Assembly: GCA_001899335.1 (NCBI GenBank)
Contig: MOYE01000004.1
Location: 198,264-262,263 of the forward strand
From: Candidatus Gastranaerophilus phascolarcticola
GTDB lineage: Bacteria; Cyanobacteriota; Vampirovibrionia; Gastranaerophilales; Gastranaerophilaceae
Direction: 5' to 3'
Length of the DNA: 64,000 bases
Shown: one piece after another, positions 1 through 64,000 of the stretch
Position numbering within the stretch: position 1 is the stretch's first letter
How the letters are laid out: each line of letters opens with the position of its first letter
Position numbers and translations under genes: made by a program
Notes under the pieces: generated by a model
Seen by the model: only the letters and a program-made list of their open reading frames with translations
Told to the model about the DNA's origin: nothing
Database searches by the model: none

Positions 1-447
1 ACCGTTGGTACCTGCGCGTTTTAACGAAATTTCTCCGTGGCATTCACCGCGTTCAACAGCCAAAATTTCGCCATTTTCGTCGAGTAGCGTCATTGCGCAG
101 ACAAATTTTGCGCGACGGTTGGTTTTGCCCTCCATTTCAGCGAGTAATTTTTCGATTTTTTCATCTTGAGTCGGCGCATAACGTGCAGAGTGCAAGCCCG
201 GGCGTCCGTCAAGTGCCTCAACGCAAAGTCCTGAATCGTCTGCAAGTGTCATCATGCCTGTAAGACGATTTGCCTCACGAGCCTTTATTAAAGAATTTGC
301 CTCAAAAGTTGTACCGTTTTCGTCAGGGTCGAACGGTTTTGGAGGTGTTGAAAAATCTATAAAGCCAGTATCGCCTGTGACGAGTTCTGTTATTTCTCTT
401 AATTCTTCTAATTTATGTGCATTTCCTGTTGCAAAAACTATTTTCAT
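1..447 (-). CDS. rdgB: dITP/XTP pyrophosphatase (Ham1/RdgB family), C-terminus beyond the window edge
   Basis: Runs off the left edge, so it is absent from the ORF track. My reverse-strand translation from ATG (447-445) reads MKIVFATGNAHKLEELREI...TLADDSGLCVEALDGRPGLHSARY...RRAKFVCAMTL, the Ham1/RdgB pattern. Its ATG overlaps the uppS stop (ATGA). Confidence 0.85.
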   Translation of the reverse strand, partial: MKIVFATGNAHKLEELREITELVTGDTGFIDFSTPPKPFDPDENGTTFEANSLIKAREANRLTGMMTLADDSGLCVEALDGRPGLHSARYAPTQDEKIEKLLAEMEGKTNRRAKFVCAMTLLDENGEILAVERGECHGEISLKRAGTNG

Positions 448-1163
448 TTTCCATATCTCCGTTGACGGTGTTGAAACTCTAAAATCGCCCCGGCAAGCTC
501 TTCTTTGCCGAAATCAGGCCAAAACTTTTGTAGGACAAGGATTTCTGAATAAGCTGCCTGCCACAAGAGGAAGTTTGAAATCCTTAGTTCCCCGCCTGTT
601 CTGATTAGAAGGTCAGGGTCCGGCATGCCGGCTGTGTAAAGGTTTTGGCTGATTAAATCCTCTGTAATTTCTTTTTCGCCACTGTCGATGATTTTTTGCA
701 ATGCGTGAGTTATTTCGGCGCGCGCACCGTAGTTGAACGCAATTTGAAGATTTACTCCGGTGTTGTTTTTAGTAACTTCAACAGCGTTTTTCAAAATCGC
801 CTGTAATTTTTCATTTAATTTAGTGGTGTCGCCGATAAAATTTATTACAACATTGTTGGCGTGCATTTCTGCAAGCTGATTTTTTAACGTTTCACCGAGC
901 AAATTCATTAAAAATTCAACTTCTTCAGGCTTACGGTTCCAGTTTTCGGTCGAAAACGCGTAAACCGTCAGGTATTTTACGCCGAAATCATCGCACGCAC
1001 GCATTGTTGCCTTGAGCGCGTCAACGCCCTTTTTGTGACCAACCATTGAGGGAAGATTTTTCTCTTTCGCCCAACGGCGGTTGCCGTCCATTATTATTGC
1101 TATATGTTTTAAACCGGTGGTTTCTACCACCTCTTTTATCTTTTCATCTTCCAGTGTCAGCAT
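444..1163 (-). CDS. uppS: undecaprenyl-diphosphate synthase (cis-prenyltransferase)
   Basis: 239 aa. Motifs HIAIIMDGNRRWA and RTGGELRISNFLLWQAAYSE are typical of UppS. Confidence 0.95.
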   Translation of the reverse strand: MLTLEDEKIKEVVETTGLKHIAIIMDGNRRWAKEKNLPSMVGHKKGVDALKATMRACDDFGVKYLTVYAFSTENWNRKPEEVEFLMNLLGETLKNQLAEMHANNVVINFIGDTTKLNEKLQAILKNAVEVTKNNTGVNLQIAFNYGARAEITHALQKIIDSGEKEITEDLISQNLYTAGMPDPDLLIRTGGELRISNFLLWQAAYSEILVLQKFWPDFGKEELAGAILEFQHRQRRYGK

Positions 1164-1164
1164 A

Positions 1165-1491
1165 TCACACCAAATGCTTTTCTATATTTCCGATAATAGT
1201 TGATTTTGGAACAAAGCCTACCATTCTTTCAAGCGCTTTTCCGTCTTTGAAAATTAAAACGCTCGGAAGCCCGCTGATAGAGTAATCTTTCGCAACTTTC
1301 ATATTTTCGTCTGTGTTGATTTTTACGAATTTAATTTTATCGCCGAATTCGTTTGCAACATCATCCAATAACGGTGAAAGTTTTCTGCAAGGCGCGCACC
1401 AGCTTGCCCAAAAATCTACCAGCACAGGAACATTTGAATTTAAAACTTCATCTTCAAATGTTAAGTCACTTATTTCAATAGCTTTAGCCAT
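1165..1491 (-). CDS. trxA: thioredoxin
   Basis: 108 aa with thioredoxin-fold pattern VLVDFWASWCAPCR. The active site is WCAPC, a variant of WCGPC. Directly upstream of uppS. Confidence 0.9.
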   Translation of the reverse strand: MAKAIEISDLTFEDEVLNSNVPVLVDFWASWCAPCRKLSPLLDDVANEFGDKIKFVKINTDENMKVAKDYSISGLPSVLIFKDGKALERMVGFVPKSTIIGNIEKHLV

Positions 1492-1573
1492 AATTGTCTC
1501 TCCTTTTGCAATAATTCTAACATAAATTTTGTTTTTGTGCTATGATTGGGTGGTAACCTAACAGGATATAAAA

Positions 1574-2500
1574 ATGGTGAGAAAAAAAGTAATCGAGATT
1601 GTTTTAGATACCGAAACTACGGGATTAGATTTTACAAGAGAGAGATTAGTAGAATTTGCGGCTGTAAGGCTTGAAAACGGAAAAATTAAAGATGAGTTTC
1701 AAACTCTGATTAACCCTGAACAGCATATAAGAAAATCAAGTATTGCAATACACGGTATTACGCAGGAAATGGTTGCGGACGCACCGACAGAAGCTGAAGC
1801 AATGCCTAAGATTATGGAATTTATCGGCGATTACCCGATAGTCGCTCATAACGCAATTTTCGACTATTCTTTTCTTAATGAGGCGTCTAAAAGAGTCTTT
1901 GGAAAAGAAATTGAAAATGCACGCATTGATTCACAACAAATGTTTAGGGAAGTATTTCCTGATTTGGAATCACACGGTCTTGATGCATTGAGCAAAAAGT
2001 TCTCTGTTGAACTTATTAACCACCACCGCGCAATGGCAGATACTATGGCGCTTGCGCTTTCTTACCCGAAACTTAAAAAACTTTTTAACCAAAAATTCGA
2101 TTGGGAAGTTAAACAGCTCGAAAATGTTGAGTATCTTTTTGAAAGATTTTTACGTATTCAAAATACAGTTACAACTTTGCAATCTGAATTGCAGGATTTG
2201 AAATCAGTTTTCAAAATCTACTTTGAACAAGGGGGAACCCCTATTGTTTCACAAACCGGTGAAACCTTGACCTACTCTTCAAAACAGTCATTCGGCTATG
2301 ATTTTGATAAGGTTAAGGACGTTCTTATTGAAGTGGGTGCGCTCTCAAAAGCAATCAAGCTTAACAACGGATTTTTAGACAGACTTGCAAACGGTCACGG
2401 ACTTACTGACGAACAGAAAGACATCCTTTGCAGTGCAAGATTTGAAGTATCAGAAAATAGAAACATACAAGTTATAAAGGCGAACAATTATGGCAAATAG
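1574..2500 (+). CDS. DnaQ-like DEDDh 3'-5' exonuclease (DNA pol III epsilon family) with an unassigned C-terminal region
   Basis: 308 aa. Exo motifs LDTETTGLD, AHNAIFDYSFL and HRAMADTMA lie in the first ~170 aa. The last ~130 aa have no motif I recognise. Confidence 0.8.
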   Translation: MVRKKVIEIVLDTETTGLDFTRERLVEFAAVRLENGKIKDEFQTLINPEQHIRKSSIAIHGITQEMVADAPTEAEAMPKIMEFIGDYPIVAHNAIFDYSFLNEASKRVFGKEIENARIDSQQMFREVFPDLESHGLDALSKKFSVELINHHRAMADTMALALSYPKLKKLFNQKFDWEVKQLENVEYLFERFLRIQNTVTTLQSELQDLKSVFKIYFEQGGTPIVSQTGETLTYSSKQSFGYDFDKVKDVLIEVGALSKAIKLNNGFLDRLANGHGLTDEQKDILCSARFEVSENRNIQVIKANNYGK

Positions 2501-3866
2501 ATTTTTTGAATTTTTTAAAGAACCACCGTCACAGCCTGTTATTGAAGACAGCGCAAAAGTTGACAAAATGTATGCGCATTGGCGTTTAAGAATTTTTTAC
2601 GCGTGCTTCATCGGCTACACAGTATTTTATCTTTGTAAGAAAAACATCGCTGTAGCACTTCCGGGCTTGAGTGAAGAATTTAACTTTACCAACACCGAAC
2701 TCGGTTTACTGGGCAGCTCGCTTTACTTAACTTACGGTATTGGTAAGTTTGTAAACGGCGTATTGGCAGACGGTTCTGACGTTAGAAAATTTCTCCCTAC
2801 AGCATTGATTATGACAGCGCTTGCAAACCTTTGCTTTGCGCTTTCAGCTGTTTTCATTACGCCGGGTGAATTTACATTCTTCGGACTTCCTACAAACACA
2901 ATTATCTTATGGCTGTTTGTATTCTTCTGGGGCGCAAGCGGATGGTTTCAATCAGCAGGGTTTCCGGCAGTAGCAAAAAGTTTGACCTACTGGTATTCAA
3001 ACTCTGAACGCGGTACAAAATGGTCGCTCTGGTCTTGCTCTCACCAAATGGGTACATTCTTGAGCGTAATCATTTGCGGCTATCTTGTTGCACACTTTGG
3101 CTGGAGAATGGCATTCTTCGTACCGGGCATTTTTGCAATCCTTGTTGCGGTATGGCTTTACAACAGATTAAGAGATAAACCGCAATCACTGGGACTTCCT
3201 GATATCGAATCTTACAGAGAAGAAAATGCTGTTAAAAAAGATGCCGGTTGTGAAGTTGATAACAGAACTTACTTAGAAGTTTTCAAAGAAAACATTTTAT
3301 TTAATAAAACAATTTGGCTCTTGGCAATTGCTTATGTATTCGTTTACGTAATCAGATTTGGCGCTGAAGACTGGATGATTAAATACTTGAGCGAAGCAAA
3401 AGCTAACAGTATTGAACTTGCAGCATCAAAATTGAGTGTTCTGCCGCTTGTAGGTATTGCGGGAACAATTTGTGCAGGCTTAATCTCCGACAAAGTTTTC
3501 AAAGGCAAACGTGCACCTGTTAACTTGATTTATCTTGTTGGTGTTGTAGTTTGTTTGGTATTGTTGAAATTCAACACAATCAGCGCGCTCGACTTTGTTC
3601 TGATTGGCTTGCTGGGTGCATTTACTTACGGTCCTCAAATGATGATTGGCGGACTTTGCGCAGTAGAAAGCAGCTCTAAAAAAGTTGCATCCGCTGCAAC
3701 AGGTTTCACCGGAACCTTTGGTTACGTAGGTGCAGTACTGTCAGCGACCGGAACGGGCTTTATGGTTGACCACTTCGGCTGGAACGGCGCACTGACATTC
3801 TGGATTGCATCTGCAGCAATATGTATTGTGATTTGCGCAATGCTTTGGCAGAATGAAAAGAAATAG
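2490..3866 (+). CDS. MFS transporter, organophosphate:phosphate antiporter family (GlpT/UhpC-like)
   Basis: 458 aa and polytopic. The N-terminal pattern WRLRIFYACFIGYTVFYLCKKN and overall layout resemble GlpT/UhpC/PgtP. Overlaps the previous gene by 11 nt. Confidence 0.75.
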   Translation: MANRFFEFFKEPPSQPVIEDSAKVDKMYAHWRLRIFYACFIGYTVFYLCKKNIAVALPGLSEEFNFTNTELGLLGSSLYLTYGIGKFVNGVLADGSDVRKFLPTALIMTALANLCFALSAVFITPGEFTFFGLPTNTIILWLFVFFWGASGWFQSAGFPAVAKSLTYWYSNSERGTKWSLWSCSHQMGTFLSVIICGYLVAHFGWRMAFFVPGIFAILVAVWLYNRLRDKPQSLGLPDIESYREENAVKKDAGCEVDNRTYLEVFKENILFNKTIWLLAIAYVFVYVIRFGAEDWMIKYLSEAKANSIELAASKLSVLPLVGIAGTICAGLISDKVFKGKRAPVNLIYLVGVVVCLVLLKFNTISALDFVLIGLLGAFTYGPQMMIGGLCAVESSSKKVASAATGFTGTFGYVGAVLSATGTGFMVDHFGWNGALTFWIASAAICIVICAMLWQNEKK

Positions 3867-3870
3867 TTTA

Positions 3871-3897
3871 AAAGGGCGGGTTTTAAACCCGCCCTTT
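3871..3897. terminator. bidirectional intrinsic terminator between convergent genes
   Basis: AAAGGGCGGGTTTTAAACCCGCCCTTT is a GC-rich perfect hairpin flanked by A/T runs. It sits between the MFS stop (3866) and the LysM gene stop (3898). Confidence 0.85.
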
Positions 3898-5250
3898 TTA
3901 TATCTTTTCACCTTTGTCATTGAAGTATAGAATTTTTCCATCGGATGAATGCAGAGTATAATATTTTGTTCCATTCTCATCTGCTTCAAGTGCAGGGAAT
4001 TGTACAATTCTGAACCCGTTTTCACTTTTTTCAATTTTATTATTCACAAAGTTATCTGCATTAACTTCTTCACTTACAAACGCTTTATAAAGATCTGTTT
4101 CTTGTAATGGCTTATTGACAGTTTTAAATTTACCGTCTTCGCCTTTGACAACAGTTGACGCTTTATCAAAATTGTTACCCAACATTTTCTTGAGTATATC
4201 TGCAGCTGATGTATCACGCGGACTGATGTTAGCTCCCATATTTAATTGAACATCTAAACGTGTCGCTTTTGTGTCATCATTTAAAGTTTCGCTCATAAAT
4301 GCATTGACATTATTCGCAAAGAAATTTGATTTTAGACCATCATTGGTTTCAACCGGTTTGCTATTTATATAAAACTTACCAGTATTTAAAACTTTGTCAT
4401 TATTATCTGTTCTGACAAGAAATTTTTCATTTTGCAAATCAGGAGCAGCAATTGCTGTCTGTTCGGGATTTATATCAGGGACAGCGGCGGGCTGTATCGG
4501 TGAACTACTTTTTATAACGCCATTTTCAAACTCAACCTGTTTTCCCTTAGCGTCAAAATACAGCGTATCTTTCTCACCTTGAAGTGTAAAATATCTTGTG
4601 CCTTTTGAATCAATTTCCACCGCCGGAAGTTGAACTTTGTTACCGCTTTCTCCGCGTGGAAGAAGGGTATTATTTTCACCGCTAAAATTGTCGCCGTTAA
4701 CATCTTCACTGATAAATGCTTTATATAAGTCAGTTTTTTCAAGCCATTCGTTTTTTGTCTTTAGTTTGCCGTCTTCATCCTGTATAACGGTAGTATTATT
4801 ATCTAAGTGATCGCCTAAAACTTTATTTAAAATGCTATATGGAGTATTGTTGTCTTTTCGGGTCATAGTTTTTCCGGCTTGCATTTCTACAACTATTTTA
4901 GTTGCCGGGTTTTCGTCATTAATGGTTACTTCACTTAATGCAGCCAGATTGTTTGCAAAGAAGTTTGATTTAATATCTTTACCGCCAGCTTGTGTGATTT
5001 CTTCGCCGCCAACAGTTACCTTACCAAGGTTCATATTGTTCGGACTGTAATCCTCCTTTTGTACAAAAGGTTTGTTATCCTCTAAAATAAGTTTGTGACC
5101 TGTGACGATTAAATTAGGATCTTTTATTTGAGGATTTAGTTTCAAAATTTCATTAATTGTCGTACTATTGTTTCGCGCAATTTTTGTAAGATTGTCACCA
5201 CGATTAATCTCATACACAACTTTGTTGCCATTCACACCATTTGTACCCAT
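3898..5250 (-). CDS. LysM domain protein with two copies of an uncharacterised ~165-aa module
   Basis: 450 aa. N-terminal LysM: YEINRGDNLTKIARNNSTTINEILKLNPQIKDPNLIVTGHKLIL. Two internal repeats follow, each starting KSNFFANN and containing TDLYKAF(I/V)SE(D/E)VN. I see no signal peptide. Confidence 0.8.
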   Translation of the reverse strand: MGTNGVNGNKVVYEINRGDNLTKIARNNSTTINEILKLNPQIKDPNLIVTGHKLILEDNKPFVQKEDYSPNNMNLGKVTVGGEEITQAGGKDIKSNFFANNLAALSEVTINDENPATKIVVEMQAGKTMTRKDNNTPYSILNKVLGDHLDNNTTVIQDEDGKLKTKNEWLEKTDLYKAFISEDVNGDNFSGENNTLLPRGESGNKVQLPAVEIDSKGTRYFTLQGEKDTLYFDAKGKQVEFENGVIKSSSPIQPAAVPDINPEQTAIAAPDLQNEKFLVRTDNNDKVLNTGKFYINSKPVETNDGLKSNFFANNVNAFMSETLNDDTKATRLDVQLNMGANISPRDTSAADILKKMLGNNFDKASTVVKGEDGKFKTVNKPLQETDLYKAFVSEEVNADNFVNNKIEKSENGFRIVQFPALEADENGTKYYTLHSSDGKILYFNDKGEKI

Positions 5251-5310
5251 TATAAACTCCTTTTACTTTTTGAATTATATTTTTTATCGGAATTTTTTGA
5301 AAAAACTTTA

Positions 5311-5340
5311 ATAAAAAAAAACTCTATCAGATGATAGAGC
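5311..5340 (-). terminator. intrinsic terminator (minus strand) after the comF operon
   Basis: On the minus strand, CTCTATCAtcTGATAGAG (perfect 8-bp stem) is followed by a run of 9 T. Confidence 0.8.
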
Positions 5341-5543
5341 TTTGGAATCTTGTTTAATTCCTCATGTGTGTGTAGAAGGTTAGTGTGTAGTAGGTAGTGT
5401 GTGTTAGTTTTATAATCTCGTGTTATTTAATGCTTTGTTGTTTTGTTTGACTTACGTCTTACATATTGATAAAGTATTTTTGTTGTATATAATTGCTATA
5501 TACCTTTTATTTCTTTACAATTTGTTACAAAACATCTGAGGAA

Positions 5544-5828
5544 TTATATTGTTTTTGCTAACACGTAATGTTCGTAGCTCAGTGCGTAATTATAAAGGGC
5601 GTTTATAAGCACCCTGCCGCTTTCTGATTTCCCGATTATTAAATATTCGTTGTATTTATTTTGCGCTAATGTTATTTCTGAATGGATAATCTTTTCTACA
5701 TTCGTTTTAGGGTTTTTCGACATAATAAATCTAATCCACTCCGCCAAAATGTTTACAGCAGTGGACTTGTTGCTGATTATTTCATCGTTTTTTGTCTGTA
5801 TATATTTTGAAAATTCTTGTAATATCAT
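5544..5828 (-). CDS. hypothetical protein (94 aa)
   Basis: The ORF start overlaps the comF stop (ATGA), suggesting translational coupling. No recognisable motif. Confidence 0.45.
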   Translation of the reverse strand: MILQEFSKYIQTKNDEIISNKSTAVNILAEWIRFIMSKNPKTNVEKIIHSEITLAQNKYNEYLIIGKSESGRVLINALYNYALSYEHYVLAKTI

Positions 5829-6469
5829 GGGTTTGGTGTCGTTGTTGCAAAACAGGTGATGTCATTGATTCCTGCATTTTTAAGTGTCCTAATCATCTCG
5901 GCAAAGGTTGAGCCTGTTGTGCAAATGTCGTCTATAATCAATATTCTACCACAGTTATATGCATTTTTATTCACTTTAAACGCGTTGTGTAAGTTTTCCG
6001 CGCGCTCTGCAGGTGATAATTTATATTGGGGTTTTGTGTTTTTCACGCGGGTGATAAGTTTTGTGTTAAGTGTATAACCCGAAAGTCTGCAAAATTCTTC
6101 GGCAACAAGTATCATATGATTGTAGCGGCGTTTGTATTCACGGTCTTTGTGAAGCGGAACCGGTACAACCTCAAAGCCACTTTCGTCAGTAATATTTTGC
6201 CAGTATTCCCACATAAATTTTGCCTGATAAAAAGCCAGGTCGCGTTGGTTGTGGTATTTAAGCCCGCGGATAAGTTTCTGCAAATTCTTGTCATAAACCC
6301 CTGCGACATAAACGCTTACGCCGTCCAGGGCAAGGCGTTTGCCGAAGTTCAGAAATTCAAGGCTGTCGTAGCATTTGGAACACATTTTGACGCTTTCGTC
6401 AGAACGGCGGCAAAAGTAGCATTTCTTTTTATAAATCCAATCAAGAAGTCCTATAAAAAATGTCTTCAT
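5825..6469 (-). CDS. comF: ComF-family phosphoribosyltransferase-domain protein
   Basis: 214 aa. N-terminal Cys4 pattern CYFCRR...CSKCYDSL and C-terminal PRTase motif ILIIDDICTTGSTF. Confidence 0.85.
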   Translation of the reverse strand: MKTFFIGLLDWIYKKKCYFCRRSDESVKMCSKCYDSLEFLNFGKRLALDGVSVYVAGVYDKNLQKLIRGLKYHNQRDLAFYQAKFMWEYWQNITDESGFEVVPVPLHKDREYKRRYNHMILVAEEFCRLSGYTLNTKLITRVKNTKPQYKLSPAERAENLHNAFKVNKNAYNCGRILIIDDICTTGSTFAEMIRTLKNAGINDITCFATTTPNP

Positions 6470-6475
6470 GGCAGC

Positions 6476-9400
6476 CTAGTCCATACTGAAGATTTCTTTA
6501 ATGTCGTCCATCGTAAGCGATTTGGTGATGTTTCTGTCTACCGAAATTACGCTGTCAACAAGGTTCCGTTTAAACATTTTGAGTTTTTGAATTTTTTCTT
6601 CAACCGTATTTTTCGTGATAAGACGGTAAACAAAAACTTTTTTCGTTTGTCCGATACGATAAGCACGGTCTGTTGCCTGGTCTTCAACGGCAGGGTTCCA
6701 CCAAGGGTCGTAGTGGATTACATAATCCGCGCCTGTGAGGTTCAAACCTGTACCGCCGGCTTTCAAGCTGACAAGGAATATCGGAATGTGCGGATTGTTG
6801 TTGAATTTCTCAACTGCGCCCTGACGGTCTTTTGTCTTACCGGTGAGGTATGAGTACGGGATTCCGGCACGGTCAAGCCAATCCTTAACAATATCAAGCA
6901 TTTCGACAAATTGGCTGAACAACAGTACGCGGTGTTTTTCAGAGATAATTTCTTCAAGCATAACTTTGAGTTTTTCAAATTTACCTGATGACATAATGTG
7001 TTTAACATTGTCTTTGTCGTAAAGTCTCGGGTGACAGCAGATTTGACGTAAACGAAGTAATGCAGAGAAGATTGAAAGTCTACTTTTTTCCAAACCGTTT
7101 TGTTCGATAGATTTGAAAAGTTCTTCTTTTGTGCTGTCGAGAACCTGTAAGTAAAAATCCCTTTGTTCGTCTGTAAGCTCGCAGTATGCAATGTTTTCGA
7201 CTTTATCCGGCAAGTCTTTCGCAACGTCGCGTTTCATACGGCGCAGGATGAACGGATAGATTTGAAGTTTAAGACGTTTTTCAACGATTTTGTCAGCGCG
7301 TTCCATAATAGGGTTGACATAACGATAGTTGAATTCGTGCATATCGAACAGAAAGCCCGGCATAAGAAAGTCAAATACAGACCAAAGTTCTTCAAGTTTG
7401 TTCTCGATAGGTGTACCTGAAAGCGCCAATTTGTGGGTTGATTGAAGTTTTTTGACCGCTTGCGCTGTTTGTGAACCCGCATTTTTGATGTTTTGGGATT
7501 CATCAAGGATTATGTAACGGAAGTTGTGTTCTTTAAGTTTTTCAATATCGCGGCGAACTAGTGCGTAACTTGTTATTACGATGTCGTATTCAGGAATTTT
7601 TTTGAATAAGGCTTTACGCTCGGTTCCGGAAATTTTCAGACAAGTCAGTTCCGGTGCGAATTTTTGAATTTCGGATTCCCAGTTGAAAACTACGGTTGTC
7701 GGGCAGATAACAAGTGTCGGCATAGGACCGTCAACGTCTTTTGCTTTTTGAATAACCGTGAGTGCTTGAAGTGTTTTACCAAGACCCATATCATCCGCGA
7801 GAATGCCGTTAAGTCCGTATTTGTACATAAACCACAGCCAGCCAAAACCTTTTTGTTGGTATTCACGAAATTCAGCATTAATTGCTTTTGGAAGTTCTGT
7901 TGAATCCGCGGTTGAGAAGCTGGACATTTGTGACCAAAATTCTTCAAATTCTTTACTTAAAATTGTTTCAACGTTTAGGTTTTTAAGTTCATTAATTAAA
8001 CCTGCGCGGTATGTTTTTACGATGAATTTGTTTTCATCGTTGCGGAAAACGTCAAACGAGTTGAATGCGCGCATAAGTCCGTAAATATCCTGTGCGGGAT
8101 ACTCGACAAACCCTAAACTTCTGATACGGCTGTATTTTTCACCGCCCTGAATTGTGTCGTACATTTCGTCAAAGTTAACGATTTCCTCGCCTGCGCGACC
8201 GTAAAGGTAGATTTCAAATGAGTCTTTTGTCTCTTTACTGAAATCAATGTCGGCGCAAAGTTTGAACGGATCGTCAAGGATTTTGAAGAAATTCATGTCA
8301 TCTTTTTCAATGAATTTCCAGCCTTCGCCTGCTTGTTTGATGTGATAGTTATAAAAATCAATTGCGTTTTCTTTTTCGAGTGCAAGGTTGTTTGTCTGCA
8401 TCGGAACAAAACGGCAGGCAAGTAGCATATTGTATGCCTCTTGTTCGTGTTTTATGTTACGTTTAATCCAGTAAACCAAATCTTCGTTAGGTTTTTTGAT
8501 TGTAATGTACGGAACCTTTTCGCCTGTAGTTTTTGAGTACGGAACACGAACACCATCGTATTCAAATTCCAGTGATGCTTTTAGAGATTGGTCGTAATCT
8601 ATACCAAGGGTTACAACATTGAGCGGCGGACGCTCTTCAAGCATTAATTTTGAAATATTTTCCGCGATATTAACTTTCATAATCTGCTGGATTTCAGGAA
8701 GATCTTCGTGGATAAATTTTCCGCCTTCAGCGTCTTTTAGTTCGGTGAAAGATGCTTTAATAATATTTGCCGGCAGCGCTTGCATTGCAATATTTGTCGG
8801 GAAAATAATGTTTTTATAACGACCCCATTTGAGGTGTTTTGAGAAATAACGGACTTCTTCAAACGGATAAATTTCATCTTTGCCCGGGCGTTCCCATTCA
8901 AGTGACAAAAGAAGTGTGCCGCTCTGACCGGTGTTGACGGTTAGCGAAAGTTCCCATTCTTCGTCTGTAAATTTGAGTCGTTCTTTGGTTTTTTCGTCCA
9001 AAACTTCATCCGCTTTTGCGAGAAGTGAGAACATAGGACCGAATTTTGTGATTGGAATATCATACCAGCCGGCTTTTTTATCCTGACGGGCGATAGTTAA
9101 AAGCTGTTGGAAAATTGCGACTTCAACTTTTTGTGCGTTATTCAGTTCAAAATCAGGATTTTGACGTTGGGTTTCAATAAGCGCACGTAAAATACTTTCG
9201 ATTTGGCGTACGATTTTGCCGGTTTCTCTTGAGCGGACAAGGATTGAAAAGAAGTTAACTTTTCTTTTTGAGTTGAAGTGGAAAATATAACTTCCGGTCG
9301 GCTCTTCTGTTAAAGCAGTGTTTTCATCAGGGTAATCAGTTTCAATACCGTATTTTGTCTCTAACCAGTCTTCATAGGCGTGTTCGTTAATAGCCTTGAG

Positions 9401-9748
9401 CGCAACGGCAACAGCGTGTTTACACCATTCATCTTTAAGAGGACAGTTGCAGCGTGCCTCTACTTTATTCTTTTTGAATATCAGGTCTGTATTATACGAT
9501 GCCTGGAAATTTCCTTTAACTTTACCCATATAAAAGTTTTTTTCGGGATATGATTCCATAACCATATCTTTAGTGTAAAGTTCATAACCTCTGCGCCAAG
9601 CGCCGGCACCAGCTTTTTCTTTTACAAATTTATAATTAAATTCTTCAGTCGCCATATCTTCCCTTGCCCCGGGGTAATCTGCTATATGAAAAATTTCCAT
9701 AATACTCGGGGTTACCCATATTATGCCATAACCGTGAAAAAAAAGCAA
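6476..9748 (-). CDS. SNF2-family helicase with N-terminal SWIM zinc finger
   Basis: 1090 aa. SWIM finger CNCPLKDEWCKHAVAV. SNF2 motifs DDMGLGKT, LDESQNIKN and QATDRAYRIGQ. The true start may be an internal Met (MEIFHIA or MATEEF). Confidence 0.9.
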   Translation of the reverse strand: MLFFHGYGIIWVTPSIMEIFHIADYPGAREDMATEEFNYKFVKEKAGAGAWRRGYELYTKDMVMESYPEKNFYMGKVKGNFQASYNTDLIFKKNKVEARCNCPLKDEWCKHAVAVALKAINEHAYEDWLETKYGIETDYPDENTALTEEPTGSYIFHFNSKRKVNFFSILVRSRETGKIVRQIESILRALIETQRQNPDFELNNAQKVEVAIFQQLLTIARQDKKAGWYDIPITKFGPMFSLLAKADEVLDEKTKERLKFTDEEWELSLTVNTGQSGTLLLSLEWERPGKDEIYPFEEVRYFSKHLKWGRYKNIIFPTNIAMQALPANIIKASFTELKDAEGGKFIHEDLPEIQQIMKVNIAENISKLMLEERPPLNVVTLGIDYDQSLKASLEFEYDGVRVPYSKTTGEKVPYITIKKPNEDLVYWIKRNIKHEQEAYNMLLACRFVPMQTNNLALEKENAIDFYNYHIKQAGEGWKFIEKDDMNFFKILDDPFKLCADIDFSKETKDSFEIYLYGRAGEEIVNFDEMYDTIQGGEKYSRIRSLGFVEYPAQDIYGLMRAFNSFDVFRNDENKFIVKTYRAGLINELKNLNVETILSKEFEEFWSQMSSFSTADSTELPKAINAEFREYQQKGFGWLWFMYKYGLNGILADDMGLGKTLQALTVIQKAKDVDGPMPTLVICPTTVVFNWESEIQKFAPELTCLKISGTERKALFKKIPEYDIVITSYALVRRDIEKLKEHNFRYIILDESQNIKNAGSQTAQAVKKLQSTHKLALSGTPIENKLEELWSVFDFLMPGFLFDMHEFNYRYVNPIMERADKIVEKRLKLQIYPFILRRMKRDVAKDLPDKVENIAYCELTDEQRDFYLQVLDSTKEELFKSIEQNGLEKSRLSIFSALLRLRQICCHPRLYDKDNVKHIMSSGKFEKLKVMLEEIISEKHRVLLFSQFVEMLDIVKDWLDRAGIPYSYLTGKTKDRQGAVEKFNNNPHIPIFLVSLKAGGTGLNLTGADYVIHYDPWWNPAVEDQATDRAYRIGQTKKVFVYRLITKNTVEEKIQKLKMFKRNLVDSVISVDRNITKSLTMDDIKEIFSMD

Positions 9749-9751
9749 GTG

Positions 9752-10861
9752 TTAAGATATCTGCCCTTGTTCTATATTGTAGATTTTTACATCGCGAAGG
9801 AATTCTTCCTCAAAATGGATTGTGTCAACGGACGTTATTATAGTTTGAACCCCGGGTTTTATTGATTTTAAAAGGAAGTTCTGCCGAATGTCGTCAAGTT
9901 CTGCTAGCACGTCATCTAAAAGTAATACGGGATTTTCGCCGGTTTTGTCAGTGATGATTTCAAGCTCTGAAAGTTTGAGCGCAAGTACTACTGTTCGCTG
10001 CTGACCCTGTGATGCAAATTTTGTTGCCTCACTGTCATTTATATAAAATAAAATATCGTCACGCTGCGGTCCAACGCACGACTGACCACGACGGATTTCT
10101 TCGTTCATACGCTCTTCAAGCGCAGCTGCAAAAAGACGCGAAATCGTTTCTACATCCTCCTCACCGTTCAAAAACGAGCAGTCATATTGGATTTTTAATT
10201 CTTCACTTTCGCTGATAATTTTATGTTTTTCGCGCGCGATACGCTCAATTTCTTTTAAAAATTTTAGGCGCAAGAAAATTATATTACTTCCGGCAATCGC
10301 CATTTGTTCGTTATAAACACGCAAAAGCGTTTCATCAATATAGTCGCTTTTTAACAAGTTATTTTTTTGGATGCGGATTTTATCGTATTTTGAAAGTCTT
10401 TCATCATAAGCCGGATAAACCTGTGAAATCGCACGGTCGAGCCATTCGCGTCTGTCAGACGGATTGCCGCGCAGCAAAAGCAAATCCGGTGTTGCAAAAA
10501 GAACTGTGCGCAAAACTGATTTGAAATTTTTAGGCGTGGTTTTGAGTGTGTTAACCCGAAGCTCACGTGTTTTTTCGCGGTTGTAAAAAAATGCAAGTTC
10601 TACATCTGCATCGGCTTTCACAACGTCAGAACGAACTTCCACACTTTGGGCATCAAAGTTGATAAGTTCCTGATTATTTGATGTACGCGGGCTTTTCAGG
10701 GTCGATAGAAAATAAACGCTTTCAAGAATATTTGTTTTGCCCTGTGCGTTTTTTCCGATAATCAAAATTTTATCAAACCCTAAATCCAGCGTGATTGATT
10801 TGCAATTTCTATAGTTTTTTAATGTTAAATTCTTTAATCTCACAAATATATAATACTTCAA
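9752..10861 (-). CDS. recF: DNA replication and repair protein RecF
   Basis: 369 aa. Walker A GKNAQGKTNILE, signature SQGQQRTVVLALKL and Walker B VLLLDDVLAELD. Confidence 0.9.
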   Translation of the reverse strand: MKYYIFVRLKNLTLKNYRNCKSITLDLGFDKILIIGKNAQGKTNILESVYFLSTLKSPRTSNNQELINFDAQSVEVRSDVVKADADVELAFFYNREKTRELRVNTLKTTPKNFKSVLRTVLFATPDLLLLRGNPSDRREWLDRAISQVYPAYDERLSKYDKIRIQKNNLLKSDYIDETLLRVYNEQMAIAGSNIIFLRLKFLKEIERIAREKHKIISESEELKIQYDCSFLNGEEDVETISRLFAAALEERMNEEIRRGQSCVGPQRDDILFYINDSEATKFASQGQQRTVVLALKLSELEIITDKTGENPVLLLDDVLAELDDIRQNFLLKSIKPGVQTIITSVDTIHFEEEFLRDVKIYNIEQGQIS

Positions 10862-10935
10862 ATATATGATTTATTGAATATTCCTTGTAGAAACCACAAT
10901 TTTTTTATATAATTAGCGTAAGAGAGGAAAAATAT

Positions 10936-11181
10936 ATGTTACCTGTTATTACGGAAGAGATATCAGCAGAAATTTTTACGGAAGTGTTTAAAGATGTGCC
11001 GGGTTGGCGCAAAAAGATGATTCACTATTTGAAAGAAGAAAATCCCGAAATTAATACTGCGATTATTGAGGCGGCGAATAAAACAGATTTAGACCCGAAA
11101 GCCGTTGCATTAGGTGCATATATGACGTACCTCCTTATCGAAAGAGCCACGCAGGATCAGGAAATATTTTCAGAGGATTAG
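10936..11181 (+). CDS. hypothetical protein (81 aa)
   Basis: ORF with an upstream GAGAGGAAA Shine-Dalgarno-like sequence, directly upstream of pilT. No motif recognised. Confidence 0.5.
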   Translation: MLPVITEEISAEIFTEVFKDVPGWRKKMIHYLKEENPEINTAIIEAANKTDLDPKAVALGAYMTYLLIERATQDQEIFSED

Positions 11182-11193
11182 AGGAAACGAACG

Positions 11194-12273
11194 ATGATTA
11201 TAGAAGATTTATTAGAGCAGTTAGTTAAAGAGGGCGGAAGTGACTTGCACATTTCGAGTAACCTTGCGCCTGTAATCCGTGTAGACGGAAAATTAAAAAG
11301 AGTTGACGTTCCGCCACTTTCACCGCAGGATGTTGAAAACCTTTTATTCCCTATGCTTTCTAACGAACAACGCCGTAAACTTGAACAGGATTGGGAACTG
11401 GACTTTTCTTACGGTATTGAGGGTTTGAGCCGTTTCCGGGTTAACTTCTATAAAGATAAAGGCAACTACGCAGCTGCTTTCCGTACAATTACGGCAACTG
11501 TTCCTAACTTTGAACAATTAGGACTTCCGGATGTTGTAAAAAGAATTGCTAATTCACCAAGAGGTTTGGTTTTGGTTACAGGTCCTACCGGTTCCGGTAA
11601 ATCTACAACGCTTGCGGCGATGATTGACCACATTAACCAAACAAAAGCTGAACACATTTTGACAATTGAAGACCCTATCGAGTTCGTGCATACCTCTAAG
11701 AAAAGTGTTGTTCACCAGCGTGAATTAGGTATGGATACCCGTTCATTTGCAAACGCTCTTAAATCCGCTCTCCGTGAAGACCCTGATATTATTCTGGTAG
11801 GTGAGATGCGTGACTTTGAAACTATTTCGTTAGCGCTGACCGCAGCCGAAACAGGTCACTTGGTGTTCGGAACCCTGCACACGTCTTCAGCTTCTCAAAC
11901 TGTTGACCGTATTATCGACGTATTCCCTGAAGGACAACAGCAACAAATCCGTGTTCAAATCGCAAACTCTCTTGTTGCAATTTTCTCACAAACATTGTTG
12001 CCAAAAACTTTACCGGACGGAACTAAAAAAGGTCGTGTAATGGCACAGGAAATCCTTGTTTCTAACGGCGCTATTGCAAACCTTATCCGTGAAGGTAAAT
12101 CCGCACAGATTTATTCTTCAATCCAAATGGGTCAAGGTCAGGGTATGCAAACTCTCGAAGCTGCACTCGCTGAACTTTGCAACAAGGGTATTGTTACAAT
12201 GGAAGATGCTCTTGCTAAAACTTCAAGACAGGAAGAGTTTAAACGACTTTTGAAAGAAGCTAGAGAAAGATAA
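11194..12273 (+). CDS. pilT: type IV pilus retraction ATPase PilT
   Basis: 359 aa. Walker A GPTGSGKSTT, the PilT-type AIANLIREGK motif and the His box TLHTSSA. Confidence 0.92.
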   Translation: MIIEDLLEQLVKEGGSDLHISSNLAPVIRVDGKLKRVDVPPLSPQDVENLLFPMLSNEQRRKLEQDWELDFSYGIEGLSRFRVNFYKDKGNYAAAFRTITATVPNFEQLGLPDVVKRIANSPRGLVLVTGPTGSGKSTTLAAMIDHINQTKAEHILTIEDPIEFVHTSKKSVVHQRELGMDTRSFANALKSALREDPDIILVGEMRDFETISLALTAAETGHLVFGTLHTSSASQTVDRIIDVFPEGQQQQIRVQIANSLVAIFSQTLLPKTLPDGTKKGRVMAQEILVSNGAIANLIREGKSAQIYSSIQMGQGQGMQTLEAALAELCNKGIVTMEDALAKTSRQEEFKRLLKEARER

Positions 12274-12275
12274 TA

Positions 12276-13247
12276 ATGAAAGTTGCACAAGTTTCCAACG
12301 ACACAATTAAGATAAATAACGTTCCTGATGAGGAGCTTAACGGTCGGAAAGGTGCAGTAGTCAAAGTTTTAGGCTGCGGCTTGTGTGGTTCAGATATAAT
12401 AAAATTCGAGCACAAAACAGTTCCTGCGGGGACTGTTTTGGGGCATGAAATAGTGGCACGCGTGCTTGAAATTAATTCTGATACAGATTTTAAACCCGGC
12501 GATGTAATAGTTACAACGCATCATATCCCTTGTGGAACGTGTGTTTACTGTAAAAACGGAAATGTTTCTATGTGCCGGCATTTTAAGGAAACAAATATTT
12601 TTCCGGGCGGGTTCAGTGAAAAAGTTTTCCTTTCAGAAGAGCATCTTCAAAATGTTGCTTACCTGAAACCTGAAAATCTGACAGAAATGGAGGCATCCTT
12701 TTATGAGCCGCTTTCTTGCTGCGTTAGGGCTGTAAGACGCGCGAAGTTGAGGGCTGGAAGTGACGTTTTGGTTTTAGGTTTGGGCTCAATCGGAATTTTA
12801 ATGTCACAGGCACTAAAAGCGTCCGGCATGAAGGTTTTGGGTTGCGATATTTTGGCGGAGCGCGTTGAAGTTTTAAAAGGTTTCGGTGTCGACGCGGTGA
12901 CGAATTTGCCTCCTGATTACCGCCCGGATGCTGTATTTTTAACGGCTGGTGCGGATAAAACAGTAGAAATTGCTATAAAAACAGTCCGTGACGGTGGTAA
13001 AATCGTTGTTTTTGCGAGTACGCCGGATAGTTTTCCGTTTCCGAATAATGAGATTTATTATCGTGAATTGACTGTTATGGGGAGTTATTCGCCTGACTTG
13101 TGCGATATGCGCGAATCCTTGGAACTTTTACGTTCAGGCAGAGTGAAAGTTGACGGCTTGTCAACGGTTTATCCGCTTGAGGAATTAGAACAGGCAATCC
13201 GTGACACCAAAAACGCTAAGATTATGAAAGCGTATATAAAAATCTAG
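12276..13247 (+). CDS. zinc-dependent medium-chain dehydrogenase/reductase (alcohol/threonine dehydrogenase-like)
   Basis: 323 aa. Catalytic Zn ligand pattern GCGLCGSD...GHE, structural Zn cluster CGTCVYCKNGNVSMC and a Rossmann motif GLGSIG. Confidence 0.8.
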   Translation: MKVAQVSNDTIKINNVPDEELNGRKGAVVKVLGCGLCGSDIIKFEHKTVPAGTVLGHEIVARVLEINSDTDFKPGDVIVTTHHIPCGTCVYCKNGNVSMCRHFKETNIFPGGFSEKVFLSEEHLQNVAYLKPENLTEMEASFYEPLSCCVRAVRRAKLRAGSDVLVLGLGSIGILMSQALKASGMKVLGCDILAERVEVLKGFGVDAVTNLPPDYRPDAVFLTAGADKTVEIAIKTVRDGGKIVVFASTPDSFPFPNNEIYYRELTVMGSYSPDLCDMRESLELLRSGRVKVDGLSTVYPLEELEQAIRDTKNAKIMKAYIKI

Positions 13248-13480
13248 TGCAATAAATCATCGACCGTGGTGCCGAAAACCTCGGCAAGTTTCATAAGGGT
13301 TGTTATTTTAGGTAACGCTTCTGCTTTTTCTATAAGACTAATGTGTTGTTGGGACATGTCAATCAGTTCAGCCAATTGTTCTTGCTTTAGACCTTTTCTA
13401 ATGCGGTAAAGTCTGATGTTGAGCGCTATTTTTTCTTGTACTGTTTTCTCTTCCATTTTGCTATTATATAACACTTGCAA
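13244..13480 (-). CDS. XRE-family helix-turn-helix transcriptional regulator
   Basis: 78 aa. The pattern IRLYRIRKGLKQEQLAELIDMSQQHISLIEK is typical of Cro/CI-type HTH. Confidence 0.8.
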   Translation of the reverse strand: MQVLYNSKMEEKTVQEKIALNIRLYRIRKGLKQEQLAELIDMSQQHISLIEKAEALPKITTLMKLAEVFGTTVDDLLH

Positions 13481-13541
13481 ATATTTTATTACTATATTAT
13501 CATTGTATATACATAGAATAGATTGTATAGGAGATAAAATT

Positions 13542-13775
13542 ATGCAAAATCAAAAACTGGAATTTTTAGAAGTCTGGAGTAATACGAAGGAAAATTGTGT
13601 GCAAATAGAGGCTTTACTTAATATCCTTAAAAACTATTGCGAAGTGAATGACGACTTGGACCCAAAATTTTTCTATATAGAGGTTCTTCTTGAGATTATT
13701 TTGCACAAAAATCTTGGGTTGAGAGAGCAGATTAATCAAATTGAAGATTGTTCGCGATATTTTATTTTTGATTAA
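13542..13775 (+). CDS. hypothetical protein (77 aa), divergent from the XRE gene
   Basis: I prefer the internal ATG at 13542, preceded by TAGGAGATAAAATT, over the track start at 13416, which overlaps the XRE gene. No motif recognised. Confidence 0.45.
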   Translation: MQNQKLEFLEVWSNTKENCVQIEALLNILKNYCEVNDDLDPKFFYIEVLLEIILHKNLGLREQINQIEDCSRYFIFD

Positions 13776-14558
13776 CTATAACTTTACCAGTTCCGGTAGT
13801 TCGGTGAGTTCGCAGAAAAGTTTTGACGATGCCATAAAGTTTTCAGGGTTTGAGGAAACATAAAAATGTTCGCTGCCGCTGCCGTTTGGATTTGCTGCCA
13901 AATCCTCTTTAATAAATTCTGCAAAATATTTTGACGGGTCTATTAAATTTTCTTCCGGATAAAATTGTTTGATAATGCCTTTTAAATAAGGGTAATGTGT
14001 ACAGCCCAGCACTATTTTTTGCGGGTCGTGAGTAAGCATTTCTTCAACCCTTTCCTTTATTTGTATAAGGCTTTGGGGTTGATTAAGTCTGTTTTCTTCT
14101 ACAATCCTAACCCACGCAGGGCAAGAAATTTCTGTAACTTTCAACGACGGGTTAAGTTTGTTGATTTCACGCGCGTAGGCGTGTGAGTTTATTGTCGCAG
14201 GCGTTGCAAAAACACCCAAATGTTCAATCGGAAGTTTTGAGATAACTTTTGCAACTGATTGGATTATCGGATAAATTTTGAAGTCATAATCGTTTTTCAA
14301 AACATCATAAGTCATAGCAGAAGTTGTATTGCAAGCCATGACAACGGCTTTTACTTTCCGCTGGGCGAAAAAATCGAAAATTTTACGTGCGATTTCGATT
14401 AACTCTTCTTGAGTTTTTTCACCGTAAGGCATATTTACCGTGTCGCCAAAATAGAGATAATCTTCATTTGGCAGAAGTTTTTTTACTTCTTTATAAACGG
14501 TCAGCCCGCCGACGCCCGAATCAAAGAATGCAATTTTTGCTGTACTATTCTTGTCCAA
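13776..14558 (-). CDS. murI: glutamate racemase
   Basis: 260 aa. FDSGVGGLTV, the first catalytic Cys motif MACNTTSA and the second LGCTHYP. Confidence 0.92.
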   Translation of the reverse strand: MDKNSTAKIAFFDSGVGGLTVYKEVKKLLPNEDYLYFGDTVNMPYGEKTQEELIEIARKIFDFFAQRKVKAVVMACNTTSAMTYDVLKNDYDFKIYPIIQSVAKVISKLPIEHLGVFATPATINSHAYAREINKLNPSLKVTEISCPAWVRIVEENRLNQPQSLIQIKERVEEMLTHDPQKIVLGCTHYPYLKGIIKQFYPEENLIDPSKYFAEFIKEDLAANPNGSGSEHFYVSSNPENFMASSKLFCELTELPELVKL

Positions 14559-16392
14559 AATAATTCAATACTCCCTCAACAATAGCTTTTGCTGTTTCCT
14601 GCTTTCTTTTTTCCGTCACGAGAAGTTTTTGTTCCGCCTCGTTTGAGATAAATCCGATTTCGCAAAGTATCGCAGGAATTTCTGTATGATTTATAACATA
14701 AAACTTAGACTTAAACAAGCCTCGATCAAAAGGTTTTAAATTACTAATCAATGCCTCGTGAACAGCTTGTGCAAGCCCCATGCTTTCCTGGTGATAGTAA
14801 TGGGTTTCGACACCTTCGATTTCAGGTTTGACACTGGAGTTTACGTGAATACTTACGAAAATTTCGCCTTTTTCTTTTGCGCTTATTTCTACACGGTCTT
14901 GAAGAGAAATATATTCATCAATGCTGCGTGTCATAATAACTTTGTGACCAAGTTTTGTTAATTCTTTTTGAACTTTTTTCGCAACATCAAGAGTGATGTC
15001 TTTTTCGTTGACTTCGCCCCGGATTGCGCCATAGTCGGTTCCGCCGTGACCTGCGTCAATGACAATGCGTTTGGACGGAATTTTGCTGGACGGAATATTA
15101 AAGAGTTGTTTTTTACTTCTTGCGGTCTCTTTGAGTACAACTTTAATAGATTTTCCGTCTGCGCCAAGGTAGGTGTTAACCTGTGAATCCTGTCTTAGCG
15201 GAATATAAATTCTTACGCCTACACCTTTTTCTGCGCAAATTATCTTTGCGTTCCAGAAGAACGAACCGGCAAAATTTGATTTGAACTGTTCTTCATTGAA
15301 TTTTCCGGCATTATAAAGCGTTAAAATTAGCGCATTGTTTTTCCTGTCTACACTGTGAACGACCGGATAATCAAAGTTCAGAGTCATTGATTGGGTGAGG
15401 TCATTGATTTCGGTCGGAATATATTGTGTCGCTTGAGCGCAGCCTTGTATTAGCTGTGAGGTATCGTAAGTTTTTTGGTTAATAAACAACACGGATTGGT
15501 TGTCTGCTGCGATTACCGGAACGTAATCATCAACATTGTTCGTATAAATAACCGCACGAATTTTGTTTATTGAAAACTGTCCGATTGCGATTTTGTCAGT
15601 TGCGTTGATTTGATACTCTTTATTACGGACTTCGCCGGCGGACAGTGCATTCGGGAAATCATAGATAAGCCTTGTAGGATTTTGTAAAACCATCGGTTTT
15701 TCAAATGTCATTTCACCGAAACCACTCAAAAGTACGGAGTTTGGTTTTGTTGTAACATTGTTTAAATAGTATTTTGTGTTCAGTTTGAACTTTTTGAAAT
15801 CCGGTTCATCCTTTTGTACCGCAGGAGTTTCAGCGGGTTGGACGTTAAATGCATTTTGAATTTCGTTTGCCATATTTACGGCAGGAGGTTCCGGATATAC
15901 TACTTTTAGGTTTTCATAAAAATCGCTTGATGAGGCATGTTCATCACGATAAATATGTTGATAATAATCATTTTGAATATCGTTACCGTTTAGGCGCATT
16001 ATGATATTATTTTTTATACGATAAAATTTAATGTCCTTAAAAACTTTGTCGGTTTTTGGATAGAAAACAACACGGACAATGTTTGGATTATTTTGAAACT
16101 GGCTGATTATAACCCTGTCAAAATTTCCGTTTTGGAAAATCCAGTCTTGTTTTGGAATAGTAAGTACAGTTGACTCTAAATCAAAATAGTATCTGGTCGG
16201 GTTTTCGAGTTTTTTGAGGGTTATGTTTTCTGCGATGTTGCCTTCAAATGTGTCTTTCGCGCTCAACGTAATTATGGCGTTAGAAAGGTCGTAATTTGCC
16301 GACATTACCCTGAAATCTGCGCCAAAAGCTGATCCGGCAAATACAAATATCATTATTAAAAAGATTTTAAGAATATGAAAAAATTTTCCCAT
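14545..16392 (-). CDS. N-acetylmuramoyl-L-alanine amidase (Amidase_3) with long N-terminal AMIN-like region
   Basis: 615 aa. Signal-like N-terminus. C-terminal IVIDAGHGGTDYGA...SIHVNS...LCEIGFISN, typical of AmiA/B/C-type amidases. Confidence 0.85.
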   Translation of the reverse strand: MGKFFHILKIFLIMIFVFAGSAFGADFRVMSANYDLSNAIITLSAKDTFEGNIAENITLKKLENPTRYYFDLESTVLTIPKQDWIFQNGNFDRVIISQFQNNPNIVRVVFYPKTDKVFKDIKFYRIKNNIIMRLNGNDIQNDYYQHIYRDEHASSSDFYENLKVVYPEPPAVNMANEIQNAFNVQPAETPAVQKDEPDFKKFKLNTKYYLNNVTTKPNSVLLSGFGEMTFEKPMVLQNPTRLIYDFPNALSAGEVRNKEYQINATDKIAIGQFSINKIRAVIYTNNVDDYVPVIAADNQSVLFINQKTYDTSQLIQGCAQATQYIPTEINDLTQSMTLNFDYPVVHSVDRKNNALILTLYNAGKFNEEQFKSNFAGSFFWNAKIICAEKGVGVRIYIPLRQDSQVNTYLGADGKSIKVVLKETARSKKQLFNIPSSKIPSKRIVIDAGHGGTDYGAIRGEVNEKDITLDVAKKVQKELTKLGHKVIMTRSIDEYISLQDRVEISAKEKGEIFVSIHVNSSVKPEIEGVETHYYHQESMGLAQAVHEALISNLKPFDRGLFKSKFYVINHTEIPAILCEIGFISNEAEQKLLVTEKRKQETAKAIVEGVLNYFGQE

Positions 16393-16639
16393 AATAAAAA
16401 TTATAATCCCGCGAAATCAAGTGCGCAAAAATGTAAAGTTATATCAAAAATTTACCCCTATACAAAATCCCTATTATATGATACTATATTCTTAGATGTA
16501 GTAGATAATTATTTTTTATAATATATGCAATGACAAATAAAACATAATTTTAAATAATAAATTTTATGAGATACCTGATAGGTTATATGTATCAGGCATT
16601 GTATATCTTATCAAAAAATAGAAAAGGATAAGAGCATTT

Positions 16640-18163
16640 ATGACTAACATTTTATTAGTTATTGCTGTCATAGCGGTAATTGGCTTGACAGTCGTGCTGT
16701 TTTCGCAGCAATCCAAGGTCAAAAAGGCTTTAGCTGAAGTTGAATTTCAGAAAAAAACAATTTCGGAGAAAGAAAACCTTTTGTTAAAAGAAGCTAGAAT
16801 TAAAGCAAAAGAGGAGTTACAATCCGACAGGGAAAAACTTAACGAAGAAGAAAGAGAAAGACGTCAAGAGTTCGCAAGATTAGAACAAAAACTTACTAAA
16901 AAAGAGGATATGCTTGAAGATAAAATTCAGGAATACACCGAAAAAGATTTAAGTGTTCAAAGAAAACTTGATGAATTATTAGAAAAAGAAGATTATCTTG
17001 CAGATATTGTTCAAAAACAAACAGAAGAACTTGAAAAAATATCAGGGCTTTCTGCTGAAGACGCTAAAAAAATGCTTTTAGAGCAAATTAAAAACGATTT
17101 AGCGCAAGAACAAATGCAATTAATAAGAGAAAATGAAGCAAAAATAAAAGAGATTTCGCAAGAAAAAGCAAAAGAAATTCTCTCAACGACAATGCAAAGA
17201 TGTATGATTGAACAGGTTGTTGAAACAACGGTTTCAGTTGTTGCATTGCCAAACGATGAGATGAAAGGTCGTATTATCGGACGTGAAGGTCGTAACATCA
17301 GAACGCTGGAAACTTTGACCGGTGTTGACTTAATCATTGACGACACGCCGGAGGCTGTTGTTCTTTCCGGTTTCGACCCAATCCGCCGCGAAATCGCGAA
17401 ATTAACGCTTGAAAAATTAATCGTTGACGGACGTATTCACCCGGTTAGAATTGAAGAAACCGTTGAAAAAGCCAGAGAAGAAATCGACAAGAAAATTTGG
17501 CACGAGGGTGAAAACGCAGTTCTCGAAATGGGCGTTATGGGCTTAAATAAAGAGTTAATCAAAACTTTGGGACGCCTCTATTACAGAACAAGTTACGGTC
17601 AAAATGTTTTGAAACACTCAATAGAAGTCGGTGCTATTGCCGGCATGCTTGCTGCTGAAATCGGTGCAAACGTAGCAGTTGCAAAACGTGCAGGACTTTT
17701 GCACGATATCGGTAAGGCTGTAGACCAAACTCAAGAGGGTACGCATATTCAGCTCGGTGTTGAGCTTGCAACCCGCTACGGCGAAAAACCTGAAATTGTT
17801 CACGCAATTGAGGCGCACCACGATGATGTCGTTGCAAACACAATCGAAGCGGTTTTGGTAAAAATTGCCGATGCTATTTCAGCAGGCAGACCAGGCGCAA
17901 GACGTGATACTTTAGAAATTTATATTAAACGTCTTCAAAAAATTGAAGAAATCGTTAACAGCTACGATGGTATTAAACAATCATTTGCTGTTCAAGCAGG
18001 ACGTGAGGTTAGAATTATTGTTCAGGCAGAAATGTTTGACGATTTAGCCTCTCAAAAACTTGCCCGTGACGTTGCAAAACGTATCGAGGATGAACTCGAT
18101 TATCCGGGTCAAATAAGAGTTACGGTTGTCCGTGAGTTTAGAACGACAGAAATAGCTAAGTAG
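16640..18163 (+). CDS. rny: ribonuclease Y
   Basis: 507 aa. N-terminal TM helix, long coiled-coil region, KH motif [12 protein letters not shown] and HD motif LLHDIGK...EAHH. Confidence 0.95.
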
Positions 18164-18165
18164 TT

Positions 18166-18993
18166 ATGACAGATAATAAATCAACAATAAAAATATTGTT
18201 TTTTGGTGATATGGTAGGCAAGCCGGGTAGGCTTGCCGTCCGTGATTTCCTTGCACAAAACGGTCATAATTACGACTTTGTAATCGCAAACGGCGAAAAC
18301 GCTTCACACGGGTTCGGACTTACTTTAAAAAATTATAACAATTTATTAGAATTTGGTATCAATTGTGTTACTTCCGGCAACCATATTTGGGATAAAAAAG
18401 ATGTTTGGGAATACATTGATACGGCTGAAAATTTAGTCCGTCCGCTTAATTATCCGAAAGGTACAAAAGGGCGCGGCTGGCGGATTTTAGAAACTCAAAA
18501 CGGCGTGAAAGTCGGTGTTATTAACTTTCTCGGGCGTGTATTTATGAGCCCGATTGATTCGCAGTGGGAACTTGCTAAAGAGGCAATTGAAGAAATTAAA
18601 AAAGTTACGCCGATAATTATTATTGATTTTCACGCGGAAGCAACGGCAGAGAAAATCTGCTTTGGAAAATACTGTTGTGAACTGGGAGCCAGTGCGTTTT
18701 TTGGAACCCATACCCACGTTCAGACAGCTGATGAAAAGATTTTAAACAACATGGCATACATTACAGACGCAGGTTTTTGCGGAAGCGTCGACAGCGTTAT
18801 AGGTATGGAATACCAAACCTCGCTGAACAGATTTTTAACCTGTATGCCTGAACGTTATGATGTGGCAGACAGCAAAGATGTGCAAATTAATGCGGTTGAA
18901 GTTGAAATTGATATCAACACAGGCTATGCTGTTGCTATAAAAAGGATTTCTTGTAATAGTAAACTAGAGGAAAATAAGGAAAATGAAAATTGA
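18166..18993 (+). CDS. ymdB: YmdB-like metallophosphoesterase (2',3'-cyclic-nucleotide phosphodiesterase family)
   Basis: 275 aa. ILFFGDMVGKPGR, NGENASHGFG and GTHTHVQTAD. Conserved position right after rny, as in Bacillus. Confidence 0.88.
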   Translation: MTDNKSTIKILFFGDMVGKPGRLAVRDFLAQNGHNYDFVIANGENASHGFGLTLKNYNNLLEFGINCVTSGNHIWDKKDVWEYIDTAENLVRPLNYPKGTKGRGWRILETQNGVKVGVINFLGRVFMSPIDSQWELAKEAIEEIKKVTPIIIIDFHAEATAEKICFGKYCCELGASAFFGTHTHVQTADEKILNNMAYITDAGFCGSVDSVIGMEYQTSLNRFLTCMPERYDVADSKDVQINAVEVEIDINTGYAVAIKRISCNSKLEENKENEN

Positions 18994-19837
18994 CTTACAC
19001 GTGCATACCCTATACTCGGACGGTGTGTACTCACCTGAAAAAATAGTCGATACCGCACTGGATGTCGGGTTACAGGCAATCTCTTTGACTGATCACGATA
19101 ATATTTTATCGTATCAGGTTGCACAGGATTATATCAAAGAAAAAAATTTGGCAGATAAAATTGAAATAATCCGCGGTGTTGAAATTAATACCCTTTATAA
19201 AAATTATGAAGTCCATATTTTAGGCTATTTTATGGACAGCGATAACAGTGATTTCAAAAATCTTTTGAAAACCCAGCAGCAGGCGCGTATTGTTCAGACA
19301 AAAGAAATTATTGCGCTCCTTGCCAAAAAAGAGGGTATAAAAATTAAATACGATGACATTCAGAAACAAGTTGCGTCGGGCGGAAGTATTGGACGTCCGC
19401 ATATTGCAAAGGCTATTGCTAATGTCGGTGGTACAAGCAATGTTATCGAAGCATATTCAAAATTTATCAATGATTCTTCACCTGTTTACGTACCGAGAAA
19501 AACAGTTTCTCCGTATGATGCAGTTGAAGTAATATACGGTGCGGGTGGGGTTCCTGTTATCGCGCACCCTTATGATATTGATATTGCCGAAAAACTTATC
19601 AAAAACCTCATGTCTTGCGGTTTAAGAGGGATTGAGGCGTATCATAGAAAGCATTCTCCTGCTTGCGTTGAATATTTCTCATCAATGGCAGAAGAACTTG
19701 GATTGATTGTTACAGGCGGTTCGGACTTCCACGCTCCAAACTCTCTGAACGGTCAAATTGTGTTAGGAAAAAACTTTGTTCCTGAATGGATTTATGACAA
19801 ACTGGTTCAGGAAAAAAGGATGATGGATTTAGCCTAA
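18983..19837 (+). CDS. PHP-domain phosphoesterase (TrpH/YciV-like)
   Basis: 284 aa. IDLHVHTLYSDG, ISLTDHD, IAHP and GGSDFH motifs of the PHP fold. Confidence 0.85.
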   Translation: MKIDLHVHTLYSDGVYSPEKIVDTALDVGLQAISLTDHDNILSYQVAQDYIKEKNLADKIEIIRGVEINTLYKNYEVHILGYFMDSDNSDFKNLLKTQQQARIVQTKEIIALLAKKEGIKIKYDDIQKQVASGGSIGRPHIAKAIANVGGTSNVIEAYSKFINDSSPVYVPRKTVSPYDAVEVIYGAGGVPVIAHPYDIDIAEKLIKNLMSCGLRGIEAYHRKHSPACVEYFSSMAEELGLIVTGGSDFHAPNSLNGQIVLGKNFVPEWIYDKLVQEKRMMDLA

Positions 19838-19893
19838 AGTGCCTGAGGCACATCCATATTTGAACCCGTGCTAACGGTCAACGGAGAAATTTT

Positions 19894-20535
19894 ATGAGTT
19901 TCAGAAAATTCTGGAAAATTGAATATACGCTCACTCTTTTTGCGATATTTGCAATATTTGTGCTGCTTTTGCCTACAACTATTCAAAACGCAAGACAAGC
20001 AAGTTTGATTTCCCGCTGGAACGAAAAATATAATCGTGTAAATTATATGTTTTCGGTTCTAAATACTCATGCAAACGAAGAAATTATCAAGAGCTTGAAA
20101 AAAGCGCAAACCAACGAAGAGCGCAGCAAACTTCTAATATTATTGATGCAGCCGTATTTGAGGATTTCGTCAAATAATGTTCCAAGCAGACATTATCACC
20201 CTAAATTTATGAACAATTCGCGGATTGGCAAAAATCAATACTATTATTTTGATGATTTCTATTATGCTGAAAACAATACGATTATCGGTATTAAAGACCT
20301 GGAACAGCAAAATGCCGATGATCCAATGTTTATGCTAATGTTCGATTTGAACGGATTATTGCCTCCTAACCGTTGGGGCAAAGATATTTTTGGCATAAAC
20401 ATATACGGTGAAGGTCATATCGAACCTTTTGGCAAGCAGTTTGATATGGCAGATTTGAAGTTGGATTGTTCCGAGAAGGGGCTCGGAATAAACTGTTCCT
20501 ATTATTATATAATTGGTGGTGGTTTCGATGAGTAA
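19894..20535 (+). CDS. membrane-anchored hypothetical protein
   Basis: 213 aa with a single N-terminal hydrophobic helix (LTLFAIFAIFVLLLP). No canonical prepilin G/FTLIE site, so I do not call it a pilin. Confidence 0.5.
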   Translation: MSFRKFWKIEYTLTLFAIFAIFVLLLPTTIQNARQASLISRWNEKYNRVNYMFSVLNTHANEEIIKSLKKAQTNEERSKLLILLMQPYLRISSNNVPSRHYHPKFMNNSRIGKNQYYYFDDFYYAENNTIIGIKDLEQQNADDPMFMLMFDLNGLLPPNRWGKDIFGINIYGEGHIEPFGKQFDMADLKLDCSEKGLGINCSYYYIIGGGFDE

Positions 20536-21124
20536 AAAAAATGTATGTGTGTTTGCATCGTCAAGCAATTTTTTAGAAGAAATTTATTATGAAGAAGTTT
20601 CAGAACTTGGCTGTTTACTGGGTAAATCAAATTTTGACCTTGTATACGGCGGCAGTAATTTAGGTTTGATGTGGGCGTGCGTTTCGGCGGCGAAACACGA
20701 GGGCGCAAAGGTTTATGGTGTTATGCCGGAAAAACTTTTTAATATCCTTGGTGCCGGCGCAAGTGAAATTTGTGATGAACTTCACGTTAGCGAAAATATG
20801 CGTACCAGAAAAGCTAAACTTGATGAAATTTCCGATGCTGTTGTGGCTGTGCCGGGCGGGTTCGGAACTCTAGAGGAACTTTCAGAAATGATTGTTCAAA
20901 AACAACTTGGTTATAACTCAAAACCGATTGTAATTTTTAACGTTAATAATTTCTACGACAAGTTACTTGAATTTTTCGAGCAAATGATGAAAGAAGATTT
21001 TGCCAATGATAATTGTCGTGAATTATATTACGTTGCAACAACACCGCAGGAAGTTGTAGACTATCTCAATTCTTATAAAGCGGTTGAAAGAATTATAGAT
21101 AAGAATTCGATTTATAACAGGTAA
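20528..21124 (+). CDS. LOG-family (TIGR00730) nucleotide phosphoribohydrolase
   Basis: Motifs [10 protein letters not shown] and [11 protein letters not shown] prefer the ATG at 20528 ([13 protein letters not shown]); the track ORF begins at 20513. Confidence 0.85.
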
Positions 21125-21158
21125 TTTTCGTGTTATAATTTACGCAAAAGGAGACATT

Positions 21159-22604
21159 ATGGAGACATTAAGAGATAAGTATGAAGTAGTAATCGGGCTG
21201 GAAGTTCACGCCCAATTAAAAACAAAGTCAAAGATTTTTGCGCCTGACGGCACAGAGTTCGGACAGGAACCTAATACCCAAACTTCACCTATTACGTTAG
21301 GAATGCCGGGTGTTTTACCGGTTCTTAACAAGGAAGTTGTTAATATGGGTATCCTCACAGGTCTTGCGCTTAATTGTGAAATCCCTGAACGATGCAAATT
21401 TGACAGAAAACAATACTTCTACCCTGACCTGCCGAAAGGTTATCAAATTTCTCAATACGATGAACCTATTTGCGTAAACGGTCATTTGGATATTGGCGGA
21501 AAAAGAATTGGTATTACAAGAGCGCATCTTGAAGAAGATGCCGGAAAACTTGTTCACGCAGGCGCTGACGGGCTTGCAGGCTCAAGCTACTCACTTGTTG
21601 ACCTGAACAGAGCCGGAACTCCGCTTTTGGAAATCGTTTCCGAACCGGATATGCGTTCATCTGCTGAAGCGCGTGCTTATATGGAAGAACTTAGAAGCAT
21701 CGTTCGCTACATAGGTGTTTGCGACGGCAACCTTGAAGAAGGTTCAATGAGATGTGATGCTAACATTTCTATTATGCCAAAAGGTTCTAAAACTTTCGGA
21801 ACCCGTGCGGAAATCAAAAACGTTAACAGTTTCTCTGCACTTCAGAGAGCAATCGAATACGAAATCGACCGTCAAATCGAAATCGTTGAAGAGGGTGGCG
21901 AAGTCGTTCAGGAAACACGTCTTTGGGATGACAATTCAAAAGAAACACGTTCAATGAGAGGCAAAGAAGACGCACACGATTACAGATACTTCCCGGAACC
22001 TGACTTGAAACCGCTTGTTATTTCTCGTGAATGGGTCAAAGAAATTCAAGACAAAATGCCTGAACTTCCTGCTCAAAAACGTGCAAGATATCAAAGTCTT
22101 GGTTTGAGCGAATACGATGCAAATGTTGTTGTTGAACAAATGGAACTTGCATTATTCTTTGATAAAGTTCTTGAACTGGGTGCTAACGCAAAAACAGCCG
22201 TAAACTTTATTATGGGCGAAATCGCGGCTTATCTTAAAGAAGAAAAACTTGAATTGCGTGAAACTAAATTGACACCTGAAAACCTTGCTGAATTGATTTC
22301 ATTAATTGAAAAAGGTACAATTTCTAACAACATCGGTAAACAAATTATCATAGAAATGATGCAAACCGGTAAAGCAGCCTCTAAAATTGTTGAAGAAAAA
22401 GGTTTGAGCCAAATCAGCGATGAGGGTGCTATTAAGGAAATTGTTCAAAAGGTTGTAGACGCTAACCCTGCGCAGGTTGAGGCTTACAGAAACGGTAAAA
22501 CTAACTTGCTTGGATTCTTTGTCGGACAAATTATGAAAGAAACCAAAGGACGCGCTAACCCTAAAACAGTTAACGAATTGCTTAGGGGAATTTTAGACAA
22601 ATAA
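21159..22604 (+). CDS. gatB: Asp/Glu-tRNA amidotransferase subunit B
   Basis: 481 aa. The start [13 protein letters not shown], then [10 protein letters not shown] and a C-terminal YqeY-like tail, are typical of GatB. Confidence 0.95.
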
Positions 22605-22614
22605 AAGGAAAAAT

Positions 22615-23673
22615 ATGTTTCTCAGAAGAAAAAAAGATAAAACTTTTATGGAGCGTGAAATTTACGCTCAACCAAAAATTTTAAGTGATATTCTTGACTG
22701 TTACGTAAACGGTGATGAAATTAGATTTGATGTTCCGGATGGAATAGAAAAAGTCGTATTAGTTGCAAGCGGGTCGTCCTATAATTGCGCCCGCTTTAGC
22801 GCTGATCTTTTTGATAAAATCGCAAACATTGAAGCAACCGCTGTTTATTCCAGTGAATTTCTTCTGAAATCCATTATTCCGCATAGCGAAAATTTGTTAT
22901 ACATTTTCATTACGCAATCCGGCGAAACCTCTGATACCAACAAAGCGTTGATGAAAGCCAAGGAAGATAATTTAAAAACTCTTTGTATCACAAATTCCGA
23001 AAATTCTTCAATTTGGAAACTTGCGGATTATCAGATTAATTGTCACGCCGGCGAAGAAAAAAGCATTGCGGCAACAAAATCCTTAACAGCTCAAATGCTT
23101 TGTACAACTTTACTGGTTCTGAAATACGCTCAAATGAAAAATCTTGACGTTTCTTTCTACCTTAAAGACCTTAAAACTTTGCCGTACGCGCTTGAAAATA
23201 CTTTAGCTTTGCGTCACAACATAAAAAAATATGCAAAATTATTGCTTTCATACCACAATATCGTAATCACAGCGGATGGAATTGCATACGCACTTGCCCG
23301 CGAAACCGCTTTAAAAATGAAAGAAACGACTTATTTGAACATAACTTCTTATATTTTGGGCGAGTTTATGCACGGTCACGTCGCAGTTTTGAACACTAAA
23401 TCCGCGCTTATATATATCGCAACAAGTGATTTGAACTACACTTCAACAAAAAATTTGAACAAAATTAAAAAGGATTACAAACCGTTTGTCTTTTTGATTG
23501 GTAACGCGAACGATAAAATTAACGCAAACGTAAACATTAACGTAAGTATCGAAAGCCCGCTTGTTAAATCTTTTGCTGCAGTTGCAATTTCGCAAATGTT
23601 TGCACTTGAAATGGCAGGTCGGCTGAAACATAATGTTGACAAACCGCACGGGTTGGAAAAAGTCGTTCAATAA
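22615..23673 (+). CDS. SIS-domain sugar-phosphate isomerase/aminotransferase-like protein (GlmS isomerase half only)
   Basis: 352 aa. ASGSSYN, TQSGETSDT, EKSIAATKSLTAQ and GEFMHGHVAV mirror the two SIS domains of GlmS. There is no glutaminase domain. Confidence 0.8.
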   Translation: MFLRRKKDKTFMEREIYAQPKILSDILDCYVNGDEIRFDVPDGIEKVVLVASGSSYNCARFSADLFDKIANIEATAVYSSEFLLKSIIPHSENLLYIFITQSGETSDTNKALMKAKEDNLKTLCITNSENSSIWKLADYQINCHAGEEKSIAATKSLTAQMLCTTLLVLKYAQMKNLDVSFYLKDLKTLPYALENTLALRHNIKKYAKLLLSYHNIVITADGIAYALARETALKMKETTYLNITSYILGEFMHGHVAVLNTKSALIYIATSDLNYTSTKNLNKIKKDYKPFVFLIGNANDKINANVNINVSIESPLVKSFAAVAISQMFALEMAGRLKHNVDKPHGLEKVVQ

Positions 23674-23713
23674 ACTTAATATTTAGGCAAATTTTTCTAT
23701 TTAGCGTAATTAT

Positions 23714-24103
23714 ATGAGAAGTAACTACTTAATAGGAAAAATTTCTATGAATATACAAATGACCTCGTTGAATTTTGGCAACTCAAACACTTTTAAATAC
23801 TGGACCCCTCTTCAAGACGAAGAAGGTTATAAAGTTATGCGAAATGGAGACAACAAAGTCTACAGAATTGAACATAACCCAAAACGACACGCGCCAAATA
23901 CATTGTTAATAAGAACGATTGACAAAGATCACAAAGTTAAAGGTAAAATAACCAGTTTTCGCGTCGAATTTAATGATATGAGAGAAGTTGGTGAAGCATA
24001 TAAGAAAATTGTTCGTTTGTCAGGGTTCGAAAAATTACTTGAAATTACCAAATTACTAGATTTGCAAACCTGGAAAAATCAGCATAAATATAGAATTAAA
24101 TAA
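23714..24103 (+). CDS. hypothetical protein (up to 129 aa)
   Basis: ORF only. The start may be an internal Met (MNIQMTS). Convergent with a small XRE gene. Confidence 0.45.
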   Translation: MRSNYLIGKISMNIQMTSLNFGNSNTFKYWTPLQDEEGYKVMRNGDNKVYRIEHNPKRHAPNTLLIRTIDKDHKVKGKITSFRVEFNDMREVGEAYKKIVRLSGFEKLLEITKLLDLQTWKNQHKYRIK

Positions 24104-24107
24104 AAAG

Positions 24108-24335
24108 TTAATCTTCAATATCTGCAATCAGTTTTTCTATAGTTATATTTAATGCATTCGCAAGTTTGTAGACAATATAAATACTTGGCGTTACTCTGCA
24201 ATGTTCAATTTTAACAATATGTTTATCTGAAATGTCCGCAAGTTCGGCAATTTTTTCCTGGGTTAACGATTTTTTCGCCCGCTCAATCCGTAGATTGTAA
24301 GCAAGATTTTTCCTGAGAGTTTCTTCTGTTTTCAT
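24108..24335 (-). CDS. XRE-family helix-turn-helix transcriptional regulator
   Basis: 75 aa. NLRIERAKKSLTQEKIAELADISDKHIVKIE is a Cro/CI-type HTH. Confidence 0.8.
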   Translation of the reverse strand: MKTEETLRKNLAYNLRIERAKKSLTQEKIAELADISDKHIVKIEHCRVTPSIYIVYKLANALNITIEKLIADIED

Positions 24336-24390
24336 TCAATTATTATAACCTTGCAATATTCCAATACCAGCTCCGATTGTTTAAAAATAG

Positions 24391-24419
24391 TTGCTTTTTG
24401 TAGTGGAATAGTATATAAT
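24391..24419 (+). promoter_or_regulatory. putative sigma-70-type promoter (TTGCTT, 17 nt spacer, TATAAT)
   Basis: -35 TTGCTT at 24391-24396 and -10 TATAAT at 24414-24419, facing away from the XRE gene. Confidence 0.45.
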
Positions 24420-24425
24420 AATTAA

Positions 24426-24540
24426 GAAAATCTTAATAACTAGGTATATCTTTTTTAACTTAACCTGACTATGTTAATCATAGTGTTTCACACCACATGG
24501 ACATGTGCCGCCGTCAAAACTCAGACGGCGTTTATTTTTT
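24426..24540 (+). ncRNA. candidate orphan small RNA (promoter-to-terminator unit)
   Basis: About 115 nt between the promoter above and an intrinsic terminator (stem CGCCGTC/GACGGCG at 24509-24530, then TTTATTTTTT). It contains only a 28-codon ORF with no Shine-Dalgarno sequence. Confidence 0.3.
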
Positions 24541-24553
24541 ATACGCAGGACGG

Positions 24554-25945
24554 CTAAAAAATTGAGGTGCTGAACTTTATCGCGTCCATAAGTTTTTTTA
24601 CACGGACAATTTCGATTTTGTTATTTTTAACATTATTGGCAAAAGGTATGATAGCTTTTTTAAATCCTGACGCAACGGCTTCGTTCAAACGTTTCTCAAT
24701 ATTATCAACAGGGTGGATTTCACCTGATAAACCGATTTCGCCGATTATTACAGTCTGGCTGTCAACAACAATGTCGTTTGCGCAGGTCGCAATCGCAAGC
24801 GCTATCCCTAAATCCGCACTCGGTTCGTCAACTTCAATTCCGCCCATTACGTTTACATAAACATCTTGTTTCGACAAGTTTAAACCCACACGTTTTTCCA
24901 AAACCGCAAGGATTTGATGTAAACGGCTTAAATCGACTCCGTTTGTAACCCTGCGCGGGCTAGGATATGAAGTGGTTCCGACAAGCGCCTGAATTTCTAC
25001 CAGCAAAGGACGGGTTCCTTCGTTGGTTACAATAATCGCGCTGCCAGGCGTTGAAATCTGTGAACGCTCATTTAAGAAAAGTTCGTTAGGATTTTTGACT
25101 TCTTTTAAACCCAGTGAGTGCATCTCAAAAATACCGACTTCAGATGTGTTGCCAAAACGGTTTTTGATAGAACGCAAAATTCGGTATGACTTATACCTGT
25201 CACCTTCAAAATAAATCACAGTGTCGACCATGTGCTCTAAAACCTTCGGTCCTGCAATGTTTCCGTCCTTTGTAACGTGACCGACGATTACAACCGTAAT
25301 CCCTTTGGTTTTTGCAATATACATTAATAAATTACAGCATTCCCGGATTTGCGAAACGCTCCCGATTGAGCCGGAAATGTTTTGTGAGTAAATCGCCTGA
25401 ATACTATCCACCATAATAAAATCAGGTTTAACCTCATCAATTTCCGCCTTAATTTTTTCCATTAAGGTTTGAGGGTAAATAAACAGATTTTCGTTGTTGA
25501 TTTCCAGCCTTTGGGCACGAAGTTTTAATTGCGATGCGCTTTCTTCAGCAGAAACATACAAAATCTTTTTGCCGGACTTGCAAAGTTCTCCGCTAGTTTG
25601 CAGAAGAATTGTAGATTTGCCAATCCCCGGATCGCCAGCCAGCAGTACAAGCGAACCTTTTACAAATCCGCCGCCCAAAATCCGGTCAAATTCCGAAATA
25701 TTAGTACTTATTCTGACTTCCTGCCCGAGTTCAATATCATTAAGCGGAATGGATTTTTCTTTGTTGATAAATTCATCCGCAATACAATTATTCATTTCTT
25801 TCAACGGTGCGGAAACTTCTTCCTGAAAAGTTCCCCATTGCAAACACTCCGGACACTTTCCAAGGTATCCGGCTGTTTCGTATCCGCAATTTTGACAAAC
25901 CCATTTTGACTTAACCTTTACCATTGATTTTATCCCTAAAACCAC
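24554..25945 (-). CDS. radA: DNA repair protein RadA/Sms
   Basis: 463 aa. Zinc finger CQNCGYE...CPEC, Walker A GDPGIGKST, the KNRFG motif and a Lon-like C-terminal domain. Confidence 0.95.
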   Translation of the reverse strand: MVLGIKSMVKVKSKWVCQNCGYETAGYLGKCPECLQWGTFQEEVSAPLKEMNNCIADEFINKEKSIPLNDIELGQEVRISTNISEFDRILGGGFVKGSLVLLAGDPGIGKSTILLQTSGELCKSGKKILYVSAEESASQLKLRAQRLEINNENLFIYPQTLMEKIKAEIDEVKPDFIMVDSIQAIYSQNISGSIGSVSQIRECCNLLMYIAKTKGITVVIVGHVTKDGNIAGPKVLEHMVDTVIYFEGDRYKSYRILRSIKNRFGNTSEVGIFEMHSLGLKEVKNPNELFLNERSQISTPGSAIIVTNEGTRPLLVEIQALVGTTSYPSPRRVTNGVDLSRLHQILAVLEKRVGLNLSKQDVYVNVMGGIEVDEPSADLGIALAIATCANDIVVDSQTVIIGEIGLSGEIHPVDNIEKRLNEAVASGFKKAIIPFANNVKNNKIEIVRVKKLMDAIKFSTSIF

Positions 25946-26733
25946 TTACAAGAGTTGTCTTTGCATAAAATATCTTCAAGGTCGGTCATCAATGCGTAGT
26001 TTGTCATTTCGTAGGTCACAGGCGTAATCGAAATTTTATTATCCCGAACCGCGGCAATATCTGTATTTGAATTTGTCGGCTCGCTGATTAATTCACCTGC
26101 CATCCAGTAATAAACTTTGCCTCTTGGGTCAACGCGTTTTTCATAGTTGTCGGTAAACATTTTCTTACCGAGTTTTGTAATCGCGATTCCGCCAATATCG
26201 TCTTCGTCAACAGACGGAACGTTAATATTCAAAATACTTTTGTGCGGAAACTCAAACTCTTTCAACTTTTTATCAACAAAAGCTGCAATAAATTTTGCCG
26301 CATATTTGAAATCTTCATATTCACAGTGCATGCTTGCAAGTGACATTGCAATACTTGGAACCCCAAGCATTGCGCCCTCCATAGCGCAACTTACTGTTCC
26401 GGAATAGAGAATATCAGAACCCAAATTTGGACCGTGGTTTATACCGGAGATTACCAAATCCGGCTGCTCATCAGGACCAAGAACAGCGTTAATCGCGATT
26501 TTTACGCAATCACCAGGGGTCCCTGTAGTAACCCAAGTCGCAGTTGATTTATATGCAGGTTCGTCCAGCTTTTCTACCCTTAAAGGTGTGTGCAGCGTAA
26601 GTGAATGACCCGCTGCGCTTCGTTCTCTGTCAGGGGCAACAATGTATACTTCGTGGTTCTCTGATAATGCCTCGGATAACGCTCGAATACCATTAGATGC
26701 AATACCGTCGTCATTGGAAAGTAATATTCTCAT
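25936..26733 (-). CDS. surE: 5'/3'-nucleotidase SurE
   Basis: 265 aa. MRILLSNDDGI and SGINHGPNLG motifs. Confidence 0.92.
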   Translation of the reverse strand: MRILLSNDDGIASNGIRALSEALSENHEVYIVAPDRERSAAGHSLTLHTPLRVEKLDEPAYKSTATWVTTGTPGDCVKIAINAVLGPDEQPDLVISGINHGPNLGSDILYSGTVSCAMEGAMLGVPSIAMSLASMHCEYEDFKYAAKFIAAFVDKKLKEFEFPHKSILNINVPSVDEDDIGGIAITKLGKKMFTDNYEKRVDPRGKVYYWMAGELISEPTNSNTDIAAVRDNKISITPVTYEMTNYALMTDLEDILCKDNSCKWF

Positions 26734-26988
26734 AATTCTCCTTTAAATAAACTGTCTATTACCATTTTAACTCTTTTTTGAACGTTTGAAAAGGGCGCGA
26801 AAAACATTATTAACTTTTGTAACATTTTATAAGATTTATTGCTTGAATATATCAATTTTATATAAAAGAAATACTTTATATAAGTAACACGAGGAAAACG
26901 CTTAAAACGAGGATACAAAGCGATTTTAAGCAAACTACACACTTCACACTATTGTTCGGAATGAAAAAATTTTAAACAAACATTCCAG

Positions 26989-27018
26989 GCGCTTCGGAAA
27001 CGGGGCGCTTTATTTTTT
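26989..27018. terminator. hairpin terminator abutting the LuxR-type gene stop (possibly bidirectional)
   Basis: GCGCTTCG-GAAA-CGGGGCGC (GNRA loop) followed by TTTATTTTTT on the plus strand. The LuxR-type gene stop codon is at 27010-27012. Confidence 0.6.
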
Positions 27019-27288
27019 GTATAGAATGAGTGAGTTTATAGCTGTGTTTAATTGTGAGTCAGAGATATTATTTTCCAGGATAATAGCGAAGAGCTTGGAT
27101 ATGAGTTCAATTCTGCGTTTGGTACCGGTTTTAGTAAAAATATTTTTGAGATGAGCTTTGACAGTGTGTTCGGTGATGAAAAGTGAATCAGCGATTTGTT
27201 TTGTGGATTTTCCTTTAAGCGTTTCGCGTGTAACGTTCAGTTCCCGTGGTGTGAGTTCAAAGTTTTGTTTATTCATAAATGCCTCCAA
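27010..27288 (-). CDS. LuxR/GerE-family helix-turn-helix protein (stand-alone DNA-binding domain)
   Basis: 92 aa. LTPRELNVTRETLKGKSTKQIADSLFITEHTVKAHLKNIFTKTG. Confidence 0.8.
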   Translation of the reverse strand: MEAFMNKQNFELTPRELNVTRETLKGKSTKQIADSLFITEHTVKAHLKNIFTKTGTKRRIELISKLFAIILENNISDSQLNTAINSLILYKK

Positions 27289-27405
27289 CTATCTTATATA
27301 TTATAAGAATAACATAGATTTTGTGAAAAACATTAATAATATTTCCGAAGTTTGCGAAAGTAAAAATTTTTACAAAAAGTAATAAAAGAAAAATAGAAAA
27401 AGGGG

Positions 27406-27433
27406 TTTACAAAAAAAAATCAGCATGTAGAAT
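27406..27433 (+). promoter_or_regulatory. putative promoter of tRNA-Ala (TTTACA, 16 nt spacer, TAGAAT)
   Basis: -35 at 27406-27411 and -10 at 27428-27433, about 40 nt upstream of the tRNA. Confidence 0.5.
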
Positions 27434-27473
27434 ATTGAATGTAGCCGAGATTGATTGGTTGCGACCCAAAGGT

Positions 27474-27546
27474 GGGGGATTAGCTCAATTGGTAGAGCAC
27501 CTGCTTTGCACGCAGGGGGTTAGGAGTTCGAGTCTCCTATTCTCCA
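27474..27546 (+). tRNA. tRNA-Ala (anticodon TGC)
   Basis: 73 nt, hand-folded. Acceptor GGGGGAT/ATTCTCC includes the G3:U70 alanine identity pair. D-loop AGCTCAATTGGTAGAGC, anticodon loop CTTTGCAC and T-arm AGGAGTTCGAGTCTCCT. CCA is not encoded. Confidence 0.9.
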
Positions 27547-27552
27547 AAAAAG

Positions 27553-27579
27553 AGGATGGTAGTAATACCATCCTTTTTT
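27553..27579 (+). terminator. intrinsic terminator after tRNA-Ala
   Basis: AGGATGGTA-GTAA-TACCATCCT is a perfect 9-bp stem followed by TTTTT. Confidence 0.85.
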
Positions 27580-27645
27580 ATATATCAGGATGTTTTTAGC
27601 ATAACTTTTTACATAAAATATCGAAATTTGGCATTCAAGTTGGAA

Positions 27646-28398
27646 TTAGTATGGTAAAACTCTTACTACTTTATACGGAATTTTATTTTTTATCAAAAAT
27701 TCGCCCCATTCAATTTGCTCGGGTTTTATGATTTCATTCTTTCGTTTGACTTCAACAAAAATCATTTCCTTATTATTCCACACGATATAATCTGGTGTTC
27801 CGACGGGATTCAGATTATAATCATCTAGCGTATGTTTTAGAATTTTACAAAAAGTTTTATTATTGACTTTTGCTAAAAATTCTTGCACAATGGGCGATTT
27901 AAAATATTTTGTTGGATTTTTATAGCCTTCTATTTCCCACTCATCAAGCCAGCGAATATATGAACCATGCTCGTGCTTTGTAAGTTGGGTGTTGATAAAT
28001 TCTTGAATATTAGATTTCTTAATTAAATTTAATTTTTGATTTAATTCTTCTGAAGTAACATTTTTGTTTTCAATATCAAAAAATTTGATTTCTGATTTGT
28101 GATTCAATGTTTGAGGATATAATTCATCAAGAAAGCTAAGAGCAAAGACCCCTTTCCAGAAAGAATATTCCGTACGCATTACTTGATAACCTTCATTTTT
28201 ATAATGCTCTCTAACAACCTGTTCAGTTGAACATTTTTCTCCATTTGAACAATAAAAATAATTTTTACCAAGTTCTCCTGTTTTCGGTGCAGGAATTGTG
28301 ATTGTATTTTTAGTAATTTTTTTGGACAAAACTTGTTTTGCTAATACGTATTGAGCAAAACATATTAAGATTAAAATTGTTACTAAAAACTTTTTCAT
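27646..28398 (-). CDS. VRR-NUC (PD-(D/E)XK) nuclease-domain protein with N-terminal signal-like peptide, FAN1-like
   Basis: 250 aa. C-terminal GTPDYIVW...IFVEVKRKNE...QIEW matches the VRR-NUC D..ExK..Q pattern. N-terminal MKKFLVTILILICFAQYVLA looks like a signal peptide. Confidence 0.6.
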   Translation of the reverse strand: MKKFLVTILILICFAQYVLAKQVLSKKITKNTITIPAPKTGELGKNYFYCSNGEKCSTEQVVREHYKNEGYQVMRTEYSFWKGVFALSFLDELYPQTLNHKSEIKFFDIENKNVTSEELNQKLNLIKKSNIQEFINTQLTKHEHGSYIRWLDEWEIEGYKNPTKYFKSPIVQEFLAKVNNKTFCKILKHTLDDYNLNPVGTPDYIVWNNKEMIFVEVKRKNEIIKPEQIEWGEFLIKNKIPYKVVRVLPY

Positions 28399-28414
28399 AA
28401 ATTTATTATATCAG

Positions 28415-28642
28415 CTAAGCTACATTTAAATCAATTTCTTCAACATAACATCTGCAGTTGGGGTGAAGGTCATCCGGAATTTCTTCCATATGTTCAAAAA
28501 TTTTTCCTTCCATAGCATCACATTCTCTACAGACTTTACCATCATCCATTGTGTGCCAAACAAAAATTTGACCTTGATTTTCGTAAGCAAGTTCACCATT
28601 TGTTGGTATGCCAATTTTATTTAGTTGTTCGTGAATACGTTT
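28415..28642 (-). pseudogene. fragment of a phage head-morphogenesis protein (Mu gpF / SPP1 gp7 family C-terminus)
   Basis: An open frame without a start, missed by the track frame. It reads ...GIPTNGELAYENQGQIFVWHTMDDGKVCRECDAMEGKIFEHMEEIPDDLHPNCRCYVEEIDLNVA*. The W..DD.VC..C...G......P.HPNCRC pattern is the Mu-F signature. An upstream in-frame TAA lies at 28643-28645. Confidence 0.55.
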
Positions 28643-28732
28643 TTATATATTGTGTTGAAATGAGACGCAACATGGCTAAAGCATTGATTTTACTTTGATA
28701 CAGAGTTAAATTATAAATGACAATTTAATATT

Positions 28733-28762
28733 AGGTCAGGAGTTCGAATCTCCTAACCTATA
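28733..28762 (+). other. orphan tRNA 3' fragment (T-arm plus acceptor strand), possible att-site remnant
   Basis: AGGTCAGGAGTTCGAATCTCCTAACCTATA contains the T-stem/loop AGGAG-TTCGAAT-CTCCT. No matching 5' acceptor strand lies upstream, and the acceptor differs from the nearby tRNA-Ala. Confidence 0.55.
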
Positions 28763-28864
28763 GTATAAAATACTTGTCCATATAGTTTTTCGCGTAGTTT
28801 GAAATTATTTTGTATCAGGGATTTTGACGTATTAGTCGGAAGTTTTTGGAAAATTTAGCAAAAA

Positions 28865-28892
28865 TTTAAACGGCATTTAAATGCCGTTTAAA
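28865..28892 (-). terminator. perfect 28-nt palindrome, likely terminator of a decayed minus-strand gene
   Basis: TTTAAACGGCATTTAAATGCCGTTTAAA, followed by a T-rich stretch on the minus strand. It lies 25 nt past the stop of the fragment at 28917-29105. Confidence 0.5.
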
Positions 28893-28916
28893 AGGTGTTT
28901 TATCAGTGTTCAAAAA

Positions 28917-29105
28917 TTACATTCTTTTAATAAACGAATTTGATATTCCAAAATGATTAAAATTCAATTGCAATTCAAAATAAAAATTGAATTCCAAAAA
29001 AATGTCATCTTTGAAGTTCCATGAATATTTATTTAGCTGAGTTTGGCGATAAATTTCAAATGCCTCTTTAATCTCTTTTGCAAACTTTTTCCTAAATATT
29101 AAATA
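28917..29105 (-). pseudogene. headless C-terminal gene fragment of unknown family
   Basis: 62 codons, open between TAA stops and with no start codon: YLIFRKKFAKEIKEAFEIYRQTQLNKYSWNFKDDIFLEFNFYFELQLNFNHFGISNSFIKRM*. Confidence 0.3.
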
Positions 29106-29205
29106 TTATAGAAATTACAGAATAATACCATTTTTGAAATACTGTTGTGACAAAATAATAGATATAATAATTTTGTAATATAATAGAAAACAAGGGTAAG
29201 TAGTA

Positions 29206-30567
29206 ATGAACAAAGATTTTATATTAAAATTAGTTAGACCGCATTTAAACTCAAAAAACGAATTAACTTATTTTGAATTTGAGAATATATTTGGCTCTTG
29301 GAAACGACAAGAACAGTATGAAATATGTGAAATTTTAGAAGATCTGGGAATTATTCTTGTTGATCAAAAAACTGCAGAAGCAAATGACGATAACAATGTT
29401 ACTGAAATTAATAAAAAAAATAAAAAAGAAATTATTATAACAAAAGCTGATATAGAAAATACTACAAGCCATACCAAAGATGGATTTACGGATATTAAAT
29501 TAGATATACACGAAAATTGTGATGAAAGACTTGCTATATTATATCAAAAAACAGATTATAGTTATTATATCGACAAATTAATACAAAAACATGTTGGTTT
29601 TATACGGAAAAGGGTTAATATAATAGGGAGATATTATAATCATAATTTTGAAGAGGAAGAACTTTTACAAATCGCAAAAATAGGATTTATGAAAGGGTGC
29701 AAACGTTTTGATATAAATAAAGGCAAAAATTTATTAACATATGTTGGTTGGTGGATTGATCAAGCTTTATATAGAGAAATTATAAATAATGGTTTTTTAG
29801 TACGATTACCTGTTCATATATGGGATAAAATAAAAAAAGTGACAAAATTTTTATCTTCAAATGATGAAACTGATATAGAGTATTTTTTAGAAAAGGAAAA
29901 CATATCAGAAGCAGAGTATGATGCAATTATTCAGTATCAGCAAAAATATTTAAATCCTGCATCGTTAGATGCTCAAATTGGTAATTGTGAAAATGTAGAG
30001 TTAATTGATGCAATATCTCAAGATGTACACTGTTTTTTAAGTAGATTTGCGGAAGCAGATGAAATATTGGAGGAAAAAGATTTGACAGATCTAATTCGCT
30101 ATATTTTAAATCAGTTATCTGCAAAAGAAAGAAATGTGATGATTTTGCGCTGCGGACTTGATAATAATGGAAGAGAAAAAACATTAGAAGAGATCGGGCA
30201 GCAGTATGGTGTATCAAGAGAAAGAATTCGTCAAATTGAACATAGAGCAAAAGCTAAAATATCAAAAATATTGAGAACAAATATTAATCCGGATGACGAA
30301 ATTATACAAGAGATGAAATCTAATACTCCAATGGAATTTGATAAAAATTATTTCTTTAAAAAGAATAATGTTTCCTATGTTCCGGAATTATCAGAAATGA
30401 TTGATCGTATTATAGATCTTAATAGTCAAGAAGACAATAATGAGAATTTATATGAAAAATTTAAAATTTGTGCCAGTCAAAATGGATATAATATTAAAAA
30501 TCTTAACAAGAAAGATATCTTAAATAAATTTAATCAACGAAAGGATTGTTATGTACGAAATAATTAA
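29206..30567 (+). CDS. sigma-70-family protein (RpoD-like regions 2, 3 and 4) with extra N- and C-terminal regions
   Basis: 453 aa. Region 2: LLQIAKIGFMKGCKRFDINKGKNLLTYVGWWIDQALYREIINNGFLVRLPVHIWDKIKKV. Region 4: LSAKERNVMILRCGLDNNGREKTLEEIGQQYGVSRERIRQIEHRAKAKI. Very AT-rich. Confidence 0.85.
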   Translation: MNKDFILKLVRPHLNSKNELTYFEFENIFGSWKRQEQYEICEILEDLGIILVDQKTAEANDDNNVTEINKKNKKEIIITKADIENTTSHTKDGFTDIKLDIHENCDERLAILYQKTDYSYYIDKLIQKHVGFIRKRVNIIGRYYNHNFEEEELLQIAKIGFMKGCKRFDINKGKNLLTYVGWWIDQALYREIINNGFLVRLPVHIWDKIKKVTKFLSSNDETDIEYFLEKENISEAEYDAIIQYQQKYLNPASLDAQIGNCENVELIDAISQDVHCFLSRFAEADEILEEKDLTDLIRYILNQLSAKERNVMILRCGLDNNGREKTLEEIGQQYGVSRERIRQIEHRAKAKISKILRTNINPDDEIIQEMKSNTPMEFDKNYFFKKNNVSYVPELSEMIDRIIDLNSQEDNNENLYEKFKICASQNGYNIKNLNKKDILNKFNQRKDCYVRNN

Positions 30568-33500
30568 AAAAAATTATACTGACATCAAGTCTGAATTAGA
30601 TTTAGCAAAAGGCATTATTGTACAAAAAGGATTCTCTATCGATATAGAAGATAAAATAGATATACAAAATTTATTCAATAAAGGACTTACTGCAAGTTGG
30701 GTAGAATTATATTCATCAAAGAGAAATATAATAACTTACGAAGAATTTTTATATTTTTACAACTTTATTATTAATGAATATGAAAACATTTATGTAGTTA
30801 ATAATAATATTTATAATAATTTTTATCCATTAAGTGTTGAAATTCCATTGGAAACAAAATTATTATTAAAAGATTTTTTTAGTGAAGATGTTGACGATAA
30901 TATATCTAATGTTCAAATTCTTGATGGCGAAAAATATACAAAAATTTTTTCTAACATAAAAAAAATAAATGAGAATTATTTTGTTAGATATAATGATATT
31001 TTTGAAATTGAAAATATTAAAATTAAAAATATAAATTTGTTCGACGCTGATAATATACAACCTCTGATTACTAAATATAAAGATGAATTATCTTCAGATA
31101 ATGTGTTATTTATACAAGAAACAGAGGATTACCTCTTTGTTTTAGAAAAATTATTGAATAATCAAGAAATATGCGTAAATCTTGATTCATATATCGGAGA
31201 AGATTCGATTAATAATAAACTTCAAATGATATCAACATACATAACTCCAATAACTATAATTAAATTAGAAGATAAAAATGAAGCACTGCAAACTGATCCA
31301 AAATTTAAAGAAATCTTAAAAAAATATTGGAAGCATGATTCTTTTAGAGATTTAAAAGTCTACAACTTTGAAAAAATAAAACATGGCATTAAAGAAATAG
31401 AAAAAATTTCGCAGGAAGACATTATCAGTGATATAGTTAATCAAGTTGAAATATTCAAAAATAATCCACAAGCCGATTATAGAGATATTTTTGTAACCGC
31501 ACCTACTGGAGCTGGCAAATCTGCAATGTTTTATATTCCAGCAATGTATTTAGCAGAGAAATATAATCTTGTAACTCTTGTAATACAACCCTTAATAGGC
31601 CTAATGAACGACCAAGTATCTAATATAGAAAAATTGGGCTATAAATATGCTAAAACAATAAATTCTGATATTTCTCAAATTGAAAAAGAAGAAATTATGG
31701 AAAAAATAAAAGAAGGTAAATGCCACATATTGCATTTATCTCCAGAATCACTACTAGCAAGAAATGATATCTCACAAATAATTGGAAATAGAAAAATAGG
31801 GATGATTGTTATAGATGAGGCTCATATCGTTACAACTTGGGGTAAACAATTTAGACCGGATTATTGGTATTTGGGTGATTACATAAAAAAATTAAGAAAA
31901 AAACAAACAATTGAACTCCATCCTTTTTTAATTACTACTTTTACAGCAACTGCTATTTATGGTGGTGAAGAAGACATGTATAAAGAAACTCTAAATAGTC
32001 TAAATATGCGTTTCCCAATAACCTACTTAGGATATGTAAAACGTGATGATATTGAAATAGAGATATCTGAATTAAAAAAGGAAACAAATAAAGAACAGTA
32101 TCAGCGAGACAAATTTGATTCATTAATTCAGGTAATTAACAGAGCTATTGGAACAAATAAGAAATTATTAATATATTTTCCTACAGTAAAATTAATAGAT
32201 TCTTTTTACACGTACTGTACCTCGAAGGACTTAAATAAATATATTGCACGATATCATGGACAAATGCAGGGCGACGATAAAAAAGAAAATGCAGAATTAT
32301 ATAAAAATAAAGAAAAACTTGTGATGCTGGCAACAAAAGCATTTGGTATGGGGATTGATATTAGTGACATTGAAATAGTTTGCCATTTTGCTCCAACTGG
32401 TAATGTTTGCGACTACGTACAAGAGATAGGAAGAGTCGCAAGAGATCCAAATTTAAAAGGTGAAGCAATATATTCTCATATGTCGAATGATTTTCAGCAT
32501 ATAAATAGGCTTCATGGTCTTTCTGCAGTAAAGAAATATCAATTGATTAAAGTTATACAAAAGGTGTATGAATTATATGAAATAAAATTAAAATCAGAGA
32601 ATTTAGATAATGTTCGTTTATCTAAAAAACGTAATGAAATGCTTGTAGATGCAGAAAACTTTACATATATTTTTGAAGGACCTTTGGAATCTTCTGAAGA
32701 TGAGCTTATCGCAAAAGTTAAAACTGCATTATTATTAATTCAAAAGGATTACACCTCAAAAATGGGCTTTTCACCTTTTGCAATGCGACCTTCAACATTA
32801 TATGCTCAAGGATTTTTCCAAATATCAGATGAGATTGTAGATAATTTAATTAAAAGATATGGTACTTCAACTTTTAAAGTATGTTCTTCAAAACATAAAG
32901 TATATTTAGTTAATTTGCAAAGAATATGGGAAAAAGATTATGGTAAAAATTATTCATTCCCTAATTTTAAGCGTTTATTATATACTTCAGATAAAGAATT
33001 AGAGAGTTACAATTTAAATAAATTAATACCTGCAACTCGCATAAGTTTTGAGTACATTGCAAATGAAACTAGTAGAAGAATTCATAATGCAATTATTAAT
33101 ATTTTGAGAAAATCTGCCTATGAAGATATATTTTTACAAGTCGAATCGAATGGCAAAAAAGATGCAACAAAAAATATTTCTGATTGTATAAGTGTAAGAT
33201 CAGGAATATCAACATTTAAAGCAAACGGAATTGCAAATATTTTAATTTCAACCATAAAAAATTATGCAAGAAATTATAGCAAGTCTATGAACGCTAAGAT
33301 CTTGGATTCACGACCAATAAAAACAGGAACTGATATATATAGATTTAATCGTCCAATAGAAGATTTTATTGAATGGTTAATTGAAATTAAAAGTTTTATA
33401 AGTAACAATGTCGCAGAAGATGGAAAAATTTATATTGTGAGAAATCAATCACAAAAAACAGAAAAAGAAATTATTACAGCATTAGGATTACTTGAAGCAA

Positions 33501-33781
33501 TAAATTATCTTACTTTTGAGGCAAGTGGTGGATTAAATAGCCAAATATATATCTATGTCAACCAAACAAAAACGATGGAAGAAGTTATACGCAAACCAAA
33601 CTTTTATAATAACAGATTGCTTGAAAAAGTTGCCGACAGGCATAAAATATCTGTTGCTATGTTATCCTATTTATATCAAAATGAATTTACAAGTAATGAA
33701 ATTTGGGACTATATTGAAAATTACTTTTTAGGTATTGTACCAGAAGAAGTAATTTCTTTAAGAGATCAGCTAAGGAAGTAA
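30551..33781 (+). CDS. RecQ-like superfamily-2 DNA helicase with large unassigned N- and C-terminal domains
   Basis: 1076 aa. The ATG lies 17 nt inside the sigma ORF, after AAGGA. Motifs TAPTGAGKSAMFYIPAM, VIQPLIGLMNDQV, VIDEAHIVTTWGKQFRPDY, LATKAFGMGIDISD and QEIGRVARD parallel RecQ. I could not recognise RQC or HRDC domains. Confidence 0.85.
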   Translation: MYEIIKKNYTDIKSELDLAKGIIVQKGFSIDIEDKIDIQNLFNKGLTASWVELYSSKRNIITYEEFLYFYNFIINEYENIYVVNNNIYNNFYPLSVEIPLETKLLLKDFFSEDVDDNISNVQILDGEKYTKIFSNIKKINENYFVRYNDIFEIENIKIKNINLFDADNIQPLITKYKDELSSDNVLFIQETEDYLFVLEKLLNNQEICVNLDSYIGEDSINNKLQMISTYITPITIIKLEDKNEALQTDPKFKEILKKYWKHDSFRDLKVYNFEKIKHGIKEIEKISQEDIISDIVNQVEIFKNNPQADYRDIFVTAPTGAGKSAMFYIPAMYLAEKYNLVTLVIQPLIGLMNDQVSNIEKLGYKYAKTINSDISQIEKEEIMEKIKEGKCHILHLSPESLLARNDISQIIGNRKIGMIVIDEAHIVTTWGKQFRPDYWYLGDYIKKLRKKQTIELHPFLITTFTATAIYGGEEDMYKETLNSLNMRFPITYLGYVKRDDIEIEISELKKETNKEQYQRDKFDSLIQVINRAIGTNKKLLIYFPTVKLIDSFYTYCTSKDLNKYIARYHGQMQGDDKKENAELYKNKEKLVMLATKAFGMGIDISDIEIVCHFAPTGNVCDYVQEIGRVARDPNLKGEAIYSHMSNDFQHINRLHGLSAVKKYQLIKVIQKVYELYEIKLKSENLDNVRLSKKRNEMLVDAENFTYIFEGPLESSEDELIAKVKTALLLIQKDYTSKMGFSPFAMRPSTLYAQGFFQISDEIVDNLIKRYGTSTFKVCSSKHKVYLVNLQRIWEKDYGKNYSFPNFKRLLYTSDKELESYNLNKLIPATRISFEYIANETSRRIHNAIINILRKSAYEDIFLQVESNGKKDATKNISDCISVRSGISTFKANGIANILISTIKNYARNYSKSMNAKILDSRPIKTGTDIYRFNRPIEDFIEWLIEIKSFISNNVAEDGKIYIVRNQSQKTEKEIITALGLLEAINYLTFEASGGLNSQIYIYVNQTKTMEEVIRKPNFYNNRLLEKVADRHKISVAMLSYLYQNEFTSNEIWDYIENYFLGIVPEEVISLRDQLRK

Positions 33782-33813
33782 ATTGTATTAATATTAATCC
33801 TCTGCATATTGCA

Positions 33814-33823
33814 GGGGGGGGGG
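33814..33823. repeat. homopolymeric G10 tract
   Basis: Ten consecutive G in a region otherwise about 20-25% G+C. It is continuous with the 3' arm (TGCAGGGG) of hairpin CCTCTGCA-TAT-TGCAGGGG, just after the helicase stop. Confidence 0.9.
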
Positions 33824-33934
33824 TAATATTAAAAAGTTATGAGGTAAAACATTTATTTTAATTATCATATCCTGATGATATTTTGTTCGGGTATGATGTA
33901 AGTTGATAAAAGTTTGGCATTTGTTCTGCATATC

Positions 33935-34024
33935 TTAAAGCATACTGTGAACAGTATGCTGATACCTGCTTCCTACTCTTGTACCGTCTTTTGTCCAGTA
34001 CTCAACATGATATGTGTCCATCAT
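33935..34024 (-). CDS. possible 29-codon small ORF with a strong Shine-Dalgarno sequence
   Basis: AAGGAGGTATAAAGCT precedes ATG ATG GAC..., giving MMDTYHVEYWTKDGTRVGSRYQHTVHSML*. Its 3' end contains the perfect inverted repeat GCATACTGT-GA-ACAGTATGC. Confidence 0.25.
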   Translation of the reverse strand: MMDTYHVEYWTKDGTRVGSRYQHTVHSML

Positions 34025-34553
34025 AGCTTTATACCTCCTTTATGTTAATTTGACACAACCCTATTGGAATGTCGTTATTTTTCTTTTTTGTTTAAAAATA
34101 TTTTTATGATCATTGGAATTTTTTCATCATATTTTGACCCAATATTAGGGTTTAAATCTGTTGCTGACACGAAATCCTCATATGCGCAGATATAATTCTT
34201 TAATCTATGATTGGCTAAACCTCTGTAATAATAGGCTTAATATCGTCTTCAAGTTCCAAAGTTTGATTAAAATCTTTGGTTGGAATACAACTTACAAACA
34301 CAAACTCAAAAAGCACAATCACCTATCTGACAGAATTTCAGAGATTTATAATTTTACAGAGTTTGAGTATTCAGACATTAACAGATTGCAGAGGCAATTT
34401 CAGAGGTTGATATTACAAAAGAAGCCGCTTGCATTGTCCATAATAAGGCAAAAAGTTTTAGAAAGATTGTAGAAATGATTGATATGTTTGAAAAAGTCGG
34501 ACAAGCAAATGGGCTAATCAAAATTGATGAAAATATATCTAAGGAGGTGCTTG

Positions 34554-34973
34554 GTGGATAGGATTCTAAAAGTTGCTAAAAGATTGAAAACCTTTACCCT
34601 CGAAGATATTGTTATGTATACCGGTCTTGATATGGAAATTGTTAAAGAGTTTCTTGAAAGCTCAGAAAATATAAAGGCTTTGGATGACAAATTTGAATAT
34701 ATTGAAACTATGCAATTCGAGGATAAATTTAAGATGATTGATAAGAATATACCTTCAAAAAATTCAGAGATTACTTTAATTGATGTTTGTGAGGAGTTTT
34801 TAAAAATTAAATATCAAACACTTTAACCAATGTCATATCAAACTTACAAGACTCTTATTTATGCCCAAATTATTCCGTATTTTAAGACATTTCATCTGAA
34901 AGATTTAAGGATTCAAGATATCCAAGATTTCAAAAATATATGCAAGAAAATAGAATTTTTGAACGTAGAATGA
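34554..34973 (+). pseudogene. tyrosine recombinase/integrase pseudogene (N-terminal part only, in-frame stop)
   Basis: AAGGAGG then GTG at 34554. The reading ...ITLIDVCEEFLKIKYQTL*PMSYQTYKTLIYAQIIPYFKTFHLKDLRIQDIQDF matches the integrase SAM-like N-domain. An in-frame TAA sits at 34824-34826 and the frame ends at 34971-34973. No catalytic domain follows. Confidence 0.6.
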
Positions 34974-35092
34974 AGGATATTCTATGTCGGAGTATGTCAT
35001 TGCCTGATATTGATAGACAATTATATAGAAAATATAATTTAACAGATGAGGAAATATCATATATTGAATCAACAATTAAACCAATGGAGTAA
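34970..35092 (+). pseudogene. C-terminal remnant resembling the tail of restriction/modification-associated enzymes
   Basis: The 40 aa MKDILCRSMSLPDIDRQLYRKYNLTDEEISYIESTIKPME* include an LY.KY.LTDEEI..IE tail. From memory this is common at the C-termini of R-M-type proteins, so the assignment is weak. Confidence 0.3.
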
Positions 35093-35109
35093 ATTTTTCA
35101 AAATACTTT

Positions 35110-36309
35110 TTAACGCACTTTTCGTATTTGTCTATTTAATCCCCAACAAGCGATGCTGTAATACAGCAAACATTGCAAAATCAATATCCAAAAATCATTG
35201 TGAACTTGAAAAAAATCTGCTCCCATTTGATTGATTTTTACCAATGCGTCTGCACCGGGTACTGCGGGAATGCAGGTCGCAAACAGGCGCAAAATTGGAT
35301 TAATTGCTTCGTTTGGCCATATAAAACCAAGTAAAAATACAATCGGAACAGAGCTTGGAATATATATAAAAAGAGCACTTTCTCGCGTTTTATAAAAATA
35401 TATAAGTGCTTGTGCTAAAAAGGAAACTGAAAACAAAAACGGAATTAAAATCAGTAATAACGATATTATTTTATATGTCATTTGATATGTTACCAATGGT
35501 GGATAAATAAGAAAATACAAGAATGAATAAACTAAATATAGTGCTACATGTGCCAAACTTTTTCCTAAAACAATTTCTGCGGAATTGTCGCTGAATTTAC
35601 AAAATTTTTCAATTTTTATATATTCAGCCTTGCCCTTGTGGGTTCTGATTGTTGTGCCACGCATTTTTTCTCTTAGCATTCCGCATATCATTCCAATTCC
35701 GATAAGCATTGTTTGGTGTAATATCATTATAAGAACGAGTGGATAAATGTAGTTTTGATAGCTTCCGACAGGATTATAGAGCGGTATATTTATAAATTCA
35801 AAAGGTATTTTAGTATTTTTAGCCTGAATTTTACTCATTCCCTGTTTCATATATGAACCGATTATTAAAGTATTATTTTTTGTATTTATTACCTCATTAA
35901 TTCCTGTCGCAATTTGTTTATAAACGGTCAAAAAAGCACTATCTGTGTAGGCAGTTATGAATGAGCCTTTGTTTCGTTTAATGTCACGTTCAAAATCTTT
36001 ACTAATTACAATAAATGCTTTTATTTCATCTTTATAATACTGTTTTTTTGCGGTTTCCAAATCAACGGGCTGTGTTTTAATTTTTATATATTCACTCGTA
36101 TCCAGTTCACGCACAATTTCGCGTGATAAAGCACTATTGTCGTTATTTATTATTCCGACAGGAACCTCTCTTACAATATGATTATGATAAGGGATTGTAT
36201 ACAAAATGGAATAAAGGAATATTCCGGCAACCATAATTGTAGCAACACCTTTATCCAAAATCATATTTTTAAATTCATCTTTAATTATTTTAACTAAATT
36301 TGATACCAT
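35110..36309 (-). CDS. ABC-2-type transporter permease
   Basis: 399 aa. N-terminal TM helix, a large periplasmic-type loop and a C-terminal cluster of TM helices, the YhhJ/YbhS-like layout. Confidence 0.75.
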   Translation of the reverse strand: MVSNLVKIIKDEFKNMILDKGVATIMVAGIFLYSILYTIPYHNHIVREVPVGIINNDNSALSREIVRELDTSEYIKIKTQPVDLETAKKQYYKDEIKAFIVISKDFERDIKRNKGSFITAYTDSAFLTVYKQIATGINEVINTKNNTLIIGSYMKQGMSKIQAKNTKIPFEFINIPLYNPVGSYQNYIYPLVLIMILHQTMLIGIGMICGMLREKMRGTTIRTHKGKAEYIKIEKFCKFSDNSAEIVLGKSLAHVALYLVYSFLYFLIYPPLVTYQMTYKIISLLLILIPFLFSVSFLAQALIYFYKTRESALFIYIPSSVPIVFLLGFIWPNEAINPILRLFATCIPAVPGADALVKINQMGADFFQVHNDFWILILQCLLYYSIACWGLNRQIRKVR

Positions 36310-37406
36310 AATTCTTCATTTAAAACTTTCTTTTTTAATAATGGCAGGCTTGAGACGCCCAAGAGGGAGATTGTCAAAATCCATACCAGGTATTTTATGT
36401 CATAAATCACGGGAATATCTCTTAATGCCTGATTAACTATCAAGTTAACAAAGGGTCTTACGGGCAGAAAAGAACTGTAAATTCTTGCAGCTAATGGCAT
36501 AGCGAATGCGGGGTATGTCATACCTGCAAAAGTAAATCCCAGTGAAACATAAACAGAACCCAAGCTAAATGCAAATCTTAAATTTGCCAGCAGGGCGATA
36601 AACAGAAGTCCCATCATTTGATAAGCAAAGATAAAAGCGCAGGCACCTATGAAAGTATAAAAAATACTACCTTCAAAAGGCGCAGTGCAAAATACGACAT
36701 AGAATATATAGCTGCAAGTAATTAAGATTGTAAGAATTAAAAAATATAAACTTAGTTTCCCGAAAACCGCGCTAACGATAGAATTATCTGCTGTGTGCAG
36801 CCATTCTTTTGTACTTCCTTGTCTAAATTCAATTCCTATTGACCAAACGGATAACAATACGGCAAAAACCTGAAAAACATGAGCAATTCCTGCATAAGTT
36901 AAAAAATAAGAATAGTTTAAATACGGGTTGGATTTTACCCTTTCATCAATAGAAATAAGATTTATGTTTGATTTTGTGAGACCCGATATAGCCGCTTGAA
37001 TATCTTTTGAAATCAGACCTCCTGTTAAAATCATCTGGTTATTATAGTAACAGACTATTTTAGGCTGTTTAGACATGTTTAAGTCGCTTTTAAAATCCCG
37101 CGGTATAACAAGCAGAGCATAAATTTTACCGTTTCTGATAAGATCGTAGCCTTCTTTTATGTTTGAAAGTTTGTATTTTATATTAACAGTTCTTGTTGAA
37201 TTAACGGTTCTGATAAGCGCCCTTGAGACATCACTGTTGTTTTCGTCCAAAACGGCGGTAGGTAAATTTATCGCGGTTCCGGAAATAAATGTCCAAATTA
37301 TTATCAGGGTAAAAAATAAGGGATAAACCAAAGTTATGAATAGAATAAAAGGTTTATGCCTTATTATGTTAAATTCCCTTTTAAAAACATTTATAAATCC
37401 CTTCAT
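36294..37406 (-). CDS. ABC-2-type transporter permease (paralogue)
   Basis: 370 aa with the same layout as its neighbour. Overlaps it by 16 nt. Confidence 0.75.
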   Translation of the reverse strand: MKGFINVFKREFNIIRHKPFILFITLVYPLFFTLIIIWTFISGTAINLPTAVLDENNSDVSRALIRTVNSTRTVNIKYKLSNIKEGYDLIRNGKIYALLVIPRDFKSDLNMSKQPKIVCYYNNQMILTGGLISKDIQAAISGLTKSNINLISIDERVKSNPYLNYSYFLTYAGIAHVFQVFAVLLSVWSIGIEFRQGSTKEWLHTADNSIVSAVFGKLSLYFLILTILITCSYIFYVVFCTAPFEGSIFYTFIGACAFIFAYQMMGLLFIALLANLRFAFSLGSVYVSLGFTFAGMTYPAFAMPLAARIYSSFLPVRPFVNLIVNQALRDIPVIYDIKYLVWILTISLLGVSSLPLLKKKVLNEELWYQI

Positions 37407-38389
37407 TACTTTTTACCAACTTTGTTCCAATCAACAATGACACTCATTCCGGCAATCATTCCCTCTACAGGTTCAATTGGTTTTGCATGGATTTCAAATG
37501 TTTTTAAGTCAAAATCTCCTCTAATTTTTGTTGCACGCCAAGTTGAATAATTGCCCATTGCGCTGATATAGTTTACCTTAACTCTTATATTTTCTTTACC
37601 GATAGCGGGAATTTTAACGTTAAATTCGCTTCCGATTTTAATTTTGGAAACTAAATCCTCTCTTAAATTTAGTACAATCCAGTTATCTGTTACATCTACA
37701 ATAGAAATAATCGTATACCCTGCACCAGCTAGTTCACCTTTTTCGATGGCAATTTCCTTAACCTGTCCGGAAATCGGTGACTTTATTTCGTTTTCGTCAA
37801 TATAAGATTTTATTTCCTGCTGATTACTTTGCGCCTGTTTAACGTTTGCTGCAGCAAACAGTTTTTCTTCATATCTGGAACCGTTTATATCCATTCTTAC
37901 ACTTTCAAGTGCCATATCTCTTGCCTTTAAAGCATTTTTATAATTTGTTTTTGCTTCATCAAACTTCTGAACGGGAACAGCACCGGCATCACTTAGATTT
38001 TTCATCCTGTTATAATCTTTTTCCGCAAGCCGTAATTTATTTTCTGCCTGATGTAAGGCATCAAGATTTATTTTCTTTTGTTCTTCTCTGATACCGTTAT
38101 TTATTTCAAGCTGTTTTGCTTTTGCAATATCAACGGCAGCCTTTGCCTGCTCATGTTTTGCCGTAATATCGGGAATATCAAGCGTAATCAAAGTCTGTCC
38201 CGCCTGAACCATATCGCCTTCTTCAATATGTATTGTTTTAACTCTACCGGTTATTTTTGATGACAAATCATATGTTCTGGTATCAACTTCTCCCTGCAGG
38301 ATAAGTTCGTTGTTTTTAACAACAGCCAGGAATACTAAAGTCAATAATGTTAAAGCAGTTAAAATCGCAGCTATGTAAATTCTTTTCAT
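37406..38389 (-). CDS. HlyD-family membrane-fusion (periplasmic adaptor) protein
   Basis: Start chosen at ATG 38389 (MKRIYIAAILTAL..., preceded by GGAG). TM anchor, biotinyl/lipoyl-like motif GDMVQAGQTLITLD, a coiled-coil and a beta-barrel tail. Confidence 0.8.
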   Translation of the reverse strand: MKRIYIAAILTALTLLTLVFLAVVKNNELILQGEVDTRTYDLSSKITGRVKTIHIEEGDMVQAGQTLITLDIPDITAKHEQAKAAVDIAKAKQLEINNGIREEQKKINLDALHQAENKLRLAEKDYNRMKNLSDAGAVPVQKFDEAKTNYKNALKARDMALESVRMDINGSRYEEKLFAAANVKQAQSNQQEIKSYIDENEIKSPISGQVKEIAIEKGELAGAGYTIISIVDVTDNWIVLNLREDLVSKIKIGSEFNVKIPAIGKENIRVKVNYISAMGNYSTWRATKIRGDFDLKTFEIHAKPIEPVEGMIAGMSVIVDWNKVGKK

Positions 38390-38502
38390 ATAACACTCCG
38401 TGTCATAAATATCATTAATCATATTGGTTGACATATCAACCAATTGACATAATAACACAAGTTGTTTATCATGGCAAGATAGGTAGAATACGGAAATAAT
38501 TT

Positions 38503-38952
38503 ATGAAAGAAATGCATTACACGGATACTCTTATGTATTCAATAGATAAGACTTTAAAGAACATAAAATTTAATTTAAACCAGTATATATTGGAGGCTGC
38601 CAAAATAACAGCGGAACAATTTGCGGTATTGGATACAATATATGTAAATGAAAATATATGCCAGCAGGATGTAGCGGTTATTCTTTCAAAGGATAAATCA
38701 AATATTAAAAGAATTGTTGAAATATTAGAAAAGTCTGGTTATATAACAAGGCAGACAGGACGAAAAAATAACAGACTGGTTAATTATTTGAATATAACTA
38801 AATCCGGAGAAGAATTAATTGAAAATAACATAAATGATATTAGAAATTATATGAAGAATTTCCTTGGAAATATTACAGATGAAGAAGTTTGTTGTTTGGA
38901 GAAGATTGTTTTAAAGTTGCAAAACGTTAATCAAAATTCAAGTTTGCAATAG
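38503..38952 (+). CDS. MarR-family transcriptional regulator
   Basis: 149 aa. Winged-helix pattern ITAEQFAVLDTIYVNENICQQDVAVILSKDKSNIKRIVEILEKSGYITR. Divergent from the efflux operon. Confidence 0.85.
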   Translation: MKEMHYTDTLMYSIDKTLKNIKFNLNQYILEAAKITAEQFAVLDTIYVNENICQQDVAVILSKDKSNIKRIVEILEKSGYITRQTGRKNNRLVNYLNITKSGEELIENNINDIRNYMKNFLGNITDEEVCCLEKIVLKLQNVNQNSSLQ

Positions 38953-39002
38953 ATATTTATCTTAATTTTATTGTAAAATATTCCTAAAAAGGAGATTAAC
39001 GT

Positions 39003-39455
39003 ATGCTGAACTTGAAACTTAACGGACTTGATATTAATGGTGAAGAAAAAGAATTTAGTTTAAGAGATTTTAGCGGACAGAGAGTTATTTTGTATTTTTA
39101 TCCTAAAGATAATACTTCAGGCTGTACTCAGGAAGCATGTGATTTTCGCGACAATATTAATCGTTTAACAGGCATTGCTCCGGTAATTGGTGTAAGTCCT
39201 GACAGTATTAAAAGCCATAAATCATTCAAAGAAAAGCAGGGATTAAATTTTATACTTTTGTCTGATCCAGAGCATAAACTTGCGGAAAGTTTTGATGTTT
39301 GGAAAGAGAAATCAATGTACGGCAGAAAGTATATGGGTATTGAGCGTTCAACTTTTATTATTAACGCAGAAGGTAAGATAGAAAAAGAGTGGCGAAAAGT
39401 TAAGGTTAAGGGGCATGTTGACGAGGTTTTATGGTATTTAAAAGAGATAAAATAA
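39003..39455 (+). CDS. bcp: thiol peroxidase Bcp (peroxiredoxin)
   Basis: 150 aa. YFYPKDNTSGCTQEAC (CxxxxC active site) and an AhpC/TSA fold pattern. Confidence 0.9.
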   Translation: MLNLKLNGLDINGEEKEFSLRDFSGQRVILYFYPKDNTSGCTQEACDFRDNINRLTGIAPVIGVSPDSIKSHKSFKEKQGLNFILLSDPEHKLAESFDVWKEKSMYGRKYMGIERSTFIINAEGKIEKEWRKVKVKGHVDEVLWYLKEIK

Positions 39456-40106
39456 ATGACGTTTAATGTTAGAGGTTGGTTAGCTGAAATGACAGCTAAA
39501 ATCAGTGAGTGTTTTGGTGAACGCCTTATTTTCATTGGATTTCAGGGAAGTTTCAAACGCGGGGAGGCAACATCCGCAAGCGATATCGATTTAGTCGTTA
39601 TTCTTGATGAGTTGAATATTGATGATTTAGTACACTACAGAGAAATCGTCCGTTCGATGCCGTATTCCGAGAAAGCCTGTGGGTTTATTTCTGGGAAAAA
39701 AGAAATTCAGAACTGGTCTAAGTCAGATTTATTTCAATTTTATTATGAGACGGAGGCATTGTATGGAGATATTAATGACCTAATCACTCCGCCGGAGAAA
39801 GAGGATATTAAGCGTGCGGTTAAAGCAAGTTCAGAAACTTTATTTCACGCAGCTTGTCATAGTTTTGTGTTTGATGAAAACCAGCGTGAAAGTCTTACAG
39901 CTCTTTATAAAATGACTTTCTTTATATTGCAGGCTGAATTTTATCTTAAAAATGAACATTATGTGCCTTCTAAAAGAGAACTTTTGACTTTTTTATCAGG
40001 TCTTGATGCAGAAATATTACAAACTTGTATAAATAATGATTTTGTGAAAGAAAATATTTTAGTATTATATGACAAGTTAATAAGCTGGTGCAGTGTGCGG
40101 ATTTAG
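39456..40106 (+). CDS. nucleotidyltransferase-domain protein (KNTase/ANT-like)
   Basis: 216 aa. GFQGSFKRGEATSASDIDLVVIL carries the GS...DxD motif of the pol-beta NTase fold, with a helical C-terminal half. The ATG immediately follows the bcp stop. Confidence 0.65.
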   Translation: MTFNVRGWLAEMTAKISECFGERLIFIGFQGSFKRGEATSASDIDLVVILDELNIDDLVHYREIVRSMPYSEKACGFISGKKEIQNWSKSDLFQFYYETEALYGDINDLITPPEKEDIKRAVKASSETLFHAACHSFVFDENQRESLTALYKMTFFILQAEFYLKNEHYVPSKRELLTFLSGLDAEILQTCINNDFVKENILVLYDKLISWCSVRI

Positions 40107-40164
40107 TGAGGGTTCTTGCTAATTTTGTCTGAATAATCTATAATACCCGTAAAGGAGCAAAAGA

Positions 40165-41517
40165 ATGAGTGAATATATTTTAAATGTCATTAATCAAGTG
40201 AAAGAGAAAAATGCGGGTGAAGCACAATTTATTCAGGCGGTTGATGAGGTTTTAGGTTCTATTGCTCCGGTTGTGCTTAAGCACGAGGAGGAATACAAAC
40301 GTCTTGGGCTTTTGGAAAGAATTGTTGAACCGGAAAGAGTTATAAGTTTCAGGGTTCCGTGGGTGGACGATAACGGTCAGACAAGAGTAAACCGTGGTTT
40401 TAGAGTGCAGTTTAACGGCTCAATCGGTCCGTATAAAGGCGGGTTGAGATTTCATCCGACCGTAAACCAAAGTATTATGAAATTCCTTGCGTTTGAACAG
40501 ATTTTTAAGAATGCACTTACCGGATTTCCTATTGGCGGCGGTAAAGGCGGTTCGGATTTTGACCCGAAAGGAAAATCTGATAACGAGATTATGCGTTTTT
40601 GTCAAAGTTTTATGACCGAACTTCAAAAACATATTGGTCAGGATGTTGACGTTCCGGCTGGTGATATCGGTGTTGGGGCTCGTGAGATTGGTTATCTTTT
40701 CGGGCAATACAGACGTATAAAAAATGATTTTGAGGCTGGGGTTTTGACCGGTAAAGGGCTTGTATACGGCGGTTCTTTGGCAAGAAAAGAGGCGACCGGA
40801 TACGGGTTGGTTTACTTTATGCAGGAAATGCTTTGTGCAAACGGTTTGAGTATGCAGAATAAAACTGTGACGATTTCGGGTTCCGGAAACGTTGCGATTT
40901 ATGCGTGTGAAAAGGCGCAGGCTTGCGGCGCAAAAGTTGTAGCGATGAGTGATTCAAATGGCTGCGTTTACGATTTGAACGGAATAAATTTGGATATTGT
41001 TAAAGAGATTAAAGAGGTTAAACGCGGAAGAATCAGGGAATATGTGAACTATGTTCCGGAAGCGGTTTATATGGAAAATAACGCTCCGACACCTGCGGTT
41101 TATACTATTAAGGCTGACGTTGTGCTTCCTTGTGCAACTGAAAATGATATTAACCTTGAGACCGCGAAAATTCTTGTGGCAAACGGACTTATTGCGCTGG
41201 GTGAGGGAGCCAATATGCCGACTAACAAAGAGGCTATAGAATACTTTTTGGAACACGGTGTATTGTTTGCGCCAGCAAAGGCTGCTAATGCCGGCGGCGT
41301 TGCTGTTTCCGCGCTTGAAATGTCACAAAACAGTATGCGTTACTCTTGGACTTTTGAAGAAGTTGATAAAAAACTTGAAAGAATAATGGCAAACATTTTT
41401 GCGGCTGCGAAAAATGCTGCAGAGGAATACGGTTTAGGTACTAATTATCTGGCAGGAGCGAATATTGCGGCGTTTAGAAAAATCGCTGATGCTATGATTG
41501 CACAAGGTGTTATCTAA
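40165..41517 (+). CDS. gdhA: glutamate dehydrogenase
   Basis: 450 aa. Catalytic-lysine region PIGGGKGGSDFDPKGKS and dinucleotide fold GSGNVA. Confidence 0.95.
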   Translation: MSEYILNVINQVKEKNAGEAQFIQAVDEVLGSIAPVVLKHEEEYKRLGLLERIVEPERVISFRVPWVDDNGQTRVNRGFRVQFNGSIGPYKGGLRFHPTVNQSIMKFLAFEQIFKNALTGFPIGGGKGGSDFDPKGKSDNEIMRFCQSFMTELQKHIGQDVDVPAGDIGVGAREIGYLFGQYRRIKNDFEAGVLTGKGLVYGGSLARKEATGYGLVYFMQEMLCANGLSMQNKTVTISGSGNVAIYACEKAQACGAKVVAMSDSNGCVYDLNGINLDIVKEIKEVKRGRIREYVNYVPEAVYMENNAPTPAVYTIKADVVLPCATENDINLETAKILVANGLIALGEGANMPTNKEAIEYFLEHGVLFAPAKAANAGGVAVSALEMSQNSMRYSWTFEEVDKKLERIMANIFAAAKNAAEEYGLGTNYLAGANIAAFRKIADAMIAQGVI

Positions 41518-42371
41518 AGAATTATAATCAATGTGATTAAATAAATGGCAATGAACGATTGGATAACTTTGTCTCTGTAGATGAAATGTACAGGGTCATC
41601 TATTTCTTTTGAGTTGAAAATAAGATAAATAAGGCGGAACATCAGAATTGTGAACGGAATTGTTGTTACATATAGGAACTGGCTGCCTGTTTTTTCGATT
41701 GTTATCGGGTCAAGCATATAGTTGAAGTAAAAAGTAATCGTAAGGATTGCGTTTATTATCACGAAATGTTTTAACAAGCCATTGTCAAACCCTTTTATAG
41801 ATTGACGACAGGTATTATCGGTAAGCATAGCAGATTCTAGGGTTCTTTTAGAGAATGTGAAAAACATTGACAGGAAAAAAGTCAAAAGGATTACGAGCGG
41901 TGACGGTATGACGTTAATAGCCGCGCAGCCGGAAAGTATTCTTAAAATAAACCCGAGAGCTATACATAAAACGTCAACCAGCGCAAGGGTTTTGAGTTTT
42001 AGGGTGTATAAAATGTTCAGTAAAATGTAACTTATTATAATTAACAGGCATAATTTATTTAAACTTCCTGCTAAAATTAATCCGCTGCAAAGCATTATAA
42101 CTAATAAGGAGATTGCAAGTGCGGGTGTAACTTTGCCGCTTGCAATCGGTCGGTTGCATTTTATCGGGTGCAGACGGTCTTTTCGGATATCAATCAGGTC
42201 GTTAAAAATATAGACGACAGAAGAAATAAGGCAGAACGCTGCAAACATAATCGCTGCACGGACGCAGGAGTCGGGCTCTTTAACGAGCATTGAGAAGACC
42301 AGCGGTACAAAGATTATCAAATTTTTTATATAATGGTTTATTCTTATTGTTTTGAGAATTTCTTTGAACAT
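41514..42371 (-). CDS. UbiA-family prenyltransferase (decaprenyl-phosphate phosphoribosyltransferase-like)
   Basis: 285 aa and polytopic. First Asp-rich motif NDLIDIRKDRLHP. Confidence 0.8.
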   Translation of the reverse strand: MFKEILKTIRINHYIKNLIIFVPLVFSMLVKEPDSCVRAAIMFAAFCLISSVVYIFNDLIDIRKDRLHPIKCNRPIASGKVTPALAISLLVIMLCSGLILAGSLNKLCLLIIISYILLNILYTLKLKTLALVDVLCIALGFILRILSGCAAINVIPSPLVILLTFFLSMFFTFSKRTLESAMLTDNTCRQSIKGFDNGLLKHFVIINAILTITFYFNYMLDPITIEKTGSQFLYVTTIPFTILMFRLIYLIFNSKEIDDPVHFIYRDKVIQSFIAIYLITLIIIL

Positions 42372-42373
42372 AT

Positions 42374-43903
42374 TTACCCTCTGATTTTTGAAATGTTACT
42401 TAGTACGGCTGACAACAAAATAAAAATAAAGTAGAAGTTTACCCAATAGAAATATCTGTCCGAGAAAGTTTCGCTAGCGAGACTTTTGAGTGGCGTATTA
42501 GACAGCGCAGCCACGGGTTGACCTGCGTGAGCGGGGCAAGCAGGTGGCGGAGAACTGCTTTTTCTGTTTTTGAAGAATTTTTTCAAGCCAATAGCACTAA
42601 TGCCAATTGCAGTGGTGATTACCAGTGATTGAAAAATCCATTTTGGGCAGAAATTATTTACCAAAGTGAAATTGAATATTGTAATATCAATTTCTCTTAG
42701 GGTAAGAATGTTGAAAATGAGTACAAGTTGGAAAAACAGCCTGTAAAAAATTTCTGTTCCGTGATTATTGGTTACTATTCCGGCAAAAATAAATATGAGA
42801 TACAGATAGTTTTGCGAATAGATGAAACACTCTTTGCTGCCGTAAACGAACAGCAGTATGCTGTTAATAAGAATTATTATGGCTATTGTTGCAAGGAGGT
42901 CGATATTTTTGGTGGATTTAAAGTTTTTGAAAAATATTACCAACGGTAAAATATATAAACTTATACCGACAACCAGATTTTTCCACGAGAAACCGCTGTT
43001 TATTTGAAAATCAGGTATGGTTTCACTATCCCCTGGGATGAGGAATAAATTCGGTGCTAAAATCGGAGCCGAAAACATTTGTACAAAAGTTTCGTTAATC
43101 TTTTCGAAACTGAAGTTGAAATCTAGATATTTAAAGTCTTCAAAGTTGCGTGGTTCACTAAAGGCGTTTCCCAGTTTTTCTAAAAAGAAAGGCGTGTGTA
43201 TGAAACAATATTTTTGCAGCCACGCAAAAAAGACTAATAGCGCGCAAGAAGTGAGAATTATTTTGGCAAAATTTATAAGCCCTTGCTGAATATTTTGCGC
43301 ATAAATCCTCCATAACAGCCAAATAACGGTTATGATAAATGTAATTGCGTTTGATAAGATTATTCCTGTACTAAGTATGCCTAGAAACGAAATGACAAGA
43401 ATATTTTTCCACGACAAGCCGTCGGATTTTTGTGTAAGCCTTATTGCGTAATGCCACAAAAGCAATTGAGAAAATGCTGAAAAAATATAAGTTTCCGGCA
43501 GCGCTGTGAATATCAGCGTTGAAAAACTTATTCCGTATAGTGAGGCAAAAATCAATGATGTGCTTTTATTTTTGGTAAGAGATTTCAAGATTGAAAAAAC
43601 TAAACATACATTTGCACTTGCAATTATTGATTGAAAAACTATGACTGTTCTATGCGGGTCTTTAAAAAAGCTGTCAATTAAAGAAACGACAGGTTGAAGC
43701 AGTATCAGCATTAACGGATGAACCGCGATGCGGTAATGGTTTGCCACACGCTCCGTCAAATCCTTAAAAACACGCGCACAGTCACTTCCAAAGAAAATGT
43801 TATTATCATCAAGAATAAAGGTATTGTTATAACATAGCCAAAACCCTACTGTTATGTATAAAAACAAAAATGCTAGGAATATATTTAGTGTTTTATTATT
43901 CAT
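42374..43903 (-). CDS. polytopic membrane protein (GT-C-like glycosyltransferase candidate) carrying an in-frame repeat-element insertion near the C-terminus
   Basis: 509 aa with many TM helices. The SSSPPPACPAHAGQPVAALSNTPLKSLASETFSD segment is encoded by repeat copy A and is followed by one more TM helix. Confidence 0.55.
   Translation of the reverse strand: MNNKTLNIFLAFLFLYITVGFWLCYNNTFILDDNNIFFGSDCARVFKDLTERVANHYRIAVHPLMLILLQPVVSLIDSFFKDPHRTVIVFQSIIASANVCLVFSILKSLTKNKSTSLIFASLYGISFSTLIFTALPETYIFSAFSQLLLWHYAIRLTQKSDGLSWKNILVISFLGILSTGIILSNAITFIITVIWLLWRIYAQNIQQGLINFAKIILTSCALLVFFAWLQKYCFIHTPFFLEKLGNAFSEPRNFEDFKYLDFNFSFEKINETFVQMFSAPILAPNLFLIPGDSETIPDFQINSGFSWKNLVVGISLYILPLVIFFKNFKSTKNIDLLATIAIIILINSILLFVYGSKECFIYSQNYLYLIFIFAGIVTNNHGTEIFYRLFFQLVLIFNILTLREIDITIFNFTLVNNFCPKWIFQSLVITTAIGISAIGLKKFFKNRKSSSPPPACPAHAGQPVAALSNTPLKSLASETFSDRYFYWVNFYFIFILLSAVLSNISKIRG
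42458..42566 (+). repeat. GC-rich structured repeat element, copy A
   Basis: Aligns with 63336-63455. The core GAGTGGCGTAT.AGACAGCGCAGCCACGGGTTG...GCAAGCAGGTGGCGGAGAACTGCTTT is shared, and the two stems covary. Confidence 0.8.
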
Positions 43904-43916
43904 AAAATTCCCTTTA

Positions 43917-46805
43917 TTAGAAGAGGCTTAACTGTTGTGAATTATCTTTTTCTTTGAAAACTTTTTCAAATTTGCTTAAGTTTAAAAGGTCGTTTTCTAT
44001 TTTTTCCAAAAACGGCGAAATCGGTAATTCGCGCATTAATCCCTGCCACTTGCGCTTTTGCGCGCGTGAAAGGAACAAACGTTCTTCCGCACGTGTCATA
44101 CCAACGTAAAGCAATCGGCGTTCTTCCTCAATTTCGGAAGGCTCTTTTGCGCGGTATAGAGGCAAAATTCCGTCCTCAAGCCCTGTGATAAACACGCATT
44201 TGAATTCCAAACCCTTTGAGGAATGCAGGGTCATAAGCGTGATTCTGTCAGCACGTTTGTCGAGGGTGTCAGCTTCAGTTGACATTGAAACCTCGTGGAT
44301 AAAGTCGTCCTTTGCTCTGTGAGTTTTCGCAAGGACAACGAGGAAATTCCAAATGTTATCCTCGATTTTATCGGCAAATTCTTCTTTCAGTGCTGAAAGC
44401 TGTATATCTACATCCTCATCGTTCAGGCATGAAAGCAGCTTATGAACGGCTTTTTTCTCGCAAAGCGGTTCGTTTGAAAGCGCAACGAACGGCATACCTG
44501 TACGCTGCAATGCCTCAATAAGCGGTGGGAGCTGGGAGGAGGTGCGGTAAAGAATAGCAAAATCTGAGAATGAATAATCGCATTCCTGCCCTGTTGAACG
44601 CTCGGAATCTATTGAAAACAGGCTATGTCCGCCGATAAGATTTTCTATCGTACTTGCGACAAATTCCGCCTCTGCCTTGTCCGTCGGTGCCGTGTGAATT
44701 GTAATTTTATCATGCGGCTTTTCATACATCGAAACAATGTTGAACTCCTGAATCATTTGGTTTGACGCATTAACAATGTTTCCTGTTGAACGGTAATTAT
44801 TTTTAAGGTTTATGACTTTCGTCTGCGGATAATCCTGTGTGAAATTCTTGAAAAATTTGGAATCCCCGCCGCGGAACCCGTAAATTGCCTGATTAGGGTC
44901 GCCGATTGCACAAATTTTGCCATCCTCCGGCACCAGCAGGCGGATTAATTTATATTGATTTTCGTCAATATCTTGATACTCGTCCACTGAAACATATTGA
45001 AAACGCTCTCTGTACATTGCCATAATGTCCGGGTTTTCTTCTAAAAGTTTTACAGTTAGAGTGATAAGTTCATCAAACCCAAGAGCGTTTTCATCCGCAC
45101 AAAGTTCTTTTTCCTGTTCGCTCATAACCCTGAAATCCGGGTGCAAGCCAGCTGTTTCATGATTTTCTTTCAGGATTTCAAAGCATAACGAGTGGAAAGT
45201 ATGTATGTTTAAATCCTTTGCGGTTTCGCCCAAAAGTTTTGTTAAACGTTCGCGCATCTCCTGTGCTGCACGGCGCGTAAAAGTTATTGCAAGACAGTTT
45301 GCTGTTTTAAGCCCTGTATCTGAAATCAGGTGTGCAATTCTGCGGGTTAAAACCGTTGTCTTACCTGAACCGGGACCCGCTACGATTAAAAGTTGTCCGT
45401 GCGTTTCGTTCACGGCAGCCTGCTGTTGTTCGTCAAGCCCTGATTTTTTCGGTTTCTCCGGCGTAATAATCTGTGGCTCCACAACAACTTTTGGTACAAA
45501 TTTTTCAACTGTTTGCATTGGGGCTGCCGGCATGTCAATAAGTTTTAAGTTGACGTACTTTTTGTTTACAAGTTCGTCTTCCTCAAACAATTTTATCACA
45601 CCGTATTCGCCGTCATAACCCGCGTGTTTGATAACTTTTCCCTGGCGGAGGCGCGAAATTCCTTCACCCAATAGCGGCGAAATTTTTGTGATATCGTCAA
45701 CAGGAATTTCGCGCAGTATTGAAAGTTCAGAACCCAGTTTTTGCGTAATCCTTTCGTATTCTGTAACCACGGATTTGCTGCCCACGCCAACGCCTAAAAT
45801 TTCGGAGATAATTTCAGGGAGCGGGACGAGGCTGAACACTTGTCCTGCTGTCGCTGGCGGTGTAAAATCGCCTTTGCGGTCAGAAAGTTCATTGACACGG
45901 TATGAAACCCCGATTGTTAAAGGCTTCCCGCACACCGGACAAATTCCGTTGAGAGCCTTTGTCTCTTCAGGTGTCAGGCAAACATTGCATTTTCTGTGCC
46001 CGTCTTCGTGGTATTTGCCTTCTTCCGGGAAGAATTCAACAGTGCCGACGTAGCCGCTGCCGGTTTTCAAGGCGTTCATAATGCTAAAATAATCAGGATT
46101 AGTGTCAAAAACTGTTGCTTCACGTGCAAGTTTTGCAGGCGAATGCGCGTCAGAATTTGACACAAGGCGGAAACGGTCAAGGCGTGATACGTGCCAATTC
46201 ATTTCAGGATCAGAGGACAGCCCGGTTTCTACGGCAAAAATATGGTCTGATAAATCTTCATAGCATTCTTCAATTGAGTCAAAACCTGATTTTGACCCCA
46301 AAACAGAAAACCACGGGGTCCAAATATGCGCAGGGATTATATAAGCGCCATCACCGGATTCAAGTGTCGTTTCAAGCAAACTTCTTGAATCCAACCCTAA
46401 AATAGGTCTGCCATCAGAAGTTATATTACCGATTGCACCGAGTTTTTGTCGGAAATTTTCTGCGCTTTCCAAATTCGGCATAAAACAAACATGGTGAACT
46501 TTACGTGTTTTATCCCATTTTTTGTAAATAGTTGAAATCTCGACTGATAAAATAAATCTTACCGGTTCTTCGTCGGGGTTAAAAATTGTTTTTTCAATAT
46601 CAGGACGAAGTCTGTACGTGCCCTCATCTGCAGGAACAAGTTTTTCTTTTATTTCGTTAAACCATGCAGGATGCGTGAAGTCACCTGTTGAGATGACGCT
46701 TAATCCCTTTTTCTTTGCCCAAAAAGCGAGGTGTTCAAGGTCGCAGTCACGACTGGTTGCACGCGAATATTTTGAATGAATATGTAAATCTGAATAGAAA
46801 AACAT
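43917..46805 (-). CDS. fusion protein: N-terminal PHP-domain/zinc-finger module (endonuclease Q-like) plus C-terminal UvrD/PcrA-type helicase
   Basis: 962 aa. N-terminal part: SDLHIHSKYSRATS, IPAHIWTPWFS, NSDAHSP, CNVC...CPVCG and GYDGEYG. C-terminal part: AGPGSGKTT, TFTRRAAQEM, VDEYQDID, GDPNQAIYGFRGG, NYRS, HSSKGLEF and VGMTRAEERL. Confidence 0.8.
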   Translation of the reverse strand: MFFYSDLHIHSKYSRATSRDCDLEHLAFWAKKKGLSVISTGDFTHPAWFNEIKEKLVPADEGTYRLRPDIEKTIFNPDEEPVRFILSVEISTIYKKWDKTRKVHHVCFMPNLESAENFRQKLGAIGNITSDGRPILGLDSRSLLETTLESGDGAYIIPAHIWTPWFSVLGSKSGFDSIEECYEDLSDHIFAVETGLSSDPEMNWHVSRLDRFRLVSNSDAHSPAKLAREATVFDTNPDYFSIMNALKTGSGYVGTVEFFPEEGKYHEDGHRKCNVCLTPEETKALNGICPVCGKPLTIGVSYRVNELSDRKGDFTPPATAGQVFSLVPLPEIISEILGVGVGSKSVVTEYERITQKLGSELSILREIPVDDITKISPLLGEGISRLRQGKVIKHAGYDGEYGVIKLFEEDELVNKKYVNLKLIDMPAAPMQTVEKFVPKVVVEPQIITPEKPKKSGLDEQQQAAVNETHGQLLIVAGPGSGKTTVLTRRIAHLISDTGLKTANCLAITFTRRAAQEMRERLTKLLGETAKDLNIHTFHSLCFEILKENHETAGLHPDFRVMSEQEKELCADENALGFDELITLTVKLLEENPDIMAMYRERFQYVSVDEYQDIDENQYKLIRLLVPEDGKICAIGDPNQAIYGFRGGDSKFFKNFTQDYPQTKVINLKNNYRSTGNIVNASNQMIQEFNIVSMYEKPHDKITIHTAPTDKAEAEFVASTIENLIGGHSLFSIDSERSTGQECDYSFSDFAILYRTSSQLPPLIEALQRTGMPFVALSNEPLCEKKAVHKLLSCLNDEDVDIQLSALKEEFADKIEDNIWNFLVVLAKTHRAKDDFIHEVSMSTEADTLDKRADRITLMTLHSSKGLEFKCVFITGLEDGILPLYRAKEPSEIEEERRLLYVGMTRAEERLFLSRAQKRKWQGLMRELPISPFLEKIENDLLNLSKFEKVFKEKDNSQQLSLF

Positions 46806-46816
46806 TTTGCTCCCCT

Positions 46817-47296
46817 TTATACTATATATTTTTGTAAAATAAGTTTTTTTAATGCACGAGCATTCACCGCATCAGGCTCAAGTTGAAGAAGTTTTTCAAG
46901 ATATTCTAGCGCAGCGTGGTAGTTTTCAAGTTTTTTCTGAAGAGCCGCCATTGCATAAAGTGCATCAATGAATTTCGGGTCAAGTTCGAGCGCTTTTTCC
47001 AAATCTTCTGCGGTTTTTTGCAAATCAGGATTAATATCTTTTCTTGTGAGGTTTATATAAGCGCGGTTGTAATATGCATCGGTCATACGGGGGTTGAGTT
47101 GAATTGCCTTTGTATAATCAAGCATGGCATCGTCAAATTTTTCGAGAGCCTGCGAAGCAACGGCACGATAAAAATAAGGAATTTCCCAGTCGCGTTTGAG
47201 CTCAATGGATTGATTAATTTTATTAATAGCGTCATTAAACCTTCCGTTTCGTATATCAAATATTCCGTCGTCTAAAAGTGTTTTGTAGTCTGTCAT
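46817..47296 (-). CDS. tetratricopeptide-repeat protein
   Basis: 159 aa with three or four TPR units (e.g. YFYRAVASQALEKFDDAMLDYTKAIQLNP and AYYNRAYINL). Confidence 0.8.
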   Translation of the reverse strand: MTDYKTLLDDGIFDIRNGRFNDAINKINQSIELKRDWEIPYFYRAVASQALEKFDDAMLDYTKAIQLNPRMTDAYYNRAYINLTRKDINPDLQKTAEDLEKALELDPKFIDALYAMAALQKKLENYHAALEYLEKLLQLEPDAVNARALKKLILQKYIV

Positions 47297-47305
47297 AAAT
47301 TTTCC

Positions 47306-48355
47306 TTATTGGTTAATTATTTCATCTATATATTCTTGCCATTTTTTTGTTCTGTAGAAAAGTGCGCGTCTACTCATTCGTTTATAATAAGGGCGTATGT
47401 TTTCATCCGTAATTATTACTTCTTCATATTTGCTCTTAATCTTTTCTGCAAACCTGTTGACAAGTGCATATTCTTTAAATGCTACACCAAGCATTTGAAA
47501 ATCAAAAACCGGTTTTGAAAGTGATTTATACATAATATTCGTAGTGGTTTTTGTTGTCTTGTATATTAAACAGTTTTTGAAAGCATCGTTACCAAAAATA
47601 GTTTTACACAAGTCTATGGAATCCTTAAATTTTTTTCTTAATTCTGCAATATTTTCCTCAATGTATTTTTTATTTGTTATTTCATTTTTTTTTGTCAAAT
47701 AATTATCTAAAAATTCTGCCATATTTCCGTTATAATGGGCAAAATCTTCATAAAGCGCAAGAAAACGCAAAACGTATTCTTCTTTTTCCATTCTGTCTAT
47801 CTTGGAATTATTGAAAAAAGTAGAAAAATTATTATAATTCGCAAGTTCCCGTATTAATTCCGTGTACGGACCATTGTGTATACAGTTCCGTATTTCCTGT
47901 GCATTAAGATGTACGCCCCCGGTATTAAATCGTTCAAATATGTCAAAAATTATTTTTTCATCCTCTACATTTTCTATTATTACAAGGTTTAATATATAGT
48001 TTAGGACTGTATTTTGAATACTTTGCGGCAATTCTTTATAATACAAACCGTTGAACTGTTCATAATGTGACAAACCTTTTAAAGGAAACAGGTTATTCAA
48101 AAAGTTTTTGATAGAAGTTAAGCGTTGCTGTCCGTCAATAACAACGTAGTTTCCCTCTTTTTCAAATAAATATATTGACGGTATCGGGAAAGAAAGCAAA
48201 ATAGTTTCAATTAATTTGCTTGCTTTTTCATTATCCCAAACATAGTTACGTTGAAAAATAGGCTGAATAACAATATTTTTGTTAGATATATATAAATCCT
48301 CGACTGTAGCATTTCTTGTATGCGCATATATTCGATTATAATATTCGACTGTCAT
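47306..48355 (-). CDS. DUF262 (ParB/Srx-like) domain protein without DUF1524/HNH domain
   Basis: 349 aa. QPIFQRNYVWDNEKASKLIETILLSFPIP and the VVIDGQQRLTSI motif. Confidence 0.8.
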   Translation of the reverse strand: MTVEYYNRIYAHTRNATVEDLYISNKNIVIQPIFQRNYVWDNEKASKLIETILLSFPIPSIYLFEKEGNYVVIDGQQRLTSIKNFLNNLFPLKGLSHYEQFNGLYYKELPQSIQNTVLNYILNLVIIENVEDEKIIFDIFERFNTGGVHLNAQEIRNCIHNGPYTELIRELANYNNFSTFFNNSKIDRMEKEEYVLRFLALYEDFAHYNGNMAEFLDNYLTKKNEITNKKYIEENIAELRKKFKDSIDLCKTIFGNDAFKNCLIYKTTKTTTNIMYKSLSKPVFDFQMLGVAFKEYALVNRFAEKIKSKYEEVIITDENIRPYYKRMSRRALFYRTKKWQEYIDEIINQ

Positions 48356-48396
48356 AGGTTTATTATATGTTATCTGATGATTATAGTAAAGGTGTA

Positions 48397-49461
48397 TTAA
48401 GAAATATAATTATCATAAATAATTTTGCCTACTTTATCCTGTAATTTTCGCAGAGCGGTTTTTAAATCCTGTTTACCTGATAATTCAGGGTTCAAAAACG
48501 GGCTCTTCTTAACAAAATTTATGTATTCCAAATAGATTTTGTCTGCGTTACGGCTTACTTCTGCCAAATCTAATTCTGCAAAGCATAACATTTGAATGTC
48601 AAAAACTTTTGATGAAAACGAACTGAAACCATACTTGTCACCCTTTTTCTCCCTTTTATAATTCTTGTAAGCATTGTTTTTAAATACAATTTTACAAGCA
48701 TCTACAGCTTTTTTAAAAGTTTTTTCCAATTCACGGGTTTGTTTCCTAAATTCTTCTGCGGTTAATGAATCTAAATGCTGCTTACTATCATAATACGCAG
48801 TAATGTAATTATTGATGTCGTTTAATGAATATCGGTTATTTTCAAACATTGCTAAAAAGCGTGCTGCAAATTCTTCTTTTGCCATACGTAAACTCTTGTT
48901 TTTGGGAATTAATTCATCGTATGGTGCGTATTTTGCTAAATTATTTTTGATTAAATCGTTAAATTTTCCCTCGAATACACAGTTACGTATTTCTTGCGGT
49001 TTTAAAGTCATAATACCGGTATTATATCTTTCAAAGATTTTGTAAATAATTTTCTTGTCAATAACATTTTTAATACATTTAGAATCTAATGTATAATCTA
49101 AAATTCTGTTTTGAAGTTGTTCATTAAGTTGGTTAAAATAAAAGCCGTTTAGACTTGGAATATCTTTGAGCCCGCTAAGTTTATAACTATTTTTTAAGAA
49201 TTTTCTGATTGCTGTTAACCGTTGCTGTCCGTCTATTACGTAAAATTTGCCGTCAACATGGTGATGATATAAAGAAATTGGCGGTATCGGCAAACCTAAT
49301 ATTATACTTTCAATCAAGCAGCTTGCTTTGTTTACATCCCAAACATATTGTCTTTGAAATGAGGGCTGAAGGACATATTTGTGTTCTTTTTTCTCATCTA
49401 AAAAGTCACAAACTGAAAAGTTTTTATTTTCAACTAATACATTATATTTTTCAAAATCCAT
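48397..49461 (-). CDS. DUF262 (ParB/Srx-like) domain protein, paralogue of its neighbour
   Basis: 354 aa. QPSFQRQYVWDVNKASCLIESIILGLPIP and YVIDGQQRLTAI. Colinear similarity to the neighbour along the whole length. Confidence 0.8.
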   Translation of the reverse strand: MDFEKYNVLVENKNFSVCDFLDEKKEHKYVLQPSFQRQYVWDVNKASCLIESIILGLPIPPISLYHHHVDGKFYVIDGQQRLTAIRKFLKNSYKLSGLKDIPSLNGFYFNQLNEQLQNRILDYTLDSKCIKNVIDKKIIYKIFERYNTGIMTLKPQEIRNCVFEGKFNDLIKNNLAKYAPYDELIPKNKSLRMAKEEFAARFLAMFENNRYSLNDINNYITAYYDSKQHLDSLTAEEFRKQTRELEKTFKKAVDACKIVFKNNAYKNYKREKKGDKYGFSSFSSKVFDIQMLCFAELDLAEVSRNADKIYLEYINFVKKSPFLNPELSGKQDLKTALRKLQDKVGKIIYDNYIS

Positions 49462-49540
49462 TTTATCTCCTTTCCAATGTCTAATTCTTTATATCATAGA
49501 ATGGCGCCTAACTTCAACAATGTATTGTTGGGTAAATATC

Positions 49541-49578
49541 AAAAAAAGACCTTTTTTATATCTAAAAAGGTCTTTTTA
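49541..49578. terminator. bidirectional intrinsic terminator
   Basis: AAAAAGACC...GGTCTTTTT is a stem flanked by A and T runs, 23 nt past the stop of CoA-transferase subunit B. Confidence 0.75.
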
Positions 49579-49600
49579 ATAATTTTAAAATAAATTAGGA

Positions 49601-50332
49601 TTATATTTCCATTAACTTGACATTTTCGCTGACTTTGAAGTCTGCGGTTACACTTGCTTTGATATCGTCAATCGTAAAGTGCGGATTAACTTCGGTCAGA
49701 ATAAGTCCGTCAGGAGTTACTTCAAATACACAGCGCTCGGTGATGATTAAATCAACTTCACGATATGCTGTTAATGGTAATGTGCATTTTTTCAGAATTT
49801 TCTTTTCGCCCTTTGAAGTGTGTTCCATCGCAACTATTACTCGTTTTGCGCCAACAACCAAATCCATTGAGCCGCCCATTCCGGGGATTAACTTTCCTGG
49901 AATCATCCAGCTTGCAATACTTCCCTCTTCGTCAACCTGCAATGCGCCCAAAACTGTTGCGTCGATATGACCGCCGCGCATCATTGTCAGTGCAGTTGCG
50001 GAATCAAAGAAACAAGCACCCTCTTGCACCTCAACCAGCCCGCCGCCTGCGTTGATAATATGCGGGTCGGGGTTAGCCCCGCTTTGGCTTTTTCCAATTC
50101 CTAAAAGCCCGTTTTCGGATTGGAAAATTACGTGTTTTTCTTCTGGAACATAATCCGCTGCAGCTGTTGGAAGCCCAATACCAAGTGTGACTACATCGCC
50201 GTCTTTAAATTCTTTTGCAACACGTCTTGCAATAATTTCTCTTATTTGCTCTTTGGTTAGAGCAAAATCGCTTGAACGCTGGTATTGTTGTTCAATTTTG
50301 TCTTGTAGCGCTTGATTGATTGTTAAATTCAT
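49601..50332 (-). CDS. CoA-transferase subunit B (3-oxoacid/acetate CoA-transferase family)
   Basis: 243 aa. VTLGIGLPT and the catalytic-Glu SENG motif (FQSENGLLG). ATGA overlap with subunit A. Confidence 0.88.
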   Translation of the reverse strand: MNLTINQALQDKIEQQYQRSSDFALTKEQIREIIARRVAKEFKDGDVVTLGIGLPTAAADYVPEEKHVIFQSENGLLGIGKSQSGANPDPHIINAGGGLVEVQEGACFFDSATALTMMRGGHIDATVLGALQVDEEGSIASWMIPGKLIPGMGGSMDLVVGAKRVIVAMEHTSKGEKKILKKCTLPLTAYREVDLIITERCVFEVTPDGLILTEVNPHFTIDDIKASVTADFKVSENVKLMEI

Positions 50333-50985
50333 TCGTTTTCTCCGCTATTTATAACAATGTAATCAATAAATAATCCCGGAATTACAACATCATCAGGGTT
50401 TATGCTGTCAACGAGCTCATCTGCCTGAATAATAACCGTATCTGCCGCTGTTGCCATAATAGTGTTCATATTTCTGGTTGTTCCGTGGAAAGTTACGTTG
50501 CCGTATTTGTCAACTTTCGAACCGTAAATAAGTGCGAAGTCAGCGCCAATCGGACGTTCAAAAATAAATTTTTTACCGTCAACATTTATTGTTTCTTTGT
50601 GTTCTTCTAAAATTGTACCAACGCCGGTTGGGGTTAAAATTCCGCCCATTCCCGTACCTTTTGCGCGGATACGTTCCACAAGAGTGCCCATTGGAACAAG
50701 TTCAACATCAAGTTCGCCGGCAGTCATTTGGCGACCGGTTTCAGGGTTTGTGCCTATGTGTGTTGTGATAACTTTTTTTACTTGTTTATTTACAATAAGT
50801 TTTCCTTTATCCGCAGTTGGGATTGAGGTGTCGTTTGAAATCATTGTTAATTTTTGGACATTCTGTGCTACTAATTCGTCAATTAGTTTGTCCGGTGTGC
50901 CACAGCTTAAAAACCCGCCGACCATTATGGTTGCGCCGTCTTTGATTTGGCTTATTGCTTCTTTTGCGGAAACTATCTTTTTCAT
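50329..50985 (-). CDS. CoA-transferase subunit A
   Basis: 218 aa. IKDGATIMVGGF and the overall AtoD/ScoA pattern. Confidence 0.88.
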   Translation of the reverse strand: MKKIVSAKEAISQIKDGATIMVGGFLSCGTPDKLIDELVAQNVQKLTMISNDTSIPTADKGKLIVNKQVKKVITTHIGTNPETGRQMTAGELDVELVPMGTLVERIRAKGTGMGGILTPTGVGTILEEHKETINVDGKKFIFERPIGADFALIYGSKVDKYGNVTFHGTTRNMNTIMATAADTVIIQADELVDSINPDDVVIPGLFIDYIVINSGENE

Positions 50986-51094
50986 ATACCCCTAATATTT
51001 ACTGATGTTACTATTCTAGTATAAAAAATAAAATTTGTAAAATATTAAACGTTCGGGCAATAAAAAATTTGCGCATTTGTGCAAAGAATATTTT

Positions 51095-51352
51095 ATGAAA
51101 AAAAGAGATGATGTTTATAAAAATCGCGGACTTCATAAATATGGTGATGTAGAGTTCGCAGACAGTGTTAATGATAAATACCCGATAGACACGCCGGAAC
51201 ATATTCGTGCGGCGTGGTCATATTTTCATATGCCGCGGGATTTTGAAAAATATTCCGAGAAAGACAGGCAGGAAATAAAGAATAAAATTATCAAGGCGTG
51301 GAAAGAGAAAATTTCTCCCGACGGTCCGCCGGCTAGAGATAAATCTATTTAA
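51095..51352 (+). CDS. small conserved hypothetical protein (DUF6582-like pattern)
   Basis: Start chosen at MKKRDD. KYGDVEFADSVNDKYPIDTPEHIRAAWSYFHMP resembles a small family I recall as often phage-associated. Confidence 0.5.
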   Translation: MKKRDDVYKNRGLHKYGDVEFADSVNDKYPIDTPEHIRAAWSYFHMPRDFEKYSEKDRQEIKNKIIKAWKEKISPDGPPARDKSI

Positions 51353-53948
51353 TCTTTTTCAGGCTTGATAAAAAGTTGTTGTGTTCAACGTCACCTTCAA
51401 CTTGGGTAAGGAACACTTGGGTATCTTCGTCCTTTGCGTCAATCGGCGGAAGGTCGGCAAGTTCTGATGCGTAATAATTTGCATCGTTTCTGCCGCTTAA
51501 TTTAACCTTGTTGGCGAGCGCATTCAGTGAGAAATTTCTCAAGAAACCCGCAAAACCTTTGTGATTGCTTGAAAATCTTGTATAAATTCTCAGTGACGCG
51601 TCTGCTTTTTCAAGATCGTAACGTCCGCGGATTAGAGCACTCAATGTTGGTGACGATGATTCAATGTTCATACGTTGAACAACATTGTCTTTTATTGTCA
51701 ACTCGCCATAAATTTTGTCAAATTTTCCTTCCGGAATATTAACAATATCCATAATTGTTGTTGGCGAAATCATTACGACAGGGTTTCTGAAAATTGAGGC
51801 TACTTTCATAAGGTATTCAACAAGCCCGATTTTGCCTATTGTTCCGTCATTGATGAGGAATTTTATAGAGCCGTTCATTTTCATTGAAGCATCGGAGGTT
51901 AACTCAATCAAACCGCTTGCCTTACCGGAAATTTCTTTGCTAAGGTTCAATAATGCCGTTGAGAACATATCGGAATTAACTTCTTTTACACCTAAGCGGA
52001 GGTAATATTTCAGGGTTTTAAGGTCGCAGTTTACTTTCAGCGTTGAAATTCCCTCTGCGATATCAAATTTATTTGATTGAAGATTGAATATTCCGTCCTT
52101 GTCGAGTGTCATTTTCGCTTCAATGTTGCCAAATGTCAGACCGTTATAAATACCCTCTTTAAGTCTGAAAACGCAATCTTCAATTACGATGAGATTGGTG
52201 TCAAACATAAAGTTATCATCTTTTTCCATATCTGCGTTGTCATCGGTGTTACTGTCACATTGTATGTTCGAGCCTCTGTCGTCATCTTCAGTGTAAGCAA
52301 CCGGAACCTCTTCTGTTTGCGGTTGTTGGTTATTCAGCGATTTTAAAAGTCTGTCAACATCAACTTTATCAAGGTTCATATCCAAATCCCTGATAACGAT
52401 AGGCATTATCATTTCATTTTTTATGACGCCTGAAACGTCATATTTTATACGTTTAAACCCGCCTTTTGCAGCGATTTTGATATCATCTTTGTTTGTTGTA
52501 AGAGTTGCATCTTTGATAAACAGGCGTTGTGACGGGATACGGGTTTTGGCAATTTGCATATTTGCTTTGACTTTTGGAATATTATTTCTGAACAAAACGT
52601 GCATATCGCCCTTGATTGTTCCGCCTTTGAACATTTTTTGACCGGCAAAGATATTTAAAAATTCACTTGGCATTTCTCTGCCAAAGCTAAATCCTGCCTC
52701 GTGAAGTTCGCCGGTTGCAATATCCATTTTGCCGTCAAATACAAGTATTGGGTCGATTTTACCCATACCTTTGTGGATATCCTGTGATATATAGTAGTTA
52801 ATATTTTTGATGTCGAGTTTATTGCCTTCAAGGGAGAATTCTCCTTTGACAGCTCTATCGTAGTCGTTCAGCGGTGACGGCGTGTCGTCAATACCAAAAC
52901 TTACACCTTTTGAAATTTTTGTAAGCCAGGTTATATTCATTTTGTTGTTGATTGCTTTATAAATCACGCGGGTCGGAATGTTTTGGGAAATTTTTATTGC
53001 GGTTCCGCCCATTAGGCTTGCGAGGTAGTCTGAAAGAAACTCGTTTGTTGCCACTGTGTCAATCGTGATATCTGAATCAAAGGTTTTGTAGTAATCCTTA
53101 ATCGTGCCGTCAATTTTGATTTTATTGGATTTATTTTTGCCGTAGTAGCCCTCAAAATTTGAGAAGACCATTTTGTCCGGCAGGATAGAGATTGTACCCT
53201 TTGGCATTACAAGCGGAAGTTTTGATAAGTCTTTGACGCAGGCTTTTGCATTTTTCATATTTACTTTACCGCTTATGCCTTTGTTGTTAAGGTGTATATC
53301 CATAGAAACCGCACCGGCAGGGTTTACAAGCGGAGCAAGCATTTCGCTGCCGTTAGGGATGAAAAGGTTTGAATTTACAAGTTCAAAAATATCCGCAACA
53401 AGTACGTTGTCAGATTTTGCGTTAATTTCCACATTCTGACCGTCAACCAGCGTTGTAAGAAGAACTTTGGACTTGTTATATTTAATAAGTCCGTCGTCAA
53501 TGCCGAGTTTTGCTTTTGAAATATCAAATTTCCAATCCGTTTCCGGCGCCGGCTGTGTTGTGTCAAACGCAGGAATCAGCTCAAGGGTATTGTTACCGTC
53601 TACGAAAAGTCTTTTGATTGTAAATGTATCAAGAGTAATTTCGCGTGCTAAAATTTTGCCAAAGTCAATTTGCGTGTCCAAACCTTTGACATTAATTAGG
53701 GCTTTATCATCCTTTTTTAATTCCAAATTATCAAGTGTAAACCCGATTTTTGGTGAAAAGTGTGTTTTTAAAACGGGTTTTTCGAGCGTCAGGCTCAAAC
53801 CTGTCTGTTTATTAACAATATTTTTCACCGCATTTATTGTAAAATCAGACGCGATAAATTTCGGGAGCAGGAGCAAATAGAATAAAAACCACGCTCCAAG
53901 CAGGCTTCCGGCTATAACTAAAATTAATTTTAACTTCTCTATATTCAT
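51345..53948 (-). CDS. AsmA-family / TamB-like large envelope-biogenesis protein
   Basis: 867 aa. N-terminal TM anchor followed by a long beta-rich region. The start of the soluble part resembles AsmA N-terminal regions. Confidence 0.65.
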   Translation of the reverse strand: MNIEKLKLILVIAGSLLGAWFLFYLLLLPKFIASDFTINAVKNIVNKQTGLSLTLEKPVLKTHFSPKIGFTLDNLELKKDDKALINVKGLDTQIDFGKILAREITLDTFTIKRLFVDGNNTLELIPAFDTTQPAPETDWKFDISKAKLGIDDGLIKYNKSKVLLTTLVDGQNVEINAKSDNVLVADIFELVNSNLFIPNGSEMLAPLVNPAGAVSMDIHLNNKGISGKVNMKNAKACVKDLSKLPLVMPKGTISILPDKMVFSNFEGYYGKNKSNKIKIDGTIKDYYKTFDSDITIDTVATNEFLSDYLASLMGGTAIKISQNIPTRVIYKAINNKMNITWLTKISKGVSFGIDDTPSPLNDYDRAVKGEFSLEGNKLDIKNINYYISQDIHKGMGKIDPILVFDGKMDIATGELHEAGFSFGREMPSEFLNIFAGQKMFKGGTIKGDMHVLFRNNIPKVKANMQIAKTRIPSQRLFIKDATLTTNKDDIKIAAKGGFKRIKYDVSGVIKNEMIMPIVIRDLDMNLDKVDVDRLLKSLNNQQPQTEEVPVAYTEDDDRGSNIQCDSNTDDNADMEKDDNFMFDTNLIVIEDCVFRLKEGIYNGLTFGNIEAKMTLDKDGIFNLQSNKFDIAEGISTLKVNCDLKTLKYYLRLGVKEVNSDMFSTALLNLSKEISGKASGLIELTSDASMKMNGSIKFLINDGTIGKIGLVEYLMKVASIFRNPVVMISPTTIMDIVNIPEGKFDKIYGELTIKDNVVQRMNIESSSPTLSALIRGRYDLEKADASLRIYTRFSSNHKGFAGFLRNFSLNALANKVKLSGRNDANYYASELADLPPIDAKDEDTQVFLTQVEGDVEHNNFLSSLKKIK

Positions 53949-53990
53949 AACAAAATTATACCATAAATTTTTTTATGCTATGATTTTATT

Positions 53991-54869
53991 ATGAAAAAGG
54001 TATTTTTAACATTATTATTTTTGGTTTTGTTGAACAACGCTGTGTTCGCGGCGGAAAACAGTGTTACGACTTACAGCGAGCGTGGAAAATTTGGTTTGAA
54101 AACGCTTGAGGGTACGGTTGTGACTGACGCGGATTATAAAAAATTAATTCGTGTTGGCGAGGGTGCCTGGATTATTCAAAAGGGTTCAAATTTCGGGTTA
54201 ATGGATAATAACGGGGAATACCTTATTAAACCTAAATATAAGACAGCCGAAAGAATTATCGGCAGGTTTGTGAAATTTGGCAGCGGCGGTGTTTACGGGC
54301 TTTATGACGATAAGGGGAATGCTGTTGTTGAGCATAAATATTCTTCTATAGATTTACTGTACGGAAGAATGTTTTTGGTCGGAAAGAATTACAAATACGG
54401 GTTAATCGGCTTTGACGGCAGAGTAATTTTGGAACCTGTTGTTGATGATATTTATATGCCGAAACCTAATATTATGAAAATTCAATATGACGGAAAGTGG
54501 TACGAAATCGAACAGATTGCGGGCGGCGAATTTGAGTTGCCGTCAGATATTCGTACAATCAGAGAAAATGAAAACTTTAAAGTTACCGAATTAATTTCAA
54601 ACCCGGTTCCGTCTGCGGGTTATGGTGTAGTAAGTGCGGGCGATTATTTTATAAAAGTTTTTTCATCAATTTCTCCTGCTTACGAACAGACTATTGATGA
54701 ACTTGTACTTAACCACGGTGCGGATGTAGCCGGAATTTTAATGAAATCAACCTGGCTTGCTAAGTTTCCGTTTGTTTATGCAAAAAACTATTTTCACACT
54801 GTAAAATCGCCTAATAACGGACCTCTTGCGGATGTTAAGGCTAATTTAAAAAGCAAAATTAAAGAATAA
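53991..54869 (+). CDS. WG-repeat (KWG) protein with signal peptide
   Basis: 292 aa. Repeated G(K/N)(F/Y)GL...G..(V/I)..P.Y units: GKFGLKTLEG, SNFGLMDNNG, GVYGLYDDKG and YKYGLIGFDG. Confidence 0.8.
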   Translation: MKKVFLTLLFLVLLNNAVFAAENSVTTYSERGKFGLKTLEGTVVTDADYKKLIRVGEGAWIIQKGSNFGLMDNNGEYLIKPKYKTAERIIGRFVKFGSGGVYGLYDDKGNAVVEHKYSSIDLLYGRMFLVGKNYKYGLIGFDGRVILEPVVDDIYMPKPNIMKIQYDGKWYEIEQIAGGEFELPSDIRTIRENENFKVTELISNPVPSAGYGVVSAGDYFIKVFSSISPAYEQTIDELVLNHGADVAGILMKSTWLAKFPFVYAKNYFHTVKSPNNGPLADVKANLKSKIKE

Positions 54870-55437
54870 GGTCGTACTGGCGCTTAATTTCCTGAATATC
54901 CTGCCACATAAGCCATTTAGGGCTGCCTTTTTCGCGTGAATCGTTGCGCAGAAGATAGGAGGGGTGAAAAATTGGCATCATTTTTGACCCGTAAGGACCG
55001 TCAAACCATTTGCCGCGAACTTTTGTTATTCCGCTTTGCAGCGGAAGCATTGAACTAAGTGCAACGCCTCCGCAGAGCAGAATAATTTTTGGCTGAAGAA
55101 TTTCAAGCTGTGCGTCTAAATACTCACGGCACGCCTCTTTTTCTTCGGGAAGAGGGTTTCTGTTATCAGGCGGACGGCATTTAATCGTGTTGCAGATATA
55201 AACATCGCGTTCGCGCGACAAACCCACAGATGCAAAAATTTTATCCAAAAGCTGACCCGCTTTGCCAACAAAAGGTTTTCCTTTCTGATCTTCCCAATAC
55301 CCCGGCGCCTCGCCGATTAGGACGAGTTTGTGGTTGGGTATTCCGTCTGCAAAAACAACGTTGGTACGCGTTGCGCAAAGGTTGCACTTCTCGCAGGTCA
55401 GACATTTTTCTTTGATTTTTGCTAACTTTTTTTCCAT
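54859..55437 (-). CDS. uracil-DNA glycosylase, family 4
   Basis: 192 aa. N-terminal Cys cluster CLTCEKCNLC, GEAPGYWEDQKGKPFVGKAGQLL and HPSYLLR. Confidence 0.9.
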   Translation of the reverse strand: MEKKLAKIKEKCLTCEKCNLCATRTNVVFADGIPNHKLVLIGEAPGYWEDQKGKPFVGKAGQLLDKIFASVGLSRERDVYICNTIKCRPPDNRNPLPEEKEACREYLDAQLEILQPKIILLCGGVALSSMLPLQSGITKVRGKWFDGPYGSKMMPIFHPSYLLRNDSREKGSPKWLMWQDIQEIKRQYDLIL

Positions 55438-55438
55438 A

Positions 55439-56173
55439 TTATTTTACATTGAATGTTACGTTTACAGTTGAGATAACTTTTTTCTCAATTGAAGATGTAT
55501 CATTGATTCCGTAATCGGAAACATCAGTTGAATTTACCGGAACGATTTGGAAAACGCCCATTCTTGCGCTATTCATTGTTCCGATTTTGCCATCTGTGCC
55601 GGCAACCATACTTTCTGCACGCGCTTTTGCGTTTTTGGTTGCTTCGCCGACCATCTTAACTTTGATATCATCAAGGTTTGAAACAAAATATTCAACATTG
55701 TTTGAGGTTACATTGATGTTTTTGTTGATAAGCACATCGGTTTTGGTTGAAACCTCTTTAATTTTTTGAATGTCTTTTGAAGAAACTTTTACGAATTGAG
55801 AAAGATTGTAGCCCTCAATTTCGTTTGAAGAATACGCGCCGTTTCTGCGGTAGTATTCGTAACTGTCGATTGTGCCGACTTCAATGTCTTTTTCATCCAT
55901 TCCGTTTTCTGTGAGGAATGATTTTATAGCTTTTACGTCGTTGTCAAGTTTTGCGTAACCGCTTTTCATATCAGGGGTTCTGGTTGCGATACGCAGTGAA
56001 AGCGTTGCAAAATCTGATGTAACGTTTTGGCTCGCAGAACCTGTTACACGAATTGTCTGGTTTTGAAGTTTTTGAAACTCAACAACAGATTTTGCGAGGA
56101 TTGTTGTTGAAAGCACAGCACCTGCTGCGATTAGTAAACCTACTATAATTACTTGATAATCTTTGAAATTCAT
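55439..56173 (-). CDS. SIMPL-domain (DUF541) protein
   Basis: 244 aa. N-terminal TM/signal helix. The size and the IRVTGSAS...Y pattern fit the SIMPL/DUF541 family. Confidence 0.7.
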   Translation of the reverse strand: MNFKDYQVIIVGLLIAAGAVLSTTILAKSVVEFQKLQNQTIRVTGSASQNVTSDFATLSLRIATRTPDMKSGYAKLDNDVKAIKSFLTENGMDEKDIEVGTIDSYEYYRRNGAYSSNEIEGYNLSQFVKVSSKDIQKIKEVSTKTDVLINKNINVTSNNVEYFVSNLDDIKVKMVGEATKNAKARAESMVAGTDGKIGTMNSARMGVFQIVPVNSTDVSDYGINDTSSIEKKVISTVNVTFNVK

Positions 56174-56176
56174 AGC

Positions 56177-57214
56177 TTACTCCTTAACTAAAAATTCTGT
56201 ATTTTCTACACGTGCCGCAAAATACGGTTTGTCTTTGCTTTTTTCCTTGAGGAACATTACAAACGGCTGGTCGAAGTCAAAATGACGGCTCATATCAGGC
56301 GCTAGGGACATTCTCATTATGCCGATTACGGCTTCGCTTTTGAGGGTTCCGCCCTTGTTGTCCATTTTGAACTTGATTGTTTGAAGCGCTTTTGTAATTT
56401 TGTATTCTGTTCCAATAATTCTTTTTTCGCAAAGTTCATCATAAGAAATTGTTTTGTCAATATCAATATTCGGAACTTTCAATGTGTCCGCGTGAGCAAG
56501 TTTTTCAGGCTTGGAAATTTTTGTTACATAGTCATAAAGCTCTGTAAAATCGCCCTCTTTGTCAGATTTTAAAAGAATTACTTCTTCATTTTCGTTTGTC
56601 AGAAGTTTTACCGCGTATTCGTCACCGTTGTAGTAAAGGACTTCGACGTTATCTCTGATTTTTTTGTCTGTGTCTTTATTGATACCGAAGTATTTAACGT
56701 TTTCGGCAGAACCCGCAAACGGCGCAGCCGCAAGAACGTTAAACGGGTTTAGGAACGTGAAATCTTTTTTCAGCATTGCGTAGAAAAGATATCCGTCTTT
56801 AACGTTCCAGTCAATCATATCAAGGACGTCGCTGGTTTCTTTGAATTTTTTATAGATTGCTTTTTCAATTTCTTTTTTAAGTTTCGGGCTGATTTCACCT
56901 TGTTTTTTGTAATAAGACTCTGGAGAAAGTACGTCAGCAGTGTAGAGTTTTTTGTTTAATTCATCGGCAATCGGAGGGTTTCCGCCTGCTAGTTGAACAG
57001 GTTTGCCGTGTGTGAATTTATCCATTAAATCGTTCCAAACAAGCTGGAATGTTACACACCACACTGAATCTTTGACGCTTTCGTAACCTTGCGTTACAGT
57101 AACGGCTGGTTTTTCAGCCTTTTGAAAGAACGGGAAACGAAATCCGCTGCATAATAAACTTGCGCCAATAAGTGCGCTGACGCCTAGTGTTGTCAAACTT
57201 TTGTCTAGTTTCAT
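56177..57214 (-). CDS. serpin-family protein with signal peptide
   Basis: 345 aa. The C-terminal FDFDQPFVMFL fits the PROSITE serpin signature. The hinge-like NKGGTLKSEAVIG is not Ala-rich. Confidence 0.65.
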   Translation of the reverse strand: MKLDKSLTTLGVSALIGASLLCSGFRFPFFQKAEKPAVTVTQGYESVKDSVWCVTFQLVWNDLMDKFTHGKPVQLAGGNPPIADELNKKLYTADVLSPESYYKKQGEISPKLKKEIEKAIYKKFKETSDVLDMIDWNVKDGYLFYAMLKKDFTFLNPFNVLAAAPFAGSAENVKYFGINKDTDKKIRDNVEVLYYNGDEYAVKLLTNENEEVILLKSDKEGDFTELYDYVTKISKPEKLAHADTLKVPNIDIDKTISYDELCEKRIIGTEYKITKALQTIKFKMDNKGGTLKSEAVIGIMRMSLAPDMSRHFDFDQPFVMFLKEKSKDKPYFAARVENTEFLVKE

Positions 57215-57307
57215 TTAATTAACTCCTTATCAACATAGCAATATTACCACAAATCCTATTGCGCTGCAATGTTCTTATGATAATATTGGGAAAAAGAGGG
57301 AAAAACA

Positions 57308-58732
57308 ATGTTAAAATCCAGCGGAATAAAAATAGTAGCAACGTTAGGGCCTGCGGTCAATAACGAACAAAAAATAGAAGAATTAATAAATGCGGGCGTG
57401 AGTATGTTTCGTGTAAATTCATCTCACTCAACGCCGGACGCGCACAAGGAAACCATTGATATGGTTAGAAAAGTTGCGGGAAAACTTGGTACAAACACAG
57501 CCATTCTGCTTGACTTGCAGGGACCGAAAATCAGGGTTGCAAAACTTGAGGAGCCAATAGAGCTTGTCGAGGGCAAACTTGTTCAACTTCGTCACGCGGC
57601 TGAATATAAAGATAATATTATTCCTGTTGATTATGAGGGTATTGCGCGTGATGTTAAGTCCGGCGACACGATTTATCTTGACGACGGAAAACTCGAGTTG
57701 CGCGTTAATAATACTGACGGTAACGTAATTACAGCGTCTGTAGTACGCGGTGGTTTGCTTAAGGCTAACAAAGGTTTAAACCTTCCCGGACGTACGGCGA
57801 GCTTGTCTGCGATTACCAAAAAAGATATTTCATATATTAAACTTGCTCTAGAATGGGGCGTTGATTATTTGGCGCTTTCTTTTGTGAGAACAGGGGAAGA
57901 CGTGTTGAAAGCAAAACACTGTATGGAAATGTACGGCGGATATATTCCGTTGATTTCAAAGATTGAAAAGCCGGAGGCGCTTGATAACATTGACGAAATT
58001 ATCAAAAATTCAGACGGAATAATGGTAGCGCGCGGCGATTTGGGTATTGAGATTTCAGCGGAAAAAGTTCCGGCAGTACAAAAAAGGTTAATCAAAGAGT
58101 GCAACGCGAAAAATAAGGTTGTAATCGTTGCGACTCAAATGCTTGAAACTATGATAGAACAGCCTATTCCGACGCGTGCAGAAACTTCTGACGTTGCAAA
58201 TGCAATTCTTGACGGTGCGGATGCGATAATGCTTTCGGGCGAAACCGCAGTGGGTAAATACCCTGTTGAGGCTGTTAAGATGATGTCAAAAATTTCTAAA
58301 AATCTTGAAGAAAACAATGTTATCCGCCACAATTATTTCTCAAGAAAAATGGAAGAATTTGACAATCAAGAGGCGTTTGCGATGTGCCACGCAATGGTTA
58401 CAATGCTTGAAACTTTGCCGATAAAAGCGATTGTTGCGTTTACGACAAACGGCTATACGCCTGCGCTTTTGAGTAAATCAAAACCAAGCGTTCCGATATA
58501 TGCTCTTGCGAAGAGTGAAACGGTATGCCGTCAAATGAACCTTTGCCGTGACGTAGTTCCGTATAGATATGATTGGCAGCAGGAAATCAGTATGACGACA
58601 TTGAAAGCCCTGAACGAGCTTTTGGTTGAGAAATTTGATATGAAGAAAGGCGACCAGGTAATCCTGACGGGCGTGGTTCCATACGTACCGGGTCAGACCA
58701 CAAACTTTATAAAACTGAAAACTATAGAATAA
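57308..58732 (+). CDS. pyk: pyruvate kinase
   Basis: 474 aa. IVATLGPA, MVARGDLGIEI, TQMLESM-like TQMLETM and MLSGETA. Confidence 0.95.
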   Translation: MLKSSGIKIVATLGPAVNNEQKIEELINAGVSMFRVNSSHSTPDAHKETIDMVRKVAGKLGTNTAILLDLQGPKIRVAKLEEPIELVEGKLVQLRHAAEYKDNIIPVDYEGIARDVKSGDTIYLDDGKLELRVNNTDGNVITASVVRGGLLKANKGLNLPGRTASLSAITKKDISYIKLALEWGVDYLALSFVRTGEDVLKAKHCMEMYGGYIPLISKIEKPEALDNIDEIIKNSDGIMVARGDLGIEISAEKVPAVQKRLIKECNAKNKVVIVATQMLETMIEQPIPTRAETSDVANAILDGADAIMLSGETAVGKYPVEAVKMMSKISKNLEENNVIRHNYFSRKMEEFDNQEAFAMCHAMVTMLETLPIKAIVAFTTNGYTPALLSKSKPSVPIYALAKSETVCRQMNLCRDVVPYRYDWQQEISMTTLKALNELLVEKFDMKKGDQVILTGVVPYVPGQTTNFIKLKTIE

Positions 58733-58733
58733 A

Positions 58734-59150
58734 TTAATACATCATGCACCCGCCGTGCAGTTTCAAGTTTTCGTTGACGTTTAGTTTGTCAAAATAAAGA
58801 ACTCCTAAAACTCTGTTATAGATATCAAGTCCTTTGAATTCTATTGAGGTTTTGGAGTTTTTATTTTGCGCGTACAATTCTTCGAGGTAGCGTTTTGAAT
58901 TTAAGCCCTTGTCAACGACTTCGTCGATTGATAAATTGTTTTGGTAAGCCTGCTTGTAGGCTCTGTTAATTTTGGCGGTTTCGTAGCAGTCGATGCCGAT
59001 AAGTCTAATTTTGAACTCATTTTTGTCAATCCGTGCGACGACGGTGTCGCCGTCGGAAATCCTTACCAGCTCGACCGGTGTGCGAACATCTGCGAACGTC
59101 GCCTGCGAAAATACTAATAAAAATAAAGAAATTTTCAAGAAATTTTTCAT
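58734..59150 (-). CDS. thermonuclease (staphylococcal nuclease-like), secreted
   Basis: 138 aa. Signal peptide, then VRISDGDTVVARI...IRLIGIDCYE. Confidence 0.85.
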   Translation of the reverse strand: MKNFLKISLFLLVFSQATFADVRTPVELVRISDGDTVVARIDKNEFKIRLIGIDCYETAKINRAYKQAYQNNLSIDEVVDKGLNSKRYLEELYAQNKNSKTSIEFKGLDIYNRVLGVLYFDKLNVNENLKLHGGCMMY

Positions 59151-59255
59151 ACTTTAACCTCGCCAAAATTAATCTATTAAGAATTTATCCATAATCCATT
59201 ATGAGATATTTATTACTATACGCTTATTCTAGTATGTACACAATAGTTCTTTTAA

Positions 59256-59594
59256 ATGAGATTGGAGATAATTTTGAGAAAGAAATTGTGTGCACAGGGC
59301 AATACTTGGCAACTTTATATCAATAAGACTTTTGTAAAAATGTTGGGAATTACAAAAGAAGAATATACAGTTCACATTGAGGCAGACGAAGAGGGCTTGA
59401 CAGTGAAGAAAGTCCCGAACGCTGAACTTGATAAGTACAAAGATTTGTTATGCAAAAAGTTAATCAAAAGAGGTTCTGCATACGGTTTGAACTTTGACGT
59501 TTCGTTACTTGAGTTGTTAGAAGTCAATCCTGAAACCGATGAAATTGATTTCAAAGTCATAGGTCAAACTATGTATATTAAAAAGGCGAAGTAG
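59256..59594 (+). CDS. hypothetical protein (112 aa), possibly two AbrB/SpoVT-like half-domains
   Basis: The segments YINKTFVKMLGITKEEYTVHIEADEEGLTVKKV and LNFDVSLLELLEVNPETDEIDFKVIGQTMYIKKA resemble swapped-hairpin units. The assignment is weak. Confidence 0.4.
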   Translation: MRLEIILRKKLCAQGNTWQLYINKTFVKMLGITKEEYTVHIEADEEGLTVKKVPNAELDKYKDLLCKKLIKRGSAYGLNFDVSLLELLEVNPETDEIDFKVIGQTMYIKKAK

Positions 59595-59600
59595 TAATTT

Positions 59601-59804
59601 ATGATTAAAAATAATGTTTCATCATTAATCGGTACGAGAAAAATGACAGTTGCAGAAACCGCCAAATTAGCGGGTGTCGCTTACAATACAATTTATAAAC
59701 TTTATCACGATGAAACGAAAGGCATTGATTTTAAGACTTTAAATCAATTATGTTATGTACTGGATTGCACGCCTAACGATTTGTTTAAGTATGTTCCGGA
59801 TTAA
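59601..59804 (+). CDS. XRE-family HTH regulator (YozG-like, 67 aa)
   Basis: RKMTVAETAKLAGVAYNTIYKLYHDETKGIDFKTLNQLCYVLDCTPNDLF. Confidence 0.8.
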   Translation: MIKNNVSSLIGTRKMTVAETAKLAGVAYNTIYKLYHDETKGIDFKTLNQLCYVLDCTPNDLFKYVPD

Positions 59805-59879
59805 TCCATTGAAATTCAGTGCCCTTGAAAATTTTTTATAATATATTATAATTTGATAAGTAAAAAACATAGGTAACTT

Positions 59880-62015
59880 ATGGATATTAAATTATATTTA
59901 GAAAAATTTACGGGCTTTATACACTCGCAATCCTTTGTTAAAGCCTTTTCATTCTTCGTTTTCACTATTATCTTAACAGCGCTTATTTCGTCTCAAAATT
60001 TCTTTTTTCAAAATACCGTCAAAAACGGTATCAGCCAAAAAGATATTTATGCACAAAAAACTCTTACCGTTATTGATACGCGCAGAACTGAACTTTTGAA
60101 AAAAGAAGCTGCAGGCAAAGTTGAACCGATTTTAACTCCAACAGAAGATAACTTCGTCAGAATTAATTTCAGCACGTTGCAAAATTCTATTGAAAATATC
60201 AGGCTTGAAGACATTCCTGACAGCCAAAAACGTGAAAAATTGGAAGTCTTTTTTGACCTGCCGAACTCAAGAAAAGATTTTGTACTTGATTTCCTCTTGA
60301 AGTCCGATAGTGAAAGTTTGAGTGAGGCTTTCGCTAAAGCTAACCAAACTTTGGAAAAGGTTTTGGAAGTCGGTATCACCGAAAACGATTTCGCTGAAAA
60401 TGATGTTGCAAAAATTATTAAGAAAAATTTGGTAAAAGACATTTCTAAACGCCAAATTTCAATAATTACGGCACTTTTGGAGCAGGTAATCGTTCCGAAC
60501 CTCGTTGTTGATGAGTTTGCGACAAATATTGCACGCCAGAACGCGCAAAGTACTGTTAAACCTTATGAAATGAAGTTCCAAAAGGGCGATTTAATCGTTT
60601 ATAAAGGCGAACCCGTTACCAAACTTAAACGCGACGCTCTGCGTCAGGCGGGCTACAACGTTTATGAACTCAATTTCCCGGGGCTTGTTGCAATGTTTAT
60701 TATCGTTGCGCTGGGTACAATGATTTACCTAGCTTATATGAAGTTCTTTGAAAAAGAATTTCTTGAACCTAGATATCTTTCGGTTTCCGCGTCGCTCTCA
60801 ACTCTCGTCGTTGTTATCGCAATGCTCTTGCCGTCAGGCGCTTCACCTTACATTTTGCCTATTCCGGCGTATGTATTTATTCTCGCAATCTTTACTACCC
60901 CGAGAATTGCTTTCGTTGCAGGCACTGTACTTTTAACAATACTAACTATCGGTTTTCAATATAATTCACCGTTCTTGTGTACATTCATTTTATTAACAAT
61001 GATTTCCACAATCGCGATTTCTAAAATTCGTTACTCAAAACGTATGGATCTTTTGAAAGTCGGATTTTTCGTATCCGTTGCCGGCGTTTTGATTGCTGTT
61101 AGTATTTTCTTACTCGAAAAATGTCTGATTGATGTAAGCAGCTATCTAATCTTAAAAAATATAGTTTGCCTGATGATTAACGGCGTTTTAAGCTCTATCA
61201 TTGTTCTTGGAACTCTGCCGTTATTTGAAAGCACTTTCAAAATTATTACGCCGTACGGGCTTTCAGAATTGGGCGATGCGAACCAGCCGCTTTTAAGACG
61301 TCTTCAATTTGACGCTCCGGGAACATATCACCACAGCTTAATGGTAGCAAATCTTTGTGAAGCCGCAGCAGAGGCAATCGGCGCTAACCCGGTTCTTGCA
61401 CGTGTAGGCTCACTTTATCACGATATCGGTAAGTTGAAACGTCCGCTGTTTTTCGTTGAAAACCAATCTTATTTCAAAATCGAAAACCCGCATAATAATT
61501 TCACGCCGCGTATCAGTAAAATGATTATTACGGCGCACCCGAAAGACGGTATTGAACTTGCAAAAGAATATTCTCTTCCACAGGCAATTCAAAACTTTAT
61601 TACACAGCACCACGGTCAGGGTTTGGCAAGCTACTTCTATAATCAGGCGATAAAAGAAGAGGGCGCGGAAAACGTTAAGGAAGAACAATTCCGCTACACA
61701 GGTCCGAAACCAAACACGAAAGAAACCGCAATCCTTATGCTTGCAGACGCTGTGGAATCTGCTGTGCGTTCGCTTGATAATCCGACGCAAGAGGAAATGG
61801 AAGCTGTTATCGACAAAATTATCATGGATAGAATTACCGATGGTCAGCTTTCAGACAGTCCGCTTACTCTTCTTGATATCAAAACAATTGCGGCAACGTT
61901 CACAAGAATTTTGCGCGGTATGAAACACAACAGGATTAAATACCAGGACGACGAACTCGAAAAGAAAATTAAACAACTGGAAGAAAAAGAAAATAATAAT
62001 GATAAACAAAATTGA
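59880..62015 (+). CDS. pgpH: 7TM-HD (HDIG) membrane phosphohydrolase, PgpH/YqfF family
   Basis: 711 aa. Extracellular N-domain, seven TM helices and a C-terminal HD domain (HHSLMVANL and LYHDIGK). Confidence 0.9.
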   Translation: MDIKLYLEKFTGFIHSQSFVKAFSFFVFTIILTALISSQNFFFQNTVKNGISQKDIYAQKTLTVIDTRRTELLKKEAAGKVEPILTPTEDNFVRINFSTLQNSIENIRLEDIPDSQKREKLEVFFDLPNSRKDFVLDFLLKSDSESLSEAFAKANQTLEKVLEVGITENDFAENDVAKIIKKNLVKDISKRQISIITALLEQVIVPNLVVDEFATNIARQNAQSTVKPYEMKFQKGDLIVYKGEPVTKLKRDALRQAGYNVYELNFPGLVAMFIIVALGTMIYLAYMKFFEKEFLEPRYLSVSASLSTLVVVIAMLLPSGASPYILPIPAYVFILAIFTTPRIAFVAGTVLLTILTIGFQYNSPFLCTFILLTMISTIAISKIRYSKRMDLLKVGFFVSVAGVLIAVSIFLLEKCLIDVSSYLILKNIVCLMINGVLSSIIVLGTLPLFESTFKIITPYGLSELGDANQPLLRRLQFDAPGTYHHSLMVANLCEAAAEAIGANPVLARVGSLYHDIGKLKRPLFFVENQSYFKIENPHNNFTPRISKMIITAHPKDGIELAKEYSLPQAIQNFITQHHGQGLASYFYNQAIKEEGAENVKEEQFRYTGPKPNTKETAILMLADAVESAVRSLDNPTQEEMEAVIDKIIMDRITDGQLSDSPLTLLDIKTIAATFTRILRGMKHNRIKYQDDELEKKIKQLEEKENNNDKQN

Positions 62016-62490
62016 TTGCTTAATCGAAAACGCCAACGAAAATTATGAAATAGATGTTCAGACGTGGACTGAAACCGCGAAAAAACTTTTTCAAAACCTC
62101 ATGAGTCACGAGGAAGTCGCTGCGGGCTGCGCTCTTGTCGGCAAGGATTTCGATGATGTCTATTTTGACATAACGTTTACGGACAGCACTGAAACACACG
62201 AACTTAATAAAACCTATCGTGGAAAAGATTATCCGGCGGATATCATAACTTTTGCGATTTTTGCGGATGACGAAGACAGTATGATAATTGAGCGCCGGGT
62301 TGTTTTGGGTGACATAATTATCGCGCTTGACAAAGTGGAAGAAATGGCAAAAGAAGAGGGTAAAACCTTTGAATGGGAGTTGAAGTTCCTCATCGCACAT
62401 GGAATTTTGCACCTTTTGGGTTTTGACCACCAAACGGAAGACGAATATAATTTTGTCGTGAGACATCAAATAGAGGCTATAGAAGGGTAA
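61999..62490 (+). CDS. ybeY: rRNA maturation endoribonuclease YbeY
   Basis: 163 aa with the HGILHLLGFDH zinc motif. Confidence 0.92.
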   Translation: MINKIDCLIENANENYEIDVQTWTETAKKLFQNLMSHEEVAAGCALVGKDFDDVYFDITFTDSTETHELNKTYRGKDYPADIITFAIFADDEDSMIIERRVVLGDIIIALDKVEEMAKEEGKTFEWELKFLIAHGILHLLGFDHQTEDEYNFVVRHQIEAIEG

Positions 62491-62534
62491 ATGAAAAAGA
62501 TAATGGCTACCGGTAAGGGGGAAACGTTACAGGC

Positions 62535-62915
62535 ATGACAAAATTTAAGGCACAAAGTTTCAAACAAAAAATCGAAAATGCTCGCCACGGGATTAATCTT
62601 GCGCTACGCGCCGAGAAAAATCTACGGGTTCATAGCGGGGTCGCCGGACTTGTTGTCATTGCGGGTTTAATTCTGCACGTCGGAAGTGTGAAACTTTGCA
62701 TTTTACTGTTGACAATAGCACTTGTCGTGCTTGCTGAAATGCTTAATTCTGCCCTGGAGTTTTCAATCGACGCTTTATATAAAAATAAGTATTCCCGACT
62801 TGTGAAATTTGCAAAAGACATTTCAGCAGGAGCTGTTTTATTTGTGTCTTTCATATCCGTTGTCATAGGAATACTTATCTTCGTACCTGAATTATTGAAA
62901 TTATTAGCCAACTAA
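62535..62915 (+). CDS. dgkA: diacylglycerol/undecaprenol kinase (DgkA family)
   Basis: 126 aa with three TM helices and EMLNSALEFSID. Conserved order pgpH-ybeY-dgkA. Confidence 0.85.
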   Translation: MTKFKAQSFKQKIENARHGINLALRAEKNLRVHSGVAGLVVIAGLILHVGSVKLCILLLTIALVVLAEMLNSALEFSIDALYKNKYSRLVKFAKDISAGAVLFVSFISVVIGILIFVPELLKLLAN

Positions 62916-63101
62916 AGCGTTAATTTCATCAACCATAGCGTCAGCGTCAAAACCGTGAACTTTTGCGCCTGCTTCAAGGTTTTCAAAATGTGCTGCTGCA
63001 CAACCAATACAACCTAAACCGTATTTTCTGAATACTTCTACACTTTGAGGACATTGGTTTACGATGTCCATTATGTTCATATCTTTTGAAATTTTACCCA
63101 T
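62904..63101 (-). CDS. DUF1858 / hybrid-cluster-protein-associated redox disulfide domain protein
   Basis: 65 aa. MNIMDIVNQCPQSVEVFRKYGLGCIGCAAAHFENLEAGAKVHG. Confidence 0.75.
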   Translation of the reverse strand: MGKISKDMNIMDIVNQCPQSVEVFRKYGLGCIGCAAAHFENLEAGAKVHGFDADAMVDEINALVG

Positions 63102-63171
63102 TTTTCGTACCTCCGTTCTTTGACTTTTAAGTCGTTTTCATTAAATATTATACACTAAACTTGGAGGTAGT

Positions 63172-63357
63172 ATGGAATTTTTCAAAAATCTGTTTACAAA
63201 TGATAACAGTATTATAGGTCTGTGCGGGTTTGAAGAAGATGACGATTTGAATATAATTTTTCCTGATTGTAATTACAAACCGCCCGTAAATTTGATGTAC
63301 AAAAACCACGAACATTTGAAAAATATTTTTTGTATGTCCGAGGAAATCTCGCGATAA
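63172..63357 (+). CDS. doubtful small ORF (61 aa)
   Basis: ORF only. Its last 7 codons and stop lie inside repeat copy B, so the reading frame may be fortuitous. Confidence 0.25.
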   Translation: MEFFKNLFTNDNSIIGLCGFEEDDDLNIIFPDCNYKPPVNLMYKNHEHLKNIFCMSEEISR

Positions 63358-63455
63358 GGAACGTGAGCGAGATTTCGGAGTGGCGTATGAGACAGCGCAG
63401 CCACGGGTTGGCACACGTGAGTGTGGCAAGCAGGTGGCGGAGAACTGCTTTACTG
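63336..63455 (+). repeat. GC-rich structured repeat element, copy B (candidate structured RNA or MITE/REP-like element)
   Basis: Stem 1 is GAAATCTCGC/GCGAGATTTC with a 14-nt loop. Stem 2 is CACAC-GTGA-GTGTG. The core is identical to copy A except for one base. Confidence 0.8.
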
Positions 63456-63552
63456 TAGTTAATAAAACTTAAAATTTGCACATTAAAAAGGCAATTTCTC
63501 GAAAGAAAAATTCTTTATTATAATATAGGGAATTATTTTGGGATAAGTTACT

Positions 63553-63843
63553 ATGGTCGAAAAAGCACAATTCAATCCATTTGCATATCAGACAGCGCCG
63601 TTGAATCAGGTGCAATATACTGGAACACCTCAGCCGGTTGCAGAACCTCAACCACAGGTTAAGAACTTTGGGTTTGCTGCCCGTCCGCAAAAACAAACTT
63701 ATGCTCCTCAAAGTTCTGGTGATGTTGACCATAACTTTGTGAAAAATACATTTGCTTATGTGCCGTTTACAAATTCACCTGTAAGCAATACAGATTATGA
63801 CGATAGCGATTATCGCGGACGCGGCGTTTATTGTTGTGCATAA
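63553..63843 (+). CDS. hypothetical Pro/Gln-rich small protein (96 aa)
   Basis: ORF with a low-complexity PQ-rich centre and a C-terminal ...RGRGVYCCA. No family recognised. Confidence 0.4.
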   Translation: MVEKAQFNPFAYQTAPLNQVQYTGTPQPVAEPQPQVKNFGFAARPQKQTYAPQSSGDVDHNFVKNTFAYVPFTNSPVSNTDYDDSDYRGRGVYCCA

Positions 63844-64000
63844 TCAGGCTATAAAGTCGAATTTTTGCGCGGTGTTTTCGTCTTTCACGTTCGGATGTGA
63901 AAGGTTAAACTCTTTGCCGTCAGCCGGTGCAAACGGATTGGCGGATTTTGTGCTGCTGCGTCCGTAAGTCAAAAGGCTGCCAAAAGTCTTGTCAACACGC
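63844..64000 (-). CDS. 3' end of an unidentified gene (N-terminus beyond the window)
   Basis: The reverse frame is open to the right edge: ...VDKTFGSLLTYGRSSTKSANPFAPADGKEFNLSHPNVKDENTAQKFDFIA*. The stop is at 63844-63846. Confidence 0.45.
   Translation of the reverse strand, partial: RVDKTFGSLLTYGRSSTKSANPFAPADGKEFNLSHPNVKDENTAQKFDFIA

Follow-up and report, generated by a model that had tools for sequence, protein, structure and literature searches.

The sigma-helicase gene pair and its surroundings

The locus lies in a stretch of 64,000 nucleotides from Candidatus Gastranaerophilus phascolarcticola (contig MOYE01000004.1, positions 198,264 to 262,263), which was analyzed as a whole and is referred to here as the window. 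It comprises two overlapping genes coding for a sigma factor and a helicase, with the following features in and around them.

27473..27547, + strand: tRNA-Ala (TGC), identified by ARAGORN and matched by the Rfam tRNA model at 68.4 bits
28734..28755, + strand: second, incomplete copy of the 3' end of tRNA-Ala, matching 27518-27539 at 20/22 positions
28865..28892, no single strand: palindromic 12-bp hairpin that resembles a terminator on either strand, between the pair and the upstream segment
28917..29097, - strand: remnant of a small ORF that stands upstream of the pair in the related locus L004 (84% identity by blastn; tblastx)
29206..30567, + strand: sigma ORF, SigA-type sigma-70 family protein of 453 aa, ATG start
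30541..30545, + strand: AAGGA, the ribosome-binding site of the helicase gene, located within the sigma ORF 5 nt ahead of the ATG
30551..33781, + strand: helicase ORF, RecQ-like SF2 helicase of 1076 aa, ATG start, family C3a193
33849..34274, - strand: gene remnants, intact downstream of the pair in L004 as a 56-aa ORF and a TPR protein

Both ORFs are uninterrupted and overlap by 17 nt, and their sizes and limits as well as the AAGGA ahead of the helicase start are exactly as given in a preliminary description of this DNA. The low G+C content that had been noted from hand counts of 13/60 within the pair and 33/60 in core genes, both exact, extends to the entire pair (26.6% G+C, compared to 37.8% elsewhere in the window). 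The low-GC insert probably integrated at the tRNA-Ala gene; the pattern of the 3' end of this gene occurs twice in the window against 0.01 matches expected, and the repeat at 28734-28755 forms an att-like scar a short distance ahead of the pair. The remnant at 28917-29097 marks the left end of a DNA unit shared between genomes, and those at 33849-34274 mark its right end and are a sign of local decay. No repeat array was detected in the window.

The sigma protein

Alignments and Pfam searches divided the sigma protein into four segments.

29206..29370, + strand: region-1.1-like N-terminal domain, aa 1-55, kept across the alignment of the helicase-linked sigma family
29605..29781, + strand: sigma region 2, which binds the polymerase core and is responsible for -10 recognition and melting, from Pfam and alignment
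30106..30261, + strand: sigma region 4 (-35 recognition), from Pfam and alignment
30268..30564, + strand: C-terminal extension of roughly 100 aa without a known domain, from alignment

Regions 2 and 4, already recognized in the preliminary description, both exceeded the Pfam cut-offs, with Sigma70_r2 at aa 134-192 (32.8 bits, cut-off 24) and Sigma70_r4 at aa 301-352 (55.7 bits, cut-off 24.1). The top NCBIfam matches were RpoD/SigA-type and not ECF models, in agreement with its assignment as a primary-type rather than an ECF sigma. A profile of the helicase-linked sigma family could be aligned over its full length with SigA structures (E about 1e-89), the SigA alignment starting at residue 25, and the window protein itself gave a weak Pfam match to Sigma70_r1_1 (E 0.036). 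Judged by its sequence, the protein is a complete SigA-type factor with regions 1.1 to 4. The approximately 110 N-terminal residues previously considered extra make up a region-1.1-like domain and a linker, an arrangement also present in SigA. The C-terminal extension of about 100 aa was correctly described as additional; among the aligned sigma homologues it is confined to the closest relatives, and its carriers are taken to be the Gastranaerophilales clade.

Residues Y179, W182, W183, Q186, and R190 of region 2 correspond to sigma70 Y430, W433, W434, Q437, and R441, and region 4 residues R338, E339, R340, R342, and Q343 to the family-invariant R584, E585, R586, R588, and Q589. Invariance across the family also extends to the equivalents of Y430, W434, R441, and H455, and those of W433 and Q437 are kept in the window sigma too. 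The invariant residues are those for -35 contact, for -10 recognition and melting, and for occupying the polymerase as a primary sigma. The -35 contacts match the housekeeping consensus, and the family is variable at the positions that tune -10 specificity (equivalent to 436 and 440), which argues against a shared private regulon.

The helicase

The helicase consists of a motor core between two large flanking regions.

30551..31462, + strand: N-terminal region, aa 1-304, family-conserved and confidently folded in the model
31463..32512, + strand: RecQ-type motor core, aa 305-654, from Pfam, family alignment, and structure comparison
32513..33778, + strand: C-terminal region, aa 655-1076, model pLDDT 87.7

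The RecQ-type motor proposed earlier was recovered as DEAD and Helicase_C domains (Pfam, aa 310-631), with RecQ models as the top NCBIfam matches, each under its cut-off. In the predicted structure (pLDDT 84, pTM 0.82) the core superposed on RecQ at 2.9-3.3 Å. The Walker A motif TAPTGAGKS (motif I), DEAH (motif II), the aromatic-rich loop WGKQFRPDY, and motif VI QEIGRVARD showed no variation across the family. Pfam and other domain searches found no RQC, HRDC, RecQ_Zn_bind, or nuclease family, RQC/HRDC domains and nuclease motifs having already been missed by eye in the flanks, and domain and structure searches returned no nuclease or other effector domain in the two-gene form. The flanking regions of 300 and 420 aa have confident predicted folds; the N-terminal one matched no known domain and the C-terminal one had no structural or sequence match, occurring almost exclusively at the C-terminus of its own helicase family. 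Over its full length the helicase matched C3a193 (PADLOC, E 1.5e-145), a cluster of originally three members defined beside type III-B/D modules and annotated "poss. alt. Cas3", a type III CRISPR accessory (Shah 2018).

Conservation, distribution, and neighborhood

The pairing was evaluated in 84 related loci, 81 of them informative since three had no upstream sequence. A sigma homologue was encoded upstream on the same strand in 78/81 loci and immediately upstream in 71/84, and seven loci had the order sigma, UvrD-like SF1 helicase, RecQ-like helicase. Among the 78 loci with the sigma, the genes overlapped in 28 and were spaced by 0-20 nt in 40, giving 68 in total. Reverse searches from two sigma homologues again found the helicase adjacent. 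In other genomes, too, the genes are neighbors and usually translationally coupled, an outcome in favor of the preliminary interpretation. The two proteins co-diverge, their pairwise identities being correlated with a Mantel r of 0.89 that was reached by 0/999 permutations. The pair is almost certainly a real conserved operon. More distant relatives of the helicase (31-36% identity) were without the sigma, which may therefore be an accessory component and not central to how the pair works.

A scan of representative genomes covering 185,579 species found only 136 relatives, distributed over Gastranaerophilales, Clostridia, Negativicutes, Desulfovibrionaceae, Mucispirillum, and Tenericutes. The carriers come from several phyla, with many gut bacteria and anaerobes among them. 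The pair is present on Lactobacillus plantarum and Enterococcus faecium plasmids, CP028223 and pW142 among them, and also occurs in T. xylanolyticum; carriers include mobilizable and conjugative plasmids. Mu/Tn7-like transposition genes adjoin it in L004 and integrase genes at some other loci. A unit of ~5.1 kb (window 28917-34041) is common to different flanks with 84-89% identity. The pair is very probably a widespread, horizontally mobile two-gene cassette of accessory character. It is not a phage transcription module, in line with the earlier view: none of 50,697 phage genome records contained a full-length relative, and the only relatives in IMG/VR were five distant ones, all without a neighboring sigma.

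Defense genes are frequent beside the pair. One locus carries BREX-type genes, another a type I restriction-modification system and NERD-UvrD, and others a MutH-like endonuclease with a C5-methylase and Vsr or AspBHI/Mrr enzymes. A census of the 124 nearest neighbors, in raw counts without background control, included five type IV and five type I restriction enzymes, five WYL proteins, three mad3 proteins, several methylases, RT_UG17, two Csx1/Csm6 proteins, and two Cas1 proteins. On these raw counts the defense-rich neighborhoods that had been anticipated were found, restriction, BREX, WYL, retron/reverse-transcriptase, and CRISPR genes being the frequent types. Many copies lie amid ordinary housekeeping genes with no defense gene nearby, such as L088, L094, and this window.

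Candidate functions of the pair

The pair is best read as an uncharacterized candidate defense module in which a helicase is coupled to RNA polymerase, with a probability of roughly 0.5. A defense function as such, against phages or plasmids, is fairly probable, and recruitment to RNA polymerase is a tentative mechanism, rather less likely than not. The sigma and helicase proteins would form a complex that the sigma docks onto the RNA polymerase core, bringing the helicase to promoter open complexes where the melted bubble could provide a single-strand loading site. The helicase might then unwind or strip invading DNA and, in three-gene variants, pass it to the UvrD-like or NERD-nuclease partner. 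Several observations speak against a defense role: the housekeeping-like specificity of the sigma offers no obvious discrimination between foreign and host DNA, many copies are situated amid housekeeping genes, and no nuclease or effector domain was found in the two-gene form.

The coupling of the genes in 68/78 loci is also the typical layout of a sigma and its anti-sigma. The helicase might accordingly be an anti-sigma-like keeper and infection sensor that frees the sigma on phage DNA ends or replication intermediates, and the freed sigma might reprogram transcription or sequester the RNA polymerase core, causing a transcriptional response or growth arrest. CalpL-CalpT-CalpS and the Craspase-linked CASP-sigma are precedents for immune sensors with a sigma factor as output, and no effector domain was found in the helicase. 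This proposal is nevertheless rather unlikely, as the sigma is primary-type and not ECF-type, with housekeeping -35 contacts and variable 436/440 equivalents; no unusually strong or conserved promoter was seen upstream of the operons (best 8-9/12 positions, as expected in AT-rich DNA), and the optional UvrD-like and NERD partners suggest DNA processing as the end-point. Region 4 of sigma is the target of AsiA-like and gp67-like phage factors, and the sigma might instead mimic host SigA as bait for sigma-hijacking or sigma-inhibiting phage proteins, their binding activating the helicase. The best-conserved parts, region 2 and, further on, region 4.2 (TLEEIG..YGV(T/S)RERIRQIE), are indeed universal SigA surfaces, whose conservation would allow function after transfer between phyla, and stoichiometric co-expression fits a guard-effector pair. 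Such a decoy is quite unlikely, however, as any working sigma would show the same conservation, the DNA-melting residues and region-1.1 domain retained here are needless for a pure protein decoy, the effector domain was not found, and a phage anti-sigma trigger is speculation.

The plasmid-borne copies, the transposition genes and integrases alongside, and the movement as a compact ~5-kb unit would suit a pair serving the establishment, replication, or own-gene transcription of a plasmid, transposon, or integrative element. This is unlikely given that the pair is tied to no single element type, is often found by itself with no genes for integrase, transposase, or replication, and has restriction and other defense genes as its recurrent neighbors, not those of conjugation or replication; defense systems are, moreover, typical cargo of such elements. 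The RecQ-like motor and the copies amid housekeeping genes could also indicate an alternative sigma with a RecQ paralogue for chromosomal DNA repair, for which the B. subtilis helicase RecS with its operon partner YpbB offers a comparison. That role is very improbable for a pair so rare and patchy (the 136 matches), foreign in composition to the window, and borne on plasmids, whose helicase has none of the Zn, RQC, and HRDC modules of RecQ and scores under the RecQ family cut-offs. Equally remote, or slightly more so, is a role as accessory helicase of type III CRISPR systems ("alternative Cas3"): the full-length match to C3a193 and the Csx1/Csm6 and Cas1 proteins among the neighbors favor it, but the original cluster was small, by far most of the 84 loci have no cas genes beside the pair, the window contains no repeat array, and Pfam found no HD nuclease domain.

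Comparison with known systems

The preliminary interpretation is upheld in part: synteny, the contrast to a phage module, and defense neighbors stand, while the defense and RNA polymerase roles are inferred, the N-terminus is an ordinary region 1.1, and both C3a193 and MzaA are precedents. Its statement that no system of a sigma factor and a RecQ-type helicase had been described holds for the pair, of which the curated libraries and literature searched contained no description, but not for the components. The helicase had been flagged before as C3a193, and a sigma-70 protein, MzaA, is a named component of the validated defense system MZA. The pair is probably an undescribed kind of defense system, and the proposed loading of its helicase at a promoter bubble would resemble the loading of Cas3 by the Cascade R-loop.

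Conservation of the sigma-helicase pairing

Two intact plus-strand open reading frames overlapping by 17 nt were recovered in a six-frame ORF list, with an AAGGA 5 nt ahead of the helicase ATG, both exactly where the preliminary description had placed them:

29206-30567, + strand, sigma protein of 453 aa
30551-33781, + strand, RecQ-like helicase of 1076 aa

More than 2000 relatives of the helicase were found in the database at E ≤ 1e-10, and the best-scoring 120 of these were almost all full-length (~1070 aa), with sources including Gastranaerophilaceae (up to 93% identical), Thermoanaerobacterium, and Clostridia. Scanning a single genome for each species yielded 136 helicase relatives; the 80 loci kept from these were distributed over the Gastranaerophilales, many Clostridia, Negativicutes, a Desulfovibrionaceae MAG, Mucispirillum, a Tenericutes MAG, Caldicoprobacter, and Thermoanaerobacterium. 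For the more distant helicases of 1220-1245 aa, the contigs were too short to inform on gene context. A contig labelled Escherichia coli from a "cleanbin" MAG (L067) matched a Phascolarctobacterium succinatutens contig (L066) in gene order and in ORF sizes, and it probably reflects mis-binning, not a genuine E. coli copy.

ORFs were called in 84 loci and searched with the window sigma, and a sigma homologue was identified directly upstream of the helicase on the same strand in 71/84. A further seven of the 84 had the order sigma, ~655-aa helicase, big helicase, while the rest comprised three loci without upstream sequence and three irregular ones. Among the 78 loci with a sigma, the spacing was an overlap in 28 and 0-20 nt in 40, and the reverse check from two sigma homologues again displayed an adjoining helicase. 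Pairwise identities of the sigmas and the helicases over the 71 loci were strongly correlated (Mantel r 0.89, reached by 0/999 permutations). Synteny, close spacing, and correlated divergence together show that the pair is a co-inherited operon and not a chance neighborhood. The finding was real, with the synteny asked about in the preliminary description present in other genomes, and more general than that description knew.

The cassette in its genomic setting

The pair was AT-rich, with a G+C content of 26.6% vs. 37.8% in the remaining window, and earlier hand counts in two 60-nt stretches were both exact. Other G+C dips were observed at 16001-17000 and 47001-49000 (0.30-0.31 vs. ~0.39) that may be other acquired segments. 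The following features were identified ahead of the pair:

tRNA-Ala gene, ahead of the pair
27518-27539 and 28734-28755, repeat of the tRNA-Ala 3' end, 20/22 identical and 1.2 kb apart, the second copy just before the pair
27646-28398, - strand, VRR_NUC nuclease-family protein of 250 aa with a signal-peptide-like N-terminus, sole gene between the tRNA-Ala repeats

The repeated tRNA-Ala 3' end looks like an integration scar, and the VRR_NUC segment that it brackets has the look of a small insertion of its own at this tRNA. Past the att-like repeat and ahead of the cassette, positions 28865-28892 form a perfect palindromic hairpin of 12 bp (TTTAAACGGCAT TTAA ATGCCGTTTAAA). Genes within ~5 kb of the pair coded for LuxR, VRR_NUC, and ABC-2 permeases in addition to small ORFs.

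Positions 28917-34041 were shared at 84-89% identity with L004, a close relative of the window from another genome, and outside this segment the window kept mere fragments of genes that were intact in L004. These fragments give partial support to the claim that the pair lies in a decayed island. In L004, Mu/Tn7-like transposition genes (rve/Mu-transpos_C and one for a TniB-like AAA protein) immediately precede the cassette (L004:4712-8049, 89% nucleotide identity to the window), which may be transposon cargo there.

Defense genes recurred around the pair in other genomes, a neighborhood check proposed with the initial finding. The Thermoanaerobacterium xylanolyticum pair adjoined genes for BrxC, a methylase, an SNF2 helicase, and PglZ; in one MAG it adjoined NERD-UvrD plus a type I restriction system; and in other loci a MutH-like endonuclease, C5 methylase, Vsr, and AspBHI/Mrr enzymes. 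The pair was also found on Lactiplantibacillus plantarum plasmids and, beside a type I system, on an Enterococcus faecium conjugative plasmid. Copies with accessions are those of L. plantarum plasmid CP028223 (WP_053339270 and WP_053339271), E. faecium plasmid pW142 (WP_231411327 and WP_227311111), and T. xylanolyticum LX-11 (CP002739, at about 1,032,300-1,036,500). A census of the 124 nearest neighbors, as raw counts with no background set, gave five type IV and five type I restriction enzymes, five WYL proteins, and three mad3, along with several methylases, reverse transcriptases, two Csx1/Csm6, and two Cas1, all mixed with ordinary metabolic genes. Restriction, BREX, WYL, and CRISPR-type neighbors, and with them siting in defense islands and on mobile elements, were recurrent across loci in these raw counts. 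Some copies, including that of the window, lay between housekeeping genes.

A primary-type sigma factor

Pfam identified Sigma70_r2 (32.8 bits vs. a cut-off of 24) and Sigma70_r4 (55.7 vs. 24.1) in the window sigma, and the top NCBIfam models were of the RpoD/SigA type rather than ECF, with scores below the curated cut-offs, in agreement with the original assignment as closer to primary-type sigmas. Region 1.1 gave a weak Pfam match (E 0.036), and regions 1.2 and 3 were undetected by Pfam in the window protein, although region 3 was detected in several homologues. An alignment of 31 helicase-linked sigmas revealed a conserved N-terminal domain of ~55 aa (..ELTY..F..LF...EQY.V..IL...I.LVD) followed by a variable linker and regions 2 to 4. 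Positions 15-351 of the family profile aligned almost end to end with residues 25-370 of SigA in solved structures (B. subtilis, S. aureus, and C. difficile-type; E ~1e-89). Due to this alignment, the ~110 N-terminal residues previously counted as an extra extension are better read as a domain resembling region 1.1 together with its linker, the arrangement of any primary sigma. In contrast, the reported C-terminal extension of ~100 aa was real, being confined within the 31-sigma alignment to the closest relatives, taken to be the Gastranaerophilales clade, and it had no meaningful Pfam match at E up to 5.

Residues were compared by alignment with E. coli sigma-70. In that alignment, the window sigma retained equivalents of Y430, W433, W434, Q437, R441, H455, R584, E585, R586, R588, and Q589 and carried the substitutions Y425K, F427L, T440Y, E407I, and N409K. 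Most of the retained contact and melting positions were invariant among the helicase-linked sigmas, whereas positions tuning -10 specificity varied. We infer from these patterns that the protein is probably a working sigma with a housekeeping-like promoter preference and not a degenerate relic. No unusual or conserved promoter was identified upstream of the operons, with only ordinary matches of 8-9 of 12 positions.

A RecQ-like motor with two unmatched flanks

The RecQ-like core recognized by the first reading was recovered at the level of both sequence and predicted structure. Pfam placed DEAD and Helicase_C at aa 310-631, and the top NCBIfam models were RecQ, all below cut-off (TIGR00614, recQ_fam, 168.2 vs. 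219.8; TIGR01389, 193.8 vs. 640.2). Four elements were invariant in 62 sequences, namely motif I (TAPTGAGKS), motif II (DEAH), motif VI (QEIGRVARD), and the aromatic-rich loop of RecQ (WGKQFRPDY). In the AlphaFold model (pLDDT 84, pTM 0.82), the predicted core superposed by Foldseek on RecQ, RECQL5, BLM, and WRN (E ~1e-20, 2.9-3.3 Å), with query-normalized TM-scores against RecQ structures of ≤0.31 and ~400/1076 residues explained. Foldseek with the full model returned RecQ-type cores only from the PDB and generic helicase cores only from viral proteins. Cysteine was absent from aa 633-700, where the RecQ zinc subdomain would sit, and Pfam matched no RecQ_Zn_bind, RQC, HRDC, or nuclease family, consistent with the earlier statement that the flanks carry neither RQC/HRDC nor a nuclease motif.

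The flanks themselves had no recognizable relatives in the searches made. The N- and C-terminal fragments gave nothing meaningful in Pfam at E up to 5, and PDB sequence searches with their profiles, at E up to 10, gave nothing <0.07. When aa 655-1076 were modelled on their own, the prediction was confident (pLDDT 87.7), and Foldseek against the PDB returned no E below 0.07 and no probability >0.12 except for a 65-column HU match. An exhaustive HMMER search recovered the C-terminal region in 437 clusters at 50% identity, nearly all of them with proteins of 1030-1240 aa in which it occupies positions 650-1070, and this near confinement to one place and size class makes it a signature of the helicase family. 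Weak, non-significant Foldseek matches of the C-terminal model were to RPC62 and Nse proteins (tandem winged helices), and the helix-helix-helix-hairpin order of the predicted model suggests tandem winged-helix-like units, as a lead rather than a result. The invariant D700, K722-x-K724, and Q731-K732-D733 were considered as a PD-(D/E)xK nuclease site, but this was rejected as the lysines lie in a long helix and not in a strand.

Optional partners and relation to phages

Two types of additional gene were associated with subsets of the loci. A UvrD-like SF1 helicase of ~655 aa was added in 17 loci, directly before the sigma in 10 and between the sigma and the RecQ-like helicase in seven. The longer helicases (1169-1185 aa, five to six loci) had a NERD-nuclease-plus-UvrD protein of ~570 aa within a few bases downstream:

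L020-L022, L027-L030, L034, L037, L039, L040, L045, L046, L049, L053, L059, and L065, three-gene loci with the UvrD-like helicase (e.g., L049:7764-9731)
L087:13521-15242, and also in L015, L023, L048, and L054, NERD-UvrD partner directly downstream of the helicase

As these optional partners are DNA-processing enzymes, they point to DNA as the substrate. A separate arrangement was observed in L043:4695-13186, with two tandem big helicases, an SF1 helicase between them, and no sigma detected upstream.

The pair is not a phage transcription module in the records searched: none of 50,697 phage records covered >42% of the helicase, and IMG/VR held only five distant relatives (31-36% identity), none with a sigma upstream. 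In three of these (L096, L097, and L098), a helicase of 1191-1195 aa at 31% identity was followed by a protein of 576-584 aa, likewise with no sigma upstream. Since this distant branch combines helicase and partner without the sigma, the sigma may be a later addition to an older helicase-plus-partner core.

Interpretation

The pair is best fitted, judging from its sequences and neighborhoods, by an accessory, mobile two-component system of the defense-island type, and a defense function is put at a probability of about 0.65. A specific mechanism can be suggested with much less assurance. The sigma would bring the helicase onto RNA polymerase, and promoter open complexes would serve as helicase loading sites. 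This docking model is favored because selection acts on the region-1.1 domain as well as on the residues for DNA contact and melting, because promoter specificity looks generic and not private, and because the optional partners are DNA-processing enzymes; even so, we regard it as unlikely to be correct. We know of no precedent for a sigma as a "targeting" partner via RNA polymerase. A broader proposal, slightly more doubtful still, is that immunity is coupled to transcription initiation as a new principle, in which a mobile primary-sigma paralogue would be the targeting subunit or bait and the coupling would be mediated by the family-specific terminal domains of the helicase (N and C) as new folds. 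In the targeting version, open complexes of RNA polymerase on invading DNA would be the places where the sigma loads its dedicated helicase, and in the bait version the sigma would recognize phage proteins by which the sigma of the host is hijacked.

Several rival explanations were weighed against RNA-polymerase docking. The sigma might be the output of a keeper-and-release arrangement. It might also be a decoy that baits phage anti-sigma proteins. Other possibilities are a selfish function of the mobile element and an ordinary repair pair. Any defense model is weakened mainly by the missing effector and by having no evident rule for telling self from non-self.

Every phage must take over transcription initiation, and if the pair serves in defense, it would represent a further mechanism, one sensing or exploiting this step. 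To our knowledge, sigma factors are almost never stoichiometric partners of DNA-acting enzymes, and the operon that joins an apparently full primary-type sigma to a helicase points to a route for a DNA motor to RNA polymerase or a form of polymerase monitoring. The ~720 confidently folded helicase residues without a detectable PDB relative are worth solving. The hypothesis is directly testable as the cassette is small (4.6 kb), self-contained, and present in culturable hosts, on the L. plantarum and E. faecium plasmids and in Thermoanaerobacterium.

Comparison with known systems

The preliminary description had known of no system built from a sigma and a RecQ-type helicase, and none was found for the pair: NCBIfam (June 2026) and PADLOC 2.0 held no model, and no description of a sigma-plus-helicase defense pair was found in the literature searchable outside subscription journals. 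A paper on BREX diversity named a sigma solely as a small HTH domain in BrxL. The helicase alone had already been listed as C3a193, considered below.

The window sigma shares with primary sigma factors (SigA/RpoD, groups 1-2) the conserved promoter-contact residues and, going by the family profile alignment, would have the domain order 1.1-(1.2)-2-3-4, but it is only ~35-39% identical to the housekeeping sigmas of its own clade, scores far under the RpoD equivalog cut-offs, and moves horizontally together with the helicase. The helicase shares the SF2 motor motifs I-VI and the aromatic-rich loop with the RecQ family (E. coli RecQ, human RECQ1/RECQL5/BLM/WRN). It differs in being below the family cut-offs, in lacking the four-cysteine zinc subdomain, RQC, and HRDC, in adding ~300 aa N-terminally and ~420 aa C-terminally with no known match, and in belonging to a family encoded with a sigma partner.

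Among validated anti-phage systems, MZA (MzaA-E) has a sigma-70 family protein, MzaA, as a named component. Models of MzaA matched the window protein over the sigma portion (NCBIfam NF041931, 134.7 bits vs. a cut-off of 800, equal to generic RpoD), and because MzaA is also the sole sigma model in the PADLOC library, this match is unspecific. The ~700 aa of MzaA include a long N-terminal part that is not sigma, no genes for MzaB-E (MutL-like, Z1, and others) were found within ~5 kb of the pair, and the VRR_NUC neighbor had no PADLOC match. Membership of MZA was rejected on the sub-threshold score, the match to the sigma part only, and the lack of MzaB-E. PsyrTA/RqlHI is likewise a two-gene module with a RecQ-like helicase toxin that needs a small partner, the antitoxin, and RqlI is reported to restrain the genotoxic helicase RqlH (PMC4670107). 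The window helicase matched PADLOC PsyrT (E 1.2e-51), but over the motor only (aa 312-635), and its partner is an apparently full upstream sigma and not of the PsyrA/RqlI type, for which reasons membership was rejected. Cascade-Cas3 (type I CRISPR), Hachiman (HamAB), and Druantia III (DruH-DruE) offer an analogy of logic only, in which a targeting or sensing partner opens DNA, or recognizes it, and passes it to an SF2 helicase; HamB of Hachiman is reported to be a sensor helicase with another protein as its partner. Only the generic SF2 fold is held in common with these systems, and no HD or other nuclease domain is present here.

C3a193 (PADLOC PDLC01089; E 1.5e-145, aa 63-1061 vs. positions 58-980 of 983) is the same protein family as the window helicase by a full-length match. 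Shah et al. (2018) listed it as cluster 193, in which three members beside type III CRISPR modules were given a one-line function guess as a possible alternative Cas3, without mention of a sigma partner (PMC6546367). The NERD-UvrD partner of the longer helicases resembles a second cluster of the same paper, C3a187. The Cas3/type III reading was rejected as no HD family matched and Cas3 models matched the helicase lobes only, weakly. CRISPR context was also slight, with no tandem array in the window and only the two Csx1/Csm6 and two Cas1 among the 124 nearest neighbors. In contrast to C3a193 as listed, the family is large here, with the C-terminal domain carried by 437 clusters at 50% identity; it lies mostly away from CRISPR loci and is defined by its sigma partner. 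On the present sequence comparisons, the pair is placed with the helicase-based candidate defense modules, to which it adds an unusual sigma partner and two uncharacterized domains.

Follow-up and report, generated by a model that had tools for sequence, protein, structure and literature searches.

Endonuclease Q (EndoQ) cleaves just 5′ of dU, dI, dX or AP sites, an activity that has been shown only for the enzymes of P. furiosus, T. kodakarensis, M. acetivorans and B. pumilus. In the P. furiosus enzyme (PfuEndoQ), the PHP-fold active site comprises the metal ligands H8, H10, E76, H84, H139 and D193 together with the essential residues R114 and H195 (Miyazono 2018), and a lesion pocket formed by T142, W144, E167, G169, L170, S171 and N191 lies beside the metal site. 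A PIP box at the C-terminus lets archaeal EndoQ bind PCNA, which stimulates it (PMC4858679). By the account given in Miyazono 2018, EndoQ proteins were sorted into three families according to domain organization by Shiraishi 2017 (Biosci Biotechnol Biochem 81:931). Long-form bacterial homologues of 941–1244 aa with a C-terminal QLxLF motif were tabulated by Shiraishi et al. 2016 (Sci Rep 6:25532, Suppl. Fig. S1), including CDE59466 from ‘Fusobacterium sp. CAG:439’ (QLSLF at 956–960), CCY23933 from ‘Brachyspira sp. CAG:484’ and proteins of Desulfovibrio, Geobacter metallireducens, Zymomonas and Sorangium; a helicase was not mentioned and no activity was reported for these long-form proteins.

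The stretch analysed here, referred to as the window, covers 64,000 nucleotides of the Candidatus Gastranaerophilus phascolarcticola genome (GCA_001899335.1, MOYE01000004.1:198264–262263). A preliminary description of it, made from the sequence alone, had proposed that an ORF at 43917..46805 fuses an EndoQ-like module to a helicase. The ORF list and translation bore out the exact coordinates and every motif quoted, and placed the gene on the minus strand, which had not been given; it begins with ATG and encodes 962 aa followed by a stop codon (43917–43919). A putative Shine–Dalgarno-like GGGGAG (46810..46815, minus strand) was read 4 nt upstream of the ATG, directly past the TAA (46817–46819) of an upstream TPR gene (159 aa), which itself lies between two DUF262 genes and the fusion gene. 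A promoter scan gave 52 matches against 30.5 expected and is uninformative in this AT-rich DNA. No second UvrD-like or EndoQ-like gene was found across the window.

The protein fits the long-form pattern of an N-terminal EndoQ, a length of about 940–1250 aa and a QL[DS]LF-type end, being 962 aa long and ending in QLSLF. Its architecture, size class and C-terminal motif are all shared with the homologues of Shiraishi et al. 2016, and nothing substantive differs. The Brachyspira sp. CAG:484 scaffold (our locus L088) groups with Gastranaerophilales loci, and the CAG entries of that study seem to come from the gut clade that includes the window protein. The window gene is thus another orthologue of an already listed family.

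The EndoQ module spans aa 1–412 (45570..46805, minus strand) and consists of the PHP catalytic, Zn-binding and C-terminal helical domains, as delimited by matches to TIGR00375 and PfuEndoQ; a precomputed Pfam match assigns the helical domain to PF27218 (MJ0043_C). The TIGR00375 match extends over aa 6–404 and model positions 3–374 of 374 (E=2.2e-51), and the PfuEndoQ structures 5zb8 and 7k30 align with aa 5–420 at E of about 1e-50. The motifs DLHIHS (aa 6–11), AHIWTPW (159–165), NSDAHS (217–222) and GYDGEYG (396–402) all fall within this region. The catalytic equivalents H8, H10, E89, H104, H160, D219, R133 and H221 were invariant in 124/124 fused relatives. All of the lesion-pocket equivalents are likewise present (T163, W165, E193, G195, L196, S197 and N217); among the fused relatives the T, E, G, L and S are invariant, with W kept in 113/124 and N in 112/124. 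The alignment therefore runs end to end with EndoQ rather than with generic PHP esterases and retains every catalytic and pocket residue, upholding the proposed EndoQ-like identity of the N-terminal half.

Several features set the module apart from the archaeal enzymes (PfuEndoQ; 5ZB8, 7K30–7K33; TIGR00375), with which it otherwise shares the three domains, the Zn site and a C-terminal clamp-interaction peptide. The position of L168, a main-chain contributor to the PfuEndoQ pocket, is Thr in all fused proteins. The preliminary description had also read a CxxC...CxxC finger from CNVC (aa 273–276) and CPVCG (289–293). A Zn-binding segment is indeed present at aa 266–300 (45906..46010, minus strand), as seen from the PfuEndoQ alignment and family conservation, with ligands H270, C273, C289 and C292 that align with PfuEndoQ C249, C252, C268 and C271 and are kept in 121–124 of 124 relatives. 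The C4 assignment was revised to His-Cys3, since the first ligand is H270 (His in place of the archaeal Cys) and C276 is not conserved in the family, being Arg in 61/124 relatives. The TIGR00375 score of 175.4 bits lies under the curated cut-off of 326.6 bits, as do those of a stand-alone EndoQ of the same order (192 bits) and of other fused members (146–174 bits). Judged from these sequence comparisons, the module is a homologous but distinct bacterial subfamily, and its substrate range may differ from that of archaeal EndoQ. Further differences from the archaeal enzymes are a 500-aa helicase that separates the EndoQ module from the clamp peptide, and a bacterial beta-clamp motif instead of the PIP box.

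The two halves are joined by a linker at aa 413–455 (45441..45569, minus strand), delimited from the family alignment, which is poorly conserved; the span from GYDGEYG to helicase motif I varies from 59 to 219 aa across the family. AlphaFold2 gave pLDDT <50 at aa 413–458, in a model that was weak overall (mean pLDDT 54.5, pTM 0.33) and, being built from an alignment of 19 homologues that are 74–94% identical, too poor for use.

The C-terminal half contains a UvrD/PcrA-like SF1A helicase core at aa 456–945 (43971..45440, minus strand), recognized by Pfam UvrD-helicase (E=8e-67), UvrD_C (E=3e-41) and AAA_19 and by alignment to PcrA (1pjr); its best PDB matches were PcrA (E=3e-83), UvrD1 and UvrD. 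Motifs I (AGPGSGKT, aa 476–483), Ia (TFTRRAAQEM, 508–517), II (DEYQD, 608–612), III (GDPNQAIYGFRGG, 635–647), IV (NYRS, 670–673), V (HSSKGLEF, 861–868) and VI (VGMTRAEERL, 901–910) are intact and are kept in at least 117/124 relatives, with Walker A K482 present in 124/124, DExQD of motif II in 122/124 and R905 of motif VI in 123/124. This half is, however, not the complete UvrD/PcrA helicase of the preliminary description. The PcrA alignment falls into three blocks (12–118, 180–400 and 534–648), and PcrA residues 119–179 and about 400–534 have no counterpart, so that 1B is short of approximately 60 aa and 2B of about 100 aa or more; the C-terminal Tudor domain is absent. Equivalog scores were far under the cut-offs for both pcrA (400 against 911 bits) and uvrD (297 against 1144 bits). 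Because 2B is truncated, the regulation and even the polarity of this helicase may differ from those of UvrD. Related genomes additionally encode a canonical, Tudor-bearing PcrA, and the fused helicase is therefore a dedicated extra one.

The polypeptide ends, after a short Lys-rich tail, in the pentapeptide QLSLF (aa 958–962; 43920..43934, minus strand), which matches the beta-sliding-clamp-binding consensus QL[SD]LF. These five residues had been overlooked in the preliminary description. A clamp-type motif was found within the last 20 aa of 89/124 diverse full-length relatives, compared with 1.6 in shuffles, and 116/120 close homologues end in QL[ST]LF.

To place the architecture in a wider context, the bacterial EndoQ module was compared with a representative library of 1.84 billion proteins. 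Of its best 150 matches, 124 were helicase fusions, about 1000–1200 aa long and ending in a clamp-binding tail, although accounts of EndoQ usually present it as an archaeal enzyme found in ‘a few bacteria’. Clustering at 50% identity gives at least 124 clusters of the fusion, drawn from many phyla and with both active sites intact, and the gene was located in about 80 species-level genomes, where the neighbours change. The exact protein sequence is present in public collections and full-length relatives number in the hundreds. The rarity implied earlier does not hold, as the architecture is widespread and long-form homologues of the same clade were tabulated in 2016. The preliminary description had also allowed that its proposal would be weakened by a repair helicase family that was both common and already characterized; the family is common, and only this half applies because no functional characterization was found. 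Our literature search, beyond the reach of which lay Shiraishi 2017, Shiraishi & Iwai 2020 and Shi 2021 PNAS, found no paper describing or testing an EndoQ-helicase fusion.

Six related MAGs carry the two halves in different frames, yet still adjacent, which could be taken to mean that two neighbouring genes were merged here through a fault in sequencing, assembly or ORF calling. The ORF is however unbroken in the window, in roughly 70 other species-level genomes and in isolates of Sorangium, Planosporangium and Neomoorella, and the identical protein occurs on dozens of independent contigs. The frame breaks of the six MAGs are moreover all confined to one homopolymer tract that is absent from the window gene. 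Independent assemblies thus refute a merged-gene artefact, to which we assign a negligible probability. A conserved A9 tract was observed at the domain boundary in sister genera; slippage at this tract could, in those genera only, yield both EndoQ-only and EndoQ-helicase isoforms.

The genomic neighbourhoods of the fusion were used to assess its biological role. In Neomoorella glycerini the gene order is uvrB-fusion-DUF1638-uvrA-uvrC. The gene ogt adjoins or sits near the fusion in seven Gastranaerophilales loci and is separated from it by about 0.9 kb in a Nitrospinota MAG, and in another MAG mutY is found at 2.7 kb. At other loci the neighbours are ordinary metabolic genes; the neighbourhood support for repair comes from a handful of loci. 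In the organism studied here a family-4 UDG lies 8 kb from the fusion, and uracil repair is therefore at least redundant. Our preferred reading, which we consider somewhat more probable than its alternatives taken together, is that the fusion is a long-form bacterial EndoQ with a housekeeping role in DNA repair, acting by nicking and then unwinding.

The predicted order of parts is an N-terminal EndoQ module, a flexible linker, a compact UvrD-like 3′–5′ helicase and a C-terminal beta-clamp-binding peptide. The motif suggests that the clamp tail would direct the enzyme to DNA on which a clamp has been loaded, as after recent replication or repair. Since the catalytic and pocket residues are conserved, the EndoQ module would then be expected to flip out its target, either a deaminated base (dU, dI or dX) or an AP site, and to cut the phosphodiester just 5′ of it, leaving a 3′-OH and a 5′-phosphate on the lesion. 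The tethered helicase, if it behaves as UvrD does in nucleotide excision and mismatch repair, would load at the nick and move 3′–5′ on the intact strand, turning the lesion strand into a 5′ flap, which would presumably be removed by a 5′ nuclease before the gap is filled by a polymerase and sealed by a ligase. UvrABC-UvrD and MutL-UvrD repair follow a shared logic of a strand-specific nick by the lesion, UvrD-type unwinding from that nick and clamp involvement, an analogy rather than membership; in contrast to both, the fusion combines nickase and helicase in one polypeptide and would make a single incision 5′ of the lesion by means of a PHP-fold enzyme with specificity for abasic sites and deaminated bases. 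AddA and RecB likewise combine a nuclease with a UvrD-like SF1A motor in one chain, and partial matches to NCBIfam addA and recB were obtained, but their nuclease is a C-terminal PD-(D/E)xK domain acting at double-strand ends, whereas here it is a predicted N-terminal PHP-fold lesion-specific nickase.

The excision machine of the preliminary description, nicking and then unwinding from its nick, is plausible, and is favoured by the repair-gene neighbourhoods in other taxa and the conserved clamp tail. Against it, Pol I nick translation alone could in principle process an EndoQ nick and would not call for a helicase. The more specific proposal is of a single protein that, tethered to the clamp, incises at the lesion and then displaces the strand from the nick it has made, which would constitute a bacterial single-protein ‘alternative excision repair’ of deaminated and abasic sites; it is put forward tentatively, its probability falling a little short of even. 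The natural fusion to a UvrD-type motor strongly hints that, once EndoQ has nicked, unwinding comes next; the fusion also offers a directly testable model protein.

Evolutionary comparison of the two halves bears on how closely their activities are coupled. In distant phyla the EndoQ half retains 50–55% identity compared with 28–31% for the helicase half, making EndoQ the slower-evolving part. Nine related species possess the EndoQ half only, without helicase or clamp motif, and the helicase is therefore dispensable in some lineages. These very different rates, the dispensability, the long, variable and unconserved linker, and the position of the clamp motif on the helicase end, with stand-alone EndoQ derivatives of the same order lacking it, would suit two activities that are delivered together but work independently. 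Helicases of the Rep/PcrA type serve in accessory roles linked to the clamp or the replisome, and the clamp might bring together an EndoQ nickase and an accessory Rep/PcrA-like motor for fork clearance or removal of RecA or RNA polymerase; alternatively, the motor may only scan DNA or eject EndoQ from its product, with the nicked strand not being unwound. Against such independence, both active sites have been kept together across the many clusters noted above, the halves stay adjacent even when the frame splits, a canonical PcrA is already encoded in related genomes, and in Neomoorella the gene's position among uvrB, uvrA and uvrC suggests that the helicase works in excision. We regard independent activities as rather unlikely, while still the chief rival to the nick-then-unwind repair enzyme.

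The preliminary description had offered as an alternative that the fusion is the effector of a DUF262 system. In this form the protein, alone or with the upstream DUF262 pair (ParB/GmrSD-N-like), would act in phage defence by nicking and unwinding invading DNA that contains uracil or other non-canonical bases; a review (PMC8307549) passes on the idea that uracil-DNA phages may be a target of Bacillus EndoQ. Both DUF262 genes run in the same direction as the TPR gene and the fusion, the intergenic gaps being 9–41 nt, a terminator-like hairpin occurs only upstream of the first DUF262 gene, and the DUF262-fusion arrangement is fixed in the species (24/24 contigs read). Beyond the species this linkage breaks down. 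DUF262 homologues were found within 8 kb of the fusion at 2/87 related loci, both being weak matches on the opposite side of the gene. The slot is instead filled by Fic in a 94%-identical sister species and in three species of a neighbouring, approximately 87%-identical group (L007/L008, L060), and is empty in two others (L009, L012).

Matches to known defence systems were also considered, among them the DUF262-based Menshen (NsnABC), PD-T4-2 and GmrSD. The DUF262 proteins score 262 and 219 bits against the PADLOC NsnA (Menshen) model, but a Menshen system also needs the ABC ATPase NsnB and the effector NsnC, and a UvrD helicase is not among its components. No match to NsnB, NsnC or the DUF1524 nuclease of GmrSD was found in the window, and Menshen identity was rejected on the system definition and the missing NsnB and NsnC. 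The helicase half matches the PADLOC GajB models at 296 bits, lower than its PcrA match, and no GajA-like partner (an OLD-family ATPase/TOPRIM nuclease) lies beside the fusion; as PcrA scores higher, the GajB matches reflect generic UvrD similarity and a Gabija identity was set aside. PADLOC DRT-helicase matches were rejected on the same grounds of generic UvrD similarity.

The clamp-binding tail and the uvrABC, ogt and mutY neighbours point instead to host genome maintenance. As the DUF262 insert is species-specific and DUF262 lies near so few related loci, the defence-effector reading is not supported, and we consider it very improbable. The GC content of the DUF262 islet is 29–31%, compared with 41–45% in the flanks. 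On this composition and the gene-order comparisons, the DUF262 pair is best described as an unrelated, laterally acquired islet whose linkage to the fusion is coincidental.

The gene for the EndoQ-helicase fusion lies on the minus strand at 43917-46805, where a single ORF runs unbroken through 962 codons to a stop. The preliminary description had located an ORF at these coordinates without giving its strand, and every motif that it quoted was found in its place in the 962-aa translation. A Shine-Dalgarno-like GGGGAG was seen 4 nt upstream of the ATG, right after the stop codon of the preceding TPR gene. An AlphaFold2 model of the protein had a pLDDT of 54.5 and was set aside.

The N-terminal half, described beforehand as resembling endonuclease Q (EndoQ), matched TIGR00375 (NCBIfam) over aa 6-404 and model positions 3-374 of 374 (E=2.2e-51); its score of 175 bits falls short of the 326.6-bit curated equivalog cut-off. 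In a PDB sequence search the sole matches were to Pyrococcus furiosus endonuclease Q (PfuEndoQ; 5zb8, 7k30-7k33; E~1e-50, aa 5-420). According to the structural literature (Miyazono et al. 2018, PMC5961232; Shi et al. 2021 per PMC8307549), PfuEndoQ has metal ligands H8, H10, E76, H84, H139 and D193, essential residues R114 and H195, and lesion-pocket residues T142, W144, E167, G169, L170, S171 and N191. Residue mapping placed the metal ligands at H8, H10, E89, H104, H160 and D219 of the fusion, the essential pair at R133 and H221, and the pocket at T163, W165, E193, G195, L196, S197 and N217. Across 124 full-length fused representatives drawn from many phyla, all catalytic and pocket residues were invariant except W165 (113/124) and N217 (112/124). 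Because the PDB matches were to EndoQ only and the EndoQ residues are conserved, the EndoQ assignment clearly stands and a generic PHP phosphoesterase is not indicated. The zinc finger proposed earlier was upheld as a Zn-binding site, with conserved ligands H270, C273, C289 and C292 aligning to Pfu C249, C252, C268 and C271, but C276 of the 'CNVC' motif is not a conserved ligand. In distant phyla the EndoQ half evolves more slowly than the helicase half, with 50-55% against 28-31% identity.

The Pfam domains UvrD-helicase, AAA_19 and UvrD_C span aa 457-916, and the nearest solved structures to this half were PcrA (E=3e-83), mycobacterial UvrD1 and E. coli UvrD. Helicase motifs I, Ia, II, III, IV, V and VI are all present and conserved family-wide, including K482 (124/124), DExQD (122/124) and R905 (123/124), which bears out the assignment to the UvrD family. 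The helicase had also been called complete, and this was not borne out: equivalog scores were far under threshold (pcrA, 400 against 911 bits), and PcrA aligned in only three blocks (PcrA 12-118, 180-400 and 534-648), so that domain 1B is some 60 aa short and domain 2B is mostly missing. In the same alignment the C-terminal Tudor domain was absent. The fusion helicase thus shares the SF1A motifs of PcrA but differs in its reduced 1B and 2B domains and lack of a Tudor domain. A canonical PcrA with a Tudor domain is encoded in related genomes as well. The window protein is among the shorter family members, with a 1B segment of 72 aa (median 118) and a 2B segment of 110 aa (median 173). Deletion of 2B activates the Rep monomer, and the shortened 2B domain of the fusion may be relevant to its mechanism.

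The protein ends in ...NSQQLSLF, a tail overlooked in the preliminary description. The last five residues, QLSLF, fit the beta-sliding-clamp-binding consensus QL[S/D]LF, and clamp binding is predicted on this basis. A clamp-type motif was present within the last 20 residues of 89 of the 124 representatives, compared with 1.6 expected from composition-preserving tail shuffles; in 56 of the 89 it forms the very last five residues, and it occurred in 0.9% of internal 20-aa windows of the same proteins. Among close homologues, 116/120 terminate in QL[ST]LF. Archaeal EndoQ has a C-terminal PIP box that binds PCNA and is stimulated by it (PMC4858679). The clamp link would therefore be common to both, but in the fusion it appears to be preserved at the far end of the helicase.

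Where they were informative, gene neighbourhoods in other taxa pointed to a role in repair. In Neomoorella glycerini (CP046244, L089 4848-16808) the fusion, annotated 'ATP-dependent DNA helicase Rep', lies inside a nucleotide-excision-repair cluster in the order uvrB-fusion-DUF1638-uvrA-uvrC. In seven Gastranaerophilales loci the O6-alkylguanine-DNA alkyltransferase gene ogt adjoins or lies near the gene for EndoQ or the EndoQ-helicase: it is immediately upstream in L059, L073 and L077 (two of the three with a stand-alone EndoQ), separated by one arginase gene in L001, L002 and L011 (ogt at 6532-7071 in L001/L002), and just downstream in L016. It is also about 0.9 kb from the fusion in a Nitrospinota MAG (L092, 8558-9109), and mutY is 2.7 kb away in another MAG. 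Elsewhere the neighbours are ordinary metabolic genes; a Sorangium locus adjoins genes matching Phage_GPD (VgrG-like) and DUF2169.

Two intact catalytic modules, a clamp-binding-type tail, a more slowly evolving EndoQ half and repair-gene neighbourhoods were thus established, and we somewhat favour a pathway that uses all of these parts. The C-terminal tail would tether the fusion to the beta clamp, and the EndoQ module would cut immediately 5' of dU, dI, dX or AP sites, as characterised enzymes do. The helicase would then load at this nick and move 3'-5' on the intact strand, peeling off the strand that bears the lesion; the resulting 5' flap would be left to a 5' nuclease, a polymerase and ligase. 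This step resembles the action of UvrD after 5' incision in excision repair, except that the nick would be made by the protein's own EndoQ module. A motor used instead for scanning, for releasing the product or for some unrelated task linked to the clamp is a less probable but serious alternative, while an artefact of merged genes is scarcely conceivable. The preliminary description was partly supported, in that its domains and idea of a repair machine hold while its defence link and implied rarity do not.

As to rarity, aa 1-412 matched 3,783 of 1.84 billion representative proteins scanned in full, 1,090 of them at E<=1e-30. Among the best 150 of these, 124 were 900-1367 aa long, and all eight Pfam-scanned members of this long class have a UvrD helicase after the EndoQ module. 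Named carriers include Nitrospinota, Sorangium, Planosporangium and Neomoorella glycerini. A genome scan found the fusion in about 80 species-level genomes, mostly Candidatus Gastranaerophilales (Melainabacteria), with others in Endomicrobia/Elusimicrobia and in one Bacteroidales, one Proteobacteria and one Coatesbacteria MAG. The architecture was already catalogued in 2016: Shiraishi et al. (2016, Suppl. Fig. S1) list 'bacterial EndoQ homologs' with their putative clamp motifs, 10 of them short (motif ending at residues 405-464) and 34 long (945-1244), the latter including 'Fusobacterium sp. CAG:439' (QLSLF 956-960), 'Acinetobacter sp. CAG:196' and 'Brachyspira sp. CAG:484'. The CAG:484 scaffold (L088) groups with Gastranaerophilales loci, so these entries seem to represent gut metagenome species belonging to that clade. 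According to Miyazono 2018 (PMC5961232), a 2017 paper divided EndoQ proteins 'based on the domain organization' into three families, of which two are bacterial. No paper using 'helicase' for the long homologues, and no report of their activity, was found in the accessible literature. The window gene is therefore a further orthologue of a widespread, catalogued family that is common but, to our knowledge, biochemically uncharacterised.

The fusion had alternatively been proposed as the effector of a DUF262-linked anti-phage system. In minus-strand order, the CoA-transferase A and B genes are followed by a terminator-like hairpin (49543-49577, 14-bp stem), two DUF262 genes (48397-49461 and 47306-48355), the TPR gene (46817-47296, 159 aa, ending 11 nt before the fusion) and the fusion. 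Downstream, within 41514-43903, are genes for a 509-aa protein with a hydrophobic N-terminus and no family match and, 2 nt further on, a UbiA-family prenyltransferase. From the first DUF262 gene on, successive genes are separated by 2-41 nt. The DUF262/ParB-like proteins (354 and 349 aa) are tandem paralogues, 38% identical, resembling Menshen NsnA (262 and 219 bits) and PD-T4-2_A (PADLOC), and their arrangement is fixed in the species (24/24 contigs read). No NsnB, NsnC or DUF1524 partner was found in the window, and Menshen as defined has no UvrD helicase component. Fic occupies the same slot in a sister species with 94% identity and in three species (L007/L008, L060) from a neighbouring group with ~87% identity, and the slot is empty in two relatives (L009, L012). 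DUF262 homologues occurred within 8 kb of the fusion in 2/87 related loci, both weak matches on the opposite side of the gene, and the GC content of the islet is 29-31%, against 41-45% for the fusion and CoA-transferase genes. For these reasons the DUF262 genes were rejected as partners of the fusion, and a phage-defence role for it is very improbable. Given the Fic genes, the slot, which is flanked by the CoA-transferase operon and the TPR gene, has the look of a defence or mobile hotspot.

The most persistent neighbour is the TPR gene, which was matched in 13 related loci; in about nine of these it lies a short way upstream at 72-89% identity. In the genus, the genes for the 509-aa and UbiA-family proteins are conserved as a pair 3' of the fusion, perhaps as a cell-envelope glycolipid module; the best match of the UbiA-family protein was decaprenyl-phosphate phosphoribosyltransferase (210 bits, below the 234-bit cut-off). 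A family-4 uracil-DNA glycosylase (54859-55437, minus strand; TIGR00758, 194 bits, above cut-off) is situated 8 kb from the fusion, so the organism probably has two routes for uracil in DNA.

Nine Gastranaerophilales species (L068, L073-L078, L081, L085, about 8001-9245) have a stand-alone EndoQ of 408-419 aa, which shares 74-80% identity with the N-terminal half of the fusion, stops just past GYDGEYGxIxLF and is followed by unrelated genes; neither a helicase nor a clamp motif was found in these nine. Stand-alone forms were dispersed among fused forms in an NJ tree built from the EndoQ domain, a pattern suggesting that the helicase was lost more than once.

Six other MAGs (L066, L067, L069-L072) carry the halves as neighbouring ORFs that are out of frame with each other. 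In every case the break is within a single homopolymer region where the two domains meet, about 1236 nt from the gene start (GTA AAA AAA AAY, an A9 tract, with A8/A10 variants or a T-run one base short). The A9 tract is conserved in most sister genera (L001, L005, L011, L013-L036 and others). Of 36 intact genes with V-K-K at the boundary, 33 use GTA-AAA-AAA against 8.1 predicted from their own codon usage, and only two runs of at least A9 occur elsewhere in all 92 genes. Thermus dnaX uses an A9 tract for slippage that produces two isoforms, and the splits could reflect similar slippage, phase variation or assembly error. In the window gene and across its genus this site is GTA AAC AAA AAG, without an A9 tract, so none of these explanations applies to the window.

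Orthologues 63-69% identical over their full length were present in termite-gut Endomicrobia/Elusimicrobia MAGs and in MAGs labelled Rickettsiales, Alphaproteobacteria and Deltaproteobacteria (L037-L058, L080, L083, L087). Those of other Gastranaerophilales genera are barely closer, at 70-75%, which suggests that the gene moved horizontally among gut lineages or that bins were mislabelled.

Follow-up and report, generated by a model that had tools for sequence, protein, structure and literature searches.

Two adjacent DUF262 genes of a Gastranaerophilales genome, D1 and D2, form a mobile cassette that probably serves in defence. They belong to a rare family and, as judged from their domains, appear to differ from every characterised relative in having no recognisable nuclease or other effector. 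To our knowledge, all DUF262 defence proteins characterised so far work through an effector that can be identified, be it DUF1524, HNH, HEPN or NsnB/NsnC. The pair consists of two sensor-type NTPase paralogues that are kept by purifying selection, are mobile and occupy a slot in common with SoFic, yet are effectorless. On balance we favour as the likelier reading that D1-D2 acts as an autonomous heteromeric NTP-dependent DNA sensor of the defence type, with an effector step that is nuclease-free or supplied in trans. If protective, the pair would either exemplify DNA restriction by a ParB-fold NTPase that needs no dedicated nuclease or expose a host partner acting in trans; it would also extend the known defence systems to the gut Melainabacteria (Gastranaerophilales), a poorly studied group.

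Locus layout and domain architecture

The window analysed is a 64,000-nt stretch of the Candidatus Gastranaerophilus phascolarcticola assembly (contig MOYE01000004.1, positions 198,264 to 262,263). Its open reading frames place D1 (354 aa, 48397-49461) upstream of D2 (349 aa, 47306-48355) on the minus strand, and domain searches identify the next two genes on that strand as a TPR gene (159 aa, 46817-47296) and a 962-aa fusion (43917-46805) of an EndoQ-like PHP region (TIGR00375/MJ0043_C) with UvrD. An original prediction, drawn up from this sequence, had described the same layout, and its particulars were borne out: the four genes run in the same direction and are separated, according to the ORF coordinates, by 41 (D1-D2), 9 (D2-TPR) and 11 nt (TPR-PHP-UvrD), the TPR and PHP-UvrD products are as it described them, and D1 and D2 are colinear paralogues with 38% identity over their full length (E 3e-71). 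The AT-richness that it ascribed to the DUF262 genes relative to the helicase gene also holds. The GC content is 0.298 for D1 and 0.293 for D2, against 0.373 for the TPR gene, 0.433 for PHP-UvrD and 0.367 for the window, and the hand counts behind the claim (11/60 G+C at 47641-47700, 33/60 at 45361-45420) are exact. In a comparison of the 31 large ORFs of the window, the pair is surpassed in AT content only by the block at 29206-33781.

Sequence comparison shows that D1 and D2 each consist of a ParB/Srx-fold DUF262 NTPase domain followed by a helical ParBDB DNA-binding domain, an NsnA-like and nuclease-free build. These two domains make up the sensor module in Menshen NsnA, PD-T4-2_A, SspE and GmrSD. 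The PADLOC NsnA model matches both proteins over their full length (D1 3.5e-65, D2 2.5e-78), and the Pfam GmrSD_N/DUF262 domain (PF03235) matches the N-terminal half only (D1 1.5e-25, D2 8.3e-32). Both carry the predicted ParB/Srx-like DUF262 motifs FQRxYVW, IDGQQRLT and FERxNTG, and the wider set (QR, DGQQR, FxRxNTG, EIRNC) is intact in each. The C-terminal halves, which the prediction had treated as open, correspond to ParBDB, the DNA-binding domain that has been described in NsnA, SspE and GmrSD (PMC12065111), and both proteins end in the alignment where that domain ends. The prediction was right that the nuclease half is missing: searches with Pfam and PADLOC found no DUF1524 or HNH match in D1, D2 or the adjacent genes.

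An AF2 model of D2 (pLDDT 87) gave as its best Foldseek matches BrxU, SspE (7p9k, 6jiv) and ParB-CTP structures, with further matches to ParB, Noc and KorB; the TM-scores are low (≤0.34) because the domain arrangement differs. A PDB sequence search with the family profile returned marginal matches to the N-terminal part only, and D1 also has a weak DndB/DGQHR match. For the C-terminal domain, the Foldseek matches added nothing to the published ParBDB assignment.

Relatives with identifiable effectors

The nearest outgroup by sequence is a group of DUF262-ParBDB-HNH enzymes (PF03235 plus PF01844; annotated 'ParB-like and HNH nuclease domain' or McrA-like). These share 33-38% identity with D2 over about 92% of its length, including the QR/DGQQR/FxRxNTG/EIRNC motifs and the helical ParBDB domain, but are encoded by single genes (L012-L020), whereas D1/D2 are duplicated. 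They also carry an HNH extension of ~70 aa (CxxC...DH...N...H; P0036, P0041, P0054, P0074) that starts exactly where D1 and D2 end. The extension is absent from all short-family members aligned, and among the listed close relatives of D1 or D2 in the short family, not one has PF01844. Both D1 and D2 have lost the HNH domain of the outgroup enzymes. Within the ParBDB domain, the short family has gained two motifs relative to its HNH-fused relatives, KEE(Y/F)xxRF and (F/Y)DxQML.

This shared loss might mean that D1 and D2 descend from a duplicated DUF262-HNH type IV restriction gene and are now in decay, with nuclease and function both gone, and such decay is also hinted at by an upstream gene split into 304 + 77 aa on the L002 contig and by degenerate NTPase motifs in L098_dn and L003_up. 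We regard this as very improbable. Both ORFs are intact in the window and in L001, L003-L011, L092-L096, L098 and L120, the catalytic motifs are conserved, the family-specific ParBDB motifs are gains, and the cassette has spread to several distinct loci. D1 and D2 are under purifying selection, with dN/dS of 0.05-0.33 in pair comparisons wherever dS is unsaturated (the comparison of the window with L001, in which dS is saturated, was left aside). The duplication is ancient: D2-like members form one clade in the tree, D1-like members group apart, and the gene order is kept. The short family as a whole comprises 7 clusters at 50% identity, and the only source names seen were Gastranaerophilales or Gastranaerophilaceae.

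Menshen NsnA has the same two-domain build as D1 and D2, ParB-DUF262 plus ParBDB, and likewise no nuclease (Li et al. 2025; PMC12065111). The Menshen system is defined by NsnA followed by the ABC ATPase NsnB and then the effector NsnC, whereas D1-D2 has a second NsnA-like paralogue instead. PADLOC found no NsnB (ABC-type ATPase, DUF3696) downstream of D1/D2 or at any pair locus examined, and NsnC (an inactive PIN plus a toxin domain) is absent, the third and fourth genes here being the resident TPR and PHP-UvrD genes. The same approach recovers NsnB (5.5e-87) beside a true Menshen NsnA in L038. The NsnA model (PDLC03877) matches the HNH-fused L012 more strongly (2e-94) than it does D1 or D2, so that a match reports the architecture and not the Menshen system. 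Menshen (NsnABC) was reportedly introduced by Millman in 2022.

PD-T4-2, a DUF262 plus HEPN system reportedly described by Vassallo in 2022, also has a DUF262-only sensor in a two-gene cassette, and the PADLOC PD-T4-2_A model matches D2 (2.2e-44) and D1 (5.3e-37). Its partner is an HEPN RNase, whereas the partner within D1-D2 is a second DUF262 protein. At PD-T4-2-like loci (L024-L041) the partner is an Rx4H protein of about 158 or 260-285 aa, and no HEPN/Rx4H-like partner was found beside the window pair or in the pair contexts examined. GmrSD, BrxU and SspE resemble D1/D2 in having an N-terminal DUF262 NTPase and, next to it, a helical middle domain, but they are single polypeptides of 560-770 aa with a C-terminal DUF1524, and their sequence similarity to D1/D2 is confined to about the first 60 residues. 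With NsnB/NsnC, HEPN and DUF1524 all absent, the gene content indicates that the pair is not Menshen, PD-T4-2 or GmrSD.

NsnA and PD-T4-2_A are nonetheless the best PADLOC matches for D1 and D2, and one could propose that the pair is one of these named systems, Menshen or PD-T4-2, with its partner genes elsewhere in the genome. That seems highly unlikely, given that no NsnB, NsnC or HEPN gene lies beside the pair in any pair context, that the search does recover NsnB in L038 and Rx4H HEPN partners at PD-T4-2-like genes, and that the NsnA model prefers an HNH-fused enzyme.

The best functional analogy is offered by TgvAB and GrwAB of Vibrio cholerae, GmrSD-like type IV restriction systems which, like D1-D2, consist of two adjacent DUF262 genes with a DGQQR motif in each. 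Defence by these systems needs both genes, and their products have been proposed to form a heteromeric complex (10.1101/2024.04.05.588314; PMC12137116). TgvB and GrwA, however, carry a cutting DUF1524 His-Me nuclease, whereas neither D1 nor D2 has a nuclease domain, and there is no specific sequence match to D1/D2 outside the DUF262 domain.

The insertion slot and the contexts of the pair

Close contexts of the pair were found by a metagenome scan with alignment of the C-terminal domain; a scan of a genome collection with full-length alignment, which picks up the generic DGQQR pattern, gave among the matches listed only distant relatives (≤40% identity), which were used as controls. The slot between atoA and the TPR gene is a variable hotspot common to the pair and the known defence gene SoFic. 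In related Gastranaerophilales (L109-L111) this site is empty, with atoA followed after 5 nt by TPR-PHP-UvrD, and the window TPR is 89% identical to the one directly after atoA at the L109 empty site. A SoFic-like gene occupies the slot in L112 (PADLOC SoFic, 1.6e-87) and in L115-L119, where the order is SoFic-TPR-PHP-UvrD. Divergent alleles of the DUF262 pair fill it in L001 and in L120, where the pair lies after atoA and the contig ends within D2.

The functional unit is best read as an autonomous cassette of ~2.3 kb (roughly 47297-49600) comprising a hairpin, a promoter-like element, D1 and D2, with the TPR and PHP-UvrD genes outside it. Its left flank is the resident atoA (CoA-transferase B subunit, 49601-50332, minus strand; Pfam CoA_trans in syntenic loci), whose stop codon is conserved among the compared strains and past which the sequence diverges at once. 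Just past this stop codon, at the upstream cassette edge, sits a minus-strand hairpin (49543-49577) that has a perfectly paired 14-bp stem around a 7-nt loop and is flanked by T-runs on either side. It matches the terminator that the original prediction had placed at 49541-49578 upstream of the first gene. The hairpin is kept in the pair-bearing L001 and L120 and absent at the empty site of L109, and it would insulate the cassette from atoDA read-through. The cassette has its own putative promoter on the same strand (49488-49517), with a -35 TTGAAG (49517-49512), an 18-nt spacer and an extended -10 TGaTATAAA (hexamer 49493-49488). The spacer holds a conserved GGCGCC palindrome, and the counterparts of the block read TTGACG...GGCGCC...TGtTATAAA in L001 and TTGCCG...GGCGCC...TGcTATAAC in L120. 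No target-site duplications or terminal inverted repeats were found around the cassette, the sole repeats being the paralogy-derived ones and the hairpin. A scan of viral contigs gave two weak matches (27-28% identity) and no sign of the cassette riding on phages.

The original prediction had seen in the pair an acquired cassette set in front of older genes, and the empty site of L109-L111, the low GC, and the cassette's own terminator and promoter-like element bear this out. Between the window and L001, the TPR and PHP-UvrD genes are 88-89% identical, whereas D1 is 54% and D2 61% identical. These identities, together with the normal GC of the former genes and the AT-richness of the latter, point to different evolutionary histories. 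The GC of the pair is below that of its locus in every context examined, the pair diverges faster than its flanks, and its presence is patchy among near-identical genomic backbones.

The larger claim of the prediction was that D1, D2, TPR and PHP-UvrD form one split defence system, with the sensing of modified DNA assigned to the DUF262 proteins and the effector step to the PHP nuclease and UvrD helicase. Several features speak for it. The genes are co-directional and closely spaced, no terminator-like site was found between D2 and the PHP-UvrD gene, and the cassette promoter probably drives TPR and PHP-UvrD, since the hairpin now parts them from atoDA; the TPR gene is probably now transcribed by read-through from the cassette. 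The arrangement is kept in L001, with L120 showing the pair after atoA as far as its contig extends, and UvrD-type helicases are known in defence systems, with GajB-like matches in PADLOC. The four-gene operon nevertheless does not hold up as a conserved modification-sensing system and is by now largely refuted, which leaves it improbable. The prediction itself had named a lack of conserved linkage in other genomes as grounds for rejecting it, and such a lack is what the comparison shows. Linkage of the pair with TPR-PHP-UvrD was seen only in L001, which has the same insertion; TPR and PHP-UvrD occur without the pair in L109-L111, and in L115-L119 SoFic stands before them. In at least six other contexts of the pair there is no TPR or UvrD within 10 kb, and the contrast in identity and GC sets the pair apart from its neighbours. 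PHP-UvrD is a core gene of Gastranaerophilales: each of the 8000 candidates scored reached E ≤ 1e-30, and identities run from 73 to 99% among the 120 that were listed. At 74-76% identity it has other neighbours. Core status would make PHP-UvrD always available in trans, and the missing adjacency elsewhere leaves room for cooperation of that kind. Co-transcription of the pair with TPR and PHP-UvrD is likely in this strain and looks like an insertion by-product, the tight spacing arising from where the cassette landed. More generally, one insertion can create tight spacing and co-orientation with a striking neighbour, and comparison with an empty site resolves such cases.

Away from this slot, the DUF262 pair turns up in six or more further neighbourhoods (L003-L005, L006-L011, L092, L094, L095/L096 and L098), whose neighbours are unrelated. 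A type I R-M system adjoins the pair in L092, and in L097 a KAP NTPase and HpaII adjoin a family member present in single copy, but most pair neighbourhoods consist of housekeeping genes and are not classic defence islands. Single-copy D2-like genes occur in L099 and L100, which means that the wider family can do without a heteromer; no lost-partner remnants were found beside these genes. Candidate partners at two loci were considered and set aside. The two genes downstream of the L003 pair (231 and 192 aa) have no Pfam or PADLOC match, have hydrophobic signal-peptide-like N-termini and are probably unrelated. The BFN_dom gene after the L006 pair is 260 nt away, has no PADLOC match and is missing from other pair contexts.

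The prevalence of housekeeping neighbourhoods fits a role outside defence. In that case D1-D2, carried on a small mobile cassette, would be a DndB-like transcriptional regulator or a ParB-like factor serving the nucleoid, partition or maintenance. DndB is an example of a DUF262-type protein that acts as a regulator, and D1 matches it weakly; ParB-fold NTPases are often DNA clamps or regulators, and the Foldseek matches include ParB, Noc and KorB. The pair also has no effector domain, and the palindrome GGCGCC within the spacer of the promoter-like element could serve as an operator for autoregulation. We nonetheless consider such a role unlikely. The slot is common to SoFic, and patchy presence among near-identical backbones, low GC and divergence faster than the flanks all speak against it. 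The pair is most closely related to HNH-fused restriction-type enzymes, PD-T4-2-like pairs and Menshen, and no dnd/ssp modification genes and no plasmid or phage backbone lie nearby. Since the family is tiny, with source names only from Gastranaerophilales/Gastranaerophilaceae, lineage-specific non-defence roles are conceivable.

Proposed working of the pair

For D1-D2 as an autonomous sensor, we infer the defence role, the heteromer and the effector step, and the mechanism is conjectural because no effector of any kind was found. D1 and D2 would form a heteromer, as has been proposed for TgvAB/GrwAB, which would bind foreign or modified DNA, with NTP binding and hydrolysis serving as the switch. 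The restrictive step might be nuclease-free, through an NTP-gated clamp that occludes DNA or through runaway NTPase activity; it might instead come from an intrinsic DNase activity of the ParB fold, or from an unlinked host nuclease.

A stricter form of this proposal, which we put forward tentatively and think possible though doubtful, is that D1-D2 is a complete nuclease-free anti-phage or anti-plasmid system whose effector is the ParB-fold NTPase heteromer itself. An NTP-gated clamp could load on foreign or modified DNA and silence it or block its replication. Alternatively, runaway NTP hydrolysis or nucleoid compaction could bring about abortive infection, as with ToxB, a ParB-fold ATPase toxin that acts without a nuclease (10.64898/2026.05.05.722872). 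Were the nuclease-free version true, the acidic ParBDB motifs KEE..RF and D.QML would contribute either to the new activity or to the interface between the subunits of the heteromer.

Architecture and family of the tandem DUF262 genes

Four minus-strand genes follow one another in the window: two DUF262 genes, D1 (48397-49461, 354 aa) and D2 (47306-48355, 349 aa), a TPR gene (46817-47296, 159 aa) and a helicase fusion gene, PHP-UvrD (43917-46805, 962 aa), with gaps of 41, 9 and 11 nt. The colinear paralogues D1 and D2 (38% identity, E 3e-71) each have a GmrSD_N/DUF262 region in the N-terminal half and, by Pfam, neither DUF1524 nor HNH. In the alignment, both keep intact QR..W, DGQQR, FxRxNTG and EIRNC motifs. 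PHP-UvrD combines a UvrD/PcrA-type helicase with a TIGR00375 (EndoQ-like PHP) region at its N-terminus, and may thus join a lesion-specific endonuclease to a helicase; it is also classed as MJ0043_C (PHP, EndoQ-like), and its TIGR00375 score of 175 bits falls under the family cut-off of 326.6. G+C is 0.298 in D1, 0.293 in D2, 0.373 in TPR and 0.433 in PHP-UvrD (window, 0.367). The original prediction read the locus accurately: its four ORF positions, its gaps, and its hand G+C counts (11/60 and 33/60) recur exactly, Pfam and TIGR00375 bear out its third and fourth genes, its description of colinear DUF262-only paralogues with QR..W and DGQQR motifs holds, and its terminator corresponds to a hairpin at 49543-49577 with a perfect 14-bp stem and T-runs.

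PADLOC's NsnA model matches D2 and D1 over their full length (2.5e-78 and 3.5e-65, respectively), and PD-T4-2_A also matches both. ParBDB, the helical DNA-binding domain described for NsnA, recurs as the middle domain in SspE, GmrSD and DndB (PMC12065111). Because the NsnA matches are full-length, the C-terminal halves of D1 and D2 can be assigned to ParBDB and no longer count as unknown. In the PDB, an AlphaFold2 model of D2 (pLDDT 87) is matched best by structures of BrxU, SspE and ParB-CTP.

A database search with D2 returned two tiers: a small group of DUF262-only proteins, 350-390 aa in length, and proteins of ~440-460 aa that align over ~92% of D2 and carry an extra C-terminal HNH domain (PF01844). 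This ~70-aa extension (CxxC...DH...N...H...CN) begins precisely where D1 and D2 end, and the HNH forms are the outgroup in a neighbour-joining tree. The D1-like set is equally small, with an extra domain in none. When 1.84 billion representatives were searched exhaustively with a profile, the short family (D1-like, D2-like and single-copy members without HNH, above about 365 bits) came to only 7 clusters at 50% identity. For the wider DUF262-ParBDB superfamily, the search gave 2268 representatives at E <= 1e-30 and 19,938 at E <= 1e-3. One close relative is named at source as Candidatus Gastranaerophilaceae. Two ParBDB motifs, KEE(Y/F)xxRF (D2 residues 191-198) and (F/Y)DxQML (residues 284-289), are near-invariant throughout the short family, while HNH-bearing relatives have DRxLVLRF and FQxxxTS instead. 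These motifs are candidates for part of a new activity or a heteromer interface.

The pair in other genomes

One relative's locus, L001, is syntenic with the window (atoD-atoA-D1-D2-TPR-PHP-UvrD). The atoD, atoA, TPR and PHP-UvrD genes of the two are 83-89% identical, versus 54% for D1 and 61% for D2, which fits separate histories of the flanks and the pair. Elsewhere the pair is flanked by a nitroreductase gene and PolX (L003-L005), follows a MerR gene (L006-L011) or an ABC transporter (L094), adjoins the S and M subunit genes of a type I R-M system and an AAA_14/DUF4143 gene (L092), lies between prismane and NIF3/CoaBC genes (L095/L096), or precedes a metallo-beta-lactamase-fold gene and AlaRS (L098). 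It is AT-richer than its locus in every context examined.

The original prediction suggested that all four genes might form one split modification-sensing defence operon, an idea that it made dependent on conserved linkage in other genomes. Phmmer searches reaching 10 kb from the pair found no homologue of TPR or PHP-UvrD at any non-syntenic locus. Conversely, TPR-PHP-UvrD occurs without the pair at L109-L111, and with a SoFic-like gene in its place in L112 and L115-L119. Since linkage fails in both directions, the four-gene system is unsupported; on these genomic contexts, the conserved unit is the D1-D2 pair.

In the tree, the downstream members share one clade, with the upstream members grouped outside it (mean identity is 45% among upstream members, 50% among downstream members and 37% between the two), so the duplication is old and the D1-then-D2 order has been kept. 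For both genes, dN/dS is 0.05-0.33 in comparisons with unsaturated dS; D1 and D2, whose NTPase motifs are intact, are thus both kept by selection.

Some pairs have a degenerate member. The downstream gene of L098 (9488-10531) has lost the QR, DGQQR, NTG and EIRNC motifs, the upstream gene of L003 (8837-9940) reads IQRLDAW and MDGKQRLS, and that of L002 (8837-9930) is broken into two parts of 304 and 77 aa. Either the two subunits differ in function, or some lineages are undergoing decay, as these cases suggest. Single-copy D2-like genes occur in L099 and L100, with no partner remnant beside either.

A variable slot between atoA and TPR

PHP-UvrD has at least 8000 homologues at E <= 1e-30, with 73-99% identity among the 120 matches listed, one of them named Candidatus Gastranaerophilales; by this distribution it belongs to the core genes of this clade of gut Melainabacteria. 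Homologues at 74-76% identity have different neighbours, with neither TPR nor the pair. TPR precedes PHP-UvrD only in a subclade at >= 85% identity.

Three loci (L109-L111; PHP-UvrD 87% identical) read atoD-atoA-TPR-PHP-UvrD-membrane protein-UbiA-gdh; the TPR start lies just 5 nt past the atoA stop, with no terminator in between, which makes this an empty site. In others (86-94% identical) a Fic gene of 375-386 aa occupies the junction (L112 6830-7957; L115 5381-6508; L116/L117, L116 5321-6451; L118/L119, L118 4784-5944), and PADLOC calls that of L112 SoFic (1.6e-87), a known single-gene defence system. These cassettes have a G+C of 0.31-0.34, against 0.39-0.41 for their loci. Their Fic proteins are 56-93% identical to one another, and each gene is preceded by ~550 nt that contain a hairpin of its own and a small antisense ORF (44-53 aa). 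In L120 it is the pair that sits at this site (D1 and D2 share 70% and 74% identity, respectively, with their window counterparts).

Empty site, SoFic and pair at one junction therefore define a variable slot with alternative cargo, in which TPR and PHP-UvrD are residents. Locus comparisons show that the cassette occupies a slot alternatively holding SoFic, and that it behaves as an autonomous, horizontally moving two-gene unit. The junction is a single-slot defence hotspot in Gastranaerophilales. Horizontal acquisition, also proposed originally, is supported by the empty site, low G+C and the cassette's own hairpin and promoter-like block.

The atoA stop codon is kept in all strains compared. 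After it, the window, L001 and L120 share the hairpin, a promoter-like block (49517-49488, minus strand: TTGAAG, 18 nt with GGCGCC, TGaTATAAA), and a Shine-Dalgarno sequence with D1; the D2 stop lies 9 nt before the TPR start codon. No direct or inverted repeats were found flanking the cassette. The block resembles a sigma-70 promoter of the extended -10 class. Within its spacer (49494-49511), the GGCGCC palindrome is strictly kept in all three while its surroundings have diverged, and could be an operator for autoregulation. The hairpin would halt atoDA transcripts, so that transcription of TPR and PHP-UvrD would start at the promoter of the cassette; the operon-like appearance would for that reason be a by-product of insertion.

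Known systems and possible mechanism

The NsnA model also matches the HNH-fused protein of L012 (2e-94), so an NsnA match reports domain architecture rather than system. Our procedure finds NsnB directly downstream of true Menshen NsnA in L038 (5.5e-87, PADLOC) and, in L024-L041, HEPN partners bearing Rx4H immediately downstream of PD-T4-2-like DUF262 genes. It found no NsnB, NsnC, HEPN, DUF1524 or HNH with the window pair, which rules out Menshen (no NsnB or NsnC), PD-T4-2 (no HEPN partner), GmrSD (no DUF1524) and a DUF262-HNH enzyme. The nearest functional analogy is to TgvAB and GrwAB, DUF262 systems that depend on both of their two genes; in GrwAB, an NTPase-site mutation in either protein abolishes defence (10.1101/2024.04.05.588314; PMC12137116). 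One partner in each carries DUF1524, however, whereas the window pair has none.

D1-D2 is best described as a rare tandem version, without a recognised effector, of an already known family of sensors, and has a putative function. The two proteins probably assemble into a heteromer that acts as a defence-type DNA sensor switched by NTP. Its effector could be nuclease-free, either a ParB-like clamp occluding DNA or runaway NTPase activity, for which the ParB-fold ATPase toxin ToxB is a precedent (10.64898/2026.05.05.722872); alternatively, DNase activity could be intrinsic to the ParB fold or an unlinked host nuclease recruited. The cassette is moderately interesting and experimentally tractable.

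Distant DUF262-only genes (L024, L027, L028, L030, L032, L033, L035, L036, L037, L039 and L041) have a partner directly downstream, overlapping or within 35 nt. Partners are ~153-177 aa or 260-285 aa, each size class a homologous group, and carry ...NR(H/N)x(I/V)AHG (Rx4H, HEPN-like); none of the eight scanned matched PD-T4-2_B in PADLOC. These loci may be diverged PD-T4-2-like systems missed by current models.

A plus-strand block of the window (29206-33781) is even AT-richer than the cassette (G+C 0.26, GC3 0.16-0.17). It encodes a 453-aa protein containing sigma-70 regions 2 and 4 (partial PADLOC MzaA match, 6e-23), whose gene overlaps that of a 1076-aa DEAD/ResIII helicase (PADLOC C3a193 'possible alternative Cas3', 1.5e-145; also DpdF-like), and looks like another horizontally acquired two-gene defence-type cassette. 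Upstream, on the minus strand, lie genes for a 250-aa VRR-NUC-domain protein (27646-28398) and a RadA/Sms-like protein (KaiC/AAA_25 and Lon_C; 24554-25945).
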